In this document: positions 1 through 64,000 of the stretch, piece by piece
Numbering within the stretch: the first letter of the stretch is position 1
Layout of the letters: the number at the start of each line of letters is the position of its first letter
Source: Chitinophagaceae bacterium
GTDB taxonomy: Bacteria > Bacteroidota > Bacteroidia > Chitinophagales > Chitinophagaceae
NCBI GenBank assembly: GCA_046296295.1
Contig: JBKBLG010000004.1
Coordinates: 60,187 to 124,186, forward strand
Reading direction: 5' to 3'
DNA length: 64,000 bases
The notes under the pieces: generated by a model
The model's database searches: none
What the model was told of the DNA's origin: nothing
What the model saw: the letters and a program-made list of their open reading frames with translations, nothing else
Translations under genes and position numbers: made by a program

Positions 1-1
1 T

Positions 2-319
2 AGCGGACCCGAAAAAGGCAAGGTATTGGTACTCGGTTGGGGTAGTACCTACGGTGCTATTAAAAGTGCAGTATTAACTCTACAGGCCGAAGGCCATGCC
101 GTGAGTCATGCACACTTACGCTATATCAGACCATTTCCAAAGAACCTCGGTAATATATTACGCAACTTTGAGCACGTTGTAATTCCTGAAATTAATAACG
201 GTCAGCTCATCAAAGTAATTCGCAGCGAATATTTGGTAGATGCGAAAGGATACAATAAAATTATGGGAGTACCTATTACAACTACAGAATTAGAGGCTCA
301 CTTACGCACCTATTTGTAA
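2..319 (+). CDS. korA: 2-oxoacid:ferredoxin oxidoreductase alpha subunit, C-terminal fragment (5' end outside window)
   Basis: Frame is open from nt 2. VLGWGSTYGAIKSAV...HAHLRYIRPFP...IPEINNGQL resembles the conserved C-terminus of KorA/OorA-type alpha subunits. Confidence 0.65.
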   Translation, partial: SGPEKGKVLVLGWGSTYGAIKSAVLTLQAEGHAVSHAHLRYIRPFPKNLGNILRNFEHVVIPEINNGQLIKVIRSEYLVDAKGYNKIMGVPITTTELEAHLRTYL

Positions 320-345
320 GTTAAAAAGTTATAAATACCATTTTG

Positions 346-370
346 AAAGCTACCTGCGGGTAGCTTTTTT
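346..370 (+). terminator. Rho-independent terminator after the korA fragment
   Basis: AAAGCTACC-tgcg-GGTAGCTTT stem-loop running into a T tract. Confidence 0.6.
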
Positions 371-385
371 AGTGTATAACAAAAA

Positions 386-399
386 CCTTACGGTAAATA
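386..399 (+). repeat. 14-mer family copy (CCTTACGGTAAATa, 13/14)
   Basis: Intergenic, between the korA terminator and the tRNA-Phe 3' end. Confidence 0.8.
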
Positions 400-429
400 A
401 AAACGCCTCAGTACATACTGAAGCGTTTG

Positions 430-502
430 TGGTGTGGGCCGGGATCGAACCGGCGACACAAGGATTTTCAGTCCTTTGCTCTACCGACTGAGCTACCGCA
501 CC
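430..502 (-). tRNA. tRNA-Phe (anticodon GAA)
   Basis: Reverse complement reads GGTGCGGTAGCTCAGTCGGTAGAGCAAAGGACTGAAAATCCTTGTGTCGCCGGTTCGATCCCGGCCCACACCA. It folds as a cloverleaf with anticodon loop CTGAAAA and a T-loop TTCGATC. One acceptor-stem mismatch; CCA is not encoded. Confidence 0.9.
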
Positions 503-552
503 TTTTTTGTTCGGGTGGCAAATATAGGAGGGCATCGTAAATCTGCCAAGTA

Positions 553-566
553 TTTTTACCGTAAGG
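553..566 (-). repeat. 14-mer family copy (ttTTTACCGTAAGG, 12/14)
   Basis: In the divergent tRNA-Phe/recA intergenic region, about 83 nt upstream of the recA ATG. Confidence 0.7.
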
Positions 567-615
567 TTAAAAATAAATTTGTCTAAATATTTTAGCAAAA
601 TGTTAGAGAATCAAA

Positions 616-623
616 TATTTTTG
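616..623 (+). promoter_or_regulatory. Candidate Bacteroidota -7 promoter box for recA
   Basis: TATTTTTG matches the TAnnTTTG -7 consensus of Bacteroidota sigma-A promoters, 27 nt upstream of the recA ATG. Confidence 0.35.
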
Positions 624-649
624 TACACCATCAAAAAAAAATAATTCGC

Positions 650-1684
650 ATGAGTACCAATGCAGATAAGTTAAAGGCGCTGAAACTAACAATCGATAAA
701 ATTGATAAAGACTTTGGTAAGGGCAGTGTAATGCTAATGAACGAAAAGGGTGCTGTCGCTCACGAAGTTATTAGCACAGGCTCTATTGGTTTAGATGCTG
801 CATTGGGCATTGGTGGCTTACCCAAGGGTAGAATTGTTGAAATTTACGGCCCCGAAAGTTCTGGTAAAACTACTGTTGCAACACATGTAATTGCCGAAGC
901 ACAGAAAAAAGGTGGCATTTGCGCCATTATAGATGCCGAGCATGCTTTTGATAGCGTGTATGCACAAAAACTCGGTGTTGATGTTGATAATCTTTTGATT
1001 TCGCAGCCCGATTATGGTGAACAAGCCTTAGAAATTGCCGACCGCCTTATTTTAAGTGGTGCGTTAGATGTGGTGGTAATTGATTCTGTTGCAGCGCTTG
1101 TGCCTAAAGGTGAATTAGAGGGCGAAATGGGTGATAGTAAAATGGGCTTACAGGCTCGCTTAATGAGCCAGGCCTTGCGTAAGCTTACTGCTACCATCAG
1201 CAAAACCAACACGGTATGTATTTTCATTAACCAACTGCGTGAAAAAATTGGTGTTATGTTTGGCAACCCCGAAACTACAACCGGTGGTAATGCCTTAAAA
1301 TTCTATGCATCGGTACGTATAGATATTAGAAGAAGCCAGCAAATTAAAGATGGTGATGCTGCCATTGGTAACCGCGTAAAGGTAAAAGTGGTAAAGAATA
1401 AGGTAGCTCCACCGTTCCGCAGTGCCGAATTTGATATCATTTTCGGAGAAGGCATTAGCAAAGTGGGTGAAATTATTGATATGGGTGTAGAATTGGGCAT
1501 TGTTCAAAAAAGCGGCAGCTGGTTCAGTTACGATGGCAACAAACTAGGGCAAGGTAGAGATGCTGTTAAAACTTTATTGAACGATAATCCGGAATTACAA
1601 GCAGCTATTGAAACAAAAATTAGAGCCGCTATTATTGCTGCTCAAGGCACAGCAGCCCCTGCCGATATTGAAAGTGATGATTAA
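650..1684 (+). CDS. recA: Recombinase RecA
   Basis: 344 aa with Walker [10 protein letters not shown], the [38 protein letters not shown] block and full-length RecA architecture. Confidence 0.98.
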
Positions 1685-1696
1685 TGAACGGTACTA

Positions 1697-1744
1697 CCTT
1701 ACGGTAAATATATAACATGAGCTTTCCACACATTTACCGCAAGG
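1697..1744. repeat. Inverted pair of the 14-mer (CCTTACGGTAAATa ... CATTTACCGCAAGG), 20-nt spacer
   Basis: Starts 12 nt after the recA stop. The two arms are reverse complements and could form a hairpin. Confidence 0.8.
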
Positions 1745-1763
1745 TTTTAATGGATGATATATG

Positions 1764-1788
1764 AACGGGGCTGCTACGCAGCCCCGTT
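1764..1788. terminator. GC-rich hairpin downstream of recA
   Basis: AACGGGGCTGC-tac-GCAGCCCCGTT, a perfect 11-bp stem. The T tract is weak. Confidence 0.45.
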
Positions 1789-1825
1789 GTTGTTGGAAAA
1801 AAGCAAGTTGGTTGCTTGCAAAGGT

Positions 1826-2236
1826 TTATGGTGCAAACTGTTGCCATATGAACTGCAACAAAGCAGAATCGCCAAATTGTTGATATAATTTCTGGTAATA
1901 CGTAGCGTTGACAGCAATGTGTTTGGTTGCTTGATAGACTTTAGTATAACCGGCTTTAACGCTAGCTAAAGCAGCGGCAGCCAAGGCTTCAATATGGTCT
2001 ATATCATGGTGGGTAATGCAAGTAGGTTCGGGTTACACCTCCATTTGCCGTAAGGCACTTAATAATTGAGAAAGCGTGGCAGTGTAACCAACATCTACTA
2101 AAATCAACGACTTGTCCGTTTGAACTTTTGTAAGCTTGATGATTGCAGTGCTATTACATTGCTTGTAAGTTAACGGAATAGGTGTTGCGCTAGGCATGAT
2201 GGGGAATTTAAAAATTACAGTCGATACCACATACAA
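1826..2236 (-). pseudogene. Degraded metallo-beta-lactamase-fold-like gene with an in-frame TAA
   Basis: ORF 2033..2236 (..SLILVDVGYTATLSQLL..ALRQMEV*) continues in the same frame after TAA (2033-2035) as PEPTCITHHDIDHIEALAAAAL...QQFAP* down to 1826. ILVDxG plus THHDIDH resemble degenerate MBL motifs, but the total length is far too short for a functional MBL enzyme. Confidence 0.3.
2042..2055 (-). repeat. 14-mer family copy (CATTTGCCGTAAGG, exact to the degenerate consensus)
   Basis: Lies 7 nt from the in-frame stop of the MBL-like pseudogene. Confidence 0.8.
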
Positions 2237-2439
2237 AACACAGTTTGTACCAGAGCAGCATGGCTATCGGCAACAGAGCCGCTCGGGTTGCAACAATCGG
2301 CTACTTGCGATTGAACAGCCAAGTATAACATGGTAACTACCACAATGGCTGCAGTTAGTACTAACGTTATACAGCAGTATATTCTAGGCGGTGTAACAGA
2401 CATAATGCAAGGTTTAATATCATCAATTTGATACAGCAA
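2215..2439 (-). CDS. Hypothetical small Cys-rich membrane peptide (uncertain)
   Basis: ORF only. It has one hydrophobic helix (ITLVLTAAIVVVTMLYLAV) and CC pairs, and lies downstream of the CPBP-like gene on the same strand. Confidence 0.2.
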   Translation of the reverse strand: MLYQIDDIKPCIMSVTPPRIYCCITLVLTAAIVVVTMLYLAVQSQVADCCNPSGSVADSHAALVQTVFCMWYRL

Positions 2440-2487
2440 AGCAACGCTAAGTAATGTCGGTAATCAATCACATAAACATGTGAAGTT

Positions 2488-3216
2488 TCACCTTGCCAAC
2501 TCCACATACTGAACGTACAAACCTAGTGCGATATGCCACATGCTATAATGACCTAAATGTAATAATAACGTAGCCCAAAATCCTTGATTTTTAAAATACA
2601 TGGCTTGAATCAGATTCATTACAAAACCACTTCCAAAAGCATAGCATACGAACCACCAATCACCATCAGGCCACTGTTCTAGCGGTTCTCTCAAGGCGGT
2701 AAGTACTGCAATAAGACTGAAAACAAACGTTTGCCAGCGAGCATGCACCCATTTTTGAATTCCCCATAAAGCCAACCCTAGCGGAATTAATCGGTAATAC
2801 ACTTCAACCTCTATGGCACCAGCAGTATATAAGAAAATGCTGTACGGAAATGGTTGCAAAAAAGGCGGTAAGCTATCGTAAGGTTGCGGGTGCAATATGC
2901 CTTTAATGATCAACACATCGGCTATACCAAAAGCTACACCAATTACAAAAGGCTTCCATAACCTTGCGGTAAATATTGCTACATCGGGTAACCTTAATGT
3001 GTGTTGCCACCATAAAAAAGGTATTGCTGGTAGCAGCCAACACCATGTTGTGAACGACCACACGCGAAGCATACTATTATCATTCACCCAATAATTACCG
3101 TAAACCACTGTTACCAATGGCAGTAAGAGTACGCATGCAATAGCTACAACACGTTGAGTAACAAGCGGCATAAGAATATTTTTTGCAAACCAACCATTAA
3201 AATAAAGCAATAGCAA
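2488..3216 (-). CDS. Polytopic membrane protein, CPBP (CAAX protease)-like
   Basis: 242 aa with multiple TM helices. EVEVYYR resembles the CPBP EExxxR motif and a His-rich C-terminal helix reads HLGHYSMWH. The start is uncertain: TTG at 3216 or ATG at 3171. Confidence 0.4.
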   Translation of the reverse strand: MLLLYFNGWFAKNILMPLVTQRVVAIACVLLLPLVTVVYGNYWVNDNSMLRVWSFTTWCWLLPAIPFLWWQHTLRLPDVAIFTARLWKPFVIGVAFGIADVLIIKGILHPQPYDSLPPFLQPFPYSIFLYTAGAIEVEVYYRLIPLGLALWGIQKWVHARWQTFVFSLIAVLTALREPLEQWPDGDWWFVCYAFGSGFVMNLIQAMYFKNQGFWATLLLHLGHYSMWHIALGLYVQYVELAR

Positions 3217-3247
3217 TCACATAACTATGTGATGGTGTGTACAAACA

Positions 3248-3261
3248 CATTTACCGTAAGG
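3248..3261 (-). repeat. 14-mer copy (CATTTACCGTAAGG, exact)
   Basis: In the divergent CPBP-like/rlpA intergenic region, 49 nt upstream of the rlpA ATG. Confidence 0.85.
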
Positions 3262-3310
3262 TACTTATACACGTAAGAAAACAGCCATTTTTATAGTGAT
3301 AAATTTGAAT

Positions 3311-3724
3311 ATGCTTAGGAAAATATCCATATCGCTAATGCTGTGTTGCATGGTGCTGTTACTTGCTATCAGCTGTGGGAAGCGTGGTATTCCTTCAGAA
3401 AGTGAATACTATCGAGGCAAAAAAGTACAGAAGGCAACCGGCAAAGCCAGTTACTACGCCGACAAATACGAAGGTCGCAAAACCGCTAGTGGCGAGGTGT
3501 ACCGTGGTAGCAAATTCACTGCAGCACATCGAACACTACCATTTGGTACTATTGTAACTGTACGTAACCTAAAAAATAACAAAACAGTGGTGGTTAAAAT
3601 CAACGATCGTGGCCCGTTTGTTGCCGGTCGTATTATTGATTTAAGCAAGGCTGCTGCCCGAAAAATTGATATGATTAAAGATGGTGTAGTAAGCGTAGAA
3701 ATTTTATACGTACCTACAAAATAA
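3311..3724 (+). CDS. rlpA: Septal ring lytic transglycosylase RlpA-family lipoprotein (DPBB domain)
   Basis: Lipobox [25 protein letters not shown]...[33 protein letters not shown] is a typical RlpA double-psi beta-barrel. The ATG at 3311 is preferred over the GTG at 3296. Confidence 0.85.
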
Positions 3725-4528
3725 TTATGCTTTAGCAGGCTTACGTTGCTGTATTACATATAACGATAATGCTACCACCAATAAGCCAATAGCCACGTGT
3801 GCTGCATTATTTACAGCAATACTACCAGGTTCGTTTAACAACTGAATCCGCTTAGCGGCGATACCAAAAAAAGCCCACACAAATACCATTGGCAACACGT
3901 AATTATGCATACGCCCTAGTACCCACCAAGCAATAACAACACCCACCAATAACAGTGTGATTGCATAACCTTGCGGTAAAAATCCGAACAAAGGCTGTGG
4001 TAAAGTAACCAAGTAACACGACCAATTTGCAATCGTAGCAATACAAATCCAACCCCAATAAATACTCAACGGTATCAACACCAACCACAATTGCTTGCTG
4101 CTTGTACCTTTCAATCGTAGCGGTACTCGCAAGGCAATGTACAATAGCGTAATAAGCTGTAAGGTTATTAATAGTGCAGCAATGCCAATAGCATCGTTCA
4201 CCCAAAACCAACTCCATAAAGCAGTTGCTACGTTGTTAATTACAAACGCATATCCCATTTGCCGTAAGGCGATGTTGCTTTCATGTGTTGCATCGCATTT
4301 AAAGGCACACCATAATTGATGTACAACCATGGTAATAAGTCCAATGTAAATAACACCCCAAATGGCAAACGTAAAACCTGCTGGCGTAAACAAGGTTGGA
4401 TACTTACCGCTGATACTCGATACCGAAGCATCGGCCAGTACACCCGGTATAGCACTCATTTGCGATAGTGTTAGTGCTACCAAAAAAGCGATAGCATTTA
4501 TAACAGCGAGTTTTTTATACGAAGCCAT
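3725..4528 (-). CDS. Trp-rich polytopic membrane protein (TspO/MBR-like?)
   Basis: 267 aa, highly hydrophobic and Trp-rich (FTFAIWGVIYIGL, WSWFWVND, IYWGWICIATIANW). Its stop codon abuts the rlpA stop. Confidence 0.35.
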   Translation of the reverse strand: MASYKKLAVINAIAFLVALTLSQMSAIPGVLADASVSSISGKYPTLFTPAGFTFAIWGVIYIGLITMVVHQLWCAFKCDATHESNIALRQMGYAFVINNVATALWSWFWVNDAIGIAALLITLQLITLLYIALRVPLRLKGTSSKQLWLVLIPLSIYWGWICIATIANWSCYLVTLPQPLFGFLPQGYAITLLLVGVVIAWWVLGRMHNYVLPMVFVWAFFGIAAKRIQLLNEPGSIAVNNAAHVAIGLLVVALSLYVIQQRKPAKA

Positions 4529-4603
4529 ATATCAATAGTTTGCAACTTGGCAAATTACAACCAAAAGACCGATAAATTAAACGGGTTACTTAGGTTTGCA
4601 GCA

Positions 4604-5221
4604 ATGCACACCATTACAGAACGTTTTATTGCCGGATTAGTTGCCACTACACCACTAGAAGCGGTAGCAGCAATCGCTGGTTTAATGAGCGTTTACTTTT
4701 CGCGTAAAGAACATATTCTGGTGTATCCGGTTGGTTTAGTGAATACGATTGCATACGTATATCTATCGTTCAAGTTTCACCTACCAGGCGAGGCTACGGT
4801 GAATGCCTATTACACTGTTATGAGTATTTATGGCTGGTACCAATGGAGCCGCCGCAACGAGCAACAACAAATAACACTACATGTTACCCGAAGCAATTAT
4901 AAAGAGTGGTTGCAACAAGTAGCATTTTTCGCCATATGTTTTGTGATACTCTTTGGTTGCATTAGCAGTTTTAAAACTTACTTTGCTGCAGGTGCACTGC
5001 CCTTGCCCGATGCCTTTGCAGCTGCAACAGCATTTACAGGCATGTGGCTCATGACCCAAAAAAAAGTTGAAAGCTGGTACTGGTGGATACTTACCAATAT
5101 CACAAGCATACCACTCTATTTCACTAAAGGCCTCGTATTTACAAGCGTACAATATGCCATATTGTTGGTTATGGCAGTAATTGGTTGGTATAGCTGGTAT
5201 AAAAAATCAAAGCATGCATAA
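4604..5221 (+). CDS. pnuC: Nicotinamide riboside transporter PnuC
   Basis: Hydrophobic protein of about 205 aa with SIYGWYQW and GWYSWYKK Trp motifs typical of PnuC. It overlaps the downstream NadR-like kinase gene. The ATG at 4604 is preferred over the TTG at 4547. Confidence 0.75.
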   Translation: MHTITERFIAGLVATTPLEAVAAIAGLMSVYFSRKEHILVYPVGLVNTIAYVYLSFKFHLPGEATVNAYYTVMSIYGWYQWSRRNEQQQITLHVTRSNYKEWLQQVAFFAICFVILFGCISSFKTYFAAGALPLPDAFAAATAFTGMWLMTQKKVESWYWWILTNITSIPLYFTKGLVFTSVQYAILLVMAVIGWYSWYKKSKHA

Positions 5222-5741
5222 CATTGCAGTTATTGGCCCAGAAAGCACAGGCAAAAGCACCCTTTGCGAGCAATTAGCACAGCATTACCAATGTTATTGG
5301 TGTACCGAATATGCCCGTAATTACCTCACTACACATGGGCAAGCTTACAACTACCCAACGCTATTGCATATTGCAACAGCACAGCAAGAGCAAATACATG
5401 CCTTACGGCAAATGGCTACCGCAGCCCATCACCAACACTTTTTTGTAGATACAGAAATGATTGTAATGCAAGTATGGTGTGAGTATGTGTTTGGTAATTG
5501 TCATCCTTATATTATTGAACAAGCACAACAACAACAGTTTAGCTTGTATTTACTTTGCAAGCCCGATATACCTTGGGTGCAAGATGGACTGCGAGAATAC
5601 CCTAACGAGTTGCAACGAATTGAGCTGTATCATTACTATAAAAGCATATTAGAAGCGCAAGAGTTACCCTTCGTAATTATTGATGGAAGCTATGAACAAC
5701 GCCTAACCAAAGCTATACAAGCAATAAATACACTTACGTAA
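5214..5741 (+). CDS. NadR-type ribosylnicotinamide kinase-like ATPase
   Basis: P-loop VIGPESTGKST followed by WCTEYARNYL. Classic pnuC-adjacent context. About 175 aa, so the kinase module only. Confidence 0.65.
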   Translation: MHNIAVIGPESTGKSTLCEQLAQHYQCYWCTEYARNYLTTHGQAYNYPTLLHIATAQQEQIHALRQMATAAHHQHFFVDTEMIVMQVWCEYVFGNCHPYIIEQAQQQQFSLYLLCKPDIPWVQDGLREYPNELQRIELYHYYKSILEAQELPFVIIDGSYEQRLTKAIQAINTLT

Positions 5742-5788
5742 ATGTTGATGTATGCTAACAATAACACCACAGCTATCTTCGCAGTGTT

Positions 5789-6835
5789 TTGACAGGAATA
5801 GACAGTGTTGTTATAGAAAAAGCAATTGTACACAAAGTAGGAAACCCCACCCGTGGTGAGCATTTGAAACTATCAGCTAATGCCCTCACACTTAACGATG
5901 CCTTGGTACAAAGCATGTTGGTGAAATATTTCTTACATCCTTTTAACGAACATGAGCAATACCACTTCACCCATATTAGTGATGTTGCAATGAACGAGGT
6001 GTACAGCTTTGCCACCGCCATTTTTGAAGATGCAAGTAGTTTCGAAGCTAATAGTGCACTATTAGCACAATTTCTTTACAGTAAAAGTACCCATAGTAAA
6101 GTAAAAGAAGGCGAACTATATGTTACCCTATTCAACGAAATAATGCTCGATGGCAAAGCATACAAAGCAATTGGCTTATTCAAAAGCGAAACCAAAGAAA
6201 CTTTTTTAAAAGTATTTCCTCACGGCAAAGGCTTTGAAGTAGCTGCCGATGAGGGCATTAATATTAACAAGCTCGATAAAGGTTGTTTAATCATCAATAC
6301 CCAACCAAGTGAAGGCTATAGAGTATTAGCGATAGACAATACTAATAAAAACAATGATACCCGTTATTGGATAGATGAATTTTTACAAATACAACCCATT
6401 GCTAACCAATATCACCATACCAAAGAACACTTACAACTAATTCGCTCTTTTGTAACCAACGAATACCCTGAACAATTTGAAGTACAAAAAACCGATCAAA
6501 TAGAGTTAATGCAACGTAGCCTCGATTACTTTAAAACCAAAGAACAATTTTCTATACAAGAATTTGAGCAAGAAGTATTACATCATGAGGCGGTGGTAGA
6601 GAGTTTTCAGCGTTTTAAACACAACTATCAAAAAGCCAACGATGTTACGTTAGACGATGATTTTGGAATACATGTTGCCGCAGTTAAAAAGCAGAGCAAG
6701 GTGTTTAAGAGTATTCTAAAGCTCGATAAAAATTTTCATGTGTACATACATGGTCGCCGCGATTTGATAGAAAGGGGCTATGATGAAATGACGGGCAAAC
6801 ATTACTACAAACTATATTTCGATGAAGAAGCATAG
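5789..6835 (+). CDS. Nucleoid-associated protein (NdpA/YejK-like)
   Basis: 348 aa. The N-terminal IEKAIVHKVGN motif and overall size fit the NA37 family. The start is apparently TTG. Confidence 0.5.
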   Translation: MTGIDSVVIEKAIVHKVGNPTRGEHLKLSANALTLNDALVQSMLVKYFLHPFNEHEQYHFTHISDVAMNEVYSFATAIFEDASSFEANSALLAQFLYSKSTHSKVKEGELYVTLFNEIMLDGKAYKAIGLFKSETKETFLKVFPHGKGFEVAADEGININKLDKGCLIINTQPSEGYRVLAIDNTNKNNDTRYWIDEFLQIQPIANQYHHTKEHLQLIRSFVTNEYPEQFEVQKTDQIELMQRSLDYFKTKEQFSIQEFEQEVLHHEAVVESFQRFKHNYQKANDVTLDDDFGIHVAAVKKQSKVFKSILKLDKNFHVYIHGRRDLIERGYDEMTGKHYYKLYFDEEA

Positions 6836-6875
6836 TAACTGTGTTATCATTTACGTAAGTACATCGTAACTACTC

Positions 6876-6916
6876 TATCAGCAATATGGCGGCCTGCGGC
6901 CGCCATATTGCTGATA
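6876..6916. terminator. Bidirectional terminator hairpin (19-bp perfect stem)
   Basis: TATCAGCAATATGGCGGCC-tgc-GGCCGCCATATTGCTGATA, between the convergent NdpA-like gene and aspA. Confidence 0.7.
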
Positions 6917-6930
6917 CTATACCAACTACA

Positions 6931-8340
6931 CTATCTATTGATAAATTTCGGATGAATTAGATTTTCTAAAGCATAAATCTCATCCCATTTTTCTTGTGAT
7001 ATCAACTTGCGTTCAACCACCACAATTTCATGCACCGATTTGCCTGTTTGTAACGCTTCGCCTGCAATACTTGCCGCTATTTCATAACCTAATAACGGGT
7101 TCAGTTGTGTTACAATACCAATACTGTTCATCACCATATCTTTTGTTCTATCGGCATTCGCAGTAATACCTACAACACATTTGGTACGCAGCATATCGCA
7201 AGCATTGGTCATATACGCCAACGATGTAAATAACGCAAAGCCAATCACAGGCTCCATTACATTTAATTGTAGCTGACCAGCCTCGGCCGCCATAGTAATG
7301 GTAAGGTCGGCACCAATTACATAGAAACAAGTTTGGTTCACCGCCTCAGGTATTACAGGGTTTACCTTACCGGGCATAATACTGCTACCCGGCTGCATAG
7401 GTGGCAAGTTAATTTCATTAAAACCCGTACGCGGACCACTACTTAACAAACGCAAATCATTACATATTTTACTCAACTTAACTGCACAACGCTTTAAAGT
7501 ACCGCTCAACTGTACATAAGCACCAGTATCGTAGGTGGCTTCAATTAAATCAGCCGATAGGGTAACGTTAACACCACTAATAGCCGCTAAATGTGTAATA
7601 CATTTTTGAGCATAGCCTTCGGGTGCATTTACGCCTGTGCCAATAGCAGTAGCACCCATATTAACTTCTGTTACCAATTGTTGTGCTTCACGCATGCGCT
7701 GCACATCTTCGCCGATGGTAGTTGCAAAAGCGTTAAACTCTTGCCCCAACGTCATCGGAACCGCATCTTGCAATTGTGTTCGTCCCATTTTTAGCACACT
7801 GTCAAATGCTTGCCCTTTCTCATAAAAAGCTTGCTGCAATGCTTCCAATGCGGTTACAAAACCATTGATTTTAAAGTATACCGCTAAGCGAAATGCAGTT
7901 GGGTAAGCATCGTTTGTACTCTGGCTGCAATTAACATCGTTATTCGGATGCAAGTATTCGTATTGCCCTTTGTTGTAACCCATATACTCTAGGCCAATGT
8001 TGGCGATTACTTCATTCACATTCATATTGCAGCTTGTGCCAGCACCGCCTTGTATCATATCACTCACAAACTGATCTAGGTACTTTCCGGCAATCAGTTC
8101 ATCGGCAGCAAAACTGATAGCCTCTTTTTTGGTAGCATCGAGCACACCACACTCGTAGTTGGCCAAAGCTGCTGCTTTTTTAACCATAGCAAAGGCTTTG
8201 ATGAACAAAGGTTCTTTGCTAATGGGTATACCTGTAATGCTAAAATTTTCAAGTGCTCTTAGCGTTTGAACACCATAGTACACGTTGTTAGAAAGCGTTC
8301 TATCGCCTAAAAAATCGTGTTCCGTGCGGGTTGTAGTCAT
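6931..8340 (-). CDS. aspA: Aspartate ammonia-lyase
   Basis: GSSIMPGKVNPV signature, TQLQDAVPMTLGQEF, and an N-terminal TEHDFLGDRTL...YYGVQTLRALENF aspartase-like block. The ATG at 8340 is preferred over the TTG at 8346. Confidence 0.9.
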   Translation of the reverse strand: MTTTRTEHDFLGDRTLSNNVYYGVQTLRALENFSITGIPISKEPLFIKAFAMVKKAAALANYECGVLDATKKEAISFAADELIAGKYLDQFVSDMIQGGAGTSCNMNVNEVIANIGLEYMGYNKGQYEYLHPNNDVNCSQSTNDAYPTAFRLAVYFKINGFVTALEALQQAFYEKGQAFDSVLKMGRTQLQDAVPMTLGQEFNAFATTIGEDVQRMREAQQLVTEVNMGATAIGTGVNAPEGYAQKCITHLAAISGVNVTLSADLIEATYDTGAYVQLSGTLKRCAVKLSKICNDLRLLSSGPRTGFNEINLPPMQPGSSIMPGKVNPVIPEAVNQTCFYVIGADLTITMAAEAGQLQLNVMEPVIGFALFTSLAYMTNACDMLRTKCVVGITANADRTKDMVMNSIGIVTQLNPLLGYEIAASIAGEALQTGKSVHEIVVVERKLISQEKWDEIYALENLIHPKFINR

Positions 8341-8379
8341 GGTCAAAAAAATTGTTATTGTGAATGGTGGTGGTAATTA

Positions 8380-8418
8380 CCTTACGGTAAATGTGGTGCT
8401 ATAACATTTACCGTAAGG
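8380..8418. repeat. Inverted pair of exact 14-mers (CCTTACGGTAAATG / CATTTACCGTAAGG), 11-nt spacer
   Basis: 39 nt upstream of the aspA ATG. The arms are perfectly complementary 14-nt sequences. Confidence 0.9.
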
Positions 8419-8442
8419 TAGGTATAAAAGCGGTAAAAAATA

Positions 8443-8469
8443 ATGTCGCAACGCTACGCGTTGCGACAT
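8443..8469 (-). terminator. Rho-independent terminator of rho
   Basis: ATGTCGCAACGC-tac-GCGTTGCGACAT, followed on the minus strand by TATTTTTT. Confidence 0.7.
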
Positions 8470-8495
8470 GTATATTATAATATTAGCTACTTGTA

Positions 8496-10361
8496 TTAGC
8501 CATTCATACTAGCCAAAAACTCTTCATTGCTTTTGGTGCCACGCATACGCTTAAGCAATTCGCTCATGGCTTCTTCGGTGTTCATATCGTTAATGTATAA
8601 ACGTAAGATGTTCATGCGCTGTAATACTTCTTTTTCGAGTAACAAATCGTCGCGGCGAGTGCTGCTACCCACTAAATCAATCGCTGGGAAAATACGTTTA
8701 TTGGCAAGGCGGCGGTCGAGTTGTAACTCCATATTACCGGTACCTTTAAATTCTTCGAAAATAACTTCATCCATTTTGCTGCCTGTATCTATTAAGGCGG
8801 TAGCTAGTATGGTAAGAGAACCTCCGTGTTCAATTTTACGTGCTGCACCAAAAAACTGTTTGGGTTTTTGCATGGCATTGGCTTCTACACCACCACTTAA
8901 CACTTTACCACTGCTTGGTGCCACCGTGTTGTGTGCACGTGCCAAACGCGTGATACTATCGAGCAGAATTACCACATCGTGGCCACACTCTACCAAACGC
9001 TTTGCTTTTTGTAAGGCGATACTGCTTACTTTAACATGCTTTTCGGCCGGCTCGTCGAAGGTGCTGGCTAATACTTCGGCACGCACGCTACGTTCCATGT
9101 CGGTAACTTCTTCGGGGCGTTCGTCAATAAGTACTACCATTAAATATACCTCTGGGTGGTTGGCTGCAATAGCATTGGCCACCTCTTTCAATAACATGGT
9201 TTTACCCACTTTAGGTTGTGCTACAATTAAGCCACGTTGGCCTTTACCAATAGGGGTAAATAGGTCCATAATACGTGTGCTGTAGTTGTTGGGCGTTGTA
9301 AAGAGGTTTAATTTTTCGTACGGGAATAACGGTGTGAGGTAATCGAAGGGTACGCGGTCGCGTACTTCTTCTGGTGTTTTGCCGTTAATATGATCTACTT
9401 TAAGTAATGCGAAATATTTTTCGCCTTCTTTAGGAGGGCGTACGGTACCAACAACGGTATCGCCTGTTTTTAAACCAAATAGTTTGATTTGGCTGGGACT
9501 AACATACACATCGTCGGGTGAAGAGAGGTAGTTATAATCGCTACTGCGTAAGAAACCATAACCGTCGGGCATCATTTCTAATACACCTTCGGCAGGTATT
9601 ACACCATCAAACTCAATGTTAAAAGCTGGTTCGCGGCGTGGCGGTGGTTGGTGGCGAGGTTGAAAGGGTTCTTTTTCGCGGGGTTGTTGTTGCGATGGTG
9701 GTGCTTGGGCTGGTGCAGTGGTATTTGTTGTTAGTGTACTTGGTGTGGCTTCGCCTATTTCAATGGCATCAATATCATCGTCGTTGCCATCTTCATCTTC
9801 GTTGGTGAGGGTTAAACCATCGGGTACACCTTCTGGTTCTGGCGCGCTATTAAAAAGTGTGCTGGCGAAAGCAAGCATTTCTTCGTCGGTACGTTCGCGT
9901 TGTGCTGGTTTTTCTACTGTAATATTGGCATTTTCGGCTGGCCTTGAGGTGTTTTGTGTAGCATTATCTTTAGCCTCTTGCTTTGCTGGTTTTCTACCTC
10001 GCTTGCTATTGCTCTGTTTAGTGGCTTCGTTTTTTTGCTTGGCTGCCTTGGTGGTTTTTTCTGTAGCTAGTTCGTTATTATCGGTACTATTGTTATCGTG
10101 GGTTGGGTCACTCATAACAATGGCTTCTTCTGTTGCGTTGGCTGTACTCGTTTTAATAAGCTTGCGCTTGCGTGTACGGCCATGGTTGGCATCGGCAGCA
10201 TTGCTACCACCTGCAGCGATAGCTTGCTTATCGAGAATTTTATAAATAAGATCTTGCTTTTGTAATTTCAAAGCATTGGGAATGGCCATTTGCAGGGCAA
10301 TATCCATGAGTTGCTCCTGTGGCATGTCGTTCAGCTGCAGAATGTCGTACGTTGTGGTCAT
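8496..10361 (-). CDS. rho: Transcription termination factor Rho with a long N-terminal insertion domain
   Basis: The C-terminal 400 aa are canonical Rho: cold-shock-like RNA-binding region, Walker A PKVGKT, and the [13 protein letters not shown].. block. About 200 low-complexity residues (S/T/N/A/E/K/P/Q rich) follow the N-terminal helix bundle. The ATG is at 10361. Confidence 0.95.
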
Positions 10362-10414
10362 CAAATAAATATGTGTGAAATCATTAGATAAATTGTTTTG
10401 TTGCAGCGCTACAG

Positions 10415-10428
10415 CATTTGCCGTAAGG
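10415..10428 (-). repeat. 14-mer copy (CATTTGCCGTAAGG, exact to the degenerate consensus)
   Basis: About 53 nt upstream of the rho ATG. Confidence 0.8.
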
Positions 10429-10559
10429 CATACTTAAAACAATGTGTTGAAAAATTTTGCTTGATATGATTGAAGAAAACGCGGGTAGGAAATACACGTT
10501 CGATAACGGTACTGCTCGTTTTCTGTATGCAATAATAGGATATTTTTTCTTAGAAAAAA

Positions 10560-10573
10560 TATTTGCCGTAAGG
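10560..10573 (-). repeat. 14-mer copy (tATTTGCCGTAAGG, 13/14)
   Basis: 3 nt beyond the stop codon of the MscS-family gene. Confidence 0.75.
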
Positions 10574-10576
10574 TGC

Positions 10577-11638
10577 TTATTCTGCTTTTCCGACTTGTTT
10601 TAACTCGATGGTTCGTGTTGGATAGGCAAACTGAATGTTATTTTTATTAAATATTTCTATAATAGCAAGGTAAACGCTGTGTTGGGTTTCGACCATTAGT
10701 TTAAAGTCGGGGGCTTCGATAAAGTACACCGTTTCGAAATTAATGCTTGAATCGGCGAGTGATCGTAGGTGGCAACGATCGAAGGTGGCATGTGGTTGTT
10801 GTACGATGATGGCTTCTATAAGTTTCGGTATTTGTTGTAAGGTTTCGTGAGGTGTTTGATATGTTACGCCTACGGTAAATACAACACGTCTGCGTTCTAA
10901 ACGTTTAAAATTTTGGATGGTTGATTTCACCATTTCGGCATTGGGAATAACGAGTTGTTGCCCATCTACACTACGAACATGAGATGTTTTGATACCAATT
11001 TTTTCTACGGTTCCTGTGTTGCCATTGATGGTAATAGCATCGCCAACTTCGAATGGTTTATCAAAGAAAATAACGAGGTAACTGAATAAGTCGGCAAAAA
11101 TATTTTGTGTTGCTAAAGCAATGGCAATACCGCCAATACCTAAGCCGGTAAGTGCTGCACCAACATTAACACCCAAATTAGAAATAAACAATAAAAACCC
11201 TATTGCCCATACAATGCCTTTAATAATGAGTAACATACTGGTTACTTGGGTAATACGTTGCTCGCTTTCGCCTTTGTGGCGCATGTATAACACTAGGGAA
11301 TAGTGTAAAGAATGGTTCACAATACGTACCGCATAATACACCCATACAATAAGTATTAGGGTATCAATAGTTTTATCGAGTGCTGCCGGCATATGTAGCC
11401 GGTTAATAAGCAAATAGTTGATGGTTAAATAACCGAGCGGTACAATAAACTTATCAATAGCACTTACCAATACATCATCGAGCTCGTTGGTGGTTTTGGC
11501 GGTGAATTTTTTGAGGTAGGTAATTACAAACGATTTCAGTAAATGCAGTAACAGTCCAATCAACAGTAACCCTGTTAATAGTAATAGATAATCCAATGTG
11601 GTATTACCATAATATACTTGTTGTAACCACCGAAGCAT
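10577..11638 (-). CDS. Mechanosensitive ion channel family protein (MscS-like)
   Basis: 353 aa. N-terminal TM helices, a pore helix GALTGLGIGGIAIALATQNIFADLFS, then a beta domain FEVGDAITING.TGTVEKIGIKTSHVRS.DGQQLVIPN. Confidence 0.9.
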   Translation of the reverse strand: MLRWLQQVYYGNTTLDYLLLLTGLLLIGLLLHLLKSFVITYLKKFTAKTTNELDDVLVSAIDKFIVPLGYLTINYLLINRLHMPAALDKTIDTLILIVWVYYAVRIVNHSLHYSLVLYMRHKGESEQRITQVTSMLLIIKGIVWAIGFLLFISNLGVNVGAALTGLGIGGIAIALATQNIFADLFSYLVIFFDKPFEVGDAITINGNTGTVEKIGIKTSHVRSVDGQQLVIPNAEMVKSTIQNFKRLERRRVVFTVGVTYQTPHETLQQIPKLIEAIIVQQPHATFDRCHLRSLADSSINFETVYFIEAPDFKLMVETQHSVYLAIIEIFNKNNIQFAYPTRTIELKQVGKAE

Positions 11639-11662
11639 AGGTATTATTAGTTTATTATATCA

Positions 11663-12670
11663 CTACAAGTTGTGTGCCTTATTTACTACTTGGCGAATCA
11701 TAGCATCGAGTTCATGTGTACTTTTTTTGAGTAGTACCCACAAATCTTCCGGCACATCTTTATGCTTGCCTTCTAATTCTAATACTTGAACTAAGCCCAA
11801 GATATTGGCCAAAGGGCGGCGTATTTCATGGCTTTGTATTTTGGCTATCTCTCTTAATGCAGCATTCTGTTGTTGAATTTTGATCTCATATTCTTTTTGG
11901 CTAGTAATATTACTAGCAGCAATTACAAAACCAACATAACTGCCTTTAGTATCGTAGGCCGGGTAGTAGCGGCGGCTAAACCAAACACTACCACCATCTG
12001 GATAAGTGAGTTTATGTTCATAACTTACCACCTCTCCCGAAGCCGCCATTTGTTCTACATGAGCAATACCAATACTACGAGCCGGCTCATTAAAGTAGTT
12101 TCTGATATCATCACCGATATGATAGAACCTACCTGTTAATCGATAAATATGTGCTTGAGCAGCATTATTTACATACTCAATGGTATAATCGGGGCGTAAC
12201 AACACAATGGTATTATCGGTACTATTAATAATACTTTGCAACATGTTTTTGCTTTCGGCCAATAGTTGCTTTTGTGCTTGTAATTCCGATACATCTTTAG
12301 AAATACCAACAATGTATTGTGGCACGCCGGCAGCATTACGAACAACAAAGGCCTCACTTATAAGATACAACTCGTTGTTGCCTATCCTCAAATGTTCTTC
12401 GTAAATAATACTTTTTTGTTGTTGCAAGCAAGCTTCAAAGCGCTTACGAACATCGTGTATGGTGTGTGCCGGAATAAACTCGCCAATTTCTTTTCCTATA
12501 ATATCTTTTGCCGCAAGGTTGAAACGGTTTTGATAAGCTTCATTTACATAACGCACCACTAAATTTTCTGCGCTGCCATTCGCTTCTACCGATAAAATAA
12601 AAACAGCATCCCGCGTTTGTTCAACCAAGGTCTGATACAATTTTTGATGTATTTCTAACTCAGGGGGCAT
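11663..12670 (-). CDS. PAS-PAS-DHp protein (histidine-kinase-like, no catalytic ATPase domain)
   Basis: Two PAS-like segments, then an H-box IQSHEIRRPLANILG. The ORF ends about 45 aa after the H-box with no N/G1/F/G2 boxes. Confidence 0.7.
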   Translation of the reverse strand: MPPELEIHQKLYQTLVEQTRDAVFILSVEANGSAENLVVRYVNEAYQNRFNLAAKDIIGKEIGEFIPAHTIHDVRKRFEACLQQQKSIIYEEHLRIGNNELYLISEAFVVRNAAGVPQYIVGISKDVSELQAQKQLLAESKNMLQSIINSTDNTIVLLRPDYTIEYVNNAAQAHIYRLTGRFYHIGDDIRNYFNEPARSIGIAHVEQMAASGEVVSYEHKLTYPDGGSVWFSRRYYPAYDTKGSYVGFVIAASNITSQKEYEIKIQQQNAALREIAKIQSHEIRRPLANILGLVQVLELEGKHKDVPEDLWVLLKKSTHELDAMIRQVVNKAHNL

Positions 12671-12798
12671 TTGCTACGCTTATTTTGTTTTGTAACGGCG
12701 TGAATATAGGAGGTTTTCGCAGCCCTTGCCAATTTGTACTCAACAATATGCCGTTATCTTTGTGCTTAAATTATTGATGTTATATTTAATAAGCAAGC

Positions 12799-14250
12799 AT
12801 GTTTAACAAAAGAACCAAAATAAAAACAGTGCTATGTACCGAGCCAAATGAGCAACAAATTACCGTAATGGGTTGGGTACGTAGTTTTAGAAATAATCAA
12901 TTCCTTGCGGTAAATGATGGAAGCACAATACACAACCTACAAGTAGTATTACCACTAGGCTCGCAACCAGAAGCAACTTTAAAGCGGCTCACCACCAGTG
13001 CCGCCGTTAAAGCCACAGGCAAGCTTATTGCCAGCTTAGGTAAAGGCCAATCTGTAGAGCTAGTAGCAGAAAACCTCGAAATTTTAGGCGATAGCGATAG
13101 CGAAAAGTATCCGCTACAACCTAAAAAACACAGCCTTGAATTTTTGAGAGAAAAAGCACACTTACGCTTTCGTACCAATACATTTAGTGCTGTTTTTCGT
13201 GTACGCAACGCTGTTGCTTTTGCCATACATCTTTTTTTTCAAGAACGTGGTTTTGTGTATTTGCACACACCCATCATTACCGCTAGCGATGCAGAAGGTG
13301 CAGGAGAAATGTTCCGTGTAACAACACTTCCGCTCAATGGTACCGCACCTCGCAACGAACATGGCGATATAGACTTTAAGGAAGACTTTTTTGGTAGAAG
13401 TACCAACCTTACCGTAAGCGGACAGCTTGAAGGTGAGCTTGGTGCCACTGCCTTAGGCGAAATTTATACCTTCGGCCCTACTTTCAGAGCCGAAAACAGT
13501 AATACCACCCGACACTTAGCCGAATTTTGGATGGTAGAACCAGAAATGGCTTTCTATGATTTAGAAGATAATATGAACTTGGCCGAGGCGTTCATAAAGT
13601 ATATTATACAGTACGCTATGGAACATTGCGAGGCCGATTTAGCCTTCTTGCACCAACGCCTCGCCGAAGAAGAAAAAAGCTTACCTCAAGACAAGCGCAG
13701 CGATTTAGGACTACTCGATAAACTAAACTTTGTGCTCAACAACAACTTCGAACGTATCACATACACCGAAGCCATTGATATTCTCTTACAAAGCCCCGCT
13801 TACAAGAAAAAGAAATTTCAGTACGATGTAGCTTGGGGTATTGATATGCAGAGCGAACATGAACGCTATTTGGTAGAAAAACACTTTAAAAAACCCGTAA
13901 TTGTAACCAACTATCCAAAAGCCATTAAAGCATTTTACATGCGGCAAGATGATGGCTGTGCCGAAGGCCGCGAAACAGTTGCCGCAATGGATATTTTAGC
14001 ACCTGGCATCGGCGAAATTGTAGGCGGTAGCCAACGCGAAGAACGATTAGAAAAACTTGAAACACGCATGCAAGAAATGGGCATACCTACAGAAGAGTTG
14101 TTCTGGTATTTAGATACCCGCCGCTTTGGTAGCGTGCCACATGCCGGCTTTGGCTTAGGCTTTGAACGCATGGTGCAGTTTATCACAGGCATGTCGAACA
14201 TTAGAGATGTTATTCCATTTGCCAGAACGCCTAAAAACTGTGAGTTTTAA
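12799..14250 (+). CDS. asnS: Asparagine--tRNA ligase
   Basis: 483 aa class IIb synthetase with an N-terminal OB fold, FRAENSNTTRHLAEFWMVEPE (motif 2 region) and a C-terminal GFGLGFERMV.. Confidence 0.95.
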   Translation: MFNKRTKIKTVLCTEPNEQQITVMGWVRSFRNNQFLAVNDGSTIHNLQVVLPLGSQPEATLKRLTTSAAVKATGKLIASLGKGQSVELVAENLEILGDSDSEKYPLQPKKHSLEFLREKAHLRFRTNTFSAVFRVRNAVAFAIHLFFQERGFVYLHTPIITASDAEGAGEMFRVTTLPLNGTAPRNEHGDIDFKEDFFGRSTNLTVSGQLEGELGATALGEIYTFGPTFRAENSNTTRHLAEFWMVEPEMAFYDLEDNMNLAEAFIKYIIQYAMEHCEADLAFLHQRLAEEEKSLPQDKRSDLGLLDKLNFVLNNNFERITYTEAIDILLQSPAYKKKKFQYDVAWGIDMQSEHERYLVEKHFKKPVIVTNYPKAIKAFYMRQDDGCAEGRETVAAMDILAPGIGEIVGGSQREERLEKLETRMQEMGIPTEELFWYLDTRRFGSVPHAGFGLGFERMVQFITGMSNIRDVIPFARTPKNCEF

Positions 14251-14347
14251 AACACAAAACCACAATAAAGAGGAAGTAGCAAAAGAAAAATGAACAACCT
14301 GAGAATCGCTTAAACGATTTTTGTTTCCATCAGGTATCTGCTTACTA

Positions 14348-14379
14348 AGAGGCTGTCTCAAAAGTCGGCGACAGCCTCT
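14348..14379 (+). terminator. Hairpin terminator downstream of asnS
   Basis: AGAGGCTGTC-(12 nt)-GACAGCCTCT followed by TTGTTATTT. Confidence 0.5.
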
Positions 14380-14400
14380 TTGTTATTTGGGGCTATCAAC

Positions 14401-14414
14401 TTTTTACCGTAAGG
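14401..14414 (-). repeat. 14-mer copy (ttTTTACCGTAAGG, 12/14)
   Basis: Intergenic, just after the asnS terminator. Confidence 0.65.
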
Positions 14415-14774
14415 TGTACATCGGTTCCCGCTGTTACGGGCTACGCTTTACTTCGGTGCTACGCACTACCCCTGCACATCGGGCAGCCCATCGGCAGTAG
14501 TATAAGCATGAACATGTGCTGTAAAGTAATATGCGTAACTTACTTTGTAGTATCGTCAAATTAAGCACCATTATAGGAAGTGCCTTGGGGTTACTCGCTA
14601 GCTGCGGTAGCAACAATACTATACATAAGCTGGCCGACCATTGAAAGCTTCAGAAATTATTGCAACTACGAATCAGCTATTTTTATTAGGCTACAACCAT
14701 GGGCTTGCAGATGCAACAACACAAGCGTTGTACGCCACTTTTATGGAAGCCTGTTAATAGTGCATCATAATAAC

Positions 14775-15269
14775 ATGAAATTTCTAATTGCTCTATTGTT
14801 ATGTCTCCCGATTTTATCATTTGAACAGAATATAAATTATACTTCAGGAAAAGGTTCAAAGAATATTTATAATGACGCTTTATCGCATTTCATTACCATT
14901 ATCCAAAAGCAAGACAAAAAGTATTTGGATACATTGTTCATTGAAAGAGATTTTTTCTATTATCCTGATGACATAACTGAAACGGTTCATGGAGTGCGAA
15001 CAAAAATTTTAGGTTGGGCAGAAATAAACGAATTGCTTGAGCCAGAAAGACCATTTCTTTTCGTAAGGTTTTTGCCGTTAGGTTTTGACAAAGGAAAGTT
15101 TTATGTAATTATTTCTGTTTCACGCATAGTAAGACGAGCGGGAAAGAAATATAACTTTGAAAATGGTGTTGTTCTATATTATTCATTTGACTGTAACAAG
15201 AAGAATTTTAAATATTCCTCTTTTGAAATCTTAAATACGATAGAATTTAAAGGAACACTGGATTACTGA
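14775..15269 (+). CDS. Hypothetical secreted protein encoded by a markedly AT-rich orphan ORF
   Basis: Signal peptide MKFLIALLLCLPILSF. No recognisable motif. Base composition is visibly AT-richer than the neighbours. The 14580 start in the ORF track is an unlikely N-terminal extension. Confidence 0.5.
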   Translation: MKFLIALLLCLPILSFEQNINYTSGKGSKNIYNDALSHFITIIQKQDKKYLDTLFIERDFFYYPDDITETVHGVRTKILGWAEINELLEPERPFLFVRFLPLGFDKGKFYVIISVSRIVRRAGKKYNFENGVVLYYSFDCNKKNFKYSSFEILNTIEFKGTLDY

Positions 15270-15649
15270 AAGACCAAAGCGGCGTACAACATGGGGTTGG
15301 GCAATAGCAGGGCTGGACGTTGCTAGCTTCGGCTGTAGTCAGCTATCAACTTCAGTTTCGGCTGAACGTTATAAAATCCCCTGCCATCGCCAAGCCCTTT
15401 TCGGTATAAGGGTGCAACTTACCAAAGGTGAAGCAACACAATAAAGCAATGATTATCGTGTATTATACAGCACACCTACCTTACCAAGCAGTAGTGGTGC
15501 CACTGTATTTGATACACTGGGCAGGCTGGTTGCAATCAATGATGATAGCCTTCGTGTTATTGATAATTGTAACCATGATATTATTTCACAACATTTAGAT
15601 AACTTTTTGCACACGGCTTGTTGTTAACAGTGCCTTTGTAAATATTGTG

Positions 15650-15663
15650 CATTTACCGTAAGG
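15650..15663 (-). repeat. 14-mer copy (CATTTACCGTAAGG, exact)
   Basis: Intergenic, next to the S8 peptidase terminator. Confidence 0.85.
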
Positions 15664-15675
15664 ATAGTTTTTTAA

Positions 15676-15712
15676 TATAGATGGGGTTCGGCGAAGCCGA
15701 ACCCCATCTATA
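15676..15712. terminator. Terminator hairpin of the S8 peptidase gene
   Basis: TATAGATGGGGTTCGGC-gaa-GCCGAACCCCATCTATA, a 17-bp perfect stem. Confidence 0.7.
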
Positions 15713-15735
15713 TAATCAGTATAGCTATAATGTTG

Positions 15736-18700
15736 TTATAAAATAGTTACGGTGCCTTTATATACCACTTGCTTATCGGTAGCATTGGTGATGGTTAAGT
15801 AGTACACACCGCTTGCTACATTGCCAACAGGTACGGTTACACTTACACCATTACGTAAGCCCATATTTTGTTGATATACTACCTTTCCTGATGCATTGTG
15901 CAACATAATTTGAGCTACAGGGTAATTACCATTGCTCATGATATAAAATACATCTTTAGCAGGTTGAGGGTACACTTGCATGGCTGTATTAACCTCTGTA
16001 AAGTTAATAGCAACAATACGGCTATAGCTAGTACGTGTACGCTCATCGGTACGCAAGCGATAGTAGTAAGTACCTGCTGTAAATATTTTAGTATCAACTA
16101 CTTGGTATTTACTTTGTTGTGCAGTATTACGCGGCTGTGCAGTACCCACTATTGTTACCTCGCTAAAATTAGCATCGGTACTACGCTCTATTACAAACTG
16201 TGTTAGCTCACTTTCAAAGGCTGTTTCCCAGGTAAGTAGTGCTTGCTGCTTATTTTGTTTTTGTCCGCTAAAGTGTAATAACTGTAGAGGCAACGCACAA
16301 GTAGCATTAGATAGGTTAATATGTGATTGTGGTAACGAACGACGACCACGCATACCACCTACACGAGCCCGTACGGCTAATAACTCCTCTGCACCTGTAA
16401 CTATACCGCTCACCAAAATGGTTGGCGAAGTGCTGGTTGCTACCTGCTCCATAAAGCGATCGCCAAGTTTCAGAACATCGTAAGCTGTAGCGCCGGGTAC
16501 TGGGGCTACTTCAACAGTAGAAGTACCCGCACAAGTTGCGGTAATATTATTGATGGTTGGAACTCCTACGATAGCAAACACCGTATCGCTTTCAGAGGTA
16601 ATACCATCGCGAGCAATACGAACACGCACCTTTGCACTACCTGTAGTAATGTTAGGTACTGTCCAATCGAAAAAACGTGTACTGCTACTTAGGTTTGAAG
16701 TAATGGGTAGCCAGTTAGTACCATCGGTGGTGTAATCGAGTGCGAAAGTGGCCGATACCGCACTAGCATCCCAACGTATACGCTGTAACTCACCAGGTAC
16801 AAAACTTTCACCTCCGAACGGATACACCAAACGAACATTATTGTTGTAGTAATATTCTATAACCACGAAATAGGTTTGCGGACCATCAGTAATTGACTCT
16901 CCCCTAACACTTAAGGTATAGTTACCAGCAACAGGATTATCGAGCTGTACTTGTTCAACGTTGTTGATGTTGTCGGTTATAAATTCGCTACCTACTACAG
17001 CGGGTGCCGCACAACTAAAAGCTGTAGGTATAACACCTGCATCCATAATCCAAGGGTAATACACAATACTTCCGTTCGCGTTTGTTACACGTGTATTAAT
17101 ATTGTTCACCAACGCTACCGCTGCACCGCTAAAAGCTTCCGGGTCTACCCAGTAAGTCATAATTTTAGCTGTTGCTACATTCGCAGGAATGTTGATGTTA
17201 TGTGTTATCGTTTGACCTTGTGTTACCGTACCAGTAAAATAACGATTTTGTTCAATACACTCTACTGCTCTTAAAGTGTTGATTCTTCCCCAACCAAAGG
17301 TGAAATCAGGCCCAGGGTTACCAAGATCATCAGCAGTATTCAAGGCAATGGCTTTAATTAAACCGGCATTCGGATCGTTACCATTATTACGCAAGCGATA
17401 GGCTTGATACAATACAGCAAGATTACCTGTAATAGCCGGACAAGCCATAGAGGTTCCACTTAAAAGCGTATATAAGTTACTGGGTTGTGTAGAATTAACA
17501 TTGGTACCAACTGCAGCAATATCGGGCTTGATACGACCATCTGGTGTTGGTCCTTTACTGCTGGTACTAGCAATAGCATCGGATTTAGTAACATTCGCTA
17601 CTGCCATACTATTTTTCGAAGCTTTAAAACCTCCGGTAATGGTTCTCCATCCACCGCTAATGCCGCCGCATGTTTCTGTACCTGAGTTACCGGCAGAATG
17701 CACATGCATTAATGCGGGGTAGGTTCTTAATTGAATATCATGATTGCGTGCATCGGTATTGTAGCCGGCATTACACGATTGACCCAACGAATGCGATGTT
17801 AAACGCACATTGTTAAACGCGTATATGTTGGGTATTTGATTTAAATCGTTGTAGTTATCGTATACTCGCAGGGTTGCACCCGGAGCATTACCTACTACGG
17901 TTGGGTTCCAGTTACCAGCACCGGTAATAATACCAGCAACGTGATCGCCGTGGCTTCCACTGTTCCCAATGGCATTCACTTCAATACGACCAGCGAAATC
18001 AACATGCGGACCAACAAATCCGTCGTCGCCCATTGTAATTACAACACCGCTACCATTTAATTTTCGTCCACCAACAAAATTATCACTCGTGTTAACATTG
18101 GTATTCCTATGTGCTGTAGTTGCTTGAATATCTTCAATTGTTGCAGGGGCAGAAATAGGTTCAATGTAATGCACTAAAGGGTGCTTAGCTAACAACTCAA
18201 TGTTACGCACAGATATTTCTGCTTCAATAGCATCGGCAGCAGTTGCAGCAGTATATTTAAATTCAGATATCCATTGCTGTAACGCTTGTACAGCTTGTGA
18301 AGTAGTAACACTTTTATCAATTACTACTGTAACCTTACGGATGGTATCGTTGAGTACAGCCCACTGAATGCTGCTTGCATCTCTCAGAGTGGGGTCTATT
18401 TTGGCATAGCTCACAGGTGCCATTACGCTATATACTTGCCATTGCGCCAGAAGCTGATAATCACTGAATGTTGCAGGTATGGTGGCGATATAGGTATTGT
18501 TAGGCACATACTGCAAAAGCCGTATACCAGCCGCAGCCAACGCTTGCTTTGTAGCGTCGGTGGGTATTTGGTTAAACTGTAACCATACATGATAGTTACC
18601 CTCGTACAAGCACGCTTGAAAACTAGCCGAACTATTACCAGGATGCAATTGCGGTTGTGAATTTACGAACTCTCCCGTTTTCAACCGCACTTTTACTTGT

Positions 18701-18759
18701 CCATAAGAAGCACTGCCCATCAAAGTAGCAGCAACGAAAAGTAGAAACAACTTCCGCAT
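15736..18759 (-). CDS. S8 family (subtilisin-like) serine peptidase with a T9SS C-terminal sorting domain
   Basis: 1007 aa with a signal peptide. Catalytic triad contexts are MGDDGF (Asp), SHGDHVAGII (His) and SGTSMACPAITG (Ser). The C-terminal ~80 aa (VYPQPAKDVFYI...SGVYYLTITN..KGTVTIL) is a typical type A T9SS CTD. Confidence 0.9.
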   Translation of the reverse strand: MRKLFLLFVAATLMGSASYGQVKVRLKTGEFVNSQPQLHPGNSSASFQACLYEGNYHVWLQFNQIPTDATKQALAAAGIRLLQYVPNNTYIATIPATFSDYQLLAQWQVYSVMAPVSYAKIDPTLRDASSIQWAVLNDTIRKVTVVIDKSVTTSQAVQALQQWISEFKYTAATAADAIEAEISVRNIELLAKHPLVHYIEPISAPATIEDIQATTAHRNTNVNTSDNFVGGRKLNGSGVVITMGDDGFVGPHVDFAGRIEVNAIGNSGSHGDHVAGIITGAGNWNPTVVGNAPGATLRVYDNYNDLNQIPNIYAFNNVRLTSHSLGQSCNAGYNTDARNHDIQLRTYPALMHVHSAGNSGTETCGGISGGWRTITGGFKASKNSMAVANVTKSDAIASTSSKGPTPDGRIKPDIAAVGTNVNSTQPSNLYTLLSGTSMACPAITGNLAVLYQAYRLRNNGNDPNAGLIKAIALNTADDLGNPGPDFTFGWGRINTLRAVECIEQNRYFTGTVTQGQTITHNINIPANVATAKIMTYWVDPEAFSGAAVALVNNINTRVTNANGSIVYYPWIMDAGVIPTAFSCAAPAVVGSEFITDNINNVEQVQLDNPVAGNYTLSVRGESITDGPQTYFVVIEYYYNNNVRLVYPFGGESFVPGELQRIRWDASAVSATFALDYTTDGTNWLPITSNLSSSTRFFDWTVPNITTGSAKVRVRIARDGITSESDTVFAIVGVPTINNITATCAGTSTVEVAPVPGATAYDVLKLGDRFMEQVATSTSPTILVSGIVTGAEELLAVRARVGGMRGRRSLPQSHINLSNATCALPLQLLHFSGQKQNKQQALLTWETAFESELTQFVIERSTDANFSEVTIVGTAQPRNTAQQSKYQVVDTKIFTAGTYYYRLRTDERTRTSYSRIVAINFTEVNTAMQVYPQPAKDVFYIMSNGNYPVAQIMLHNASGKVVYQQNMGLRNGVSVTVPVGNVASGVYYLTITNATDKQVVYKGTVTIL

Positions 18760-18870
18760 TCAATAAGGTTTAAAAAGTAGTAGAAAAAAGCGTTTCAATT
18801 TATTGAAATAACAGTTGTTAGCCAAAACAATAGATAAGATCCACATCATCTTTAATTGCTGATAGATGTT

Positions 18871-18912
18871 CCTTACGGTAAATGTTGAATGTTTTAACCA
18901 TTTACCGTAAGG
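18871..18912. repeat. Inverted pair of exact 14-mers, 14-nt spacer
   Basis: Between the S8 peptidase start and the gpmI stop. The arms are perfectly complementary. Confidence 0.9.
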
Positions 18913-18925
18913 TTATGGTACTAAA

Positions 18926-18946
18926 AAGGCAGCTTATAGCTGCCTT
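18926..18946 (-). terminator. Rho-independent terminator of gpmI
   Basis: AAGGCAGCT-ata-AGCTGCCTT followed by TTTTT on the minus strand. Confidence 0.65.
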
Positions 18947-18969
18947 AATATGCTGTAATATAATTGCTT

Positions 18970-20490
18970 TTAACTCACCAGTACTTCGCCCGACATTTCG
19001 GGTGGTATTGGTAGGTTCATGAGATGTAAAATGGTTGGGGCAATATCGCCTAACTTACCTGCTTTTACTTGTTTTACGGTATCGTTACCAATCACAAACA
19101 GTGGTACAAGATTTAATGAGTGTTGTGTGTTCGGAGTGCCATCGTCGTTCACCATAAAATCGGCATTACCATGATCGGCAGTAAGCACAATGGTATAGCC
19201 ATGTGCCAGGCCGGCTGTTACCACACGCTGCACACAAGCGTCTACCGTTTCAACAGCTTTCACAACAGCACTAAATACACCCGTATGGCCTACCATATCG
19301 GCGTTAGCAAAGTTCAAACAAATAAAATCGGCTGTTTCGGCTTCTATTTTAGGAACCAATGTGTCGGTAATACCTTGAGCACTCATTTCGGGTTGCAAAT
19401 CGTAGGTGGCCACCTTCGGACTAGGTACAATTATGCGTTCTTCACCCTCGAAAGGCTGCTCTCTACCACCACTAAAAAAGAAGGTTACGTGCGGATATTT
19501 TTCTGTTTCGGCAATGCGAATTTGTGTTTTGCCATGTGCTGCCAACACCTCTCCGAGTGTATTGTTAAGATTATCAGTTTCAAAAATTACGTGTACGTTA
19601 TTAAATGTTTTATCGTACTCCGTCATAGTGGTGTAGTGCAGTTCGAGGGGCTGCATTTGCTGCTCTGGAAAAGCCTTTTGCGTAAGTACTTCGGTAATTT
19701 CGCGGCATCGGTCTGTTCTGAAGTTAAAGCAAATAACCGCATCGCCATTGGCAATAGTACCTTTACCTTGCGGTAAATTTTTGTTCACAATAGGTTGAAT
19801 GAACTCATCGGTTACACCAGCTTCGTAGCTAGCTGTAATACTGGCAAGAAGGTCGCTACTAGCTTCTCCTTGGCCATGTACTAACGCATCGTAAGCGAGC
19901 TTCACACGCTCCCAGCGCTTATCTCTATCCATTGCATAGTATCTTCCGGTGATGGAAGCAATGGTACCTACACTTTGTTGTAAGTGTTGTTGTAGTTGGT
20001 CTATGAAACCGTAACCGCTTTTAGGATCGCAATCGCGGCCATCGGTAAAGGCGTGAATGTATACCTCTGTTAAGCCTGCCGCCTTACAAGCATCAGTAAT
20101 TGCCATTACATGATGTATGTGGCTATGTACACCGCCATCGCTTACTAAGCCAATTAAGTGTAAGGGCTTGTTGTTTGTTTTAGCGTAGGCAATAGCTTGT
20201 TGCAAGCTACTGTTTGCCGCAAATGAGCCATTTCGAATAGCTACATTAATACGTTGCAATTCTTGATACACAATACGCCCCGCCCCCAAATTCAGGTGTC
20301 CAACTTCACTGTTGCCCATTTGCCCATCGGGAAGGCCTACGGCTTCGCCACAGGTTACCAAAGTAGCATTTGGATATTGGTGATATAAGCTATCTACAAA
20401 GGGGGTATTGGCTTGCTGTATTGCATCGGCATTGGTTACCTTGCCTAAGCCCCAGCCATCCATAATGATTAAAATGGTTTTCTTACTCAT
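18970..20490 (-). CDS. gpmI: 2,3-bisphosphoglycerate-independent phosphoglycerate mutase
   Basis: MSKKTILIIMDGWGL..., SEVGHLNLGAGR, DGGVHSH and ADHGNA motifs. The ATG at 20490 is preferred over the upstream ATG at 20535, which extends into the 14-mer copy. Confidence 0.95.
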   Translation of the reverse strand: MSKKTILIIMDGWGLGKVTNADAIQQANTPFVDSLYHQYPNATLVTCGEAVGLPDGQMGNSEVGHLNLGAGRIVYQELQRINVAIRNGSFAANSSLQQAIAYAKTNNKPLHLIGLVSDGGVHSHIHHVMAITDACKAAGLTEVYIHAFTDGRDCDPKSGYGFIDQLQQHLQQSVGTIASITGRYYAMDRDKRWERVKLAYDALVHGQGEASSDLLASITASYEAGVTDEFIQPIVNKNLPQGKGTIANGDAVICFNFRTDRCREITEVLTQKAFPEQQMQPLELHYTTMTEYDKTFNNVHVIFETDNLNNTLGEVLAAHGKTQIRIAETEKYPHVTFFFSGGREQPFEGEERIIVPSPKVATYDLQPEMSAQGITDTLVPKIEAETADFICLNFANADMVGHTGVFSAVVKAVETVDACVQRVVTAGLAHGYTIVLTADHGNADFMVNDDGTPNTQHSLNLVPLFVIGNDTVKQVKAGKLGDIAPTILHLMNLPIPPEMSGEVLVS

Positions 20491-20532
20491 GTGGGTAAAG
20501 ATAAATGTAAATGCTGTTGCTGTTGCGAATTG

Positions 20533-20546
20533 CATTTACCGTAAGG
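20533..20546 (-). repeat. 14-mer copy (CATTTACCGTAAGG, exact)
   Basis: 42 nt upstream of the gpmI ATG. Confidence 0.85.
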
Positions 20547-20555
20547 TAGATAGCA

Positions 20556-20591
20556 AAAAATACGGGTCGCCTTCGGCGACCCGTATTTTTT
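20556..20591. terminator. Bidirectional terminator hairpin after ricT
   Basis: AAAAATACGGGTCGCC-ttcg-GGCGACCCGTATTTTT. Confidence 0.75.
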
Positions 20592-20659
20592 TATAGATAA
20601 GCCATTTCAAACACAGCTTTTAAGACTATCGGTTGTTAGATATCGCTGTTTTTTGTTGC

Positions 20660-22081
20660 CTAATTTTTATGATCTGAAGGTGGTTGTGGTGGTTTGTTGC
20701 CGCCATTACCGCTTGGTTTATTACCCTGCAGACGGCCACTATGTGGCGGCCTTTTGTGTGAACTGTTATGCGGTGGCCTGCTACCACTTTGACCATCTTG
20801 CTGTGGGCGTTGTTGCGGTGGTCGCTGTTCGTTTCGTGGCGGTTGTGGCTTAGCACTATCTTGATTGCCTTGTGGCGGCCTATTACCCATAGGCTGACCA
20901 GGCTTGTTATTTGAACGAGGGGGTTGTTGGCGCTGCTGTACATGCTGGCCCCGACGTTCTTCGTTGCGCCTACGTTGTTGGGTACGTTCTAAACTACGCA
21001 GACTTATCTGTCCGACTACATCTACAAACTGCGGCTCTATTATTTTAGGCTTGCCGCCTACTAATTCAACCGCACCGAGATCGTCGGGTTGTTGGCCTTG
21101 GCGGTTAAGCATGCGTATTTCGCGAACCCTTTCAATAGTAAGGGGATACTGCTTATTACTATCGGGCAGTATGTACCACATAAGGTTCTTGAAAATATCT
21201 TTTTTTATTAGGATGGCTCTGCCACGTTGAACTTCTAATACTTCGGCATCGTTCGGGAAGTGTTGAAGTGCATCGAGGTAGGTATCGAGCTCGTAGTTTA
21301 AACAGCATTTCAAGCGGCCGCATTGTCCGCTCAGCTTAGTTTGATTAATGCTTAAATTCTGGTAGCGTGCTGCTGTGGTATTTACACTTTTGAAATCGTG
21401 TAGCCATGTACTACAGCATAACTCTCGGCCACAACTGCCGATACCACCTACTTTGGCCGCTTCTTGGCGAATACCAATTTGCCGCATTTCTACCTTTAGC
21501 TTGAAATCGCTGGCAAAAATTTTAATCATTTCTCTGAAATCTACCCGATCATCGGCAGTATAAAAGAAGGTGGCTTTTTTGCCATCGGCCTGAATTTCTA
21601 CCTCACTTAACTTCATTTGTAAGTTTAGCTGGCGAGCTATGGCTCGGCTACGTGCAAGCACTTCTTGCTCTCTGCTTTTCTGATACCGGTAGCTTTCAAT
21701 ATCTTTTTCGTGGCTGCGACGAAGTATTTTTTTCATTTCGGAGCTATCTTCTGCAACGCCCATTTTCTTCATTTGTAACCTTACCAACTCGCCGGTAAGG
21801 CTTACTTCGCCAACATCGTAACCACTTACACCTTCTACGGTAACCAAATCTCCTTTTTCAAAGTATTGGAGTGTGGTATTTCTGAAAAACTCTTTGCGGC
21901 TACCCTGCTTGAACGATACTTCTACTACCCTACAGTTACTTTCAGGATCGCTAAAGGGTAAATTACGAAGCCAATCGTGCACATTCATTCTGTTACAACC
22001 ACCGCTGCTGCAACCGCCGTTGCTTTTACAGCCCGATGGTTTGCCATCGGCACCTTTAGTGCCACAACTTCCACAACCCAT
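20660..22081 (-). CDS. ricT: PSP1/RicT (YaaT)-family protein with a Cys-rich N-terminus and a P/Q/R-rich C-terminal tail
   Basis: The central PSP1 C-terminal-type domain includes CGRLKCCLNYE and SCGRELCC. Synteny with the upstream holB matches Bacillus holB-yaaT. About 100 low-complexity C-terminal residues. Confidence 0.75.
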   Translation of the reverse strand: MGCGSCGTKGADGKPSGCKSNGGCSSGGCNRMNVHDWLRNLPFSDPESNCRVVEVSFKQGSRKEFFRNTTLQYFEKGDLVTVEGVSGYDVGEVSLTGELVRLQMKKMGVAEDSSEMKKILRRSHEKDIESYRYQKSREQEVLARSRAIARQLNLQMKLSEVEIQADGKKATFFYTADDRVDFREMIKIFASDFKLKVEMRQIGIRQEAAKVGGIGSCGRELCCSTWLHDFKSVNTTAARYQNLSINQTKLSGQCGRLKCCLNYELDTYLDALQHFPNDAEVLEVQRGRAILIKKDIFKNLMWYILPDSNKQYPLTIERVREIRMLNRQGQQPDDLGAVELVGGKPKIIEPQFVDVVGQISLRSLERTQQRRRNEERRGQHVQQRQQPPRSNNKPGQPMGNRPPQGNQDSAKPQPPRNEQRPPQQRPQQDGQSGSRPPHNSSHKRPPHSGRLQGNKPSGNGGNKPPQPPSDHKN

Positions 22082-22477
22082 GCTATCTCAATTTTTCGTT
22101 GATGGTAAATGTATTGGCGACGCTATAATATAAGATTGGTTTGTAACGATCTGCAAGCAAGTAGCTTGTGTTGTGTCACTCACTTTAACACCTGTGCTAC
22201 TATGAGCAAGCAGGCGTACCATTATTATACTGCACAGCTAATAACTTTAGCTGTGTTGGGTATAAATATATTAAGGCAATAAACGATTGTTGCTGCCATG
22301 AAATACAAAAGTTCAAGTGTGCGACGCAACGGCAGCTGCCCATTGTACTTACTGCCGATACCATCTTATATATTTTGTCGGGCTGCCCGTTGGGCAGCCA
22401 CGTCAAAAATAGGCAAAACCCTCGGTTTTACTAATGTGTGTTGGTATTTGTAGGCTTGGTGGAGCTTATTAACATGC

Positions 22478-23692
22478 TTATACGGCAGTAATAAACTGTT
22501 TTTCATGCACGATATGCCGTATTTTAATGCTCAGGGCATGAAATAACATTTTGCTATTAGCATTACGCTCAATGTAATATGCGGCTTTATCGAGTTCTTC
22601 TACAATTGCTTGTAGCTGATAAAAACCAATCATTCGATGAATGCGGTGTGCCAGTTCGCGTTCGGCATTGGCCATAGGTACGGCAGCGTCGCCTAAAATG
22701 CGTAATCGTAACGATTGTGCCAGCAGATGATTGAAAAATTGTAAGAATTGTTTTTGTTTTTCGCGGCCAAGCTTATTCATTTCATCTACCCACTTCGCCT
22801 CTGCGGCAGGGCCTTGTCGTAAGGATGCGTTTAAGCAATCTCGAACGAGCACCAACCAATCGTGGCCGGCATGGGCAATTTGTTGCAGGGCTTCGCGGTA
22901 GTTGCCATCACAAATATTTGCTACCTGAAGTGCTAATTCGGGTGCTGTTTGGTTGCGGTGTACCAGTGCATCGGCCACTTCTTGAGGATGCAACTTGGGT
23001 ACTTTAATGAGTTGGCAACGACTTCGGATGGTTAATAATATCTGCTCTTCATTTTCGGCAACGAGCAGAAAAATGGTATTTGGTGGTGGCTCTTCTATGA
23101 GTTTAAGTAGCTTGTTACCCATATTGCCGAGGTACTCGGGCATCCAAAGCACTAGTACCTTGTATCTGCTTTGGTAGGCCTTTAAACTTAGCTTGCGGCT
23201 AATTTCATCGCACTCGCGGCCGGTTATATTGCCTTGTTTATTTTCGGCGTTGATGCTTTGTAGCCAGTCGTAGGCATTTCCGTAAGGGAACTGTTGGAAA
23301 AAACTGCGGAAATCGGCTATAAAATCGTTGCTTACAGGTTGTTCGCCACTTTTTTTAGAAATAACCGGAAAGCTAAAATGCAAATCGGGGTGTTGCAACG
23401 CTGCAGCACTAACATAAGCTGGTTGTGCTGCAATATCGTTCGGATGAATAAAAGCAGGTACATTATTATCGGTTGGTAATGGCGTAAATCCACCAAATAA
23501 ATCGGCCACAGGTTCTGTGGCAGCCTGCTGCGGCAAGCTCACCAAATACTGTGCAAAAGCTACAGCAAGCGGCAGCGCACCACTTCCTTCTTTACCCAAA
23601 AAGAGCAATGCATGGCTCAACCGATTGTTTGCTACTAAATCGATTAGGTGCTGTTTCACCTCTTGTTGTCCAATTACATCAGAAAAAAGCAT
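22478..23692 (-). CDS. holB: DNA polymerase III subunit delta'
   Basis: N-terminal VIGQQEVKQHLIDLVANNRLSHALLFLGKEGSG clamp-loader AAA+ block, then LKLIEEPP and SRCQ motifs. Confidence 0.8.
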   Translation of the reverse strand: MLFSDVIGQQEVKQHLIDLVANNRLSHALLFLGKEGSGALPLAVAFAQYLVSLPQQAATEPVADLFGGFTPLPTDNNVPAFIHPNDIAAQPAYVSAAALQHPDLHFSFPVISKKSGEQPVSNDFIADFRSFFQQFPYGNAYDWLQSINAENKQGNITGRECDEISRKLSLKAYQSRYKVLVLWMPEYLGNMGNKLLKLIEEPPPNTIFLLVAENEEQILLTIRSRCQLIKVPKLHPQEVADALVHRNQTAPELALQVANICDGNYREALQQIAHAGHDWLVLVRDCLNASLRQGPAAEAKWVDEMNKLGREKQKQFLQFFNHLLAQSLRLRILGDAAVPMANAERELAHRIHRMIGFYQLQAIVEELDKAAYYIERNANSKMLFHALSIKIRHIVHEKQFITAV

Positions 23693-23693
23693 G

Positions 23694-23707
23694 CCTTACG
23701 GTAAATA
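23694..23707 (+). repeat. 14-mer copy (CCTTACGGTAAATa, 13/14)
   Basis: Starts 1 nt upstream of the holB start codon, 29 nt after the gldH stop. Confidence 0.8.
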
Positions 23708-23735
23708 TTACGATGATGGTGATGATAATCAGTAA

Positions 23736-24212
23736 TTATGGTACTCTTTCAACACGTATTCCGGCATTCAACACATTGGTCAATGGGTTTTCACGCATGG
23801 TATGTTGTAGTGTGAATTGGTAGGTACCCAACATTAAGTTAACGGGATATTGATTAATACGAATTCTGTGTTCAAAGATATCGTCCATACCTTTAGCGAG
23901 CCAACCATTCGCATTGGTAGCAAGTGGTAGTTCTAACATTTGTGTTTCAGGCTTGCCATGAGGTGCTCGTGTGGTAACATTTACCCACATATTATTGAAG
24001 TGATAGGCATCGGTATGGCGTAGCACTATGTATAAATTGTAGGGCTTTGTGGTATCAGTGATGTTAAAGGTAAAGCTGGGCTTCACTGAATCGGCCCATG
24101 TATGCGTGGGAAAATACTCCGTACGTTCATATACGTTGATATTAGTGCAAGCACCACTTACTACAACCAACGTAACCATACAAACAGCAACATACAACTG
24201 CTTTATAACCAT
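23736..24212 (-). CDS. gldH: Gliding motility lipoprotein GldH
   Basis: 158 aa with lipobox VVSGAC. The segment pattern ...W....F.F.I.D...PYNLYIVLRH...Y.FNN.W... and the C-terminal GIRVERV closely follow Flavobacterium GldH. Confidence 0.75.
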   Translation of the reverse strand: MVIKQLYVAVCMVTLVVVSGACTNINVYERTEYFPTHTWADSVKPSFTFNITDTTKPYNLYIVLRHTDAYHFNNMWVNVTTRAPHGKPETQMLELPLATNANGWLAKGMDDIFEHRIRINQYPVNLMLGTYQFTLQHTMRENPLTNVLNAGIRVERVP

Positions 24213-25087
24213 TACAATACGTTTAAAATTTGTTCTTTGGCTTTTTCTAATTCGTCTTTCATGAGCACAACAATTTTCTGGATGTCGGCATCGTAGGCTT
24301 TGCTACCGGTAGTGTTAATTTCTCTGCCAATTTCTTGAATAATGAACGATAGTTTTTTGCCCTTACCTTTATCGGGTTCTTGCAGCATAGTTTTGAAATA
24401 CTGCAAATGATTCGATAAACGTACCTGTTCTTCGCTAATATCTATTTTCTCGATATAATAAATTAACTCTTGCTCTAGGCGGTTAGTATCGTAATGTTCA
24501 GGGCCTAATTGCTCTTCGAGCAATTTCACCAAACCTTCTTTGATTTTTGTACGACGATTGGGGGCCAACGCTTGAATAGCAGCTTGGTGTTGGGTTATAG
24601 CGGCAATACGTTGCAACAAATCTGCTTCTAGTGCTGCGCCTTCTTCTTTTCGATGTTGGTTGAGTGCTTCTATGGCCGAAGATAGTACCGGTATAAAACT
24701 ATGATACTCGGCTTCGCTCAATATTTCTGTAGGTGGTGCTACTACTTCCGGCATGCGCAAGATAGCAGCTAAAACCCCCTCCATATTCCAGCCCTTTTCT
24801 GCTGCAATTTGTTGCAGCGGCTCGTAATATGCAGCCACTAAATCGGTATTAATAGCCAACGATTTTGCTGCACCATTTTGTTTTAGATAAATGCTACACT
24901 CTACGCTGCCACGCTCTAAGCTAGCAGCAATACGGTTGCGAATATCAATTTCGTAGGGTTTCAATAAACTGGGCAGTGTAAGCCTAACATCAAGCTGCTT
25001 GCCGTTAAGGCTACGTATGTCTACAATAAAATTTTTATCGCCTATGGTTTGCTCGGCCCTTCCGAAGCCGGTCATTGAAAAAAGCAT
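24212..25087 (-). CDS. yicC: YicC/YloC family endoribonuclease
   Basis: N-terminal MLFSMTGFGRAE...IRSLNGKQLDVRL and C-terminal EIGREINTTGSKA...VVLMKDELEKAKEQILNV are YicC hallmarks. Confidence 0.85.
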   Translation of the reverse strand: MLFSMTGFGRAEQTIGDKNFIVDIRSLNGKQLDVRLTLPSLLKPYEIDIRNRIAASLERGSVECSIYLKQNGAAKSLAINTDLVAAYYEPLQQIAAEKGWNMEGVLAAILRMPEVVAPPTEILSEAEYHSFIPVLSSAIEALNQHRKEEGAALEADLLQRIAAITQHQAAIQALAPNRRTKIKEGLVKLLEEQLGPEHYDTNRLEQELIYYIEKIDISEEQVRLSNHLQYFKTMLQEPDKGKGKKLSFIIQEIGREINTTGSKAYDADIQKIVVLMKDELEKAKEQILNVL

Positions 25088-25325
25088 CCGCAAGTATTTA
25101 GTATGGCAAAGTAAGCAGCTTTAAGCATATCTTTTTGTTATAGGCAAGCGTAACAAACAACAAAACAACCATTGAACTGACTGAAAATATAAAATAACAG
25201 GACGACATATAAACTTAACAGCAGACTTTTTCTGACACGAAATCCCAACACTTCGTGATAACAGCGATGGGCCTTAAAAACATAAATTAGCAGTCTAAAA
25301 AAGAATTCTTATTTAAAAGAGGATA

Positions 25326-26990
25326 ATGGCAAAACAAAAAGCGACCCTTCGACAGGCTCAGGGTAAAAACGAAGAACCCCTCGAAAAACAACTCTGGAAA
25401 GCAGCCGACAAACTCCGCAAGAACATTGATGCTGCGGAATACAAACACATTGTATTGGGGTTAATCTTCCTGAAATATATCTCCGATGCTTTTGAAGAAT
25501 TGTATGCAAAACTAAAAGCAGACGAAGCCAACGGTGCAGACCCCGAAGACAAAGACGAATACAAAGCAGAAAATGTGTTCTTTGTACCGCAGGATGCCCG
25601 ATGGAATTATTTGCAATCGAAAGCCAAACAACCTGAAATCGGAAAGTTTGTGGACGATGCCATGGATGCTATTGAAAAAGAAAATGCTTCCCTCAAAGGC
25701 GTGTTGCCCAAGGTATATGCCCGACAAAATTTGGACCCGACAAGTTTGGGTGAACTGATTGACCTGATTGGCAACATTGCCTTAGGCGATGCCAAAGCAA
25801 GAAGTGCCGATGTGCTCGGACACGTTTTTGAATATTTTCTGGGTGAGTTTGCCTTGGCAGAAGGCAAGAAAGGCGGACAGTTCTACACGCCAAGAAGCGT
25901 GGTGGAATTATTGGTGGAGATGCTGGAACCCTACAAAGGACGAGTGTTTGACCCTTGCTGTGGTTCGGGTGGAATGTTTGTGCAGAGCTTGAAATTTGTT
26001 GATAGCCATGCAGGCCGTGTAAACGATATCTCCATTTACGGACAAGAGAGCAACCAAACCACCTGGCGACTGGCTAAAATGAACCTGGCCATTCGTGGCA
26101 TTGATAGCTCACAGGTGAAATGGAACAACGAAGGTTCTTTCTTAAACGATGCACACAAAGACCTGAAAGCTGATTTTATAATTGCCAATCCACCGTTTAA
26201 TGTGAGTGATTGGGGCGGTGAATTGATGCGGAATGATGGACGTTGGCAATACGGCATACCACCCACAGGCAACGCCAACTTTGCCTGGATGCAACATTTT
26301 ATTTACCACTTAGCACCCAACGGACAAGCTGGTGTGGTGTTGGCAAAAGGTGCTTTGACCTCTAAAACCTCAGGCGAAGGCGAGATTAGAAAAGCACTGG
26401 TTGAAAACGGCTTGATTGATTGCATTGTAAACCTACCGGCCAAATTGTTTTTAAATACCCAGATTCCTGCTGCCTTATGGTTTATGAGCCGCAACCGTAA
26501 AAACGGAAAATTCCACCACCCCGCCACCACAGGTGGCACCCCTCCACGGGAGGGGAATTTTCGAGACCGCAGCAACGAGATTTTATTTATTGATGCCCGC
26601 AACTTGGGCCATTTGATCAACCGCAGAACCCGTGAACTCTCACCAGAAGACATTGCCAAAATTGCCGGCACTTACCACGCCTGGAGAAATTCCCCTCCTT
26701 TGGAGGGGGCAGGGGGTGGTCAATTCCCCCCCACTGGAGGGGTGCCCGAAGGGCGGGGTGGTTACGAAGACATCCCCGGCTTTTGTGCCTCCGCCCCCAT
26801 CAGCAAAGTGAGAGAACTCGACTATGTGCTTACACCGGGCCGCTATGTAGGCTTACCCGATGAAGAAGACGACTTCAATTTTGCCGAACGCTTTACCTGC
26901 TTAAAAGCAGAACTGCAAGCACAGATGGCAGAGGAAACAGAATTAAACGATAGAATCAAAAGGAACTTGCATAAAATTCAAATTATCTAA
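25326..26990 (+). CDS. hsdM: Type I restriction-modification system methyltransferase subunit M (with in-frame repeat insertions)
   Basis: HsdM N-domain [37 protein letters not shown] motif [10 protein letters not shown] and catalytic [17 protein letters not shown]-like sequence upstream. Confidence 0.95.
26515..26559 (-). repeat. GC-rich palindromic REP-like unit, reverse orientation, in frame in hsdM
   Basis: ACCACCCCGCC...CCCCTCC-acg-GGAGGGGAATT, translated as [15 protein letters not shown]. Confidence 0.85.
26688..26762 (+). repeat. REP-like unit doublet, forward, in frame in hsdM
   Basis: AATTCCCCTCC-ttt-GGAGGGG... plus AATTCCCCCCC-act-GGAGGGGTGCCCGAAGGGCGGGGTGGT, translated as [25 protein letters not shown]. 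Confidence 0.9.
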
Positions 26991-27001
26991 TTTTCAATAA
27001 A

Positions 27002-27922
27002 ATGAACTACGACATAAAACTCATTAATAATTTCGAAGGTAAAGGGCGTATTGAACTTGACCGAATGGAATTTTTGGCAAAGCACATAAAAAGCATTGCT
27101 CAAAAGGCTTTACTGCTGCAACTCTATGGCTATAGTAAGGTTTCAATGCCAAAGAACTTAAATAAATATCTGCATGTATTTCTAACACAAACTGCCGGGG
27201 TTGATGGTAATACTATTCTCACGTTGGATGCAGATAATTTTCAAAATATCCTAGTACAGTTAGATTTATTTAAAGAGAAACAAGCTCTAAATACACTTAC
27301 ACCAATGGCTTTAGTGATTAAGTCATTCACTGCTGCATTATATGATGAAGAAGATAAAAATATGATTGATGAACCGCTTATTGATGAATTATTAAAGTTT
27401 AAAAAGTTTTTTCAAACTGATACAGAAAAAGTATTACTTACTAACCGGAGTACAATACCGGAAATTGAATTTTCTCGAAAAGAAATAGATAAAATCGAGA
27501 GCTTATTTAAAACAATACCACAACCACAAAAAACAGTGGTAGCCGGTGTGATTGATGAAATGAAGTTTTCAAGAGAGCAGGTAATTTTAACTACCACTGA
27601 AAATAAAAAGATAGTAGTAATTGTTGCCAAGGAGCTTTTTCAAGACTTAAAGGAGTTTTTTGGACAGGAAATAGCCATCAATGGAATGGCTCATTTTAAG
27701 CCGGGAGGGCAATTATCGTATGTTAAAATGGAAAGCTTTGGCAATGCGGGGAAAGCCGCAAAAATATTATCAAGAAAGCCGGATAAAATGAACATGCAAC
27801 AGCAGATTGCTTTACAAATCAGAGAAGGGAAAAAACGAAATCCAATGGATGAAATCATTGGAACATGGCCCGGAAATGAGACAGACGAAGAATTTGAGAA
27901 AATGCTAAAAGACCTTGACTAA
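27002..27922 (+). CDS. Hypothetical 306-aa protein, putative partner or antitoxin of the downstream PIN nuclease
   Basis: No motif recognised. Its stop overlaps the PIN start (TAATG). Acidic C-terminal tail IIGTWPGNETDEEFEKMLKDLD. Confidence 0.6.
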   Translation: MNYDIKLINNFEGKGRIELDRMEFLAKHIKSIAQKALLLQLYGYSKVSMPKNLNKYLHVFLTQTAGVDGNTILTLDADNFQNILVQLDLFKEKQALNTLTPMALVIKSFTAALYDEEDKNMIDEPLIDELLKFKKFFQTDTEKVLLTNRSTIPEIEFSRKEIDKIESLFKTIPQPQKTVVAGVIDEMKFSREQVILTTTENKKIVVIVAKELFQDLKEFFGQEIAINGMAHFKPGGQLSYVKMESFGNAGKAAKILSRKPDKMNMQQQIALQIREGKKRNPMDEIIGTWPGNETDEEFEKMLKDLD

Positions 27923-28374
27923 TGAAAAACATACTTTTAGACACAAATATCCTCATACACTTAAATAGAGGAAAGGAAAAAGCTCAAAAGGTTCGTGAAT
28001 ATGTGGCGAGCTTAAGCGAACCACAAGTATTTATTTCTGTGGTGAATTTAGCTGAAGTGGAAAGTTTGGTTGTGCAATGGAAAATGCCTGATGAAGCTGT
28101 TAAACGACTTAGGAGCAATATGAACAAATTTGTGTGTATTGATATTGAGCAAAATAATCAGGTTCTGTTAGACGCTTATGTAAATATCGATTGCTACAGC
28201 AAGAGAAAAATTAAAGGACCTGATGGCAAACTTATTCCAAATGGTGCAATTGGAATGAAGAAGAACGACCTCTGGATTGCAGCTACAGCCCATGCTTTAG
28301 ATGCCGTGTTACTTACCACCGATGGAGATTTTGACCACTTAGAAAACCTATATTTTGAACTTAAGAAGTTTTAG
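27922..28374 (+). CDS. PIN-domain nuclease (VapC-like)
   Basis: Conserved acidic positions in ILLDTNILI, NLAEVES, NDLWIAATA and LLTTDGDF, typical of VapC-type PIN toxins. Confidence 0.8.
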   Translation: MKNILLDTNILIHLNRGKEKAQKVREYVASLSEPQVFISVVNLAEVESLVVQWKMPDEAVKRLRSNMNKFVCIDIEQNNQVLLDAYVNIDCYSKRKIKGPDGKLIPNGAIGMKKNDLWIAATAHALDAVLLTTDGDFDHLENLYFELKKF

Positions 28375-28375
28375 C

Positions 28376-29557
28376 ATGAGTGAGTGGAAAGAATATAAAT
28401 TAAAAGATTTGGGAAGAGTTGTTACAGGCAATACTCCATCAAGTAAATTTCCTGAAGAATTTGGAAATGAAATGCCGTTTGTAACACCTTCTGATTATAA
28501 AAATTATAACAAGTGGATTTCGTTTGCTGATAGAAATTTATCTCAAAAAGGAATTGAGAAGTTACAAAGCCGTTTGCTACCTAAAAATTCATTGCTTGTT
28601 ACTTGCATTGGTTCAGATATGGGAAAAGTTGCAATCAATAAAATCCCTGTTATTTCTAATCAGCAAATCAATTCAATAATTCCAAATGAAAATGTTGATG
28701 CTGATTTTCTATACTACAAATTAGTTGAGAGCTATGATGTTTTGAGAATGTATGGAGAAGCAGGAACAGCAGTTCCGATAGTAAATAAGACAGATTTTGA
28801 AAACATTGAAATAGAAATTCCTTCAGAAAAATCCGAGCAAACCGCCATAGCCGAAGTGTTAAGCAGCTTAGACGACAAAATAGACCTGCTGCACCGCCAA
28901 AACGCCACCTTAGAAAAAATGGCCGAAACGCTGTTTAGGCAGTGGTTTGTGGAGGAAGCGAAGGAGGAGTGGGAAGAAGGAACTTTAGATGATATCCTTT
29001 CTGTAAAAGGTGGAACAACCCCAAGTACCGCTGAACCTAGTTATTGGAATGGAACAATTCATTGGACAACACCAAAGGATATTACCAATTTAAACGGATT
29101 ATTTTTATTTGATACCGAAAGAAAAATAACAGAATTGGGCTTATCAAGAATCAGCTCTGGTTTGTTACCCATAGGAACACTCTTAATGACCTCAAGGGCA
29201 CCTGTTGGTGTATTAGCATTTGCAGAAATTCCGTTAGCTATAAATCAAGGTTATATCGCAATTATTGCCAACAAAGGCTATTCAAAAGAATTTATCTACC
29301 TCTGGCTAAAGACAAATATTGATGTAGTGCATAGTTTCTCTAATGGTTCAACTTTTATGGAGATTAGTAAGTCAACTTTTAAAACATTACAGCTACAGAT
29401 TCCTCCAAGTGATGTATTAAATAATTTTCAATCGATTGTAGCCCCCTTATTTACCAAAATAAAATCAAACTCAATCCAAATCCGCACCCTCACCGCCTTG
29501 CGGGATACCTTGTTGCCAAAGTTGATGAGTGGGGAGGTGAGGGTTGAAATGAATTAA
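28376..29557 (+). CDS. hsdS: Type I R-M specificity subunit S
   Basis: Two target-recognition domains are separated by the conserved helix LDDKIDLLHRQNATLEKMAETLFRQWF, and the protein ends in LRDTLLPKLMSGEVRV. The ATG lies 1 nt after the PIN stop. Confidence 0.9.
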   Translation: MSEWKEYKLKDLGRVVTGNTPSSKFPEEFGNEMPFVTPSDYKNYNKWISFADRNLSQKGIEKLQSRLLPKNSLLVTCIGSDMGKVAINKIPVISNQQINSIIPNENVDADFLYYKLVESYDVLRMYGEAGTAVPIVNKTDFENIEIEIPSEKSEQTAIAEVLSSLDDKIDLLHRQNATLEKMAETLFRQWFVEEAKEEWEEGTLDDILSVKGGTTPSTAEPSYWNGTIHWTTPKDITNLNGLFLFDTERKITELGLSRISSGLLPIGTLLMTSRAPVGVLAFAEIPLAINQGYIAIIANKGYSKEFIYLWLKTNIDVVHSFSNGSTFMEISKSTFKTLQLQIPPSDVLNNFQSIVAPLFTKIKSNSIQIRTLTALRDTLLPKLMSGEVRVEMN

Positions 29558-29562
29558 AAAAT

Positions 29563-30141
29563 ATGCAGCAATACAATCCAAATATTCACCATCGCAAATC
29601 CATCCGTTTAAAAGGATACGATTATACGCAGGCAGGATTGTATTTTATTACCATTTGTTGTAACCGTGGGGGCGAATTGCATTCGCCCTTTGGATACATC
29701 GAAAACGGACAAATGATATTGAATGAATACGGACAAATTGCCTATAATGAATGGATGAAAACCCCGGAAATACGACCGAATGTTGAATTGGGGGCATTCA
29801 TCATAATGCCCAACCACATGCACGGTATTATCCGGTTATTGGGTAGGGGCGAATTGCATTCGCCCAATGAAACGGGCATATACGATATGCCCGAACCGCC
29901 CGATAATGGGGGCGTTTGCAAAACGCCCCTACAGTCACCATCACAAACCGTTGGTGCCATTGTTCGTGGTTACAAATCATCGGTTACCAAACGATTGGGT
30001 TTGTTGGGATTCAATGGCAAATTATGGCAACGCAATTATTACGAACACATCATTCGCAACGAACTATCCTATCAAAACATTTCGAATTACATCATCAACA
30101 ATCCTGCAAAATGGCAGGAGGATAAATTTTTTATTGCATGA
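29563..30141 (+). CDS. IS200/IS605-like Y1 (HUH) transposase, REP-associated tyrosine transposase (RAYT)-like
   Basis: HRKSIRLKGYDY..AGLYFITIC, HUH motif MPNHMHGII, and catalytic Tyr region GKLWQRNYYEHIIRNE. No IS ends are visible. The stop overlaps the hsdR start (ATGA). Confidence 0.8.
   Translation: MQQYNPNIHHRKSIRLKGYDYTQAGLYFITICCNRGGELHSPFGYIENGQMILNEYGQIAYNEWMKTPEIRPNVELGAFIIMPNHMHGIIRLLGRGELHSPNETGIYDMPEPPDNGGVCKTPLQSPSQTVGAIVRGYKSSVTKRLGLLGFNGKLWQRNYYEHIIRNELSYQNISNYIINNPAKWQEDKFFIA
29668..29688. repeat. Palindromic hairpin GGGGCGAATTGCATTCGCCC inside the RAYT ORF (copy 1)
   Basis: Identical 20-mer at 29846-29865. Translated in frame as GGELHSP. Confidence 0.85.
29846..29865. repeat. 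Palindromic hairpin GGGGCGAATTGCATTCGCCC inside the RAYT ORF (copy 2)
   Basis: Exact repeat of copy 1. Translated as GRGELHSP. Confidence 0.85.
29909..29929. repeat. Second type of palindromic hairpin (GGGGCGTTTgcaAAACGCCCC) inside the RAYT ORF
   Basis: Imperfect palindrome translated as GGVCKTPLQ, in the variable region between the HUH motif and the Tyr motif. Confidence 0.7.
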
Positions 30142-33100
30142 CCCGCATCAACGAAAATACCATAGAATCCTTTGCCATCGAGTTGCTCGAAAAACTTGGT
30201 TATGCGTATATCTATGCTCCTGATATTGCACCCGAATTCTCCTCCTTTGGAGGGGTGGTCGCAGACCGGGGTGGTCAATTCCCCTCCAATGGAGGGGTGC
30301 CCGAAGGGCGGGGTGGTCAAGATACCCGCGACAGCTATGCACAGGTTTTGTTATTGAACCGATTGCAAAATGCCGTAAAAAGAATCAATCCCGGTATTCC
30401 GGCCGATGCACAGGCAGAAGCCATCAAAGAAATTCAGCGTATTGCCTCACCTGATTTGCTTGCCAACAATGAAACCTTTCATCGTTTATTAACCGAAGGT
30501 ATTCCCGTTTCAAAACGTGTGGATGGAGACGACCGGGGCGACAGAGTTTGGCTGATAGATTTTAAAAATCCGCACAACAACGATTTTGTGGTAGCCAATC
30601 AATTCACCATCATTGAAAACGGAAACAACAAACGACCTGATGTAATTCTTTTTGTGAATGGAATTCCGTTGGTGGTCATCGAACTAAAAAATGCAGCAGA
30701 CGAAAACACCACCATCCATTCAGCCTTCAAGCAAATAGAAACGTATAAAGCCATCATTCCAAGCCTGTTTACTTACAATGGTTTTGTAGTTATTTCAGAT
30801 GGTCTGGAAGCCAAAGCAGGTTCCATCTCTGCGGGCTTTAGTCGTTACATGGCTTGGAAATCGGCTGACGGCAAAGCCGAAGCGTCGCATTTGGTGAGTC
30901 AGTTAGAAACCTTGATTCAAGGCATGCTGAACAAAGCAACCTTGATTGACTTAATCAGGCATTTCATTGTTTTTGAAAAAACTACAAAGCAAGAAAATCA
31001 TGGGAATCATGAAATCAAGCAAATCACGGTTCAGACAACTAAAAAATTAGCAGCTTATCATCAATACTATGCAGTAAACAGAGCCGTTGAATCAACACTT
31101 CGTGCAGCAGGATTTAATTCCCCTCCTTTGGAGGGGTGGTCGCAGACCGGGGTAGTTCATTCCCCTCCTGCGGAAGGATGGCAGACGCAGTCTGACGGGG
31201 TGGTAAAAAGAGCCAGTAAAAACTACTTCGAACTTCCCTACAACCCTAAACTCAAAGAAAGGGCAAGAGAACTTCGACAGGCAGGAAATCTATCGGAAGT
31301 ACTTTTCTGGAATCAGGTGAAGAACAAACAATTTAAAGGCTTCGATTTCGACAGGCAGAAAATCATAGGAAACTACATTGTTGACTTTTATTGCAGTAAT
31401 TGCCAGGTGGTAATTGAAATTGATGGCTGTAGTCACGATGATAAGGTGGAATATGATGCGGAAAGGGATTCCTATTTAAACTCCTTGGGATTGACTGTTA
31501 TTCATATTCCCGTAGCAGATGTATTGCAGCGAATGGGAAGTGTGATGGAAATGCTTTCTAACCACCCCGCCTTGCAGGCACCCCTCCAAGGGAGGGGAAT
31601 TGACCACCCCGCCCTATCGGGAACCCCTCCTGAGGAGGGGAATTTGGTGCAGGAATCACCCAAAAGTTATGGCCTGCCCGGAGTGAAGAACCAACCTATT
31701 GGCGATAAAAAGGGCGGCGTTGTTTGGCATACGCAGGGGAGCGGAAAATCATTATCCATGGTTTTCTACACAGGGAAAATCGTTTTGGCTTTAGATAATC
31801 CAACAGTACTTGTTATTACAGACCGCAATGATTTGGACGACCAACTGTTTGACACCTTTGCGGCATCGAAACAGCTATTAAGACAAGAGCCTGTTCAGGC
31901 AGAGGATAGAAACCATTTAAAAGAATTATTAAAAGTAGCCTCTGGCGGTGTGGTGTTTACAACCGTTCAGAAATTTCAACCCGAAGAAGGCAATGTGTAT
32001 GAATTACTCTCCGACAGAAAAAACATCGTCGTCATTGCCGATGAAGCGCACAGAACGCAATACGGCTTTAAAGCAAAAACCCTTGATGCCAAAGACGAAA
32101 AAGGAAATGTAGTCGGTAAGAAAATCGCTTACGGTTTTGCAAAGTATATGCGGGATGCCTTGCCCAATGCCACGTATTTAGGCTTTACAGGAACACCCAT
32201 TGAAAATACAGACGTAAATACTCCAGCAGTTTTTGGAAACTATGTGGACATTTACGACATAGCCCAAGCCGTTGAAGATGGCGCAACCGTTCGCATTTAT
32301 TACGAAAGCCGATTGGCAAAAGTGAACCTGAGCGAAGAAGGCAAACAATTAGTTGAAGAGCTTGACGATGAACTGGAACAAGAATTCCCCTCCTCTGGAG
32401 GGGTGGTCGAAGACCGGGGTGGTTCAAGAGCAAAAGCCAAATGGACACAGTTGGAAGCCTTGGTGGGCAGTGAAAACAGAATTAAGAACATCGCCAAAGA
32501 TATTGTTTCGCACTTTAGTCAACGACAGGAAGTATTTGAAGGCAAAGGAATGATTGTGTGCATGAGTCGCAGAATTGCAGCCGATTTATACGAAGCAATC
32601 ATTGCCCTAAAACCAGAATGGCATTCAGACGACTTAAACAAAGGGGCGATAAAAGTGGTCATGACTTCCGCATCATCTGACGGTCCGAAAATTTCTAAAC
32701 ATCATACCACCAAAGAACAAAGAAGAATACTCGCTGAAAGAATGAAAAATCCCGATAACGAATTACAATTGGTCATCGTTCGGGATATGTGGCTCACAGG
32801 TTTTGACGCACCAAGTATACACACCCTTTACATTGACAAACCAATGAAAGGACATAATTTGATGCAAGCTATTGCAAGAGTAAACCGTGTTTACAAAGAC
32901 AAGCCGGGCGGTTTGATTGTAGATTATTTAGGTATTGCAGCCGATTTGAAAAAAGCACTGGCCTTTTATTCTGATGCAGGTGGAAAGGGCGACCCAACCA
33001 TTTTGCAGGAACAAGCCGTTCAATTGATGTTAGAGAAACTGGAAGTTGTTTCTCAAATGTTTAATGAACTCCCCTCCCGTGGAGGGGTGTCTGCAGGACG

Positions 33101-34013
33101 GGGTGGTTTTCCGTATGAAAGCTACTTTCAAGCCGACACTTCAAAAAAACTATCCATGATTCTGGCAGCAGAAGAGCACATTTTAGGATTGGAAGATGGA
33201 AAGAAGCGATACATCAACGAAGTAACAGCATTGTCAAAAGCCTTTGCCATTGCCATTCCGCATGAGCAGGCAATGGATGCAAAAGACGAAGTTTCTTTTT
33301 TCCAAGCCGTAAAAGCAAGATTGGCAAAGTTTGACGGAACAGGTTCAGGGAAAACAGACGAAGAAATTGAAACCACCATTCGCCAAGTCATTGACAAAGC
33401 GCTGGTCTCTGAACAGGTCATTGATGTTTTTGATGCCGCAGGAATAAAAAAACCAGATATTTCAATTTTATCCGAAGAGTTCTTAATGGAACTCAAAGGA
33501 ATGGAACACAAAAATGTGGCCTTGGAAGTTTTGAAAAAACTCTTGAACGATGAAATAAAATCAAGAGCCAAAAAGAACCTGGTTAAGAGCAGGACATTCT
33601 TAGAAATGTTAGAAAACTCCATCAAGAAATACCACAACAAAATCCTGACAGCAGCCGAAGTAATTGAAGAACTCATCAATCTTAGTAAAGAGATTGTTGA
33701 AATGGACAATGAAGCCAAGCACATGGGCTTGTCAGACTTTGAATATGCTTTTTACACCGCAGTAGCCAGCAACGACAGCGCAAGAGAACTCATGCAACAA
33801 GACAAATTGAGAGAACTTGCCGTAGTGCTGACAGAAACCATAAGACAAAACGCATCCATTGACTGGACCATTAAAGAAAGTGTAAAAGCTAAATTGAAAG
33901 TTGCAGTAAAAAGAATATTGAGAAAATACGGTTATCCGCCCGACATGCAAATGTTAGCTACAGAAACCGTTTTAAAACAAGCCGAAATGATCGCAAACGA
34001 AATAACGGCATAA
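30138..34013 (+). CDS. hsdR: Type I restriction enzyme subunit R (1291 aa, expanded by in-frame insertions)
   Basis: N-terminal PD-(D/E)xK block DVILFVNGIPLVVIELK, helicase motif I GGVVWHTQGSGKS, motif II VVIADEAHRTQ and motif VI LMQAIARVNR. About 250 extra residues come from repeat units and a DUF559-like module. Confidence 0.95.
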   Translation: MTRINENTIESFAIELLEKLGYAYIYAPDIAPEFSSFGGVVADRGGQFPSNGGVPEGRGGQDTRDSYAQVLLLNRLQNAVKRINPGIPADAQAEAIKEIQRIASPDLLANNETFHRLLTEGIPVSKRVDGDDRGDRVWLIDFKNPHNNDFVVANQFTIIENGNNKRPDVILFVNGIPLVVIELKNAADENTTIHSAFKQIETYKAIIPSLFTYNGFVVISDGLEAKAGSISAGFSRYMAWKSADGKAEASHLVSQLETLIQGMLNKATLIDLIRHFIVFEKTTKQENHGNHEIKQITVQTTKKLAAYHQYYAVNRAVESTLRAAGFNSPPLEGWSQTGVVHSPPAEGWQTQSDGVVKRASKNYFELPYNPKLKERARELRQAGNLSEVLFWNQVKNKQFKGFDFDRQKIIGNYIVDFYCSNCQVVIEIDGCSHDDKVEYDAERDSYLNSLGLTVIHIPVADVLQRMGSVMEMLSNHPALQAPLQGRGIDHPALSGTPPEEGNLVQESPKSYGLPGVKNQPIGDKKGGVVWHTQGSGKSLSMVFYTGKIVLALDNPTVLVITDRNDLDDQLFDTFAASKQLLRQEPVQAEDRNHLKELLKVASGGVVFTTVQKFQPEEGNVYELLSDRKNIVVIADEAHRTQYGFKAKTLDAKDEKGNVVGKKIAYGFAKYMRDALPNATYLGFTGTPIENTDVNTPAVFGNYVDIYDIAQAVEDGATVRIYYESRLAKVNLSEEGKQLVEELDDELEQEFPSSGGVVEDRGGSRAKAKWTQLEALVGSENRIKNIAKDIVSHFSQRQEVFEGKGMIVCMSRRIAADLYEAIIALKPEWHSDDLNKGAIKVVMTSASSDGPKISKHHTTKEQRRILAERMKNPDNELQLVIVRDMWLTGFDAPSIHTLYIDKPMKGHNLMQAIARVNRVYKDKPGGLIVDYLGIAADLKKALAFYSDAGGKGDPTILQEQAVQLMLEKLEVVSQMFNELPSRGGVSAGRGGFPYESYFQADTSKKLSMILAAEEHILGLEDGKKRYINEVTALSKAFAIAIPHEQAMDAKDEVSFFQAVKARLAKFDGTGSGKTDEEIETTIRQVIDKALVSEQVIDVFDAAGIKKPDISILSEEFLMELKGMEHKNVALEVLKKLLNDEIKSRAKKNLVKSRTFLEMLENSIKKYHNKILTAAEVIEELINLSKEIVEMDNEAKHMGLSDFEYAFYTAVASNDSARELMQQDKLRELAVVLTETIRQNASIDWTIKESVKAKLKVAVKRILRKYGYPPDMQMLATETVLKQAEMIANEITA
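30235..30318 (+). repeat. Tandem doublet of 42-nt REP-like units, in frame in hsdR
   Basis: AATTCTCCTCCtttGGAGGGGTGGTCGCAGACCGGGGTGGTC plus AATTCCCCTCCaatGGAGGGGTGCCCGAAGGGCGGGGTGGTC. Each is 42 nt (14 codons). Translated as [29 protein letters not shown]. Confidence 0.95.
31116..31204 (+). repeat. REP-like unit doublet (forward), left flank of the DUF559 cassette
   Basis: AATTCCCCTCCtttGGAGGGGTGGTCGCAGACCGGGGTAGT plus a more diverged second unit ending GACGGGGTGGT. Translated as NSPPLEGWSQTGVVHSPPAEGWQTQSDGVV. Confidence 0.9.
31205..31559 (+). other. DUF559 (Vsr-like PD-(D/E)xK endonuclease-fold) module embedded in frame in hsdR
   Basis: ELPYNPKLKERARELRQ...SEVLFWNQVKNKQFKGFDFDRQKIIGNYIVDFYC....VVIEIDGCSHDDKVEYDAERDSYLNSLGLTVIHI matches the standalone DUF559 protein pattern (R.LR..T.aE..LW...FrRQ..ig.yivDF.c....lviElDG..H...yD..R...L...G..v). 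Confidence 0.8.
31560..31644 (-). repeat. REP-like unit doublet (reverse), right flank of the DUF559 cassette
   Basis: AACCACCCCGCC..CCCCTCCaagGGAGGGGAATT plus GACCACCCCGCC..CCCCTCCtgaGGAGGGGAATT. Translated as NHPALQAPLQGRGIDHPALSGTPPEEGN. Confidence 0.9.
32383..32423 (+). repeat. Single REP-like unit, in frame in hsdR
   Basis: AATTCCCCTCCtctGGAGGGGTGGTCGAAGACCGGGGTGGT, translated as EFPSSGGVVEDRGG. Confidence 0.9.
33067..33107 (+). repeat. Single REP-like unit (5' end diverged), in frame in hsdR
   Basis: AACTCCCCTCCcgtGGAGGGGTGTCTGCAGGACGGGGTGGT, translated as ELPSRGGVSAGRGG. Confidence 0.85.
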
Positions 34014-34343
34014 GTCACACCAGTCAAGACTAAGCCCAAACCTGCAAAAGAGCTTCCGCCTCAACGAGCCTGAAAGAATTTCAAAATATTTTTCCAACCC
34101 TTCAAAAAATACCCCCCGATACACAAGCGCCACAAAAAAGCACCGATTTGACACAAACGAACGATATAAAAATGGTCTGTTCATGACAGACAAGAACGCC
34201 AGCCTAGAACAGCGGTTGGGGGTAATGGCGGGTACAATGGTAATATTGAAATGTAGTTTTTCAAATCAACATTTGCAGTGTTTTGACAGATTTGTGCTCC
34301 AAAATTCGCCAATAGGCAAAGCTGCAAAACATTAGAAGAAATG

Positions 34344-34412
34344 CCTTACGGTAAATGTGCTTCACAAGCACTTATGAATTCATTGTTATATGTTACTTCA
34401 TTTGCCGTAAGG
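34344..34412. repeat. Inverted pair of 14-mers (CCTTACGGTAAATG ... CATTTGCCGTAAGG), 41-nt spacer
   Basis: First native-type motif after the R-M island, about 100 nt upstream of the MFS transporter ATG. Confidence 0.85.
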
Positions 34413-34514
34413 CTACTTAAAAAAACATTAAAGGCCACAGTATCTTTAAATTGTAGTTGAAAGCTAGCAGCTTGGGCGGTGGGATTGTATCTTTCCAAAT
34501 GAACAAGCTTGCTT

Positions 34515-35846
34515 ATGCTAACAGGTACCAAACCACGCCTCAGTTTCTGGCAAATTATTAATATGAATGTTGGCTTTTTTGGCATTCAATATAGTTTTGG
34601 CTTGCAACAAAGTGCGGTGAACCCCATCTACGATTTTTTAGGTGCCAGTCCCGATGAAATTCCACTGCTAAACTTAGCCGGCCCTGTAACGGGTTTAGTA
34701 GTACAGCCTATTATTGGTGCTTTAAGTGATAAAACATGGCATCCAAAATTTGGTCGGCGTAAGCCATATTTTTTGTTTGGGGCATTGCTGTGTAGCCTTG
34801 CGCTTTTCCTATACCCATTTAGCAGCGAACTGTGGATGGCGGCCGGGTTATTGTGGATTTTAGATGCCGGCAACAATACTGCCATGGAACCTTATAGGGC
34901 TTTTATTGCCGATAAACTCGATGCAACGCAGCAACCCATAGGCTTTCAGGCACAAAGTTTTTTTACCGGATTCGGACAAACGCTGGCCAATGTTTCGCTA
35001 TTTGTGTTTCCTATGATTTTTACGGGTGTTATTGGTAAGCTATACACTTGGGTATATGCTTCGTTCTTTTTAGGTGCCGTTTGTAGTATTGGAAGCATTT
35101 GGTGGAGTATACGTACTACGCCTGAAATACCACCAACAGAAGCTGAGCTCAGAGTTATGCGGCAAGAGAAATTAGATGTTTTCACACCGTTTAAGGAAAT
35201 TCTACATGCTTTTAAAGATATGCCTAAAATAATGTGGCAACTAGCGTTGGTGTATCTTTTTCAGTGGTATGCTTTGTTTTGCTACTGGCAAAACGCTTCT
35301 AAAAGTGTTGCACTATCGGTATATAAAACCACACCGGAAAATAAAGCACTGTATGCCGAGGCTGTAAGCTGGACAGGCCTTGTAAATGGTTGGTACAATA
35401 TAGTTACCTTTTTAACCGCCTTTTTATTGGTAGGGTTTGCAAGAAAATATGCTGCCAAGTGGGTACATTTTACCTGCTTGTTGCTGGCTGGTATTGGCTT
35501 TATAGCCTTCCCCCAGATTGAGAACAAGTACTTGTTATTCCCAGCCATTACTGGTTTTGGTATTGGCTGGGCAAGTATGATGGGTATCCCTTATTTAATA
35601 GTAGTGAGCGAAATACCTAAAGAACGTTACGGGGTGTATATGGGCATTATTAATATGATGATTGTGGTACCGATGATATTGCAAAACATAAGTTTTGGCT
35701 ATATCTTAAAATATTGGTTACATAACGATGCAGGTAATGCCATTACTGTAGCAGGTGTGTTGCTGATTTTAGCTGCACTTGCAACTAGCCTTATAAAATC
35801 AAAACCTACTACTACGCCTGTACTATTATCAGGAGGCGGACACTAA
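34515..35846 (+). CDS. MFS sugar transporter (GPH/SLC45-like, probable sucrose or maltose:H+ symporter)
   Basis: 12-TM hydrophobic protein. N-terminal LSFWQI.NMN.GFFGIQ.SF and SDKTW.P.FGRRKPY resemble SLC45/GPH sucrose transporters. First gene of the GH13/fructokinase cluster. Confidence 0.7.
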
Positions 35847-35855
35847 ACAATCAAC

Positions 35856-37595
35856 ATGTATCAGATGCAGCAAAATTTGTTTTTGAGTTGTATAGTGGTA
35901 GCTGCCTTACAATGGTGCGGATGCCAAAACACAACTACCACAAAGGCAGTAACCATCACAAATAAAGATTCGAATTGGTGGAAGTCGGCAGTAATTTATC
36001 AGCTATATCCGCGAAGCTTTAAAGATAGTGATGGCGATGGCATTGGTGATTTACAAGGTATTATATCGGAACTTGATTATTTGCAAAGCTTAGGTATTGA
36101 TGCTATTTGGTTGAACCCTATATATAGTTCGCCTAACGACGATAATGGTTATGACGTTAGCGATTATCGTGCTATTATGAAAGATTTTGGTACGATGGAA
36201 GATTTTGATGCTTTGCTTGCAGCCATGCATCAACGCGGGTTGAAGTTAATTATGGATATTGTTGTGAACCATAGCAGCGATGAGCATGATTGGTTTCGCC
36301 AAAGCCGAAGCAGCCGTAACAACCCTTACCGTAATTATTATCATTGGTGGCCTGCCGAGAGGGGTAAGCCGCCGTATCGCTATAGTTTGTTTGATATTAA
36401 CCATGATGCATGGAAATACGATTCGCTAACTAACGCTTATTACCTACACTATTTTGGTGTTAAACAACCCGATTTGAATTGGGAAAATCCGAAGCTACGT
36501 CAGGAGATTTATGATATGATGGCCTTCTGGGCTCAAAAAGGAGTAGATGGTTTCAGACTCGATGCATTTCAATTTGCTGCTAAAGACACTAGCTGGCCTC
36601 ATTTACCGCAAGGTTACGAACAACAATTTGCAAAGCATGTAGCAATGAAACCTGCTATTCATAACTACTTGCGTGAAATGAATGAGCAAGTGCTTAGTAA
36701 GTACGGAGTTATGAGTGTAGCCGAAGGCGCAGGCAATAGCTTTGAAGATGCACATCAACTCGTTGATGCAGCTCGTAAAGAATTGAATATGGCATATGCT
36801 TTTGATGCAGTAGACCTTGCTAAAAGTAGCGGTTACAATTTGCTACAATTTAAACGTGTTTTTTCTACTTGGGATAGTGCTTTTGCGAAAGAGGGTTGGC
36901 TTTCTATCTTCTTAGCCAATCACGATAATGCACGCATGGTAACTCGTTTTGCCAGCGATGCACCCGAATATTACCCTTATGCGGCAACTATGTTACATAC
37001 TTTTTTACTGAGTATGCGAGGCACTCCCTATTGTTATTATGGCGATGAGTTGGGCATGACGAACCCGGGCTTTAACAGCATTGCCGACTATAGAGATAAG
37101 CCGTCATTGAACCATTATCAATACCAATTAAAGCAGGGCAAAAAAGCGGCTACAATACTTTCCGAAATGCGTTTTAGTTGTCGTGATAATGGCCGTACAC
37201 CCATGCAGTGGAATGCATCGGCCAATGCCGGATTTACAACAGGCACACCTTGGATAGCTGTCAATAAAAACTACATCTCATTGAATGTAGCAGCACAACA
37301 AAAAGATAGTGCTAGCTGCCTCAACTATTTCAAAAAAATGGTAGCCTTACGTAAAAGAGAACCCACATTAGTGTACGGCAGCTACAGTTTGTTAGATGCC
37401 AACAACCAACAAGTATACGCCTACACCAGAAGCTGGAAAGGCAGAAAGCTTATGGTATTGCTCAACTTTTCAGGAAAGCAGGCTACGGTTCAAACGGGTT
37501 ATCAACTTTCTACAGCTACACCACTTTTGTATAATTATGCAACACCGCCCGGTGCAACACTACGACCATACGAAGCTGTTGTGTATGCTTTATGA
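35856..37595 (+). CDS. GH13 alpha-glucosidase / oligo-1,6-glucosidase-like enzyme (secreted)
   Basis: WWKSAVIYQLYPRSFKDSDGDGIGDL, DIVVNHSSDEH, GVDGFRLDA and FLANHDNAR are the four GH13 conserved regions. Signal peptide present. Confidence 0.85.
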   Translation: MYQMQQNLFLSCIVVAALQWCGCQNTTTTKAVTITNKDSNWWKSAVIYQLYPRSFKDSDGDGIGDLQGIISELDYLQSLGIDAIWLNPIYSSPNDDNGYDVSDYRAIMKDFGTMEDFDALLAAMHQRGLKLIMDIVVNHSSDEHDWFRQSRSSRNNPYRNYYHWWPAERGKPPYRYSLFDINHDAWKYDSLTNAYYLHYFGVKQPDLNWENPKLRQEIYDMMAFWAQKGVDGFRLDAFQFAAKDTSWPHLPQGYEQQFAKHVAMKPAIHNYLREMNEQVLSKYGVMSVAEGAGNSFEDAHQLVDAARKELNMAYAFDAVDLAKSSGYNLLQFKRVFSTWDSAFAKEGWLSIFLANHDNARMVTRFASDAPEYYPYAATMLHTFLLSMRGTPYCYYGDELGMTNPGFNSIADYRDKPSLNHYQYQLKQGKKAATILSEMRFSCRDNGRTPMQWNASANAGFTTGTPWIAVNKNYISLNVAAQQKDSASCLNYFKKMVALRKREPTLVYGSYSLLDANNQQVYAYTRSWKGRKLMVLLNFSGKQATVQTGYQLSTATPLLYNYATPPGATLRPYEAVVYAL

Positions 37596-37677
37596 ACACC
37601 TTAGTAAAAACCATTGTCACTTACGTAAATGAACAATAAGTAGTTATCACTTGCTTACATCACTCCAAAACCAGGTT

Positions 37678-38631
37678 ATGGCTAAAATACTATGCATAGG
37701 AGAAGCCTTAATTGATATGATTTGTACCGATAAGGGTACTACGCTACAGCATGGCAACCATTTCTTAAAAAAAGCAGGTGGTGCACCTACAAATGTAGCT
37801 GCTGCCATTGCTGCTTTAGGTGGCAATGTAACCCTTGCGGCAAAAGTAGGTAACGACCCATTCGGGTTACATTTGAAAGAAGTATTACAAAGCTTTGGGG
37901 TTAACTGCAGCCATGTGCTCACTAGCAATGATACCTTTACTACCTTAGCATTTGTATCATTAACGGAAAATGGTGAACGTGATTTTTATTTCAACCGCGG
38001 TGCCGATGCACAGTTAAGTGTAAGCGATATTCAACAATTGCATTTTAACGATTATAGTATTGTACATTTTGGTTCTGCTACAGCCTTCTTACCCGGGCCA
38101 TTACAAGCGGCTTATAGCTATGCACTTGATGCAGCCATAGCCGCCGGTTGTTTTATAAGCTTCGACCCCAACTATCGTGCTTTATTATTTAGTAAGCAAC
38201 AAGAGGTATTCATAGAAAAATCGTGGCATTATTTACGTAAGTGTAACTTCTTTAAACTGAGCGACGAAGAAGCCATGTTACTTACCAATACCCCCAACGT
38301 TGATGCCGCCGCTACACAATTACTAGAGCATACACAAGCAGTTTTTGCAGTTACATTAGGTAAAGATGGTACCCTGCTTGGCATGAATGGAACAACCCAT
38401 ACCATACCGAGTATTAAGATACAACCTATTGACACTACAGGAGCAGGCGATGCTTTTGGCGGTGCTGTGCTGTATCAACTTAGCCAATTACCTGGTGGCC
38501 CAATACAAGATTTAACTGTTACGCAATGGCAACATATTGTTTCAAATGCCAACAAAGCGGGTGCCCGTACCTGCGAATACTTAGGCGCTATGGAAGCTTT
38601 CAAACACCTTAATAATTCTATTCTACAGTAA
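37678..38631 (+). CDS. PfkB-family carbohydrate kinase (fructokinase)
   Basis: ILCIGEALIDM, GGAPTNVA and DTTGAGDAFGGAVLY (PfkB signature 2). The ATG at 37678 is preferred. Confidence 0.85.
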   Translation: MAKILCIGEALIDMICTDKGTTLQHGNHFLKKAGGAPTNVAAAIAALGGNVTLAAKVGNDPFGLHLKEVLQSFGVNCSHVLTSNDTFTTLAFVSLTENGERDFYFNRGADAQLSVSDIQQLHFNDYSIVHFGSATAFLPGPLQAAYSYALDAAIAAGCFISFDPNYRALLFSKQQEVFIEKSWHYLRKCNFFKLSDEEAMLLTNTPNVDAAATQLLEHTQAVFAVTLGKDGTLLGMNGTTHTIPSIKIQPIDTTGAGDAFGGAVLYQLSQLPGGPIQDLTVTQWQHIVSNANKAGARTCEYLGAMEAFKHLNNSILQ

Positions 38632-38634
38632 TAC

Positions 38635-40584
38635 ATGTACACAGCAGCAACACACCAACAATTTATTACATTTCTTCGTAATGCAGGCATTGATATTAAC
38701 GGAGCCGATCATAGTTTTTTTGTGCGATGTATGGCCAATGCAGGTGTAGTATATAAATTGTTTTATAGCATTTATGAACACCATAATGCAGCACAACACG
38801 CTTTTGAAAACCTACTCAAAACCATTATTTCGGCTTATCAAAATCGGCCCTTAACATTATTAAAACGTGATGCTCAAAAACAGGCCGACTGGTTTTTGAG
38901 CGAGCAAATAGTTGGTATGAGTTTGTATGTAGATCGGTTTTGTGGCAATTTAAAAAAACTTCCATCGAAACTTAATTATTTTGAAGAGTTAGGCGTTAAT
39001 TTTTTACATCTGATGCCACTGTTTGAAAGTCCGGAAAAGGAAAGCGATGGTGGCTATGCAGTGAGTAATTTCAGAAAGGTAGATGAACGCTTTGGCACTT
39101 TAGAAGAACTTATGGCTGTACAACAACAAATGCAAGCTAAAGGTATGTACCTGATGCTCGATATTGTACTGAACCATACCAGTCATATGCACGAATGGGC
39201 TTTGAAAGCAAAAGCCGGCGACCCATTTTATAAAGACTTCTTTTACATATTTGCAGACCGAACCCTACCCGACCAATTCGATACTACCATGCCAGAGATT
39301 TTCCCGGAAAGTGCACCTGGTAATTTCACTTACAATAAAGAACTGAAAGCTTGGGTAATGACGGTGTTTCACCAATATCAATGGGATTTAAACTATAGTA
39401 ACCCCAACGTATTGGTGGCCATGCTTGATACCATTTTTTTCTATGCCAATATTGGAGTAGATATTTTAAGAATTGATGCGCCAGCTTTTATTTGGAAGCA
39501 ACTTGGTACCACCTGCCAAAATCTTCCGCAGGCACACACTTTGTTACGCCTCATTAAACATTGCGTTCAAATGGCTTGCCCTGGTATGGCATTACTTGGC
39601 GAAGCTATTGTTGCGCCCGATGCTATCATGCAATATTTTGGCGAAGGAACATTTACCGCAAGGGAATGCGATGTTGCCTACAATGCTACACACATGGCTT
39701 TACAGTGGGATGCACTCGCCACCGGCGATACCCGTGTAATGTTACAAGCGCAGCCAATTTTATTACGCAAACCTAAAGGAACTACTTGGCTTACTTACAC
39801 CAGATGTCACGATGATATTGGCCTTGGTTACGACGATGCTATGATTGCCAATGTAGGATTTAACCCTTACGAGCATCGCAAATTTTTGAAAAATTGGTAT
39901 AGTGGTTTGTACCCAGGCTCCTATGCAAAAGGTGCTTTGTTTTCGGTTAATCCTAAAACACAAGATGCACGTATTAGCGGTACCCTGGCAAGCCTTTGCG
40001 GCTTAGAAAATGCTATACATAATCAGCAAAAACATGCAATACAACTAGCGCTCCAACGTATTATTCTCATGCAAGCACATAGCATGTTTTTAGGTGGCAT
40101 TCCTATGTTGTTTTATGGCGATGAAGTAGGCTATACCAACGATTATAGTTACTTGCACGATGCTGGCAAAAGTTATGATAATCGATGGATGCATCGCCCC
40201 GTTATCGATTGGAAAAAAAATGCTCGCCGCAACGAGCAAGGAACCATTGAACAGCAGCTTTTTACAGCCATACAAGGGCTTATAAAACTACGTAAGCAAT
40301 ACAAAGCTTTTGCCGATTATAGCAACCTCACATGGCTTACGCCGCACAATAAACACATAGCCGGCTTTGTTCGGCAACACGAATTGCAAACTTTGTTTTG
40401 CTTCTTCAACTTCAGTAGTTACACCACAGAACTCACATGGTATGTGTTTAAAGAGCTACCACATATATCATTTACACAAGTGAAAAATATTGCAAATGGA
40501 ACGTTCCATAACATTGGGCCAGACCATGAACACTTGGTTTTTCAACCATATAGTTGGATGATTTTTGAAGCCATTTCCGATTAA
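38635..40584 (+). CDS. GH13 amylosucrase-like sucrose glucosyltransferase
   Basis: 649 aa. FEELGVNFLHLMPLFESP...SDGGYAVSNFR, LDIVLNHTS, FQWDLNYSNPNV, GVDILRIDAPAFIWK, and GEAIV match the amylosucrase pattern. Confidence 0.65.
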   Translation: MYTAATHQQFITFLRNAGIDINGADHSFFVRCMANAGVVYKLFYSIYEHHNAAQHAFENLLKTIISAYQNRPLTLLKRDAQKQADWFLSEQIVGMSLYVDRFCGNLKKLPSKLNYFEELGVNFLHLMPLFESPEKESDGGYAVSNFRKVDERFGTLEELMAVQQQMQAKGMYLMLDIVLNHTSHMHEWALKAKAGDPFYKDFFYIFADRTLPDQFDTTMPEIFPESAPGNFTYNKELKAWVMTVFHQYQWDLNYSNPNVLVAMLDTIFFYANIGVDILRIDAPAFIWKQLGTTCQNLPQAHTLLRLIKHCVQMACPGMALLGEAIVAPDAIMQYFGEGTFTARECDVAYNATHMALQWDALATGDTRVMLQAQPILLRKPKGTTWLTYTRCHDDIGLGYDDAMIANVGFNPYEHRKFLKNWYSGLYPGSYAKGALFSVNPKTQDARISGTLASLCGLENAIHNQQKHAIQLALQRIILMQAHSMFLGGIPMLFYGDEVGYTNDYSYLHDAGKSYDNRWMHRPVIDWKKNARRNEQGTIEQQLFTAIQGLIKLRKQYKAFADYSNLTWLTPHNKHIAGFVRQHELQTLFCFFNFSSYTTELTWYVFKELPHISFTQVKNIANGTFHNIGPDHEHLVFQPYSWMIFEAISD

Positions 40585-40585
40585 C

Positions 40586-40614
40586 AAAAAGGTGCGTTAG
40601 TAACGCACCTTTTT
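40586..40614. terminator. Bidirectional terminator hairpin
   Basis: AAAAAGGTGCGTT-agt-AACGCACCTTTTT, between the convergent amylosucrase and usp genes. Confidence 0.75.
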
Positions 40615-40634
40615 AGTAGTTAATAGTAAGTGAA

Positions 40635-40648
40635 CCTTACGGTAAATG
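40635..40648 (+). repeat. 14-mer copy (CCTTACGGTAAATG, exact)
   Basis: 5 nt beyond the usp stop codon. Confidence 0.85.
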
Positions 40649-40653
40649 TTGTT

Positions 40654-41487
40654 TTAATCGTGCACCATTAACACCGGAACCTTACTATGAAAAGCCAGTT
40701 CTTTAGAGTGCTTTTTAGCAAACAAACCCTCAAACCAGCCGAGTTTCTTAGGAATGGTAATAACCACTTCTGTTTTGTTAGATGTTACAAATGCATTAAT
40801 ACCTTCTACAAAATTTTCGTGCTTAAGATGCACATAATTAACATTCGGAATTTCTAAAATATAATCTAACATCAAACGTTGATGCTCTTGTTCAATGGTT
40901 AAGTGTTCGTATTCGGCATCTATATGCAACACCGATAGCTGTGCACCGGTAGCTTTCAAAAACCGAGTAATAGGTTGTACAGGTGTAGTTTTAGCTACCT
41001 GTTTATAATCGCAAGCAAATACCGCATCATCAATAGTAACAAAACTCACATTCTGCGGAATAATAAGCACCGGTATAGTAATGTTTTTAGCAACATTCAC
41101 TGCATTGCTACCAAAAAGCGTTTCCTCTACTTCCGAAACAGCGGTAATACCCATAATCACCAAATCAACCTGTTCTCGTTGACATACATTGTTAATACCT
41201 TCGGTAAGTGAGTTATACTCATTAATCGTAGCCACCTCAAAACCAATAAAACTATCACGATGTGCATTTAAAAGTTGCTCTAAAGCAGTATCGCCAGCCT
41301 TTTTAATTTCGTCTAATCCTAGCAGCTCAATAGAAGGCATCATGGGGTCGCCAGGGCTTGCCGGCGCCTGATATGCATGATAAATAATCAACTTACGGGC
41401 AGCAACTTGGCGAGCAAATGCTATTGCATACTTTAAGGCATTTTCAGCGGTAACACTAAAATCGGTTGGTACTAAAAGCGTTTTCAT
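40654..41487 (-). CDS. Tandem-domain universal stress protein
   Basis: 277 aa with two UspA-like halves (MKTLLVPTDFS...ALKYA; ...VPVLMV). Confidence 0.8.
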   Translation of the reverse strand: MKTLLVPTDFSVTAENALKYAIAFARQVAARKLIIYHAYQAPASPGDPMMPSIELLGLDEIKKAGDTALEQLLNAHRDSFIGFEVATINEYNSLTEGINNVCQREQVDLVIMGITAVSEVEETLFGSNAVNVAKNITIPVLIIPQNVSFVTIDDAVFACDYKQVAKTTPVQPITRFLKATGAQLSVLHIDAEYEHLTIEQEHQRLMLDYILEIPNVNYVHLKHENFVEGINAFVTSNKTEVVITIPKKLGWFEGLFAKKHSKELAFHSKVPVLMVHD

Positions 41488-41583
41488 TGTTGTAGTTTAA
41501 GAGAGTTTGAATATACAAAAAATTGCTGCTGCATCGCTAACCTTGGTCAGCAACCTTTCTTACAGTTATCAGTAAGCAGTTAA

Positions 41584-41597
41584 CCTTACGGTAAATG
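41584..41597 (+). repeat. 14-mer copy (CCTTACGGTAAATG, exact)
   Basis: In the divergent usp/radA region, 38 nt upstream of the radA ATG. Confidence 0.85.
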
Positions 41598-41635
41598 TAT
41601 AGCCCACACACTACCACTACTATTATCTTTACCAC

Positions 41636-43009
41636 ATGAGTAAGGTAAAAACAGCCTTTTTTTGCAGTAGTTGTGGTTATGAAAGTACCAAGTGGACGGG
41701 CAAATGCCCCGCTTGCGGCACTTGGAACAGCTTTATAGAAGAAGTAATTGATAAAGGCAATAAAGCCACCACCGATTGGAAACACTATAACAAATCAACC
41801 AGTGGCAAGCAACAAAAAACCGTTGCACTCAGCGATGTTACAACGCAAGCACAGCCACGCATCACCACTACTGACCCCGAGTTAAATCGAGTGTTAGGCG
41901 GCGGCATTGTTCCCGGCAGTTTAGTATTAGTAGCGGGAGAGCCTGGCATAGGCAAAAGCACCTTATTTCTGCAAGATGCACTACAACTCTCCAACATCAC
42001 TACATTATACATTAGCGGAGAAGAAAGCGAGCAACAAATAAAAATGCGAGCCAATCGCTTGCATATCAGTAACAACAACTTCTACCTACTTACCGAAACA
42101 GAAACGGGCAGTATATTCAAAGAAATAAAACAGCTACAACCACAACTTGTAATTGTAGATAGCATACAAACCATTCAAAGCAATATCATAGATAGCGGCG
42201 CCGGCAGCGTATCGCAAATCAGAGAGTGTACGGCACAGTTGCAACGATTTGCTAAAGAAACCAACACACCTGTTTTTTTGATTGGACACATTACCAAAGA
42301 TGGCACCATTGCAGGCCCTAAAATGCTGGAGCATATGGTAGATGTGGTGCTTCAATTTGAAGGTGATAGGCATTATGCTTATCGCATTCTTAGAACCCTA
42401 AAAAACCGTTTTGGCAGCACCAGTGAATTAGGCATTTACGAAATGACGGGGAATGGCATGCGTGCCGTTACTAACCCCTCAGAAATACTAATTTCACAAC
42501 GAGAAGATGCTTTAAGCGGCAGTGCTATTGCTGCTACCATTGAAGGGATGCGGCCCATGCTGATAGAGGTACAGGCACTTGTTACGCAGAGTGTGTATGG
42601 CACACCCCAACGTACTGTAACAGGGTTTGATTTGCGCCGCTTACAGTTACTGCTTGCAGTTTTAGAAAAACGTGGCGGCTTTCAGTTTGGCGTGAAAGAT
42701 GTATTTGTAAATATTGCTGGCGGTATTAAAGTAGAAGACCCTAGCATTGATTTGGCTGTTATAGCTGCATTGCTAAGCAGTTATGAAGATGTGCCATTGC
42801 CTCATACGATGAGCTTCGCCGGAGAAGTTGGATTGAATGGTGAAATAAGAGCCGTTAATCGTATTGAACAACGTATTGCCGAAGCCGAAAAATTGGGTTT
42901 CGAAAAGGTATTTGTAAGCAAATTCAACAAAAAGGGAATGCTCACCAACGCCGGCATCGAGGTTGTTCCTCTAAGTACGGTTGAAGAATTATATAGGGCA
43001 CTTTTCTAA
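41636..43009 (+). CDS. radA: DNA repair protein RadA (Sms)
   Basis: Zinc ribbon FFCSSCGYESTKWTGKCPACGTWN, Walker A GEPGIGKST, KNRFG motif and a Lon-like C-terminal domain. Confidence 0.95.
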   Translation: MSKVKTAFFCSSCGYESTKWTGKCPACGTWNSFIEEVIDKGNKATTDWKHYNKSTSGKQQKTVALSDVTTQAQPRITTTDPELNRVLGGGIVPGSLVLVAGEPGIGKSTLFLQDALQLSNITTLYISGEESEQQIKMRANRLHISNNNFYLLTETETGSIFKEIKQLQPQLVIVDSIQTIQSNIIDSGAGSVSQIRECTAQLQRFAKETNTPVFLIGHITKDGTIAGPKMLEHMVDVVLQFEGDRHYAYRILRTLKNRFGSTSELGIYEMTGNGMRAVTNPSEILISQREDALSGSAIAATIEGMRPMLIEVQALVTQSVYGTPQRTVTGFDLRRLQLLLAVLEKRGGFQFGVKDVFVNIAGGIKVEDPSIDLAVIAALLSSYEDVPLPHTMSFAGEVGLNGEIRAVNRIEQRIAEAEKLGFEKVFVSKFNKKGMLTNAGIEVVPLSTVEELYRALF

Positions 43010-43040
43010 TGTTATATTTGTACAATGCGTATATTAGGGC

Positions 43041-43748
43041 ATGTTCTCAATTTTGCAGCAATATACTGAGCCATTAGTCCACTTATTTTTTCCGCATTAT
43101 TGCGTGGGTTGCAGCACCGATGTAATTGCTAAAACACATTGGCTATGCAGCCGTTGTGTTCAATCGCTGCCTGGTACCAACTTTGTGCATACCGCTCAAA
43201 ATCCGGTTGAAATACCTTTGGCAGCACGCATGCCTATTGAAGCTGCTGCTGCTGCCTATTATTTTACCCGTAAGGGCATTCTTCATAATGCAATCATGCA
43301 ATTGAAGTATCACAATTATCCTGAAGTAGGTGTGTATTTGGGCAAATTATTAGGTGAGCAACTACTACAATCAGAAAGGTTTCAACAAGTAGAAGCATTG
43401 GTACCACTGCCGTTGAATGCTAAAAAACAAGCTTTAAGAGGTTACAATCAGGCGGCAAAAATAGCAGAGGGTATTGCAGCAGTTTGGCCAAAGCCTATTC
43501 TTACACAAGCGGTGGCACGTAGGCAGTTCACCAAAACACAAACCAAAGAAAACAGGGTAAATAGGTGGGAAAACATGCAGGCTGTTTTTGAAATTGTTGA
43601 TGAAGCGGCCATTACTGGCAAACATATTTTGCTTGTAGATGATGTTATTACTACGGGTGCTACCATCGAAAGTTGCGGTCGTACTATTTTAGCGATACCC
43701 AATACCAAACTAAGTATTGTTGCCGTAGGATACACAAGCAGTCATTAA
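43041..43748 (+). CDS. comF: ComF family protein (phosphoribosyltransferase-type domain)
   Basis: N-terminal Cys pairs (C..C...C..C), RGYNQA and a PRTase motif ILLVDDVITTGAT. Confidence 0.8.
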   Translation: MFSILQQYTEPLVHLFFPHYCVGCSTDVIAKTHWLCSRCVQSLPGTNFVHTAQNPVEIPLAARMPIEAAAAAYYFTRKGILHNAIMQLKYHNYPEVGVYLGKLLGEQLLQSERFQQVEALVPLPLNAKKQALRGYNQAAKIAEGIAAVWPKPILTQAVARRQFTKTQTKENRVNRWENMQAVFEIVDEAAITGKHILLVDDVITTGATIESCGRTILAIPNTKLSIVAVGYTSSH

Positions 43749-43775
43749 ACAAAAGTGATTGCTTATTTTTAGCAC

Positions 43776-45179
43776 ATGATGCGATATGCGAATTTCAACA
43801 ACATTGTGATATTAATAGCCCTATTGGTATTGCATGCTTGTACCAAAAACAACAGCTTTATTACAAGTGCCGATGCCCTACTACGAGCCAATATTGATAC
43901 GCTCGCTTTCGATACGGTTTTTACTAGTACCGGTTCAGTTACTAAAAGCTTCAAAATTTTCAATCTTAACGATCAAAAGCTGCGCCTCAGTAGCGTAACA
44001 CTTGGCGGCGGCATCAATAGTTTTTTTAAAATTAATGTAGATGGTTCGCCGGGCGTACGTTTCAACGATATTGAAATTGCTGCCAACGATAGCATTTATG
44101 TATTTGCAACGGTAAGCATTAACCCTAACAGCAATACACTACCTTTTGTAGTTCAAGATAGCATTATGATTAGCTGGAATGGTAACCAGCAAAAAGTAAT
44201 GCTACAAGCATACGGACAAAATGCTATTTTCTTACGTGGCCGCCGCACCACTACCGATACTGCTTGGAACAATACCCTGCCAATTGTAATTCTTGATGGA
44301 TTTACCGTAAGTAGCAATACCACATTAACGATTGGTCCGGGCACTAAAGTGTATGCACGTGCTAATGCACCTATTGTGGTGAATGGTAGCTTACGCATTA
44401 ATGGCGGCGTTGCACCCCAAGATCGAGTACAGTTTCAAGGCGATCGACTAGATGAGCCGTATCGCTTTTTTCCGGCATCGTGGCCTGGGATTGTTTTTAC
44501 TGGAAATAGCACCAATAACAGCATTCAATACGCCAATATTAATAATGCGTATCAGGCTGTAATAGTAGTAGGTAACGGTAATTTAAGTACACCCCAACTT
44601 ACCATCAATGAAACTACTATTGATAATGCCTTCGATATAGGGTTACAATGCCTTGCGGCAAATGTACAAGCACGCAACAACCTCATTAGTAATTGTGGTA
44701 ACAATGTAGTAATACAAGGCGGCGTATTAAATATGACACACAGTACCATAGTTAGTTATGGCAATGCTTATGTACAACATAAAAATCCTGTACTACAAAT
44801 TGGCAACATTGTTAACGGCAGTATTCCGGTAAGTGCTATGGGTACTTTTACGAATTGCATTTTTTACGGACAAGGCGGCTTACCTGAGAACGAAATTGTT
44901 ATCAATCGCCAAGGGAATAATCCATTTAACATCAGTTTCAATAACTGCCTATACAAGGTGAAAAATACCGATCCGGCCAATGCTACCTTTAATAATAGCG
45001 TTCGAAACGTTGAACCCGGCTTCGATACTGTTAATACTGGTTTGCGAATGTACAACTACCGATTAAGAGCCACAAGCCCCGCCGTTAACAGAGGTAGTAA
45101 TGCAGGTGTAACGATTGACTTAGACGGTAACAACCGACCCGTAGGCGTACCCGATATTGGCTGTTACGAAAGGCAATAG
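43776..45179 (+). CDS. Lipoprotein with right-handed beta-helix repeats (choice-of-anchor-Q-like C-terminus)
   Basis: Lipobox LVLHAC, repetitive N/G-rich beta-helix-like segments, and a C-terminal IDLDGNNRPVG.PDIGCYE motif. Confidence 0.45.
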   Translation: MMRYANFNNIVILIALLVLHACTKNNSFITSADALLRANIDTLAFDTVFTSTGSVTKSFKIFNLNDQKLRLSSVTLGGGINSFFKINVDGSPGVRFNDIEIAANDSIYVFATVSINPNSNTLPFVVQDSIMISWNGNQQKVMLQAYGQNAIFLRGRRTTTDTAWNNTLPIVILDGFTVSSNTTLTIGPGTKVYARANAPIVVNGSLRINGGVAPQDRVQFQGDRLDEPYRFFPASWPGIVFTGNSTNNSIQYANINNAYQAVIVVGNGNLSTPQLTINETTIDNAFDIGLQCLAANVQARNNLISNCGNNVVIQGGVLNMTHSTIVSYGNAYVQHKNPVLQIGNIVNGSIPVSAMGTFTNCIFYGQGGLPENEIVINRQGNNPFNISFNNCLYKVKNTDPANATFNNSVRNVEPGFDTVNTGLRMYNYRLRATSPAVNRGSNAGVTIDLDGNNRPVGVPDIGCYERQ

Positions 45180-45252
45180 AACAGATTTAACAACCATACA
45201 GTCAACCAAAAACACCTTTCCTTTGTTCAGATAATTCAGAAAATTGAACATC

Positions 45253-45843
45253 ATGAAATTTTTGTTGTATCCCTTGGTTGCTTTAGCATTATATGCATGC
45301 GGCAGCACCAATGCACAAAACGAAACTATGAGTAACAGCAACACCACCCCTATTACTGCGCCTGCTGGTGCTAAGAGTATTCATAGCTTTAGTATTAAGG
45401 CTATAGATGGTAGCACTATCGACTTTAGTAAGTTCAAAGGAAAGAAAATACTGGTAGTTAATACTGCCAGCATGTGCGGCTATACTAAGCAATACGAAGG
45501 TTTAGAACAATTGTATAAAACCCATAAAGACAAACTAGTAGTGGTTGGCTTTCCGAGTGATAACTTCGGCGGACAAGAATATGGTTCTGATGAAGAAACT
45601 GCTGCTTTCTGCAAAAAGAACTTCGGAGTTAGCTTTCCGCTTACTACACGCGTTAATGTGAAAGGTGCCGATGCTACACCCATATACAAATTCTTAACCA
45701 GCAAAGCCGAAAATGGTGTGTTAGATGCAACCATTTCTTGGAACTTTTGCAAGTTTATGATTGATGAAGAAGGCCGTGTACTTGAATTTTTTAGCAGTAA
45801 GGTTACTCCCAATAGCGAAGAAATTACGAAGTATTTAAAATAA
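45253..45843 (+). CDS. Glutathione peroxidase (secreted or periplasmic)
   Basis: VVNTASMCGYT active-site Cys context, LVVVGFPSDNFGGQE, WNFCKFMID. Signal peptide present. Confidence 0.9.
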   Translation: MKFLLYPLVALALYACGSTNAQNETMSNSNTTPITAPAGAKSIHSFSIKAIDGSTIDFSKFKGKKILVVNTASMCGYTKQYEGLEQLYKTHKDKLVVVGFPSDNFGGQEYGSDEETAAFCKKNFGVSFPLTTRVNVKGADATPIYKFLTSKAENGVLDATISWNFCKFMIDEEGRVLEFFSSKVTPNSEEITKYLK

Positions 45844-45847
45844 AAAG

Positions 45848-45861
45848 CATTTACCGTAAGG
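45848..45861 (-). repeat. 14-mer copy (CATTTACCGTAAGG, exact)
   Basis: 4 nt after the glutathione peroxidase stop, upstream of the terminator hairpin. Confidence 0.85.
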
Positions 45862-45875
45862 TAGCAGGTTTTGAA

Positions 45876-45914
45876 AAAAAGATATGGGGCAGCGAAGCTG
45901 CCCCATATCTTTTT
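45876..45914. terminator. Bidirectional terminator hairpin (18-bp stem)
   Basis: AAAAAGATATGGGGCAGC-gaa-GCTGCCCCATATCTTTTT. Confidence 0.8.
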
Positions 45915-45919
45915 TGTTA

Positions 45920-46564
45920 CTACGCCTCATGTGCATCATTATACACCCTATCGTTCAGCATTTGAATATGTGCCAACAGCTCTGCCCTACCCACTTTTTT
46001 CTCAGCACTTGTAATGAAGGTCTGTGGCAAAAACTGCCATGTTGCACGCAAGGCTTCTAAAAATGCTTGCACATGGCGCTGCACTGCACCCGGCTTTTCC
46101 TTATCGGCTTTGGTGAATACTAAAGCAAACGGCACATTCGCAGCACCCAACTGATTCACAAACTCTAGATCAATTTTTTGTGGCTCGTGCCTACTATCAA
46201 TTAAAACGAATACTTGTACCAAATTGGGTCGATTACTCAAGTAGTCGGCAATCATTTTTTCCCAAACATCGCGTTGCTTTTGTGCAATTTTAGCGTAACC
46301 ATACCCTGGTAAGTCTACCAAATACCAAAAACTACTCGCAGCCTTTTCCGAAGCCTTACTCTCAATCAAAAAATGATTAATCATCTGTGTTTTGCCAGGG
46401 TTGGCACTTGTTTTAGCCAACTTACTGTTATTACACAACATATTAATAAGGCTACTTTTACCCACATTACTCCTACCAATAAAAGCATATTCAGGCTTAT
46501 CGGCTTTCGGACAGGTTTTGTACGTGGGGTTCGATATTAAGTACGTAGCTTTTTTCAATAACAT
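45920..46564 (-). CDS. engB: Ribosome biogenesis GTPase YsxC/EngB
   Basis: G1 GRSNVGKSSLIN, DLPGYGYA and FTKADK motifs. The ATG at 46564 is preferred. Confidence 0.9.
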   Translation of the reverse strand: MLLKKATYLISNPTYKTCPKADKPEYAFIGRSNVGKSSLINMLCNNSKLAKTSANPGKTQMINHFLIESKASEKAASSFWYLVDLPGYGYAKIAQKQRDVWEKMIADYLSNRPNLVQVFVLIDSRHEPQKIDLEFVNQLGAANVPFALVFTKADKEKPGAVQRHVQAFLEALRATWQFLPQTFITSAEKKVGRAELLAHIQMLNDRVYNDAHEA

Positions 46565-46600
46565 ACTGCAAAACAACACTATTTAGAGCGAATAGTAACA

Positions 46601-46614
46601 CCTTACGGTAAATG
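46601..46614 (+). repeat. 14-mer copy (CCTTACGGTAAATG, exact)
   Basis: In the divergent engB/acpH region, 36 nt and 33 nt from the two ATGs. Confidence 0.85.
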
Positions 46615-46647
46615 TATCTACACACTACAAAACACTTATTTTGTAGT

Positions 46648-47244
46648 ATGAACTATTTGGCACATGCCTATTTATCGTTTGGAATGGCCGATGTATTGGT
46701 AGGCAATCTCATTAGCGATTTTGTAAAAGGCAGGCAACAATACACCTACAGCCACCGTATTTGGTGCGGCATTCGCTTGCATAGATTCATAGATACCTAT
46801 ACCGATGCTCACGAAGCCACAAAGCAAGCCAAAACATACTTACAACCAAGTGCAGGCCGCTACGCTGGTGCTTTTATAGATGTAGTGTACGATCATTTTT
46901 TAGCACAACAGTTAGTAGCTAATAATCAATTACAAACCACAGCCACCTTTTGCTATCAAAGCATATTATTACAACAACCAATATTGCCTGAACGCTTTAT
47001 ATTAATGCTCCCGCATATGTTACGGCATAATTGGCTAGGCAACTACCAACATCTTTGGGCCATAGAAAAAAGTTTTGGTGGTATAGTACACCGTAGCAAT
47101 TACCTCACCGATAGCAGCCCCGTATATGCCGCATTTGTAACACATTACGATGCACTAAAAACCTGTTATCAAGCTTTTTTTCCGATGATCAATAAAACTG
47201 CGGCATCGTTTTTGGTAGATTGTTTAGCTATGCAGCTATATTAA
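46648..47244 (+). CDS. acpH: Acyl carrier protein phosphodiesterase (AcpH-like)
   Basis: MNYLAHAYLSF....VGNLISDFVKG is the N-terminal signature of the AcpH family. Confidence 0.65.
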   Translation: MNYLAHAYLSFGMADVLVGNLISDFVKGRQQYTYSHRIWCGIRLHRFIDTYTDAHEATKQAKTYLQPSAGRYAGAFIDVVYDHFLAQQLVANNQLQTTATFCYQSILLQQPILPERFILMLPHMLRHNWLGNYQHLWAIEKSFGGIVHRSNYLTDSSPVYAAFVTHYDALKTCYQAFFPMINKTAASFLVDCLAMQLY

Positions 47245-47271
47245 CTTTGTAATTCATTTTACATACTATAT

Positions 47272-47832
47272 ATGAAACATTTTATTACTGTACTTGCCGT
47301 TGTTATTAGCTTGCAAAGCTTAGCACAGCAGAAGCCAACCGAAATGGATAAAAGCCCAATGGATGTTAGCTACTGCCCTGCCAACTTCCCAATTCTTAAA
47401 ATGAATGGTAAGGTAAAGGATAAAGAAGAACCCATTGCACGTGTATTGTATAGCCGACCTCAAAAAAACGGCCGCCCTATTTTTGGAGGCATTGTTCGCT
47501 ATGGCGATGTGTGGCGTTTGGGTGCTAACGAGGCTACTGAAATAGATATTTTCAAGCCGGTTAAAATTGGCAATAAAGTACTACCTAAGGGCCGATACAG
47601 CATGTATGCGGTTACTTCTGAAAATAAATGGACGATCATTTTCAATGCCGACTGTGATATTTGGGGTTTAGCACATAATGAGCGTAAGGATATTTTAAAA
47701 ATTGACGTTCCGGTGGAGCGAACAGACGAAGTAGTAGAAGCTTTTACAATTTATTTTGAGCCTATGAAAGGCGGTAGTAAAATGATGATTTTGTGGGATA
47801 ATTGTCGTGCGGGTGTTCCTATGTACTTCTAG
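47272..47832 (+). CDS. DUF2911 domain-containing secreted protein
   Basis: Signal peptide. YSRP...GR.IFGG.V.YG.VWR.GANEAT and LPKGRYS.YA......W..IFN resemble the DUF2911 pattern. Confidence 0.55.
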   Translation: MKHFITVLAVVISLQSLAQQKPTEMDKSPMDVSYCPANFPILKMNGKVKDKEEPIARVLYSRPQKNGRPIFGGIVRYGDVWRLGANEATEIDIFKPVKIGNKVLPKGRYSMYAVTSENKWTIIFNADCDIWGLAHNERKDILKIDVPVERTDEVVEAFTIYFEPMKGGSKMMILWDNCRAGVPMYF

Positions 47833-47838
47833 TGTTTG

Positions 47839-47852
47839 CATTTACCGTAAGG
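47839..47852 (-). repeat. 14-mer copy (CATTTACCGTAAGG, exact)
   Basis: 6 nt after the DUF2911 gene stop, upstream of the terminator hairpin. Confidence 0.85.
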
Positions 47853-47870
47853 TGGGTAACACAATAAGGT

Positions 47871-47906
47871 ATTGGAAAGGGTCGCCTTCGGCGACCCTTT
47901 CCAATA
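47871..47906. terminator. Bidirectional terminator hairpin (16-bp stem)
   Basis: ATTGGAAAGGGTCGCC-ttcg-GGCGACCCTTTCCAAT. Confidence 0.8.
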
Positions 47907-47911
47907 ATTGA

Positions 47912-48811
47912 TTACAAATAACACTGTATCAGCTGATACAAATTACCCTGTGGATGGGCTTTAAACAGTTGCTGCAAAGCCTTTTTATCAATATCCTTCA
48001 TGCGATGTTGTTGAATAATATGCCAGGCTTTTTCGGCCTGTAGCCAATACTTGCGTTCGTTGTGTTGGTTGGTAGCCAGTTGTGCTTCAATTGCCTGAGC
48101 CAAATCGGCAATACCCTGTTTTTCGCTGGCAACGGTTTTTACAATTTCAACCGTTTTTTGTTGTTGAAATGCCGGAGCCAGCATTTGTCTAAGATTTTTT
48201 ACAAAGGTATCGGCACCGGGGCGGTCGGCCTTATTCACCACAAACAAATCGGCTATTTCCATGAGTCCGGCTTTCATTGTTTGTACTTCATCGCCTGCTT
48301 CTGGTACTATGGCTACTACCGTACAATCGGCGAGGCCTGCAATTTCTATTTCGCTCTGGCCTACACCAACAGTTTCTACGATTACATAATTAAAACCTGC
48401 TTGCTTTACCACATCGGTAAGCTCTAAAATTTTCGGATGAAGGCCACCTAAGCTGCCCCTTGTAGCCAAACTCCTAATAAACACATGAGGATGTGTGTAC
48501 CAATCGTTCATACGAATACGATCGCCTAGTACTGCTCCCAAATTAAAAGGACTACTCGGATCAACACATAACACTGCAATTCGCTTGCCTGCCTGTACCC
48601 AATGGCCAATCAAAGCATCTACTAAAGTACTTTTACCGGCACCGGGTGGCCCTGTTATACCAATAACAGGCGTACTACTATAAGGCAGTTGTTGTAAATA
48701 TTCGTTGTAGCCGGGTACTTCGTTTTCAACCAAACTCAAGGTACGAGCCAAGGCATGAATACTACCTTGCGGTAAATGAGCAATACTTTGAGCAAACAAA
48801 CTTTGATGCAT
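47912..48811 (-). CDS. meaB: Methylmalonyl-CoA mutase-associated GTPase MeaB (ArgK family)
   Basis: GITGPPGAGKSTL, DPSSPF.GGA.LGDR.RM, ETVGVGQSE and NKAD motifs. Confidence 0.85.
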   Translation of the reverse strand: MHQSLFAQSIAHLPQGSIHALARTLSLVENEVPGYNEYLQQLPYSSTPVIGITGPPGAGKSTLVDALIGHWVQAGKRIAVLCVDPSSPFNLGAVLGDRIRMNDWYTHPHVFIRSLATRGSLGGLHPKILELTDVVKQAGFNYVIVETVGVGQSEIEIAGLADCTVVAIVPEAGDEVQTMKAGLMEIADLFVVNKADRPGADTFVKNLRQMLAPAFQQQKTVEIVKTVASEKQGIADLAQAIEAQLATNQHNERKYWLQAEKAWHIIQQHRMKDIDKKALQQLFKAHPQGNLYQLIQCYL

Positions 48812-48819
48812 AACAATAA

Positions 48820-49581
48820 CTACTTACCCGCCTGTTGTAAATGATATAATTTGGCGTACTTCAGCAAGGTACTGTAAGCCACCGAACGGGCAATAATAAA
48901 ACCATTAACACCATCTAAAAAGCCACGCTTGATAATATAACCACTTATAAATGCTACCAATGGGTTCAGTACCATTTTAAAAACAGAACTACGCTTGCCT
49001 TGTGCATACATGGCTTTCGCCTGAATGGTGGTGAATTTATTGGTTTGAGCTACCAGCTCTTCTATAGTATGATAGGTATAATGTAAGATATTACCTTGCA
49101 AATGCTGTTGCTTGCCAGCACTGGTAAGTGCCAGTTTATCGTGTGGATTGATGCCGCCCCAGGCTGCTTTTTGCTTACGCACCAATCGTAATTTTCGATC
49201 GGGATACCATGTACCATGTTTAATAAAACTACCGCAGAAATAATTACTTCTGTTCATGGTATAAGCATCGGCAGTGAAGCCCGCCTGCTTGACAGCAGCT
49301 ATGCTTTGTAGCAATGTTTCATCTAATGCTTCATCGGCATCGAGGCTTAGTACAAATGGGTGGCTTGCTTGCTGAAGGGCAAAGTTCTTTTGCTCAATGT
49401 ATCCTAAAAATGGCTGAACAATTACTTTGGCACCAAGTGCCGTTGCAATAGCTGTAGTGTTATCGGTACTATTACTATCTACCACCAATACTTCATCGGC
49501 AATGGCTGTAACCGAACGTATGCAACGCTCAATATTGTTGGCTTCGTTGTATGTAATAATTGCTACCGATAGGTACGCCAT
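48820..49581 (-). CDS. Family 2 glycosyltransferase
   Basis: LSVAIITYNEANNIERCI..., VVDSNSTDNT and SLDADE (DxD) motifs. ATG at 49581. Confidence 0.8.
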   Translation of the reverse strand: MAYLSVAIITYNEANNIERCIRSVTAIADEVLVVDSNSTDNTTAIATALGAKVIVQPFLGYIEQKNFALQQASHPFVLSLDADEALDETLLQSIAAVKQAGFTADAYTMNRSNYFCGSFIKHGTWYPDRKLRLVRKQKAAWGGINPHDKLALTSAGKQQHLQGNILHYTYHTIEELVAQTNKFTTIQAKAMYAQGKRSSVFKMVLNPLVAFISGYIIKRGFLDGVNGFIIARSVAYSTLLKYAKLYHLQQAGK

Positions 49582-49615
49582 GCACAAATATTTGCTACGA
49601 AAATAAGTGGCCTGC

Positions 49616-49867
49616 TTAGGCTTGCAAAGAATTAATAGCCTCGGCGAGTGCTATATCTTTTACCGTAAGGTTATTACCAGCATCGTGGGTGGTTAACCAA
49701 ATTTCTACGCTGTTGTACACGTTCGTCCACAATGGATGGTGTTGCTGTTGCTCGGCCAATAACGCTACCCTTGCCATAAACGCAAATGCCTCGCTGAAGT
49801 TAGCAAATTCGAACTTGCGGTAAAGTGTGTTTTCTTGTAGCGTCCAATCTGATGGTATTGACTGCAT
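49616..49867 (-). CDS. phhB: 4a-hydroxytetrahydrobiopterin dehydratase
   Basis: 83 aa. W.......L.R.F.F.NF..AF.FM..VAL.AE...HHP.W.NVYN.V.I.L.THD matches the PCD/DCoH family. Confidence 0.85.
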
Positions 49868-49879
49868 GGTATTGTAGTG

Positions 49880-49893
49880 CCTTACGGCAAATA
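49880..49893 (+). repeat. 14-mer copy (CCTTACGGCAAATa, 13/14)
   Basis: 12 nt upstream of the phhB ATG and 8 nt beyond the stop of the upstream gene. Confidence 0.75.
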
Positions 49894-49901
49894 TTAACGC
49901 A

Positions 49902-50342
49902 TTAAAAAATAAGATAACTCTTGTTTTTGAATTTCTCGTGTGTAAGTTCGGTAACTAATTGTACGGATGAAAGTGTTCTGATTTCATCGACAATGGGTTG
50001 TATTTGAGCCATATCGAAATAATCGCCTTTCATGAGCCACAAAAAATCGAAGTGTTTAAACTCTGGTAGTAAGTACTCGCCTTCGCATTCGTTTTCGTAC
50101 AAATAATATACGCATTGGCTTGCTATTACCCGATGTTCGTACACTAAAAATTTGTATTTACGGCCTCTACGAGCAACCTCAATATGTATATCGGTATTGA
50201 GAAAAAAGTTGTAGCCAAGGGTGTAGTTAAGCTGCCAACAAAATTGATAGTTTTTTTGTGTGGTGAGTATGCCCAATAGGTAGGTATCGTCGAAGAAACG
50301 TTCGGTGGTTTCTCCCATTTCAAGCCTAAAGTGTGTACTCAT
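49902..50342 (-). CDS. Hypothetical protein, possibly IPExxxVDY family
   Basis: 146 aa. The [12 protein letters not shown] segment resembles the IPExxxVDY motif of a Bacteroidota-restricted family. Confidence 0.4.
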
Positions 50343-50362
50343 GTGTGTGGGTTATATGGGTA

Positions 50363-52015
50363 TTAGAATACAATGTCAAAAGTTTTTTCTTCGCTACCAC
50401 GCTTAATTTTAAGCCGTGTGCTATCGCCTTTTTTAAACTTACTTAAAGCTTGCATGTAACTAGGTACATCTACAAACTGGTATTGGCCTAATTGTAACAA
50501 AATATCGCCGGGTTGTAAGCCTAATTTTTCTCCTAATTTGCCTTTAGTGGCACCTTCAATTCTTACGCCGGTTCCATTGTAGGCATAGTCGGGAATAACG
50601 CCTAAACTTACGGTGAAGCCTACGCCACGCCCCATGTTTTGTTCTCTAGTAGCTGTAAAAGCAAGTTGGCCCTTATCGTTTGTAGCAACAATTATTTTTT
50701 CTATTAATGAAATAATATCTGCCTCGGCTTGATAGTTAATTTTATCGAAATCGTCGGTAGCCTTGTGGTAATCGGCATGACTGTTAGTGAAGAAAAATAA
50801 CACAGGAATATTCTTTCTATAAAAACTTGCATGGTCGCTAGGGCCAGTACCGGCACTATCCCATTTAACCTGAAAAGTATCAATAAGGTTAGGTAAAACT
50901 GAACCCCATGTAGGGCTAGTACCATAACCACCAATGGTTAATTTTTTTGCAGTATCGTAGCGGCCAATCATATCCATGTTAATCATGTAATTAGGTGTGA
51001 TGTTAATGGTAGGATGATCGAGCCAGTATTTACTACCTAATAAACCTAATTCTTCACCTGAAAATGCAATGAATAAATAATTGTTGTTTTTGGCCGGTGC
51101 TTGTTGCAAGCGGCGAGCTAATTCAATAAGTGCGGCAGTACCACTGGCATTATCATCGGCACCGTTATGAATATCGCCTTCGCCATCGAGGGCATTTTTA
51201 TCTTCGCCCAAGCCAAGATGGTCGTAGTGTGCACCAATTATAACCGTTGTTGGAGCATTGTTATTTATAAAACCAACAAGGTTGGTAGCATTGCGTTGTT
51301 GCAGCGTAAGCTGTACACCAGCTTCTATTTTAACGGTGGCAGTAGCATCGGTAAGTTGTGCTGCTAACACACCCTTCTCTGTAATGTACAGTACTGGTAC
51401 CGCTAGGGCCGGAGCAGTATCGTTTTTATTGAATAAGATGTTATCAACTGCTTTACCACTATTGTATATTAACACAATGGTAGCTCCTTTTTTAATAGCC
51501 TTTTCTGCTGCCTGATAAATAGCTGGCATAATAGCAAAATGCGGATTACCAACTTGCTCATCTAATATTTCTTTTGCATCAATAAACCATGCTGCACCAC
51601 TTTCGTGAATACTCGCAGCGCCTTCGGTACTAACTTTTGTATTGCCACTAAATGCTAACGGATAAAAGTGTTCGCCCGGTTGCAAAGCTTTACCATTTAC
51701 CGTAAGGTAAGTTGTAGTGTGGTTATAGTGCTTGCCTTCATTGATTACAAAAGGTTGCTTAAAGCCTTGCGTACCTTGCGGTAAAAGCTGAAGTTGCTGC
51801 CATTGTTGGATGATGTAATCGGCAGCAGCAGCCTCGCCGGGGGTGCCTGTACGCCTACCTCCGAAACTATCGCTAGCTAAAATACGAATGTGTTGCTGCA
51901 AGTGAGCAATGGTAGCAGCTCTTTGCTTGGCCATTGCCTTACGTTCTTTTTTGGTTTGTGCAGTTAATGTTAAGGGTAGTAATAATAGCAACAAGAAACG
52001 CAGCTTCATGTACAT
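50363..52015 (-). CDS. M28 family metallopeptidase with PA and C-terminal PDZ domains
   Basis: Signal peptide, HYDHLG, NGADDNASG, SGEELGLLGS, PSDHASF (M28 zinc ligand contexts). C-terminal PDZ-like GLQPGDILLQLG. The start is at ATG 52015 or 52009. Confidence 0.85.
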   Translation of the reverse strand: MYMKLRFLLLLLLPLTLTAQTKKERKAMAKQRAATIAHLQQHIRILASDSFGGRRTGTPGEAAAADYIIQQWQQLQLLPQGTQGFKQPFVINEGKHYNHTTTYLTVNGKALQPGEHFYPLAFSGNTKVSTEGAASIHESGAAWFIDAKEILDEQVGNPHFAIMPAIYQAAEKAIKKGATIVLIYNSGKAVDNILFNKNDTAPALAVPVLYITEKGVLAAQLTDATATVKIEAGVQLTLQQRNATNLVGFINNNAPTTVIIGAHYDHLGLGEDKNALDGEGDIHNGADDNASGTAALIELARRLQQAPAKNNNYLFIAFSGEELGLLGSKYWLDHPTINITPNYMINMDMIGRYDTAKKLTIGGYGTSPTWGSVLPNLIDTFQVKWDSAGTGPSDHASFYRKNIPVLFFFTNSHADYHKATDDFDKINYQAEADIISLIEKIIVATNDKGQLAFTATREQNMGRGVGFTVSLGVIPDYAYNGTGVRIEGATKGKLGEKLGLQPGDILLQLGQYQFVDVPSYMQALSKFKKGDSTRLKIKRGSEEKTFDIVF

Positions 52016-52148
52016 TCGGTTTTGTGATACAAAAGTAGTTACGCAGTAAGGTAGCACTTTGATAACGTGGAAAATGATTGACCTGTTTTTTAATCTGATA
52101 ACGAATGTGTATAAAACGTATTTTGCCGCAGTTTGTTATTACAATTCT

Positions 52149-52790
52149 ATGCTTGCTGCAGTAGTTAAAGGTTTTGTGCTAGGTATTATGCTGAGTATTT
52201 CAGTAGGGCCAGTGATATTTTCTATCATCAAGCAAAGCATTATTAACGGGCGTAAAGGTGGTTTTTATTTTATTGCTGGTGTTAGCGCAAGCGATATTAG
52301 CCTGGTGTTGGTGTGTAATGTGTTCACCACTTTATTTGGTATGCTAATGGCACACGAAACAACCATTGGGGTTGCTGGTAGTATTTTTTTAGTGGTAATG
52401 GGTATTTATACCATTTTCTTCAAAAAGTTGCCTGTACCCGATGAGCGTAATAAAGCTGTGAGCTCTAATTTTCGAAAACGAGATGCATTAGCTATATTTT
52501 TTAGCGGCTATTTTATGAATACCCTTAACCCGGGAGCTTTTTTATTTTGGTTTGCTGCTGGTGCTGCTATTATTGAAGATGCTAATAAAACACCGCATCC
52601 ATTACCTTATAAAATTATTGTGTTCACTACTTGTTTGTTGGTGGTATTATTAGCAGATATTATTAAAGTGCTTTTTGCCGGAAAAATCAGAGAAAAGCTA
52701 ACCTCGCATGTAATGGGTGTTATCAATAAAATATCTGGTTTGATTTTGTTAGGTTTTGGGATGGCTTTAATGCTAAGCATTTTATTATAA
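52149..52790 (+). CDS. LysE family translocator
   Basis: About 213 aa with 6 TM helices. The N-terminal GFVLGIMLSISVGPV is typical of LysE/RhtB exporters. The ATG at 52149 is preferred. Confidence 0.7.
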   Translation: MLAAVVKGFVLGIMLSISVGPVIFSIIKQSIINGRKGGFYFIAGVSASDISLVLVCNVFTTLFGMLMAHETTIGVAGSIFLVVMGIYTIFFKKLPVPDERNKAVSSNFRKRDALAIFFSGYFMNTLNPGAFLFWFAAGAAIIEDANKTPHPLPYKIIVFTTCLLVVLLADIIKVLFAGKIREKLTSHVMGVINKISGLILLGFGMALMLSILL

Positions 52791-53147
52791 GCAATGTATA
52801 TTATCACTTATTTAAGTTGCTATTAGTGTTTTGTAGTTTCTGTACATATGTTGTTGGGTTAGCAACAAGTAGTAGGGCCGATGTGTTCATACAATATATT
52901 TTTTTCAACAAGCCATTTTTTTATCATCTGCTGCTGTACGGCGTGGGGTACAGCATAATACTTTGGTGGTAATAAAGTATTTGAGCATCGCGTTTAAATT
53001 TGCCGTTAGGCGTACCCTATCGTTCAAAGGCTGTACCGGTTCTGCTCGATCGTAATTTTCTAGAGCTGCTTTTATGTAGGGCATACCAACGGTAAATGCC
53101 TCATCAACTTTAACAAATAGCTGCCATGCAGCCAACTATATTGCATC

Positions 53148-53723
53148 ATGCGCCAACTACTGCTGATTGTAAATTTTGTTTTAGCTGCTGCTGCAAGTAA
53201 TGCTCAAAACGATGTACTCGCTTTTAAAAAGAGGGATAAGCTTATTCAATACTTTAGCACTGATAACGTACTTACCTGTCAACTCGTAGGTGGTACTTGG
53301 GTAAGTGGTTACGTTCGTAAGGTTAAGAAAGATAGTATCACCTTACAAACATTTACCGTAAGGCAAGTTCCTAATTATTTTGGCGTACCTACTATAGATA
53401 CCGCTTTTTATGCTCCCATCAAATTTCATTATCGAGAAATCGTTGCATTACCGTTACCGGGCAAGCGTATGTCGCTTACTATAGGCGGTATTCTTAAGGT
53501 GGGTGCCCTAGGATATGCAGTGCTTAATGTAATTAATGCAGTTGGGCAACGTGGCGATGTATTTTCACCTGAAAACTTAACAGGTTTAGGCATTGCAGCA
53601 TTGGCCTTCGGATTAGGTATTTTGCTCGACCACTTACAACCCGATAAGGCTGTGCTAGGAAAAAAGTATGAACTTTATTACATAACCATGCAGCCACAAA
53701 GCACCAACGAAAAAGTGCAATAG
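53148..53723 (+). CDS. Hypothetical secreted/membrane protein
   Basis: Signal peptide plus two C-terminal hydrophobic helices. No recognised motif. Confidence 0.4.
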   Translation: MRQLLLIVNFVLAAAASNAQNDVLAFKKRDKLIQYFSTDNVLTCQLVGGTWVSGYVRKVKKDSITLQTFTVRQVPNYFGVPTIDTAFYAPIKFHYREIVALPLPGKRMSLTIGGILKVGALGYAVLNVINAVGQRGDVFSPENLTGLGIAALAFGLGILLDHLQPDKAVLGKKYELYYITMQPQSTNEKVQ

Positions 53724-53739
53724 CTAATTTCGCCACAGT

Positions 53740-54510
53740 ATGGCCAAAAAGCAAGCACCTAAAAAGCGTTCGTGGTTCAAGCGTATAATGCGTTGGTTTT
53801 TCTTTGCGTGGCTTGCATCGATGTTGTATTTAGTACTTTGTAAATGGATGATGCCACCGATTACCATTACACAAATTGGTAGCTTACTAAGTGGCGATGG
53901 GCTTAAAAGAGACTACGTTCAATGGAACAAAATACCCGCCAATATTCGCTTGGCTGCTATGGCAAGTGAAGATCAGTTGTTTCCCGATCACGATGGTTTT
54001 GATTGGAAGAGTATAGAAAAAAGTCTCAGTACCAACCCGAAGAAAAAAAATAAAAAACGTGGTGCTGGCGCTAGCACTATCAGCCAGCAAGTTGCTAAAA
54101 ATGTTTTTTTATGGCAAGGTGGTGGCATATTCAAATACATTAGAAAAGTTCCTGAGTTTTATTATACGTTCATGATTGAACTGATTTGGGGTAAAGAACG
54201 CATTTTAGAAGTATACCTCAATGTAATTGAAATGGGGCCCGGCATTTATGGTGCCGAAGCTGCCGCACAAGCCTATTTTCAAAAGCCAGCCGCAGCCCTT
54301 ACCGATACAGAAGCGGCACTGATCATTGCCTGTTTACCCAATCCAAAACGGTACACCGTAGTGCCGCAAAGCAAGTTTGTAGGCTGGAAGCATCGGCATA
54401 TTCTACGCCAGATGCGTAACATAGCCGACGATCCCGATATTAGTACCCTTTGTAACACCGGCCTTACGGCAAATGAAAAGCCACGCAAGCAAACTCGCAA
54501 AAAAGGCTAA
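53740..54510 (+). CDS. mtgA: Monofunctional biosynthetic peptidoglycan transglycosylase
   Basis: GT51 motifs ASEDQLFPDHDGFD, GASTISQQVAKN and RKV.E.....IE..W.K..ILE.YLN. Confidence 0.9.
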   Translation: MAKKQAPKKRSWFKRIMRWFFFAWLASMLYLVLCKWMMPPITITQIGSLLSGDGLKRDYVQWNKIPANIRLAAMASEDQLFPDHDGFDWKSIEKSLSTNPKKKNKKRGAGASTISQQVAKNVFLWQGGGIFKYIRKVPEFYYTFMIELIWGKERILEVYLNVIEMGPGIYGAEAAAQAYFQKPAAALTDTEAALIIACLPNPKRYTVVPQSKFVGWKHRHILRQMRNIADDPDISTLCNTGLTANEKPRKQTRKKG

Positions 54511-54555
54511 TGCAACAGCGTTGTAGCAAGAAACGATAAAATTGTTTTTTATTTC

Positions 54556-54578
54556 ATCGTTTATCGTAGATAAACGAT
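54556..54578. promoter_or_regulatory. Palindromic candidate ArsR operator
   Basis: ATCGTTTATC-gta-GATAAACGAT is a perfect 10-bp inverted repeat 14 nt upstream of the arsR ATG. A third half-site AAACGATAAA lies at 54532-54541. Confidence 0.55.
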
Positions 54579-54591
54579 TTAACTTTGCATT

Positions 54592-54933
54592 ATGGCTATC
54601 ACAAAATCACATGCATTTAGTAACGATTTGCAACAATTAGCGGCTTATGCGAAAGCGTTAAGCCACCCTGCACGCATTGAAATCTTAAAAATACTCGCCG
54701 AACGTAACGCCTGCATTTGCGGCGAAATTGTAGAAGTGCTGCCACTAGCGCAAAGCACAGTATCGCAACACCTTAAAGAGTTGCTTGATACCGGCTTAAT
54801 TAAGGGTACTATCGACGGGCCCAAAAGTTGCTATTGTATTAACCCCGATACCATTACATTATTAGCATCACAAATGGCAACATTGTTTGCAAGTGTAGCA
54901 ACTACGCCAAACCCATCTACTCAATGTTGTTAA
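54592..54933 (+). CDS. arsR: ArsR/SmtB family metalloregulator
   Basis: Winged HTH ALSHPARIEILKIL.....CICGEIVEVLPLAQSTVSQHLKEL, with a CxC metalloid site and a C-terminal CC. Confidence 0.9.
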   Translation: MAITKSHAFSNDLQQLAAYAKALSHPARIEILKILAERNACICGEIVEVLPLAQSTVSQHLKELLDTGLIKGTIDGPKSCYCINPDTITLLASQMATLFASVATTPNPSTQCC

Positions 54934-54946
54934 CAAATACTGTGAC

Positions 54947-55822
54947 ATGAATAACGAACAACAATTAAAATCTTTGGTTCAAGAAAAATATAGTGCCATT
55001 GCACAACAAAGCAAAGCACACAATGCAACAAGCTGCTGTGGTGCAACAGGGTGTGGCGATGTGTATAACCTTATGGCCGATAGCTATCAAAGTATCGATG
55101 GCTATGTACCCGATGCCGATCTTGGCTTAGGCTGTGGCGTACCTACTGCATTTGCACAAATTAAACCCGGCAATACGGTAATAGATTTGGGTAGTGGTGC
55201 CGGTAACGATGCCTTTGTAGCACGCCAATTAGTGGGCGAAACCGGTAAGGTTATAGGCATAGATTTTACAGAAGCTATGGTTACAAAAGCCCGCCAAAAT
55301 GCCGATACCTTAGAATACAACAACGTAGAATTTAGACTTGGCGATATTGAAGCCATGCCGGTAGGTGCCAATACAGCACATGTGATTATTAGCAACTGTG
55401 TGTTAAATCTTATCCCTAATAAGGCGAATGTGTTTAAAGAAATGTATCGCGTACTCAAGCCCGGTGGACATTGCAGCATTAGTGATATTGTTTTGCAAGG
55501 ACATTTACCGCAAGGGATACAACAAGCTGCAGAAATGTATGCCGGTTGTGTAGCAGGTGCCATACCTCAAAACCAGTATTTGTTTTTGATGGAGCAGGCC
55601 GGATTTAAAAATGTTACCGTACAACTATCGAAGCCCATTGTTATTCCTGAAAGTATTTTAGCCAATTATCTCCCCGCCAATGAAATACGAGCTTTCCGAG
55701 AAAAACCAACCCCTATTGTAAGCATTACTGTTTATGCCGAAAAACCCGGCATACAAATCAGTGATATTATAGAACCAATTACTCACCAAGAAAGTTGCTG
55801 CACACCTGGCAGCTGCTGCTAA
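54947..55822 (+). CDS. arsM: Arsenite S-adenosylmethionine methyltransferase
   Basis: N-terminal Cys cluster SCCGATGCG, SAM motif VIDLGSGAGND, a conserved later Cys (YAGCVAG) and a C-terminal Cys-rich tail. Confidence 0.85.
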   Translation: MNNEQQLKSLVQEKYSAIAQQSKAHNATSCCGATGCGDVYNLMADSYQSIDGYVPDADLGLGCGVPTAFAQIKPGNTVIDLGSGAGNDAFVARQLVGETGKVIGIDFTEAMVTKARQNADTLEYNNVEFRLGDIEAMPVGANTAHVIISNCVLNLIPNKANVFKEMYRVLKPGGHCSISDIVLQGHLPQGIQQAAEMYAGCVAGAIPQNQYLFLMEQAGFKNVTVQLSKPIVIPESILANYLPANEIRAFREKPTPIVSITVYAEKPGIQISDIIEPITHQESCCTPGSCC

Positions 55823-55831
55823 CATCAATCT

Positions 55832-64000: not shown

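Follow-up and report, generated by a model that had tools for sequence, protein, structure and literature searches.

Hairpin units in hsdM and hsdR and a DUF559 nuclease domain in hsdR: a putative, apparently undescribed selfish DNA cassette residing in protein-coding genes

Eleven units and a nuclease domain in a Type I R-M operon

The DNA analyzed here, called the window below, is a 64-kb stretch from a Chitinophagaceae bacterium. It carries a Type I restriction-modification (R-M) operon in which the diagnostic domains of HsdM, HsdS, and HsdR are all recognized by Pfam. An earlier sequence-only reading described hsdM and hsdR as open despite numerous repeats within them, and both are indeed continuous (Table 1). 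HsdM is 100% identical to protein P0241 of a Chitinophagaceae MAG. HsdR combines HSDR_N, SWI2_SNF2, T1R_D3-like, and T1RH-like_C domains with an additional DUF559 domain.

Table 1. Features of the hsdM and hsdR genes, in window coordinates
Feature	Position	Strand	Description
hsdM	25326-26990	+	554 aa, open ORF; Pfam HsdM_N and N6_Mtase; carries U1-U3
U1	26515-26559	-	Single unit, HsdM loop site M1; 15-residue peptide; hairpin and tail match
U2	26688-26721	+	Shortened: hairpin 1 and tail, without second hairpin; HsdM site M2
U3	26722-26762	+	Full unit, H2 GCCCgaaGGGC; HsdM site M2, alongside U2
hsdR	30138-34013	+	1291 aa, open ORF; carries U4-U11 and DUF559 cassette
U4	30235-30276	+	42 nt, tandem with U5; frame FPSxGGV; HsdR site R1
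U5	30277-30318	+	42 nt, tandem with U4; frame FPSxGGV; HsdR site R1
Whole cassette	31116-31644	+	Units (+), DUF559, units (-); 529 nt; replaces 27-nt native loop
U6	31116-31157	+	Left inverted terminal repeat of cassette
U7	31158-31204	+	Left inverted terminal repeat of cassette, doublet with U6
DUF559 domain	31205-31559	+	Vsr-like PD-(D/E)XK nuclease, in frame between HsdR nuclease and motor domains
U8	31560-31601	-	Right inverted terminal repeat of cassette
U9	31602-31644	-	Right inverted terminal repeat of cassette, doublet with U8
U10	32383-32423	+	Single unit, HsdR site R3, at end of SWI2_SNF2 domain
U11	33067-33107	+	Single unit, head AACT; HsdR site R4

The motif CCCCTCC-N3-GGAGGGG, with up to two mismatches allowed, matches 11 times in the window against 0.02 expected, and every match lies between 26539 and 33087 in hsdM or hsdR. 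The tail CGGGGTGGT matches nine times against 0.13 expected, always in these same units. A search of the rest of the 64-kb window for the unit hairpin and tail returned no further copies. The positions, orientations, and confinement to the two genes that had been proposed by eye for about 11 units were therefore confirmed.

The consensus unit consists of AATT, the invariant hairpin CCCCTCC-N3-GGAGGGG (H1), TG, a variable second hairpin (H2), and (A)CGGGGTGGT. Most units form two neighboring hairpins when folded single-stranded. Lengths range from 31 to 55 nt; the short class of 31-34 nt to which U2 belongs is also present in other genomes, and GACG after H2 is confined to classes of 47-55 nt. 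Whereas the sequence of H1 is invariant, H2 occurs as 61 distinct stems, whose pairs are Watson-Crick in 546 cases versus G-T in 31 (5%). Covariation within H2 scored 0.235 versus 0.100 in shuffles in one test and 0.258 versus 0.065 in a second, and none of 500 shuffles reached the observed value in either. H2 is sequence-variable but structure-conserved.

The units were earlier said to be read in several frames and in both orientations, and four frames are in use (NSPPLEGW.., FPSxGGV.., ..HPAL..PLQGRGI, and ..TPPxEGN). Half of the units (96/191) are stop-free in all six frames, versus 1.4% of random 42-mers, which fits the suggestion that copies survive where the reading frame is kept. With no stop codons in the units and no breaks in the ORFs, read-through translation is the simplest reading. 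The unit-encoded flanks have AlphaFold pLDDT values of 45-62 and no secondary structure, and the units are accordingly predicted to encode disordered, Pro/Gly-rich linkers. Since the covariation of H2 is at the DNA level, a linker function does not explain it.

The forward doublet at 31116-31204 and the reverse doublet at 31560-31644 had been singled out as oppositely oriented copies. The orientations hold, but the doublets are more than that: they are inverted terminal repeats around a DUF559 domain that had been overlooked. Pfam places the domain (PF04480) at HsdR residues 371-472 (E 7.5e-29), and it matches PDB entry 3HRL (E 2e-16). Its AlphaFold core has pLDDT values of 86-97, and Foldseek aligns the model with 3HRL (TM 0.80), the homing endonuclease I-Bth0305I (3R3P; TM 0.75-0.77), and 1VSR (TM 0.52). 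The motifs FDRQ, VDF, E-x-D, and H are conserved, including in embedded copies, with D, E-x-D, and H invariant. This conservation could reflect a role in the R-M enzyme that benefits the host rather than a selfish activity.

The HPAL motif at the C terminus of the DUF559 domain comes from the tail of the reverse doublet, ACCACCCCG, and the flanks are hairpin-encoded Pro/Gly peptides that meet HsdR at the junctions ..GF/NSPP.. and ..EGN/LVQ.. HsdR gave no Pfam match to an intein or Hint domain, and its ORF is continuous, without intron or splicing motifs.

Empty and filled sites among relatives

The hsdM-ORF-PIN-hsdS...hsdR operon also occurs at another locus, L121, with 92-96% nucleotide identity and without any unit or cassette. 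Nucleotide identity is 94.6% between the window hsdM and the unit-free hsdM of L121, and 92.3% between the window hsdR and its unit-free counterpart, which encodes 1079 aa. The flanks of L121 are unrelated to those of the window, and the operon alone is common to both. This comparison indicates that the Type I R-M operon is horizontally mobile and that the units travel with it. The proposed concentration of units in defense genes stands only in part. In-frame copies are enriched in such genes across genomes, but the restriction to hsd genes within the window reflects the horizontal acquisition of the operon.

Native loop sequence is present in L121 at all six unit-bearing sites of hsdM and hsdR, which bears out the view that a DNA family was placed in frame secondarily and that the peptides are not conserved as such. 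The empty M1 site reads GGAAAATTC/AGAGACC, and M2 holds a native LDGK segment in place of U2 and U3. In alignment with the hsdR of L121, the ends of the cassette fall exactly at AATTCCCCTCC heads. In 10 cassette-free orthologues the native loops are retained, including the loop GFT[VL]EHETPLSMVMESP at the cassette site.

Occupancy of these loops varies widely. M1 holds a forward unit in loci L123 and L118, whereas U1 of the window is in reverse. At the two HsdM sites, 58 and 41 of the 120 homologues carry forward, reverse, or forward-plus-reverse units. Site R1 carries one to four units in about 50 of 120 HsdR homologues, and R4 is filled in 47 others. Overall, HsdM and HsdR relatives carry from 0 to 10 copies at the same loops, in varied frames and both orientations. 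Across HsdR homologues, R1, R3, and R4 hold units exclusively in the forward orientation and in a single frame, a pattern compatible with single ancient insertions that were inherited with the gene. Backbones that are 99-100% identical can differ by the presence of a unit or by nine versus 10 tandem copies, and one species of Chryseobacterium has a filled intergenic spacer whose orthologue is empty in two others.

The units take the place of native loop segments and are not clean insertions. Allelic recombination could also explain their presence or absence. No flanking direct repeat above background was found as a target-site duplication. As judged from these alignments, the host gene came first, and both units and cassette are later additions that are polymorphic among near-identical alleles. 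The units are found repeatedly at permissive surface loops, in place of short native segments.

Distribution across genomes and competing explanations

A genome scan found the unit in at least 120 stretches from many phyla, including Bacteroidota, Cyanobacteria, Proteobacteria, Firmicutes, and Planctomycetes. Among the matches listed, 61 of 180 units lie inside open frames of at least 150 codons, with the majority outside long ORFs, and paired units are arranged head-to-head in 22 cases, tail-to-tail in 10, and in tandem in nine. DUF559 is the sole recurrent ORF family near units, at 20 of 120 loci versus five for the next family (about 16% of unit-bearing 8-kb loci include it); in the same 120 loci, no transposase family recurs (again among the matches listed). 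DUF559 homologues from many phyla, 60-84% identical, have unit-encoded peptides on both sides. Flanking units in the expected inverted orientation were seen at 17/20 genome and 48/71 metagenome DUF559 loci, and a forward unit lies directly upstream of DUF559 in most related loci. In-frame cassettes reside mostly in Type I (HsdR and HsdS), Type ISP/IIG, and Type III (Mod) R-M genes, occasionally in queA and fumarase genes, and in others.

One alternative holds that DUF559 was recruited once by the HsdR lineage, with the Pro/Gly segments as inherited linkers and with variation produced by slippage and allelic recombination; the domain would now be immobile and serve the restriction enzyme. Among the best 120 HsdR homologues, DUF559 occupies the identical site in 110 and 10 are clean, and the nearest relatives of the window domain are all HsdR-embedded (86-91% identity). 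The conserved catalytic motifs and the single orientation and frame at R1, R3, and R4 also agree with such an old fusion. It nevertheless appears unlikely to us. Unit DNA is also extragenic in many phyla, identical HsdM loops contain units translated in four frames and in either orientation, and the cassette has non-HsdR hosts. Moreover, DUF559 domains of other hosts interleave with the HsdR copies, those of Mod and ISP hosts nesting within HsdR-embedded diversity, and H2 covaries at the DNA level.

It had also been suggested that the hairpins tune R-M expression. They might do so in hsd mRNAs by pausing, by controlling stability, or by sequestering the SD-like GGAGG, and be retained for this reason. 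Covariation of the hairpins is compatible with RNA structure, GGAGG pairs with CCUCC in H1, and some H2 loops are GNRA-like tetraloops. Units are found in both orientations relative to transcription, however, which makes regulation by mRNA hairpins unlikely as a general role. G-T pairs are rare, the H2 triloops (GAA/GCA/GTA/AAA) are asymmetric with respect to the strand of the unit and not that of the gene, most copies elsewhere are outside long ORFs, and Rfam gave no match. Given these observations, we regard an RNA-level function as very unlikely.

The units were initially called REP-like, and they could be ordinary REP/REPIN elements moved by a RAYT-type Y1 transposase, with DUF559 a mere passenger flanked by REPs. 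A RAYT-like gene at 29563-30141, between hsdS and hsdR, is a possible source of that enzyme and lies about 100 nt upstream of U4. Other genomes have mostly head-to-head doublets, as is the case for REPINs, the lack of target-site duplication recalls IS200/IS605-type chemistry, and the strand-asymmetric triloops point to single-stranded DNA. Nonetheless, tblastn with the window RAYT-like protein found a homologue at none of 120 unit-bearing loci among the matches listed, where transposases do not recur either. The RAYT-like gene has its own, different GTAG-tagged palindromes, other genes fill its slot in L121, and the units carry neither a GTAG nor a CGTC tag. They are not plain REP/REPIN elements, and the involvement of a RAYT seems highly improbable. 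An assembly or sequencing artefact can be dismissed, because isolate genomes, complete chromosomes, and hundreds of independent assemblies all contain the unit.

A candidate mobile cassette and its known counterparts

We consider it somewhat more likely than not that the units form a hairpin family resembling REPs and MITEs and have a homing-endonuclease-like DUF559 cassette as their partner; the means of movement given here is a proposal. The seven other units, at five hsdM and hsdR loops, are best explained as solo or tandem non-autonomous copies. The DUF559 nuclease would nick or cleave at a hairpin or at empty target loops, and the cassette or its end units would be copied in by homing-like repair synthesis or by a single-strand hairpin route, in either case without target-site duplication. 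Slippage could then grow and shrink tandem arrays. An in-frame insertion would allow the nuclease to be expressed within the host protein, and selection would purge copies that break the frame. R-M genes may be the main hosts since they are dispensable, modular, and often exchanged between lineages, and this exchange would provide the encounters between filled and empty sites that the element needs.

More tentatively, the cassette may represent a previously undescribed, non-splicing class of selfish element inside coding sequences that unites a Vsr-like DUF559 nuclease with single-strand-active hairpin ends. Such an element might invade genes in frame (chiefly those for R-M), be translated as an internal domain within the host protein, cross phyla, and seed solo units that become Pro/Gly linkers. 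Our literature search found no earlier description of a unit-DUF559 cassette.

Several known systems share some of these features. GC-cluster or "byp" hairpin elements of AT-rich yeast mitochondrial genes are bypassed by ribosomes or lie in noncoding DNA. They too are GC-rich hairpins invading the coding sequence of an AT-rich genome, but the units described here are stop-free within continuous ORFs. Rickettsia palindromic elements are 100-150 bp long and known only from Rickettsia, whereas the present unit is 31-55 nt, differs in sequence, and occurs in a Chitinophagaceae MAG among many phyla. The intragenic REPs that have been described were concentrated in replication and repair genes, and those of the CGTC type had no dedicated enzyme (Di Nocera et al. 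2013, PMC3733652). Like both of these families, the units are in-frame palindromic repeats that add peptide, occur as singles, dimers, and groups, and are tolerated in modular proteins; unlike them, they are served by a nuclease cassette of their own and strongly favor R-M genes. IS200/IS605 elements have comparable subterminal hairpins and insert without duplication, but no Y1 transposase or TnpB is present here. MITEs are likewise abundant, short, non-autonomous derivatives of an autonomous element, although a solo unit is a single end module without target-site duplication and is not bounded by terminal inverted repeats.

The REP/REPIN-RAYT system offers a closer parallel. It also comprises short, GC-rich, mostly extragenic hairpin repeats with many copies per genome and frequent head-to-head doublets, together with a single-copy nuclease gene that lies between inverted repeat copies, no target-site duplication, and hints of single-strand recognition. 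Here the partner is a PD-(D/E)XK Vsr-like DUF559 domain in place of an HUH/Y1 transposase, and it lies in frame inside host genes. The untagged unit has two hairpins and a G-rich tail, and its sequence hardly changes from phylum to phylum, in contrast to the lineage-specific REPs.

Vsr-like or EDxHD homing endonucleases such as I-Bth0305I (PMC3239194), and those of fractured genes (PMC2677866), share the Vsr-like fold and a patchy distribution across phyla; their compact nuclease ORFs likewise sit within conserved host genes, and close alleles differ in whether they carry them at the same site. In contrast to these endonucleases and to inteins, the cassette lacks Hint and splicing motifs and any intron, intein, or split-intein context; its nuclease is translated as an internal domain between hairpin-encoded linkers, and many solo hairpin copies occur alongside it. 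If the tentative reading as a new class of selfish element is correct, the cassette would combine a partnership of the REP-RAYT type, but with a nuclease of another superfamily, with the lifestyle of a homing endonuclease.

Two-hairpin repeats in hsdM and hsdR

Each repeat unit measures about 42 nt and consists of an AATT head, a first hairpin (H1), a TG linker, a variable second hairpin (H2) and a G-rich tail. The H1 core CCCCTCC-N3-GGAGGGG has 11 matches in the 64-kb window when up to two mismatches are allowed, all between positions 26539 and 33087, and shuffled sequence gives 0.02. The tail CGGGGTGGT is matched nine times in the same window, where 0.13 matches are expected, and every match lies within a core-bearing unit. 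The observation of these units (U1 to U11) is solid. Direct re-reading and the pattern matches agree with the coordinates and orientations proposed in an earlier, sequence-only reading of this DNA, and all units reside inside two open ORFs, hsdM and hsdR. The HsdM protein is 100% identical to one from a Chitinophagaceae MAG, and an exact-sequence look-up of HsdR gave no record.

Four of the six possible unit reading frames are used in these genes, with the forward frames encoding NSPPLEGWSQTGVV and FPSxGGVxxxRGG and the reverse frames encoding xHPALxxPLQGRGI and TPPxEGN. Half of units (96 of 191) are free of stop codons in all six frames, compared to 1.4% of random 42-mers. Concerted evolution of units inside one protein was considered and set aside, because the signal is weak (identical H2 peptides at 0.20 versus 0.10).

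As single strands, most units in the window fold into two adjoining hairpins. H1 is the CCCCTCC/GGAGGGG stem with a 3-nt loop, and H2 is shorter (e.g., GGTCgcaGACC, GCCCgaaGGGC, CAGACgcaGTCTG and GCCACCtgtGGTGGC) and is missing from U2. The folding significance of single units is modest (z of -1.2 to -3.4), and an Rfam search of positions 25000-34500 with E values up to 1 returned no matches. Stronger evidence for the hairpin structure than these folding energies comes from covariation. Across the family there is almost no variation in H1, in the TG linker or in the G-rich tail, and H2 is free in sequence and length yet remains paired, forming 61 distinct stems of 3-9 bp. At least 4 bp are formed by 86% of distinct H2 segments versus 38% of shuffles. 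Covariation scores are 0.235 for the 41-nt class (0.100 +/- 0.012 when shuffled) and 0.258 for the 47-nt class (0.065 +/- 0.014 when shuffled), values that none of 500 shuffles reached in either class. Likewise, three of four H2 pairs in the 41-nt class and six of seven in the 47-nt class have changed on both sides.

It had been proposed that the units might act through hairpins in mRNA. H2 loops on the G-rich strand are chiefly GAA, GCA, AAA and GTA, with the complements TTC, TGC and TAC essentially absent, and C-GNA-G triloops are unusually stable DNA mini-hairpins. In addition, H2 pairs comprise 546 Watson-Crick and only 31 G-T pairs. Given this strand asymmetry, the rarity of wobble pairs and the occurrence of both orientations in host genes, we infer that the unit acts as a single-stranded DNA form rather than as an mRNA signal.

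When one genome per species was scanned for the exact pattern, at least 120 stretches were found. Among the matches listed, units occur in Chryseobacterium (many species), Flavobacterium, Pseudanabaena and other cyanobacteria, Oscillospiraceae, Clostridium, Patescibacteria, Anaerolineae, Planctomycetes, Fibrobacter, Chlorobi, Acidobacteria, Serratia, Advenella, Nitrosomonadales and others. The units are widespread, and of 180 units among the matches listed only 61 fall in open reading frames of 150 codons or more. Close pairs in this set are most commonly head-to-head inverted (22), followed by tail-to-tail (10) and tandem (9) arrangements. One orthologous intergenic spacer of Chryseobacterium is filled by units in one species and empty in two. 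Phages were rejected as the chief vector, because 2.9 million viral contigs hold only 12 unit stretches, one of them with a full cassette of the kind described below.

Features of the hsd operon and of related contigs (L121, unit-free related operon; L123 and L135, other contigs)
Feature	Sequence	Coordinates	Strand	Description
hsdM	window	25326-26990		554 aa; open ORF carrying units
21-nt insert	window	25344-25364	+	hsdM N-terminus; ACCCTTCGACAGGCTCAGGGT, stem ACCCT/AGGGT, peptide LRQAQGK
306-aa ORF and PIN/VapC-like gene	window	27002-28374	+	hsdM-hsdS interval
hsdS	window	28375-29440		
RAYT-like gene	window	29563-30141	+	hsdS-hsdR slot; Y1 transposase type, HUH motif HMH
RAYT-like gene palindromes	window	~29668-29688, 29843-29865, 29908-29932		three, in frame; GGGGCGAATTGCATTCGCCC / GGGGGCGTTTGCAAAACGCCCC
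hsdR	window	30138-34013		1291 aa; open ORF carrying units
Cassette	window	31116-31644		units(+), nuclease ORF, units(-)
DUF559 domain	window	31205-31559		HsdR residues 371-472; Pfam PF04480, E 7.5e-29
hsdS-hsdR slot	L121	8455-9984		SLATT_6 and SMODS genes, 46-aa ORF
hsd operon	L123	13996-23714		closest DUF559-bearing operon; HsdR 89% identical
Cassette	L135 (IMG/VR)	57-503		complete: unit(+), DUF559 (61% identical), unit(-)

A DUF559 nuclease as the probable partner of the units

The sequence-only reading correctly placed unit doublets at 31116-31204 and 31560-31644 but overlooked the DUF559 domain between them. The domain exactly fills the space that separates the forward doublet, U6-U7, from the reverse one, U8-U9, and thus the whole forms a compact cassette. 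The tail GGGGTGGT encodes ..GVV directly ahead of the domain, and the tail ACCACCCCG encodes the ..HPA(L) that closes it. In the PDB, the domain has a match in the DUF559 structure 3HRL (E 2e-16). In an AlphaFold model of HsdR residues 320-515, it has pLDDT values of 86-97, and the unit-encoded flanks (45-62) are without secondary structure. The units reside in frame at loops, where they encode predicted disordered linkers. Foldseek placed the modeled domain nearest to 3HRL (TM 0.80) and to the catalytic domain of the homing endonuclease I-Bth0305I, 3R3P (TM 0.75-0.77, rmsd 2.2-2.4 A), with PvuRts1I/AbaSI and Vsr ranking lower. Embedded DUF559 copies retain the motifs of the nuclease, namely FDRQ, VDF, E-x-D and H. 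In a published PD-(D/E)XK classification, Vsr, DUF559 and 3R3P form one clade (PMC3424549).

The association between units and DUF559 is well supported. A search with the cassette peptide found 3840 homologues, the best 120 of which are 60-84% identical, from sources that include Bacteroidota, Cyanobacteria (Brunnivagina, Prochlorothrix), Nitrosomonas, Gallionella, Desulfuromonas and Pelotomaculum. Most carry NSPPLEGWQAKPDGVV-type peptides ahead of the domain and HPAL..TPPxEGN behind it. A forward unit ahead of DUF559 and/or a reverse unit behind it is present at 17 of 20 genome loci among the matches listed and at 48 of 71 metagenome loci, 34 of which have units on both sides. When ORFs within 2.5 kb of units were clustered for the 120 loci among the matches listed, DUF559 was the sole strongly recurrent family, appearing at 20 loci with the next family at five, and no transposase family recurred within this distance. 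Moreover, dispersed and DUF559-flanking copies share the same unit variants, such as the AT-rich long H2 stems of Chryseobacterium and the CAGGC-type stem of cyanobacteria.

The RAYT-like (REP-associated tyrosine transposase) gene between hsdS and hsdR was rejected as the unit partner, because no homologue lies near units elsewhere among the loci listed and because its own GTAG-tagged palindrome differs. Against the NCBIfam model REP_Tyr_transpos, this gene reaches 55.9 bits, which is under the model cut-off. Its palindromes, two of three bearing the GTAG tag, are read as GGELHSP, GRGELHSP and GGVCKTP, and thus a REP-type element appears to sit within its own putative transposase gene.

Empty sites, variable alleles and host genes

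L121, a metagenomic contig, has an operon of the same make-up as that of the window (hsdM, 306-aa ORF, PIN gene, hsdS and hsdR), with nucleotide identities of 94.6% for hsdM and 92.3% for hsdR, and a search of it found no units and no DUF559. The refuting condition named in the sequence-only reading, peptide segments conserved at the protein level, was checked, and the outcome favors a DNA element. The flanks of L121 are unrelated to the window, which indicates that the whole operon moves horizontally as a cassette, and the units travel with it. At all six sites, one or more units stand in place of a short native loop-coding segment, for net gains of 48, 60, 75, 501, 24 and 39 nt relative to L121. 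The cassette ends fall exactly on AATTCCCCTCC heads in this alignment, and the empty HsdR site R2 of L121 reads GGATTTACTTTAGATAGAGAAACGCCATTGAATATGGTG. Because ten clean orthologues share these native loops, with GFT[VL]EHETPLSMVMESP at the cassette site, the clean state is ancestral. The units are structured repeats that entered their host genes secondarily.

In the main rival explanation, the domain was fused long ago and the linkers are inherited. This accounts for the constant site, orientation and frame in HsdR, where 110 of the best 120 homologues have DUF559 at the cassette site and 10 have none. The HsdR sites R1 and R4 hold one to four units in about 50 and 47 of these proteins. However, an old fusion leaves unexplained the H2 covariation, the extragenic copies, the multiple hosts and the orientation flips in HsdM. 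Among the best 120 HsdM homologues, inserts of one to four copies occupy the first loop (M1) in 58 and the second (M2) in 41, and are forward (two frames), reverse, or forward plus reverse; M1 has a reverse unit in the window and a forward unit in L123 and in another contig, L118.

Units are also polymorphic among near-identical alleles. Tandem arrays differ by nine versus 10 units between proteins with 99-100% identical backbones, and another pair (P0277 and P0327, 97.2% nucleotide identity) differs by the presence of a unit, with a 43-nt reverse copy in place of a 19-nt native segment. In the HsdR pairs P0166/P0167 and P0157/P0164, backbones are 100% identical and arrays of up to 10 units upstream of DUF559 are one unit apart, and thus these arrays behave like minisatellites on very short time scales.

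In-frame units or embedded DUF559 cassettes were found in HsdR, HsdM, HsdS, Type ISP/IIG enzymes and Type III Mod methylases, as well as in one non-R-M Chryseobacterium protein. Host families were counted in two independent samples, and R-M proteins dominate both. The 37 long cluster representatives include the R-M families (Pfam) Type_ISP_C (12), Methylase_S (7), Eco57I (4), MmeI_Mtase (3) and N6_N4_Mtase (2), and the non-R-M proteins QueA (3), iPGM (2), Mur ligase (2), fumarase (1) and a few others. The 27 embedded metagenome cassettes lie in HsdR (8), N6_N4_Mtase (7), HsdS (3), Eco57I, N6_Mtase and MmeI (3-4 each), and outside R-M in QueA (2) and fumarase (1). In QueA and fumarase, a cassette with unit peptides at both ends splits conserved blocks in an intein-like manner. 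The proposed concentration in defence genes therefore holds for in-frame copies and cassettes but not for units overall; an R-M neighbourhood for units at large was rejected, with R-M homologues at only 10 of 120 loci among the matches listed. When DUF559 domains of Mod and ISP hosts are compared with HsdR-embedded ones, identity is 78-87%, and HsdR-embedded ones are as distant from each other (median 79%), which argues that cassettes may move between host genes.

Several other features of the operon and its relatives were observed. The hsdS-hsdR slot is a variable cargo site, because SLATT and SMODS genes replace the RAYT-like gene in L121, where the operon is otherwise 92-96% identical. The 306-aa ORF, with no matches in Pfam, NCBIfam or PHROG, and the PIN/VapC-like gene are 93-100% identical in nucleotide sequence in L121, and for this reason look like a fixed accessory pair of the Type I operon. 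In hsdS, nucleotide identity to L121 is only 40-55% for both target-recognition domains, versus 82-97% for the central and terminal conserved parts, which by this alignment is the pattern of classic TRD swapping in a near-identical operon. The 21-nt hsdM insert, also small, GC-rich and in frame, adds a third kind to those in the operon; it is absent from L121 and L123, and its peptide appears as LRQAQGK, ARQATGK or PQQAAAK in six of the best 120 HsdM homologues. Some HsdR relatives, seen among the homologues (P0173, P0189, P0219 and P0233) and in the metagenome locus set, also have an in-frame GIY-YIG nuclease domain (PF01541) at non-DUF559 sites, bordered by peptides characteristic of other GC-rich palindromes (PVCVQRTGS, SVSLRAPHR). 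The HsdR family may thus be generally prone to acquiring small nuclease genes in frame. The L123 operon adjoins the phage-like genes PhageMin_Tail and DUF6712, which suggests a prophage or phage-adjacent location.

A candidate mode of spread and its precedents

We infer the following mode of action for the cassette and its units. The DUF559 nuclease would recognize a hairpin or an empty site and nick or break the DNA, and repair would then copy the cassette or an end unit into the broken site. Two observations agree with such copying, namely that native loop segments are replaced and that unit flanks show no target-site duplication above background. These flanks show an A-rich preference ahead of AATT and T/A behind the tail, with no further motif. 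An AATT target readable on either strand would explain both orientations at M1, although the other empty L121 sites are without AATT, and AATT as a possible insertion target is thus a lead. Tandem arrays would gain and lose units by slippage, and selection would keep only frame-preserving copies in permissive loops. R-M genes might be favored as hosts for being dispensable and modular and for passing often from one lineage to another.

Known precedents are intragenic REPs and RPEs (PMC3733652) and homing endonucleases of the Vsr-like type that reside in introns, inteins and fractured genes (PMC3239194, PMC2677866), and one genome paper equated a DUF559 gene with the EDxHD family (PMC9403480). 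The hairpin unit, its link to DUF559 and in-frame DUF559 cassettes in R-M genes are undescribed in the full-text literature searched, whose coverage is partial and includes few subscription journals. The cassette raises the testable questions of why R-M hosts are preferred and whether inserts change restriction activity, and the near-invariant 42-nt unit is a handy marker for horizontal transfer of defence genes. The cassette would also explain a very common annotation oddity, namely that NSPPLEGW.., FPSxGGV.. or TPPxEGN segments occur in thousands of proteins labelled 'very-short-patch-repair endonuclease' or DUF559, and in R-M subunits.

We classify the cassette and its units as a REP-nuclease partnership combined with a homing-endonuclease lifestyle. 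If this is true, a homing-endonuclease-like gene persists inside other genes without an intron or intein, by means of its own stop-free, linker-encoding ends. Described partners of hairpin repeats are mainly RAYTs, as in REP-RAYT systems, whereas the partner proposed here is a Vsr-like PD-(D/E)XK nuclease, and such nucleases would then be the second enzyme class partnered with bacterial hairpin repeats.

What the first reader, a model, noticed from the sequence alone, without database searches (positions are those of the whole stretch)
27002..28374. Unknown 306-aa protein translationally coupled to a PIN nuclease, nested between hsdM and hsdS
Seen in sequence: ORF 27002-27922 has no motif I can recognise. 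It ends in TAATG, which overlaps the start of a clear VapC-like PIN protein (LLDTN, LAEVES, NDLWIAATA, TTDGDF). That gene in turn stops 1 nt before hsdS. Established knowledge: PIN toxins usually pair with antitoxins of about 70-90 aa, and type I R-M operons often host abortive-infection or anticodon-nuclease modules between hsdM and hsdS/hsdR (the PrrC/RloC precedent). Inference: the partner is 3-4 times the size of a normal VapB and carries an acidic C-terminal tail (IIGTWPGNETDEEFEKMLKDLD) that could be the PIN-neutralising part. It may be a sensor-antitoxin that couples PIN activation to the state of the R-M complex or to phage infection. That would make it an uncharacterised R-M-linked backup defence module.
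Basis: partly seen in the sequence, partly recalled or inferred. Interest (0 to 1): 0.7.

Follow-up and report, generated by a model that had tools for sequence, protein, structure and literature searches.

The report
Oversized antitoxin paired with PIN nuclease
A conserved two-gene module sits inside a restriction-modification operon: a PIN RNase-type toxin and an unusually large, uncatalogued partner whose short acidic tail is probably the part that holds the toxin in check. It is a likely but untested anti-phage backup system.

Summary
ORF 27002-27922 (306 aa, "X306") ends in TAATG, which overlaps the ATG of a 150-aa PIN gene (27922-28374). That gene stops 1 nt before hsdS, inside an hsdM-X306-PIN-hsdS-(RAYT-like)-hsdR operon.

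X306 is a real gene family: about 700 clusters at 50% identity, nearly all 300-320 aa, across Bacteroidota and at least six other phyla. It has no Pfam, NCBIfam, PADLOC, PHROGs or PDB sequence match. A PIN with an intact D-E-D-D quartet follows it in 73 of 77 genome loci.

The model shows an N-terminal domain with no PDB fold match, an OB-like barrel, and a disordered acidic tail carrying G-x-W-P-G-D/N-E.

The key result is that the tail is portable. The same tail ends 65-160-aa proteins, one with a weak, sub-threshold RHH-like N-terminus, that sit directly upstream of the same PIN clade. So X306 is best read as a long-form VapB-type antitoxin.

Its body is a remote structural relative of PADLOC candidate PDC-M02B, the partner of a DUF4365 nuclease. 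About 45% of well-flanked loci are embedded in type I R-M operons; the rest stand alone. Defence linkage is therefore plausible, but obligate coupling to R-M is not supported.

I class it as a new variant of a known kind. Toxicity, neutralisation and defence are untested.

The parts
25326..26990 (+). hsdM (type I R-M methylase). It ends 11 nt before X306 and carries in-frame GC-rich palindromic inserts.
   Evidence: Pfam N6_Mtase E=2.8e-103 and HsdM_N E=9e-30. Repeats found.
27002..27922 (+). X306: 306-aa partner protein, interpreted as a long-form antitoxin-like protein of an uncatalogued family.
   Evidence: ORF. No hit in Pfam, NCBIfam, PADLOC, PHROGs or PDB sequences. 699 clusters in the representative search.
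27002..27517 (+). X306 N-terminal alpha/beta domain (aa 1-172). Contains the conserved G43-x-S45, Q86 and D123.
   Evidence: Domain-only model has pLDDT 88 and pTM 0.88. Foldseek against PDB gives best E=0.36, i.e. no match. Conserved columns.
27527..27745 (+). X306 OB-like five-stranded barrel (aa 176-248; strands b1-b3, a helix, then b4-b5). Contains the conserved G182, G228 and the AHFKPGG loop.
   Evidence: Secondary structure. The only PDB fold hits are OB folds (RPA14/32, LysRS N-domain, SSB, IF1) at E 4e-3 to 5e-2.
27749..27919 (+). X306 disordered linker plus acidic C-terminal tail (aa 250-306). The motif G-T-W-P-G-N-E is at 27860-27880 and a terminal helix covers aa 295-305. This is the inferred PIN-binding and neutralising module.
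   Evidence: pLDDT below 50 for aa 252-294. The last 23 aa have pI 4.05. It is the most conserved segment of the family. The same tail is found on short antitoxin-like ORFs upstream of the same PIN clade.
27920..27924 (+). TAATG stop/start overlap (translational coupling of X306 and PIN).
   Evidence: Overlaps or very short gaps are conserved in 57 orthologous pairs.
27922..28374 (+). VapC-like PIN nuclease (150 aa), the predicted toxin/effector.
   Evidence: Pfam PIN E=1.1e-13. Weak NCBIfam VapC matches, below the family cut-offs. D7, E45, D116 and D134 are conserved in 98-100% of 57 partners.
28376..29557 (+). hsdS (specificity subunit). Its ATG lies 1 nt after the PIN stop.
   Evidence: Pfam Methylase_S E=3.7e-53; sequence.
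29563..30141 (+). RAYT-like (IS200/Y1 transposase-like) ORF between hsdS and hsdR. It is context, not part of the module.
   Evidence: Pfam Y1_Tnp E=8e-4, below the cut-off. Homologous ORFs occur after hsdS in L037 and L038.
30138..34013 (+). hsdR (restriction subunit), with an inserted DUF559 domain and in-frame palindromic inserts.
   Evidence: Pfam HSDR_N, SWI2_SNF2, T1RH-like_C and DUF559. Repeats found.

Best explanation
X306 and the PIN form an autonomous, mobile, VapBC-type two-gene toxin-antitoxin-like module. In this genome it is nested and co-transcribed between hsdM and hsdS.

The PIN is a metal-dependent nuclease effector, most likely an RNase as in VapC; that assignment is inferred. 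X306 is a long-form antitoxin. Its about 55-aa disordered C-terminal tail (G-x-W-P-G-D/N-E-S/T followed by an acidic amphipathic helix) binds and blocks the PIN. Short antitoxins of the same PIN clade would do the same with the same tail.

What differs is the body. In place of the usual small DNA-binding domain, X306 has about 250 aa: an N-terminal domain with no PDB fold match plus an OB-like barrel. This body is remotely related in structure to PDC-M02B, the partner of a DUF4365 nuclease in a PADLOC candidate defence system.

The body most likely acts as a regulatory or sensing platform that binds a ligand, nucleic acid or phage product. When it is perturbed or degraded, the PIN is released and infection aborts. 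This step is inferred.

Shown: gene coupling, family conservation, intact PIN catalytic residues, portability of the tail and its association with the PIN, and enrichment in type I R-M operons. Inferred: binding, neutralisation, the trigger, and the defence function.
For: Coupling:
- A PIN lies directly downstream in 73 of 77 genome loci and in 48 of 53 metagenome loci, from Bacteroidota to Planctomycetota, Acidobacteriota and Verrucomicrobiota.
- The stop/start overlap is conserved.

Active toxin: the D-E-D-D quartet is 98-100% conserved.

Tail:
- It is disordered in the model, acidic (pI 4.05), and the most conserved segment of the family.
- A DNA scan for GKWPGDE[ST] found 45 ORFs that match only the tail of the X306 profile. 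Of the 41 with enough downstream sequence, 16 are directly followed by the same PIN clade at E 1e-33 to 1e-49 (13 after setting aside two E>=1e-5 hits and contig-cut ORFs).
- These include 65-aa minimal proteins. One other short form has a sub-threshold RHH-like N-terminus, which is the classical VapB layout.

Body:
- High-confidence model.
- Foldseek whole-length hits at E about 7e-9 to phage LE1 gp37 and to a DUF6575 protein.
- LE1 gp37 matches PADLOC PDC-M02B at E=1e-64, and its upstream DUF4365 gene matches PDC-M02A at E=6e-50. That pair is conserved in three further loci.
- hhalign of the X306 family against M02B-like proteins is collinear over 217 columns, E=7.5e-4.

Context:
- 20 of 44 well-flanked loci have hsd genes, 17 as hsdM-pair-hsdS. 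Others sit beside CRISPR-Cas, MmeI or GmrSD.
- Cassettes embedded in type I R-M operons are a published predictor of defence function (bioRxiv 10.1101/2024.01.29.577857).
- PIN toxins in type I R-M operons have been noted before (PMC5499597).
Against: - There is no direct evidence of binding or neutralisation.
- The tail is acidic and so is the PIN catalytic pocket. How the tail would block the PIN, whether by the W/P/G segment or by the helix packing elsewhere, is unknown, and the motif has no PDB precedent.
- 25 of 41 tail-only ORFs are not followed by this PIN clade. The tail is therefore not exclusively linked to this PIN. Some of these may be remnants or may have other partners.
- Homology to PDC-M02B rests mainly on predicted structures. 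hhalign probability is only 25%, and X306 matches no PADLOC model.
- PDC-M02 is itself an untested candidate.
- More than half of the loci are outside recognisable defence contexts.
- No promoter or operator for autoregulation was identified (hits do not exceed those in shuffled sequence).
Confidence: 0.6

Rival explanations
1. The pair is an ordinary addiction (post-segregational killing) toxin-antitoxin module. It stabilises the R-M island or a mobile hsdS cassette and has no role in sensing phage. The large X306 body only provides oligomerisation or autoregulation.
For: - The pair is autonomous and is often found among housekeeping genes.
- The X306-PIN-hsdS block has lower GC (32-38%) than hsdM (47-49%) and hsdR (43-45%), which suggests a horizontally exchanged cassette.
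- Short-form antitoxins exist for the same PIN clade.
- Decayed copies and hsdM remnants are seen.
Against: - A 250-aa, two-domain body conserved across at least seven phyla at uniform length is more than a minimal antitoxin needs.
- There is strong enrichment inside type I R-M operons.
- The body resembles a partner protein of another nuclease-based defence candidate.
Confidence: 0.2
2. X306 is not an antitoxin. It is a substrate-recruiting or activating subunit: the OB-like domain binds RNA or ssDNA and delivers it to the PIN. Together they form a two-subunit nuclease, either a housekeeping enzyme or a constitutively active restriction-like enzyme.
For: - The OB-like barrel has conserved aromatic and basic loop residues, AHFKPGG.
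- PIN plus OB/S1 combinations exist in RNA-processing enzymes (established knowledge of Dis3/Rrp44).
- In the PDC-M02 pair the order is nuclease first, then the M02B partner, which is unlike typical antitoxin-first operons.
Against: - The upstream-gene position with overlapping stop/start, and a disordered C-terminal tail shared with 65-aa proteins that have no OB domain, fit neutralisation better than substrate delivery.
- The distribution is patchy, mobile and linked to islands, which is not what a housekeeping enzyme would show.
Confidence: 0.1
3. X306 physically monitors the type I R-M complex, for example M2S1 assembly, anti-restriction proteins, or loss of methylation, and releases the PIN when R-M is inhibited.
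For: - The hsdM-pair-hsdS position recurs in several phyla.
- Two HsdS proteins carry the same tail fused to their C-terminus (L109 and L147). This hints that the tail can be attached to R-M subunits.
Against: - 24 of 44 well-flanked loci lack any hsd gene within about 6 kb.
- The same close orthologues (61-66% identity) occur both with and without R-M.
- The HsdS-tail fusions have no PIN nearby in the contigs available.
Confidence: 0.07

Closest known systems
VapBC-type type II toxin-antitoxin modules (PIN toxin with an upstream antitoxin, e.g. FitAB, VapBC)
   Same: - PIN toxin with the acidic quartet.
- The partner gene lies immediately upstream and is translationally coupled.
- The partner has a disordered C-terminal segment that tracks the toxin clade.
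- Short forms exist in the same PIN clade, one with a sub-threshold RHH-like N-terminus.
   Different: - X306 is 306 aa, not 70-90 aa.
- It has no AbrB, RHH, Phd or HTH DNA-binding domain. Instead it has an N-terminal domain with no PDB fold match plus an OB-like barrel.
- The PIN scores far below the NCBIfam VapC cut-offs.
- The tail motif has no solved-structure precedent.
PADLOC phage-defence candidate PDC-M02 (M02A, a DUF4365 nuclease, plus M02B of about 370-390 aa); derived by 'guilt-by-embedding' (Payne et al. 2024, bioRxiv 10.1101/2024.01.29.577857)
   Same: - Two overlapping genes: a small nuclease plus a larger partner.
- The X306 model matches an M02B member (phage LE1 gp37) over its whole length (Foldseek E 7e-9).
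- Collinear profile alignment, E 7.5e-4.
- Both kinds of cassette are found embedded in defence or mobile contexts.
   Different: - The nuclease family differs (PIN versus the PD-(D/E)XK-like DUF4365).
- The gene order is reversed.
- M02B has an extra N-terminal segment of about 90 aa and lacks the WPGDE tail.
- X306 matches no PDC-M02B HMM.
- PDC-M02 is itself untested.
PrrC/RloC anticodon nucleases embedded in type I R-M operons
   Same: The genomic position (nested among hsd genes) and the idea of a backup, abortive-infection RNase.
   Different: X306 has no ABC-ATPase domain and no PrrC nuclease domain, it is a two-protein system, and it is not restricted to R-M operons.
HEC-03 (ABC ATPase plus VapC-like PIN; a validated defence system embedded in Hma systems; same Payne et al. 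preprint)
   Same: A VapC-like PIN effector is paired with a large partner that is not a VapB, within another defence system.
   Different: The partner there is an ABC ATPase. X306 has no NTPase motifs and no PADLOC hit.

Membership tests
VapBC-type type II TA | Toxin is a PIN domain with the four conserved acidic residues. | tested here: met
   Pfam PIN E=1.1e-13. D7, E45, D116 and D134 are conserved in 98-100% of 57 partners.
VapBC-type type II TA | Antitoxin gene lies immediately upstream, co-oriented, with overlapping or abutting stop and start. | tested here: met
   TAATG overlap. Conserved in 57 pairs.
VapBC-type type II TA | Antitoxin is small (about 70-100 aa) with an N-terminal DNA-binding domain (AbrB, RHH, Phd/YefM or HTH). 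| tested here: not met
   X306 is 306 aa. No such domain is found in 65 family members. The N-domain has no PDB fold match. The second domain is OB-like.
VapBC-type type II TA | The C-terminal region of the antitoxin binds and neutralises the cognate toxin. | tested here: inconclusive
   Indirect support only. The disordered tail is shared with short antitoxin-like ORFs upstream of the same PIN clade.
VapBC-type type II TA | Toxin expressed alone is toxic, and co-expressed antitoxin rescues growth. | not testable with these tools
   Requires expression experiments.
PADLOC PDC-M02 | The larger protein matches PDC-M02B HMMs. | tested here: not met
   X306 has no PADLOC hit at E<=1. Similarity is structural only (Foldseek E 7e-9) plus a weak profile-profile match (prob 25%, E 7.5e-4).
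PADLOC PDC-M02 | The partner is a DUF4365 (PDC-M02A) nuclease encoded upstream. | tested here: not met
   The partner here is a PIN encoded downstream.
PrrC/RloC-type R-M-embedded anticodon nuclease | ABC-ATPase N-domain fused to an anticodon-nuclease domain, and dependence on the type I R-M complex. | tested here: not met
   No ATPase or PrrC match in Pfam or PADLOC. More than half of the loci lack R-M genes.
OB-fold domain (X306 aa 176-248) | Five-stranded barrel with b1-b2-b3, a helix, then b4-b5, structurally superposable on known OB folds. | tested here: inconclusive
   The topology matches. All top PDB hits are OB folds, but they are weak (E 4e-3 to 5e-2, TM relative to target 0.4-0.67). 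Nucleic-acid binding was not tested.

The most novel reading that the evidence does not exclude
The X306 body (the N-terminal domain plus the OB-like barrel) is a reusable infection-sensor module shared by at least two different nuclease-based immune systems. With PDC-M02B it would control a DUF4365 nuclease. Here it has been joined to a VapB-type tail so that it holds a PIN toxin. On binding a phage product, for example a phage ssDNA-binding protein, replication intermediate or RNA, the sensor would release or expose the PIN and abort infection. This would make it a CapRel-like 'fused sensor-antitoxin' built from previously undescribed domains.
Probability: 0.3. Interest if true: 0.75.

Novelty: new variant of a known kind. 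Interest (0 to 1): 0.55.

Why it matters
If correct, this defines a widespread and still uncatalogued protein family: about 700 clusters at 50% identity, across at least seven phyla. It would be a new antitoxin architecture for PIN toxins.

The comparison also yields a testable dissection. A roughly 30-aa portable tail (G-x-W-P-G-D-E plus an acidic helix) would carry toxin recognition, and an interchangeable N-terminal body (absent, a still-uncharacterised short N-terminal region (one with a weak RHH-like signal), or the 250-aa X306 body) would carry regulation or sensing.

The finding links a module embedded in type I R-M operons to the untested PADLOC candidate PDC-M02 through a shared fold. 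It therefore gives two candidate systems a common hypothesis to test.

It would add one more entry to the set of defence candidates embedded in R-M operons. It would also offer a natural series for asking how toxin-antitoxin modules acquire phage-sensing domains.

Tried and rejected
- Sequence and profile searches of X306 and of 65 diverse members against Pfam, NCBIfam, PADLOC, PHROGs and PDB found nothing significant.
The tail-PIN interface is therefore untested.
- Foldseek of the N-domain alone against PDB: best E=0.36. The faint resemblance to IS608 TnpA and other ferredoxin-like folds was rejected as not significant.
- Phage origin: tblastn against INPHARED phages found no match, and the IMG/VR scan found no relatives. 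Close relatives are not phage-borne.
- DUF6575 lead: one BFVD hit is annotated DUF6575, a domain that Vassallo et al. 2022 (PMC9519451) list in a validated E. coli defence system. I could not determine which PD system carries it. PD-T4-10 was considered and rejected because its protein sizes and domains differ and neither window protein matched any PD-T4-10 model in the PADLOC scan.
- The tail profile against PDB found nothing.
- Promoter and terminator scans did not exceed shuffled expectation, so no operator could be proposed.
- PrrC/RloC-type membership was rejected because X306 has no ATPase and no anticodon-nuclease domain.
Full report
**1. Observation**

The window carries, on the + strand:
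- hsdM (25326-26990)
- a 306-aa ORF, called X306 here (27002-27922)
- a 150-aa ORF (27922-28374)
- hsdS (ATG at 28376, ends 29557)
- a 192-aa RAYT-like ORF (29563-30141)
- hsdR (30138-34013)

The X306 stop TAA shares a base with the next ATG, giving TAATG at 27920-27924. The 150-aa ORF's TAG ends 1 nt before the hsdS ATG. Pfam confirms N6_Mtase/HsdM_N, Methylase_S and HSDR_N/SWI2_SNF2/T1RH-like_C for the hsd genes. It gives PIN (PF01850, E=1.1e-13) for the 150-aa protein.

**2. X306 is a real, widespread, uncatalogued family**

X306 has no significant match in Pfam, NCBIfam, PADLOC, PHROGs or PDB sequences.
- It has 195 homologues in the 90%-identity collection. All that carry a source name are 'hypothetical', and most of those listed are full length.
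- A profile search of 1.84 billion representatives finds 699 clusters at E<=1e-3 and 433 at E<=1e-10, nearly all 300-320 aa.
- None of 65 diverse members hits any Pfam family, and the family profile finds nothing in PDB.
- In reference genomes, 210 stretches encode a relative. Most are in Bacteroidota. Members at 23-27% identity occur in Verrucomicrobiota, Acidobacteriota, Planctomycetota, Myxococcota, Gemmatimonadota and Calditrichota.
- The window itself is 100% identical to a Chitinophagaceae MAG protein.

**3. The pair is the unit**

- tblastn of the window proteins on 80 genome loci shows a PIN homologue immediately downstream of the X306 homologue in 73 of 77 loci with at least 500 nt downstream.
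- The four exceptions are one deletion (X306 abutting hsdS), two orphan copies (one directly after a 1663-aa helicase/restriction-like ORF), and one degenerate PIN.
- Stop/start overlaps or gaps of a few nucleotides are conserved in 57 complete pairs.
- The PIN partners keep D7, E45, D116 and D134 in 98-100% of sequences. The nuclease is therefore expected to be active.
- The PIN is a divergent VapC-like clade: NCBIfam VapC models match only far below their cut-offs, and the nearest PDB VapC has E=0.007.

**4. Context**

Of 44 loci with at least 2.5 kb upstream and at least 3 kb downstream, 20 carry hsd genes. In 17 the order is hsdM-pair-hsdS, as in the window. In Flavobacterium, Verrucomicrobiota and Planctomycetota loci the order is pair-hsdM.

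Other placements show that the pair also stands alone:
- One orthologue lies in a large type I island together with ORF6N, WYL, UPF0175/DUF3368 and AAA+S8-peptidase cassettes.
- Another stands alone about 2.5 kb from a type I CRISPR-Cas locus.
- Another lies among housekeeping genes.
- A Pfam scan of 130 neighbours from 20 loci lacking detectable intact hsd genes gives a heterogeneous, mostly housekeeping set. A few defence genes appear: MmeI x2, GmrSD x2, RhuM x2, RadC x3.

So the pair is autonomous and mobile, with a strong preference for type I R-M operons but no obligate link to them. In the window, the X306-PIN-hsdS block has 32-38% GC, against 47-49% for hsdM and 43-45% for hsdR. This is consistent with exchange of a cassette.

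**5. Anatomy of X306**

The AlphaFold2 model (38 sequences) has pLDDT 79 and pTM 0.73. It shows:
- an alpha/beta N-domain (aa 1-171)
- a five-stranded barrel with OB topology (aa 176-248)
- a disordered stretch (aa 250-294)
- a terminal helix (aa 295-305)

Foldseek against PDB returns only weak OB-fold hits at E 4e-3 to 5e-2: RPA14/32, the LysRS anticodon-binding domain, SSB, IF1 and YgiW. The N-domain modelled alone is confident (pLDDT 88, pTM 0.88) but has no PDB counterpart (best E=0.36).

Across the broad family the conserved positions are G43-x-S45, Q86, D123, G182, G228 and, above all, G287-x-W289-P290-G291-(D/N)-E293. The last 23 residues are strongly acidic, with pI 4.05 in the window and as the family median.

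**6. The tail is a portable module linked to the PIN (the key result)**

- 54 are X306-like bodies. Of the 53 with enough downstream sequence, 48 have the PIN directly downstream.
- 45 match only positions ~220-306 of the X306 profile (mostly ~255-306), that is, the tail.
- 8 are chance matches.

Of the 41 tail-only ORFs with at least 200 nt downstream, 16 are directly followed by a PIN. These score E 1e-33 to 1e-49 against an HMM built from X306 partners. That HMM does not detect an unrelated Pfam PIN in the same data set.

The PIN-coupled tail carriers are of several kinds:
- about 65-aa, largely tail-only proteins (L112, L152)
- 86-119-aa proteins
- L175, whose N-terminus gives sub-threshold RHH matches (NikA-like 1.9e-4, FitA-like_RHH 0.009, ParD 0.018, RHH_1 0.04); L183 looks RHH-like by eye only, with no supporting hit.

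They share with distant X306 members the longer string PQGP-SG-(I/L)-NA-(I/V)-x-G-x-WPGDE. One PIN clade therefore has antitoxin-like partners with a common C-terminal tail and interchangeable N-terminal bodies. By analogy with VapB/FitA architecture (established knowledge), the tail is the element that binds and neutralises the toxin, and X306 is a long form. This is comparative inference. The direct co-fold test could not be run.

The remaining tail-only ORFs lie in front of other TA modules (Unstab_antitox, DUF433, MNT/HEPN, DUF2281+PIN) or phage-type genes (Lar, DUF4406). Two HsdS proteins carry the tail at their C-terminus. These cases are unexplained.

**7. The body has a relative in another nuclease-based candidate system**

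Foldseek against predicted viral structures gives two whole-length hits at E about 7e-9: a DUF6575 protein and Q6NE06 of Leptospira phage LE1.
- I take Q6NE06 to be LE1-0037, matched on length only (381 aa). It follows LE1-0038, a DUF4365 protein, with a 2-nt gap.
- Both match PADLOC candidate PDC-M02: M02B at E=1e-64 and M02A at E=6e-50.
- The pair recurs with overlapping genes beside a phage terminase and in a chromosomal locus near a TIR gene.
- hhalign of the X306 family against M02B-like proteins is collinear over 217 columns at E=7.5e-4, but with only 25% probability.
- X306 hits no PADLOC model.

PDC systems are untested candidates predicted from embedding in BREX, DISARM and type I R-M systems (bioRxiv 10.1101/2024.01.29.577857). 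That is the same logic that flags the present pair. PIN toxins inside type I R-M operons, sometimes 'without antitoxin', were noted earlier (PMC5499597).

**8. Interpretation**

The best-supported reading is a VapBC-type module with a new, large antitoxin architecture. The tail tethers and inhibits the PIN. The N-domain plus OB-like body replaces the DNA-binding domain and probably provides regulation or sensing. The frequent nesting in R-M operons and the fold shared with PDC-M02B make an abortive-infection or defence role plausible but unproven.

Rival readings remain open:
- a plain addiction module
- X306 as a substrate-recruiting subunit
- sensing of the R-M complex

**9. Novelty and score**

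The general phenomenon is known: TA or abortive-infection cassettes, including PIN toxins, embedded in type I R-M operons. Three things are new:
- the X306 family itself, which is absent from all the libraries tested
- its domain architecture
- the demonstration that its tail is shared with short antitoxins of the same PIN clade

I rate it a new variant of a known kind, with interest 0.55.

Noticed in passing
window 26518-26769 (hsdM); 30235-30346, 31116-31185, 31552-31645, 32383-32452, 33067-33089 (hsdR): GC-rich palindromic repeat units (core AATTCCCCTCCnnnGGAGGGGTG, and CCACCCCG...CGGGGTGG) are inserted in frame inside hsdM and hsdR. They add peptide segments such as SPPLEGWSQTGVV and [10 protein letters not shown]306, PIN and hsdS are free of them.
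   Followed up: partly
window 29563-30141: A 192-aa ORF between hsdS and hsdR has a weak IS200/Y1-transposase (RAYT-like) match (PF01797, E=8e-4). It carries two copies of a different palindrome, GGGGCGAATTGCATTCGCCC, at 29666-29688 and 29843-29865. Similar ORFs follow hsdS in L037, L038 and L147.
   Followed up: partly
window about 31248-31553 (HsdR aa 371-472): A DUF559 (Vsr-like endonuclease) domain is inserted into HsdR between the N-terminal nuclease region and the motor domain. L082 shows DUF559 in both HsdM and HsdR.
   Followed up: no
window 27000-29400 compared with 25500-27000 and 29700-33000: The X306-PIN-hsdS block has 32-38% GC. hsdM has 47-49% and hsdR 43-45%. This suggests the specificity gene and the embedded pair were acquired or exchanged together.
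   Followed up: no
L109:964-2397(-) and L147:33-809(+): Two HsdS-like proteins end with the same PIN-associated tail (...GRKRSPLAEFFGKWPGDETDEQVRRALEEMD). In L109 the next genes are an MNT/HEPN pair; in L147 they are a RAYT-like ORF and hsdR. No PIN is present in these short contigs. Unexplained.
   Followed up: partly
L140, L119, L200 (tail-only ORFs of 125, 150 and 76 aa): Small ORFs carrying the WPGDE tail sit next to phage-type genes (Lar restriction-alleviation protein, DUF4406). They could be phage-encoded mimics of the antitoxin tail that disarm the PIN, or they could be remnants.
   Followed up: no
L088:38735-40413(-) (Leptospira phage LE1), L089:5477-7104, L090:5456-7116: The PADLOC candidate PDC-M02 (a DUF4365 nuclease plus an M02B protein of about 370 aa) is carried by phage LE1. 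In other contigs it lies directly upstream of phage terminase genes, or near a TIR-domain gene.
   Followed up: partly
L082:1351-20525: A 19-kb type I R-M island has many embedded cassettes between hsdM and hsdR: ORF6N x2, WYL/WCX, an M41-like peptidase, a UPF0175/DUF3368 TA pair, X306-PIN, and an AAA ATPase with an S8 peptidase.
   Followed up: no
L036:5747-5965 and L042:5685-5983: Only C-terminal fragments of hsdM remain directly upstream of the X306-PIN pair. Either the R-M operon has decayed around the pair, or the pair moved together with the hsdM 3' end.
   Followed up: no

Follow-up and report, generated by a model that had tools for sequence, protein, structure and literature searches.

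Organization of the operon and of the palindromic units

The DNA analysed in this work (the window, 64 kb in length) contains a type I restriction-modification (R-M) operon in which a short GC-rich palindromic unit recurs inside the coding sequences of hsdM and hsdR, and in which two inverted doublets of this unit bracket an additional nuclease domain within HsdR. The features of the region are as follows.

25326..26990, + strand: hsdM, N6 DNA methylase of the type I R-M operon, 554 aa (TIGR00497 hsdM), with in-frame units
26515..26559, - strand: single reverse unit, in frame in hsdM, hairpin core at 26539-26555
26688..26763, + strand: forward unit doublet, in frame in hsdM, recognised by its sequence and hairpin core
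28355..29557, + strand: hsdS, specificity subunit, without units (Methylase_S, E=4e-53)
29563..30141, + strand: gene for a RAYT-like Y1 transposase, located in the variable slot that separates hsdS from hsdR (NF047646 REP_Tyr_transpos)
30138..34013, + strand: hsdR, the host gene, intact ORF of 1291 aa (Pfam; no internal stop)
30235..30318, + strand: forward unit doublet in the N-terminal loop of HsdR, read in another frame
31116..31204, + strand: left terminal inverted repeat, forward units 31116-31157 and 31158-31204 with their heads (AATT) outward, encoding NSPPLEGWSQTGVVHSPPAEGWQTQSDGVV
31206..31571, + strand: DUF559 / Vsr-like PD-(D/E)xK nuclease domain, HsdR aa 357-478, without a start codon of its own
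31560..31644, - strand: right terminal inverted repeat, reverse units 31560-31601 and 31602-31644, encoding NHPALQAPLQGRGIDHPALSGTPPEEGN
32383..32424, + strand: solo forward unit, in frame in HsdR (FPSSGGVVEDRGGS), replacing 18 nt of the unit-free allele
33067..33107, + strand: solo forward unit, in frame in HsdR (LPSRGGVSAGRGG), which adds 39 nt to the L001 sequence without replacing any of it

The product of hsdR has the HSDR_N nuclease, SF2 motor and C-terminal domains of a type I HsdR (Pfam HSDR_N at aa 4-233, SWI2_SNF2 at aa 522-748 and T1RH-like_C at aa 948-1287) and is encoded in one operon with hsdM and hsdS, a layout also seen in the homologous operons L001 and L129. The preliminary description of this DNA had claimed that the insertion is stop-free and leaves the 1291-aa ORF open, and this was confirmed, with Pfam matches along the whole length of the protein. 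Seven unit clusters lie in hsdM and hsdR, and both ORFs are intact; the unit-free hsdM homologue in L001 encodes 511 aa. The exact hsdM protein is on record (MAG Chitinophagaceae, MFN4006652.1), as is the RAYT product of the same contig; the exact HsdR product has no record in the assembly index.

The RAYT-like gene scores 55.9 bits with NF047646, below the cut-off of 80 for that profile, and holds three in-frame copies of a different palindrome (at 29669, 29846 and 29910). It is absent from all five homologous operons compared (L001, L004, L005, L006 and L129) and probably does not belong to the element described below.

The unit is composed of AATT, the hairpin CCCCTCC-N3-GGAGGGG, a variable second hairpin and a GGGGTGGT tail. 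The first hairpin is invariant, and the second, of which 111 variants were found, is conserved in structure and not in sequence (stem of at least 4 bp in 82% vs 15% of shuffles). Allowing up to two mismatches, the core CCCCTCC-N3-GGAGGGG is present in 11 copies in the window (0.02 expected from shuffles). Every copy falls within hsdM or hsdR (26539-33087), leaving none in the other ~55 kb. The unit is stop-free in five of its six reading frames and is translated into stop-free peptides rich in Gly, Pro and Ser. Near-identical copies are dispersed within one genome, with the second hairpin being lineage-specific. Occupancy of the smaller sites varies across the 121 aligned HsdRs: the 30235..30318 site (reference positions 32-38) is filled in 52, the 33067..33107 site (reference position 772) in 48, and the rare 32383..32424 site in 6. 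At reference position 772, where others have the unit, the homologue P0113 carries a GIY-YIG module.

Anatomy of the composite insert in hsdR

The insert at 31116-31644 consists of a forward doublet of the 42-nt unit, the DUF559 domain and a reverse doublet, all in frame. An extra block of about 200 aa had been proposed between the HsdR nuclease domain and helicase motif I, and the landmark motifs (GF-TVEHETPLSMVMESPESYGVPGVKNQPIGDRK-GGVVW), 32 aa apart in empty homologues, are indeed ~208 aa apart in the window HsdR. The inverted unit doublets described around a 355-nt core were likewise located, and their arms are 81% complementary over 42 nt (31116-31157 vs 31560-31601) and 91% over 22 nt (31116-31137 vs 31623-31644). 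As a single strand the right doublet pairs with the left (z = -4.6). The first hairpin of the forward unit 31158-31204 is degenerate, with two mismatches, and the final codons of the DUF559 block (..SNHPAL) already lie within the inner reverse unit. Since the length of 529 nt is not a multiple of three, the boundaries are fuzzy by 1 nt.

The junctions between host and insert read GGATTTA/AATT...AATT/TGGTG. The empty hsdR site in L001 has the sequence GGATTTACTTTAGATAGAGAAACGCCATTGAATATGGTG, and 23-27 nt of this empty-allele linker are replaced by the insert and not retained. The target-site duplication looked for at the junctions is missing, as no direct repeat was found there; that the termini are inverted and not duplicated is shown by the AAGTT/AACTT ends of the copy in L007. 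Read in the hsdR frame, the inverted element contains stops. An Rfam search of 25000-34500 returned no family at E<=1, which rules out a known RNA family as the identity of the insert; with no Hint/intein Pfam domain in HsdR, neither an intron nor an intein was detected around DUF559.

The embedded nuclease domain

Assignment of the core segment to DUF559 was borne out by a profile search, in which PF04480 matched aa 371-472 of HsdR (nt 31248-31553) with a score of 100.2 bits (gathering threshold 20.6; E=7.5e-29), the alignment spanning profile positions 2-103 of 109. A clade-specific DUF559 HMM covers nt 31206-31571 (iE 1.3e-65) and identified no second DUF559 in the 64-kb window. The family is large, with 18,894 clusters at 50% identity matching the window domain. 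Its members include E. coli YcjD/PRK09767 and N. gonorrhoeae NGO0050 (PDB 3HRL), and 3HRL is matched by the window domain at E=2.3e-16. In an AlphaFold2 model of the window HsdR, DUF559 has a pLDDT of 82-95 and its unit-encoded flanks fall below 50, the left flank being without secondary structure. The model thus sets DUF559 apart as a Vsr-like domain of its own, joined to the rest of HsdR by disordered linkers that the units encode, which agrees with the suggestion that it might form an independent domain on a loop. The nearest structures to this model in Foldseek were 3HRL (3hrl, TM 0.78, rmsd 2.6), the catalytic domain of the homing endonuclease I-Bth0305I (3r3p, TM 0.66-0.73) and Vsr (1cw0, TM 0.50).

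Among the HsdR copies that were compared, an omega of 0.025-0.044 indicates strong purifying selection on the domain, and the Asp, Glu, Asp and His of ..VDFY..EIDG..H.., for which a catalytic role is predicted, are invariant in 61 of 61 HsdR-embedded copies. Silent sites have diverged further in DUF559 than in the host backbone, both by dS (at least 2 vs 0.6-1.1) and by four-fold site identity (0.33-0.46 vs 0.54-0.61).

Filled and empty hsdR alleles

At least 110 HsdR homologue clusters from several phyla, 74-89% identical, carry the DUF559 module at one and the same site, so that the architecture is not peculiar to the window genome; a landing confined to this genome, which the preliminary description would have allowed, is contradicted. 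Flanking units, in variable arrays, are present in every filled homologue. As the repeats are always there, the filled homologues include none with the same domain at the same site and no repeats, as would be expected of an ancestral fusion. The same protein type appears in JGI annotation as 'R subunit/very-short-patch-repair endonuclease'.

The closest HsdR backbones lack the module and every unit. The nearest of all (P0083/L001; 95.5% aa identity over shared columns, 92% nt, dS ~0.3) has neither DUF559 nor any unit in its hsdR. HsdRs free of both are numerous and very conserved, and occur in the same operon type. In neighbour-joining trees, which carry no support values and were built from homologue lists biased by query type, empty alleles are scattered among filled ones, and the DUF559 sequences within HsdR form essentially one clade. 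Presence or absence of the module is best read, from these alignments, as not following the hsdR backbone tree and as being inherited with the hsdR alleles. The DUF559 DNA of four filled alleles shares only ~81% identity, no more than their backbones do; no recent copy was therefore caught, and recent transfer of the module between sampled hsdR alleles is ruled out.

A co-conversion tract around the insert was considered because the adjoining protein windows resembled filled alleles more closely; this resemblance is due in part to misaligned linker columns, and at the DNA level the window hsdR is closest to the empty L001 up to both junctions. A reading of the empty alleles as deletion scars was suggested by MAFFT, which placed the empty-allele linker TVEHETPLSM on TVIHI.. 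and TPPEEGN of the element. This reading was rejected, as local DNA alignments of the L001 and L129 linkers with four elements score within the shuffle null except for shared host flank.

The element in other genes and its shorter forms

The composite of unit, DUF559 and inverted unit is also found in unrelated genes, in other phyla and free-standing. The copies in QueA (L007) and fumarase (L008) have the same nucleotide hairpin core, with arms 96% and 95% complementary, respectively. By Pfam, DUF559 splits Queuosine_synth and Lyase_1 and sits within Mur ligases; it further occurs in HsdS, Type_ISP, Eco57I/MmeI and N6_N4 methyltransferase proteins, the embedded copies, with those in HsdR, being strongly skewed towards R-M proteins. 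Many free-standing relatives of 130-200 aa have unit peptides at their ends, and some free-standing copies are frameshifted. A strict peptide-motif census of 150 representatives found the unit motif upstream in 39 of 101 and downstream in 31 of 85 (those with at least 25 aa on the respective side). These figures are too low, since the unit variants have diverged and many free-standing ORFs begin within the element.

A genome scan with one exact pattern yielded at least 120 unit-bearing loci in many phyla. Clade DUF559 is present in 12 of the 120 unit loci listed, in all 12 within 23-283 nt of a unit, and the other 108 have units without it; among these loci, nuclease-less inverted pairs and solo units are ~9 times commoner than nuclease-linked ones. 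Converging unit pairs fall into two classes among the loci listed: ten with a spacing of 400-700 nt, nine of which are shown to enclose DUF559, and 12 with a spacing of 88-151 nt and only a short spacer inside. The short form in L062 retains the DUF559 start codon and leader beside the same repeat end, and in one fumarase relative a short form occupies the exact site at which two others carry the long form. Both forms are also present in Chryseobacterium species. These findings bear out the proposal of a nuclease cargo between terminal inverted repeats, with nuclease-less derivatives in addition.

Discussion

Several known systems share part of these features. As in REP/REPIN-RAYT systems, short GC-rich palindromic units are dispersed in many copies, recur as inverted doublets and vastly outnumber the one repeat-flanked protein-coding 'master'. 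Here, however, that protein is a Vsr-like PD-(D/E)xK nuclease and not a HUH tyrosine transposase, no linkage to RAYT was found, the unit comprises two hairpins and a conserved tail, and copies are also translated inside genes. The label 'REP-like' of the preliminary description is consequently apt for form and dispersal but not for a REP/RAYT system: no RAYT homologue lies in the ~0.9 Mb around the 120 unit loci listed, and the RAYT of the window is missing from five operons and carries another palindrome. Rickettsia palindromic elements (RPEs), which Ogata and colleagues are said to have described in 2000 as selfish palindromic DNA lying in frame in protein-coding genes, likewise lack stops in most frames and persist in surface or linker segments of proteins that are otherwise intact. 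The units of the window resemble them in being palindromic and in frame in intact host ORFs, with the DUF559 flanks modelled as disordered. Unlike RPEs, which lack a gene and belong to one genus, the units span many phyla and their long form has a nuclease ORF that constitutes an extra protein domain.

The EDxHD, or Vsr-like, homing endonucleases (I-Bth0305I and the 'fractured genes' family; PMC3239194, PMC2677866) have the same catalytic fold. They also share the E-x-D...H-D motif, here EIDGCSHD, and presence/absence polymorphism at one site among close alleles, as with the empty P0083/L001. They differ in residing in group I introns or between split-intein halves and in possessing an added DNA-binding region, whereas the ~120-aa module described here stays in the mature protein, is bounded by hairpin inverted repeats and occupies many unrelated sites. 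With insertion sequences and MITEs the family shares terminal inverted repeats, the occurrence of long coding forms beside short ones that have the same ends but an internal deletion, and multiple near-identical copies per genome, but it leaves no target-site duplication that we could find; the sole ORF of the element is DUF559, with no recognised transposase family in it. To our knowledge a size of ~0.5 kb is far below that of any insertion sequence. By HMM and fold the window domain is a member of the DUF559 family, whose characterised relative Vsr nicks DNA at T:G mismatches and is linked to Dcm; we know of no function for DUF559 itself.

We consider it reasonably probable (roughly 60%) that the insert is a translated copy of an undescribed family of autonomous and non-autonomous repeats, for which DUF559 is the candidate mobility enzyme. 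The element would be a gene for a small Vsr-like (DUF559) endonuclease placed between inverted two-hairpin GC-rich units, and the family would have three forms: the long form of ~0.5 kb (unit, DUF559, inverted unit), a short form in which internal deletion has reduced the interior of the same inverted pair to 25-60 nt, and units that stand alone or in tandem. In one class of hsdR alleles the long form occupies the linker between the nuclease and motor domains. HsdR stays intact because the units are free of stops and would act as disordered linkers, and because DUF559 would fold on its own. We infer that DUF559 nicks or cuts at hairpin units, or at sites without the element, and that host repair or replication would then copy the element and its nuclease-less derivatives; DUF559 would be to the units what RAYT is to REPs or a transposase to MITEs. 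Copies are presumably seen in frame because only insertions in permissive loops survive. Three observations sit uneasily with this explanation. Host linker is replaced and no target-site duplication is present; one old HsdR insertion followed by inheritance and recombination would cover most of the HsdR data without recent transposition, since the HsdR-embedded DUF559s are essentially one clade; and prolonged retention under strong purifying selection is just as well explained by a domain of benefit to the host. We know of no Vsr-family enzyme that moves DNA by itself. The full proposal, that clade DUF559 proteins are mobility enzymes of unrecognised, phylum-spanning, hairpin-ended mini-elements of ~0.5 kb that live as translated insertions without introns or inteins, is accordingly held as a tentative and somewhat doubtful one.

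The low omega and the invariant catalytic residues are also what would be expected if DUF559 had been domesticated as a second nuclease and were now a working part of an HsdR subfamily, kept for host benefit, e.g., as a nicking or mismatch-type nuclease aiding restriction or DNA processing. Its retention at one site across at least 110 clusters with saturated dS, the skew of embedded copies to R-M proteins and the intact nuclease and motor domains of HsdR itself point the same way. We nevertheless judge this unlikely, if far from negligible: close relatives of this DUF559, bracketed by the same repeats, interrupt QueA, fumarase and Mur ligases, in which a nuclease would serve no evident purpose, conserved HsdRs of the same operon type do without module and units, frameshifted free-standing copies exist, and a role at the protein level leaves the conserved flanking DNA hairpins unexplained. 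A simple ancestral fusion of domains, in which the flanks arose by chance or are low-complexity sequence and no mobile element was ever involved, would account for the single site in all filled HsdRs and for the largely single HsdR clade in the DUF559 tree. It is hardly credible given that the flanks are a defined nucleotide repeat in far greater number than expected in the window, that units occur in many phyla with and without DUF559, that the identical composite lies in unrelated genes and that the nearest HsdR backbones are empty.

That the units are ordinary REPs moved in trans by RAYT, with DUF559 as passive cargo, as in a REPIN, is suggested by the RAYT-like gene inside the operon and by the dispersed, palindromic, inverted-doublet arrangement of the units. 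This is improbable, as RAYT is missing from the operons L004, L005 and L006, which have units and DUF559, as the palindromes that the RAYT gene contains belong to another family, and as passive cargo would not explain why all 12 DUF559s in the unit loci listed adjoin a unit; the absence of RAYT from these operons and from the surroundings of the unit loci listed speaks against it as the mobiliser. The inverted repeats of 42-85 nt around the core, together with the stops that inversion brings into the hsdR frame, could also make the insert an ON/OFF switch through which restriction phase-varies, and DUF559 proteins are enriched among predicted targets of programmed inversion (PMC9881135). Such enrichment is expected from inverted repeats alone, though; the operon ORFs examined yielded no recombinase gene and the homologues listed no inverted allele, and the architecture also occurs in intergenic DNA and in housekeeping genes, which are implausible targets for a switch. 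We regard a switch as very improbable.

The statement that no HsdR with an internal DUF559 had been described stands for publications, whereas the architecture itself is common in databases. Our literature search for DUF559 in HsdR, for DUF559 with palindromes and for the hairpin sequence, which covered few subscription journals, returned no description; the link between DUF559 and a hairpin repeat and its in-frame residence thus appear, at the level of sequence, to be new relative to the literature searched. DUF559 is one of the largest uncharacterised nuclease families, and this link gives it a candidate function that can be tested, i.e., that of a nuclease serving or exploiting a hairpin repeat family. 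The link rests on an unvarying nucleotide hairpin unit, the existence of both long and short forms, a spread over many phyla and the residence in frame in HsdR, HsdS, methyltransferases, QueA, fumarase and Mur ligases. Domain insertions in restriction and housekeeping enzymes may accordingly be selfish DNA that needs no splicing, which matters for the annotation of 'fusion' proteins and for reading R-M diversity, and the family is a possible source of compact structure-specific nucleases. If DUF559 has been domesticated in HsdR, two nuclease domains would be combined in one type I restriction enzyme. If instead DUF559 is the mobility enzyme, the elements would be smaller than any other autonomous DNA element known from bacteria and would spawn MITE- or REP-like derivatives; part of a very large protein family would gain a function, a third 'REP-type' system would stand beside RAYT/REP, and mobile elements would be able to live inside essential and defence genes.

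Results

A DUF559 element within hsdR

A single type I restriction-modification operon occupies positions 25326-34013 (+) of the window. It carries copies of a GC-rich palindromic unit of about 42 nt, composed of two hairpins, which occur singly or as tandem doublets:

25326-34013, +: hsdM (554 aa), a 306-aa gene, a PIN/VapC-like gene, hsdS, a 192-aa RAYT-like gene and hsdR (1291 aa), in this order (ORFs and domain matches)
31116-31157 and 31158-31204, +: forward units, left flank of DUF559
31560-31601 and 31602-31644, -: reverse units, right flank of DUF559
30235-30318: unit doublet in hsdR
32383-32424 and 33067-33107: single units in hsdR
26515-26559, reverse: single unit in hsdM
26688-26763, forward: unit doublet in hsdM

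The products of hsdM and of the RAYT-like gene match MFN4006652.1 and MFN4006656.1 of a Chitinophagaceae MAG exactly. The exact 1291-aa HsdR product (30138-34013) is absent from the assembly index, where these two products of the same contig are present, and the deposited hsdR annotation may use another start or be that of a pseudogene. The hsdR ORF is intact and in Pfam encodes HSDR_N (aa 4-233), SWI2_SNF2/ResIII (aa 522-748) and then T1R_D3-like and T1RH-like_C domains, with DUF559 (PF04480, a Vsr-like nuclease) as an additional match at aa 371-472 (100.2 bits against a cut-off of 20.6, E=7.5e-29). The preliminary description of DUF559 lying between inverted doublets inside hsdR was correct to within 1 nt, as borne out by the flank coordinates, the 81-91% complementarity of the flanking arms and the Pfam match. 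The hairpin core of the unit occurs 11 times in the window against 0.02 expected, and only within hsdM and hsdR. The consensus unit has no stop in five of six frames and encodes Gly/Pro/Ser-rich peptides (NSPPLEGW..GVV, FPS.GGV..RGG, HPAL..TPP.EGN); inverting the whole element would introduce stops into the hsdR frame. Both doublets pair in single strand with the core enclosed (z = -4.6), and no Rfam family matched the operon region 25000-34500.

Across four HsdR alleles the omega of DUF559 is 0.025-0.044, a constraint equal to that of the helicase core, while its dS is saturated (at least 2, versus 0.6-1.1 in the backbones). Four-fold-site identity is lower in DUF559 (0.33-0.46) than in the backbone (0.54-0.61), individually significant in two of six pairs. 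All 61 sequences compared have the Asp, Glu, Asp and His of the ..VDFY..EIDG..H.. motif. In an AlphaFold2 model of HsdR aa 300-545 the DUF559 core reaches pLDDT 82-95, and the unit-encoded flanks fall below 50 and lack secondary structure. The top structural matches were 3HRL (a DUF559 protein; sequence match E=2.3e-16), the catalytic domain of the homing endonuclease I-Bth0305I, PvuRts1I/AbaSI and Vsr. Where HsdR has Lys357, free-standing relatives have their initial Met (KRASKNY vs MR.TK.Y); the copy in hsdR lacks its own start codon and relies on hsdR translation.

Filled and empty alleles

The module is not confined to this genome: 110 clusters among the best 120 relatives of the window HsdR (74-89% identity) carry PF04480, and in all of these the module occupies a single site, GF-N-[units]-DUF559-[units]-V(Q/M)-ESPESY. 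Their sources include Paraflavitalea, Pleomorphovibrio, Flagellimonas/Allomuricauda, a gammaproteobacterial MAG and a Nostoc record. Ten of the relatives listed are empty, with GF-TVEHETPLSMVM-ESPESY. Among the relatives listed, the empty P0083 is nearest to the window HsdR (95.5%, against 92.8% for the best filled one, over 1063 shared columns), and when used as query it returned 120 empty HsdRs among the matches listed (92-95% identity), so that empty alleles are abundant. Its locus, L001, has an equal operon, in all of which no unit was found, with an hsdM of 511 aa and an hsdR 92% identical in DNA to that of the window. The window hsdR is nearest to L001 up to both junctions (85-98% per 150-nt window), compared with 73-95% per window for three filled alleles (region-wide averages 83-88%); dS is about 0.3 to L001 and about 0.8 to another empty allele. 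In a neighbour-joining tree, which has no support values and in which recombination is likely, empty alleles fall at five or more places among filled ones. With the nearest backbone empty and empty alleles scattered, presence or absence of the module is uncoupled from the hsdR backbone. The element takes the place of 23-27 nt of empty linker, which has no significant similarity to it, and there is no target-site duplication at the hsdR insertion.

Unit arrays differ between HsdRs, and further recurrent unit sites lie at reference positions 32-38, 553 and 772. P0041 (nine tandem copies), P0035 and related HsdRs carry, at site 297 and sites 32-38, tandem in-frame arrays of up to nine SPSLKGWHQPAADDGVVN copies with a 54-nt period before DUF559. 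HsdRs with expanded arrays measure 1373-1462 aa; their PF15143 matches look spurious and probably come from the arrays. Two HsdRs, P0053 (after reference position 315) and P0113 (L131 4254-4535, position 772), contain besides DUF559 an in-frame 94-aa GIY-YIG module (LPAP..GIY..YIGQT....RQAG), and P0069 and P0099 are also listed with PF01541. The L131 module has short GC-rich inverted ends (CTGCCCGC / GCGGGCAG) and occupies the site of a solo unit in the window. A second nuclease family appears to share the lifestyle of the DUF559 module.

Other genes of the operon

The RAYT-like Y1 transposase gene (29563-30141) lies between hsdS and hsdR, and its stop overlaps the start of hsdR. Within it are three GC-rich palindromes, all in frame (29669-29688, 29846-29865, 29910-29928; GGGGCGAATTGCATTCGCCC twice, GGGCGTTTGCAAAACGCCC once; peptides ..RGGELHSP.. 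and ..GGVCKTPLQ..), which differ from the unit, have no further copy in the window and split the NF047646 match, so that it scores under the cut-off (55.9 bits vs 80). No RAYT homologue is encoded in any of the 120 unit-bearing loci listed; the RAYT is not the partner of the DUF559 element. The hsdS-hsdR gap is a variable cargo slot across the operon family and looks like a docking site for defence genes within type I R-M operons.

Content of the hsdS-hsdR slot in the window and in homologous operons
Window 29558-30137: RAYT
L001 8455-9984: SLATT_6+SMODS
L004 7233-10004: AAA_21/SMC-like ATPase
L005 9036-10004: unknown gene
L006 4174-7503: GmrSD_N+AAA_15
L129 7359-9004: Mrr_cat+Abi_C

Between hsdM and hsdS (27002-28374) the 306-aa ORF, with no match in Pfam or NCBIfam, is followed with an ATGA overlap by the PIN/VapC-like ORF. 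L001 has ORFs of equal length at the equal position (306 aa with no Pfam match, and a 150-aa PIN), and in this R-M family the two may form a pair that is toxin-antitoxin-like or accessory.

The module in other hosts

Searched exhaustively with HMMER, the DUF559 core (aa 355-479) matched 18,894 cluster representatives at E<=1e-3, 117 of them at E<=1e-30. At 55-86% identity, near relatives occur as stand-alone proteins (130-200 aa) or as parts of longer ones, flanked on each side by unit-type peptides. In Pfam, DUF559 bisects Queuosine_synth of QueA and Lyase_1 of a class II fumarase, and is present in two Mur ligases, in HsdS (three cases scanned), and in a Type ISP enzyme, an Eco57I/MmeI-type methylase and an N6_N4 methylase. 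Inverted TTCCCCTCC-N3-GGAGGGGTG units surround DUF559 at both the QueA locus L007 (GC 37.5%) and the fumarase locus L008 (GC 49.7%), with 96% and 95% complementarity respectively. The L007 QueA (1804-3366) has two DUF559 insertions, an intact N-terminal one and a C-terminal, internally deleted one that extends to the stop codon and may truncate the protein.

The insertion loop at position 129 is hypervariable in the Planctomycetaceae fumarase clade: P0135 and P0389 carry the long element, P0397 the short form, which lacks the nuclease, at the same site with the same unit variant (NSPPSEGWHFAQQNDGVV ... HPAEGGE), and several relatives of 73-77% identity nothing. P0391 and P0396 have unrelated inserts of 145-166 aa (..GLSGLEGLAEGDGFDGGNL..) after this position, and many further fumarases diverse inserts of 16-38 aa; the loop is extremely permissive. 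In a low-resolution DUF559 tree the HsdR-embedded copies form approximately one block with seven non-HsdR sequences among them, including the methylase P0121 and P0126, type ISP-like by eye alone, which points to one old hsdR entry and a few host switches.

A dispersed family of repeat units

When one genome per species was scanned with an exact pattern, at least 120 unit-bearing stretches were recovered, from Chryseobacterium (many species), Flavobacterium, Pseudanabaena, 'Porisulfidus', Clostridium, Patescibacteria, Rickettsiales, Chlorobiaceae, Cloacimonadales, Planctomycetaceae and others. Of the 120 loci listed, 12 encode a DUF559 belonging to this clade, in every case 23-283 nt from a unit; the other 108 have units without DUF559. 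Only 15 of 142 units in the loci listed lie inside long ORFs, so most are intergenic. The unit reads AATT, a 7-bp hairpin that is invariant except for its free 3-nt loop, then another hairpin, and GGGGTGGT. This second hairpin has 111 variants differing in length and sequence, frequently with GCGAAGC-type loops, and its stem reaches at least 4 bp in 82% versus 15% in shuffles. Dispersed copies within a genome have common lineage-specific second hairpins and flanks, as expected from amplification within a genome. The first-hairpin loop varies (TTT, TGT, TCT, TTC, CTT) among otherwise near-identical dispersed copies of 'Porisulfidus' (L013, L026, L038, L047, L048, L060, L070, L077) and Pseudanabaena (L010, L057, L061), and the 7-bp stem is constant between phyla; it seems that the loop is free to vary or hypermutable, and that the stem is constrained in sequence.

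Converging pairs (forward then reverse) in the loci listed are bimodal in spacing: ten are 400-700 nt apart, with DUF559 inside shown for nine, and 12 are 88-151 nt apart, with an AT-rich centre of 25-60 nt in the examples read. At L062 (Chlorobiaceae MAG) a short form beside a long form with a frameshifted DUF559 still has, at the same repeat end, the start codon of DUF559 together with about 50 nt of its leader, which identifies it as an internal-deletion derivative. The array (2230-3080) has long and short elements head to tail with similar spacers of about 25 nt (TTTCTCTCACGGATCCTCTTCTTG, TTTCTTCCCCGCCAATCCTTCTTC) and resembles a BIME-like cluster.

Discussion

The block in hsdR is one copy of a composite of unit(s), DUF559 and inverted unit(s). 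In many phyla the composite is found again with these nucleotide ends, inside unrelated genes and in intergenic positions, and its family includes short forms with internal deletions and solo units in abundance. Within hsdR the module fills the inter-domain linker, is translated and is under purifying selection, and the structural model predicts that it folds independently. The main alternative, domestication of DUF559 to serve HsdR as a second nuclease, is itself compatible with a selfish origin; we consider it unlikely, at perhaps one chance in four. We favor an element propagated by its own nuclease: DUF559 would nick or cut hairpin units or empty sites, and repair-mediated copying would then spread both the element and the derivatives that lack the nuclease. 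In-frame copies and common 'hot spots' would then be seen because insertions survive only in permissive loops.

Proteins of this architecture are common, and auto-annotated, in sequence databases; full-text searches of the published literature turned up no account of DUF559 as an element that is in frame or flanked by repeats. The sole indirect trace in the literature searched is the enrichment of DUF559 proteins among predicted inversion targets (PMC9881135), for which the inverted repeats would account. The nearest known kinds are REP/RAYT, MITE/IS, RPE and Vsr-like homing endonucleases; the element may constitute a new class, should the nuclease be shown to drive its mobility.
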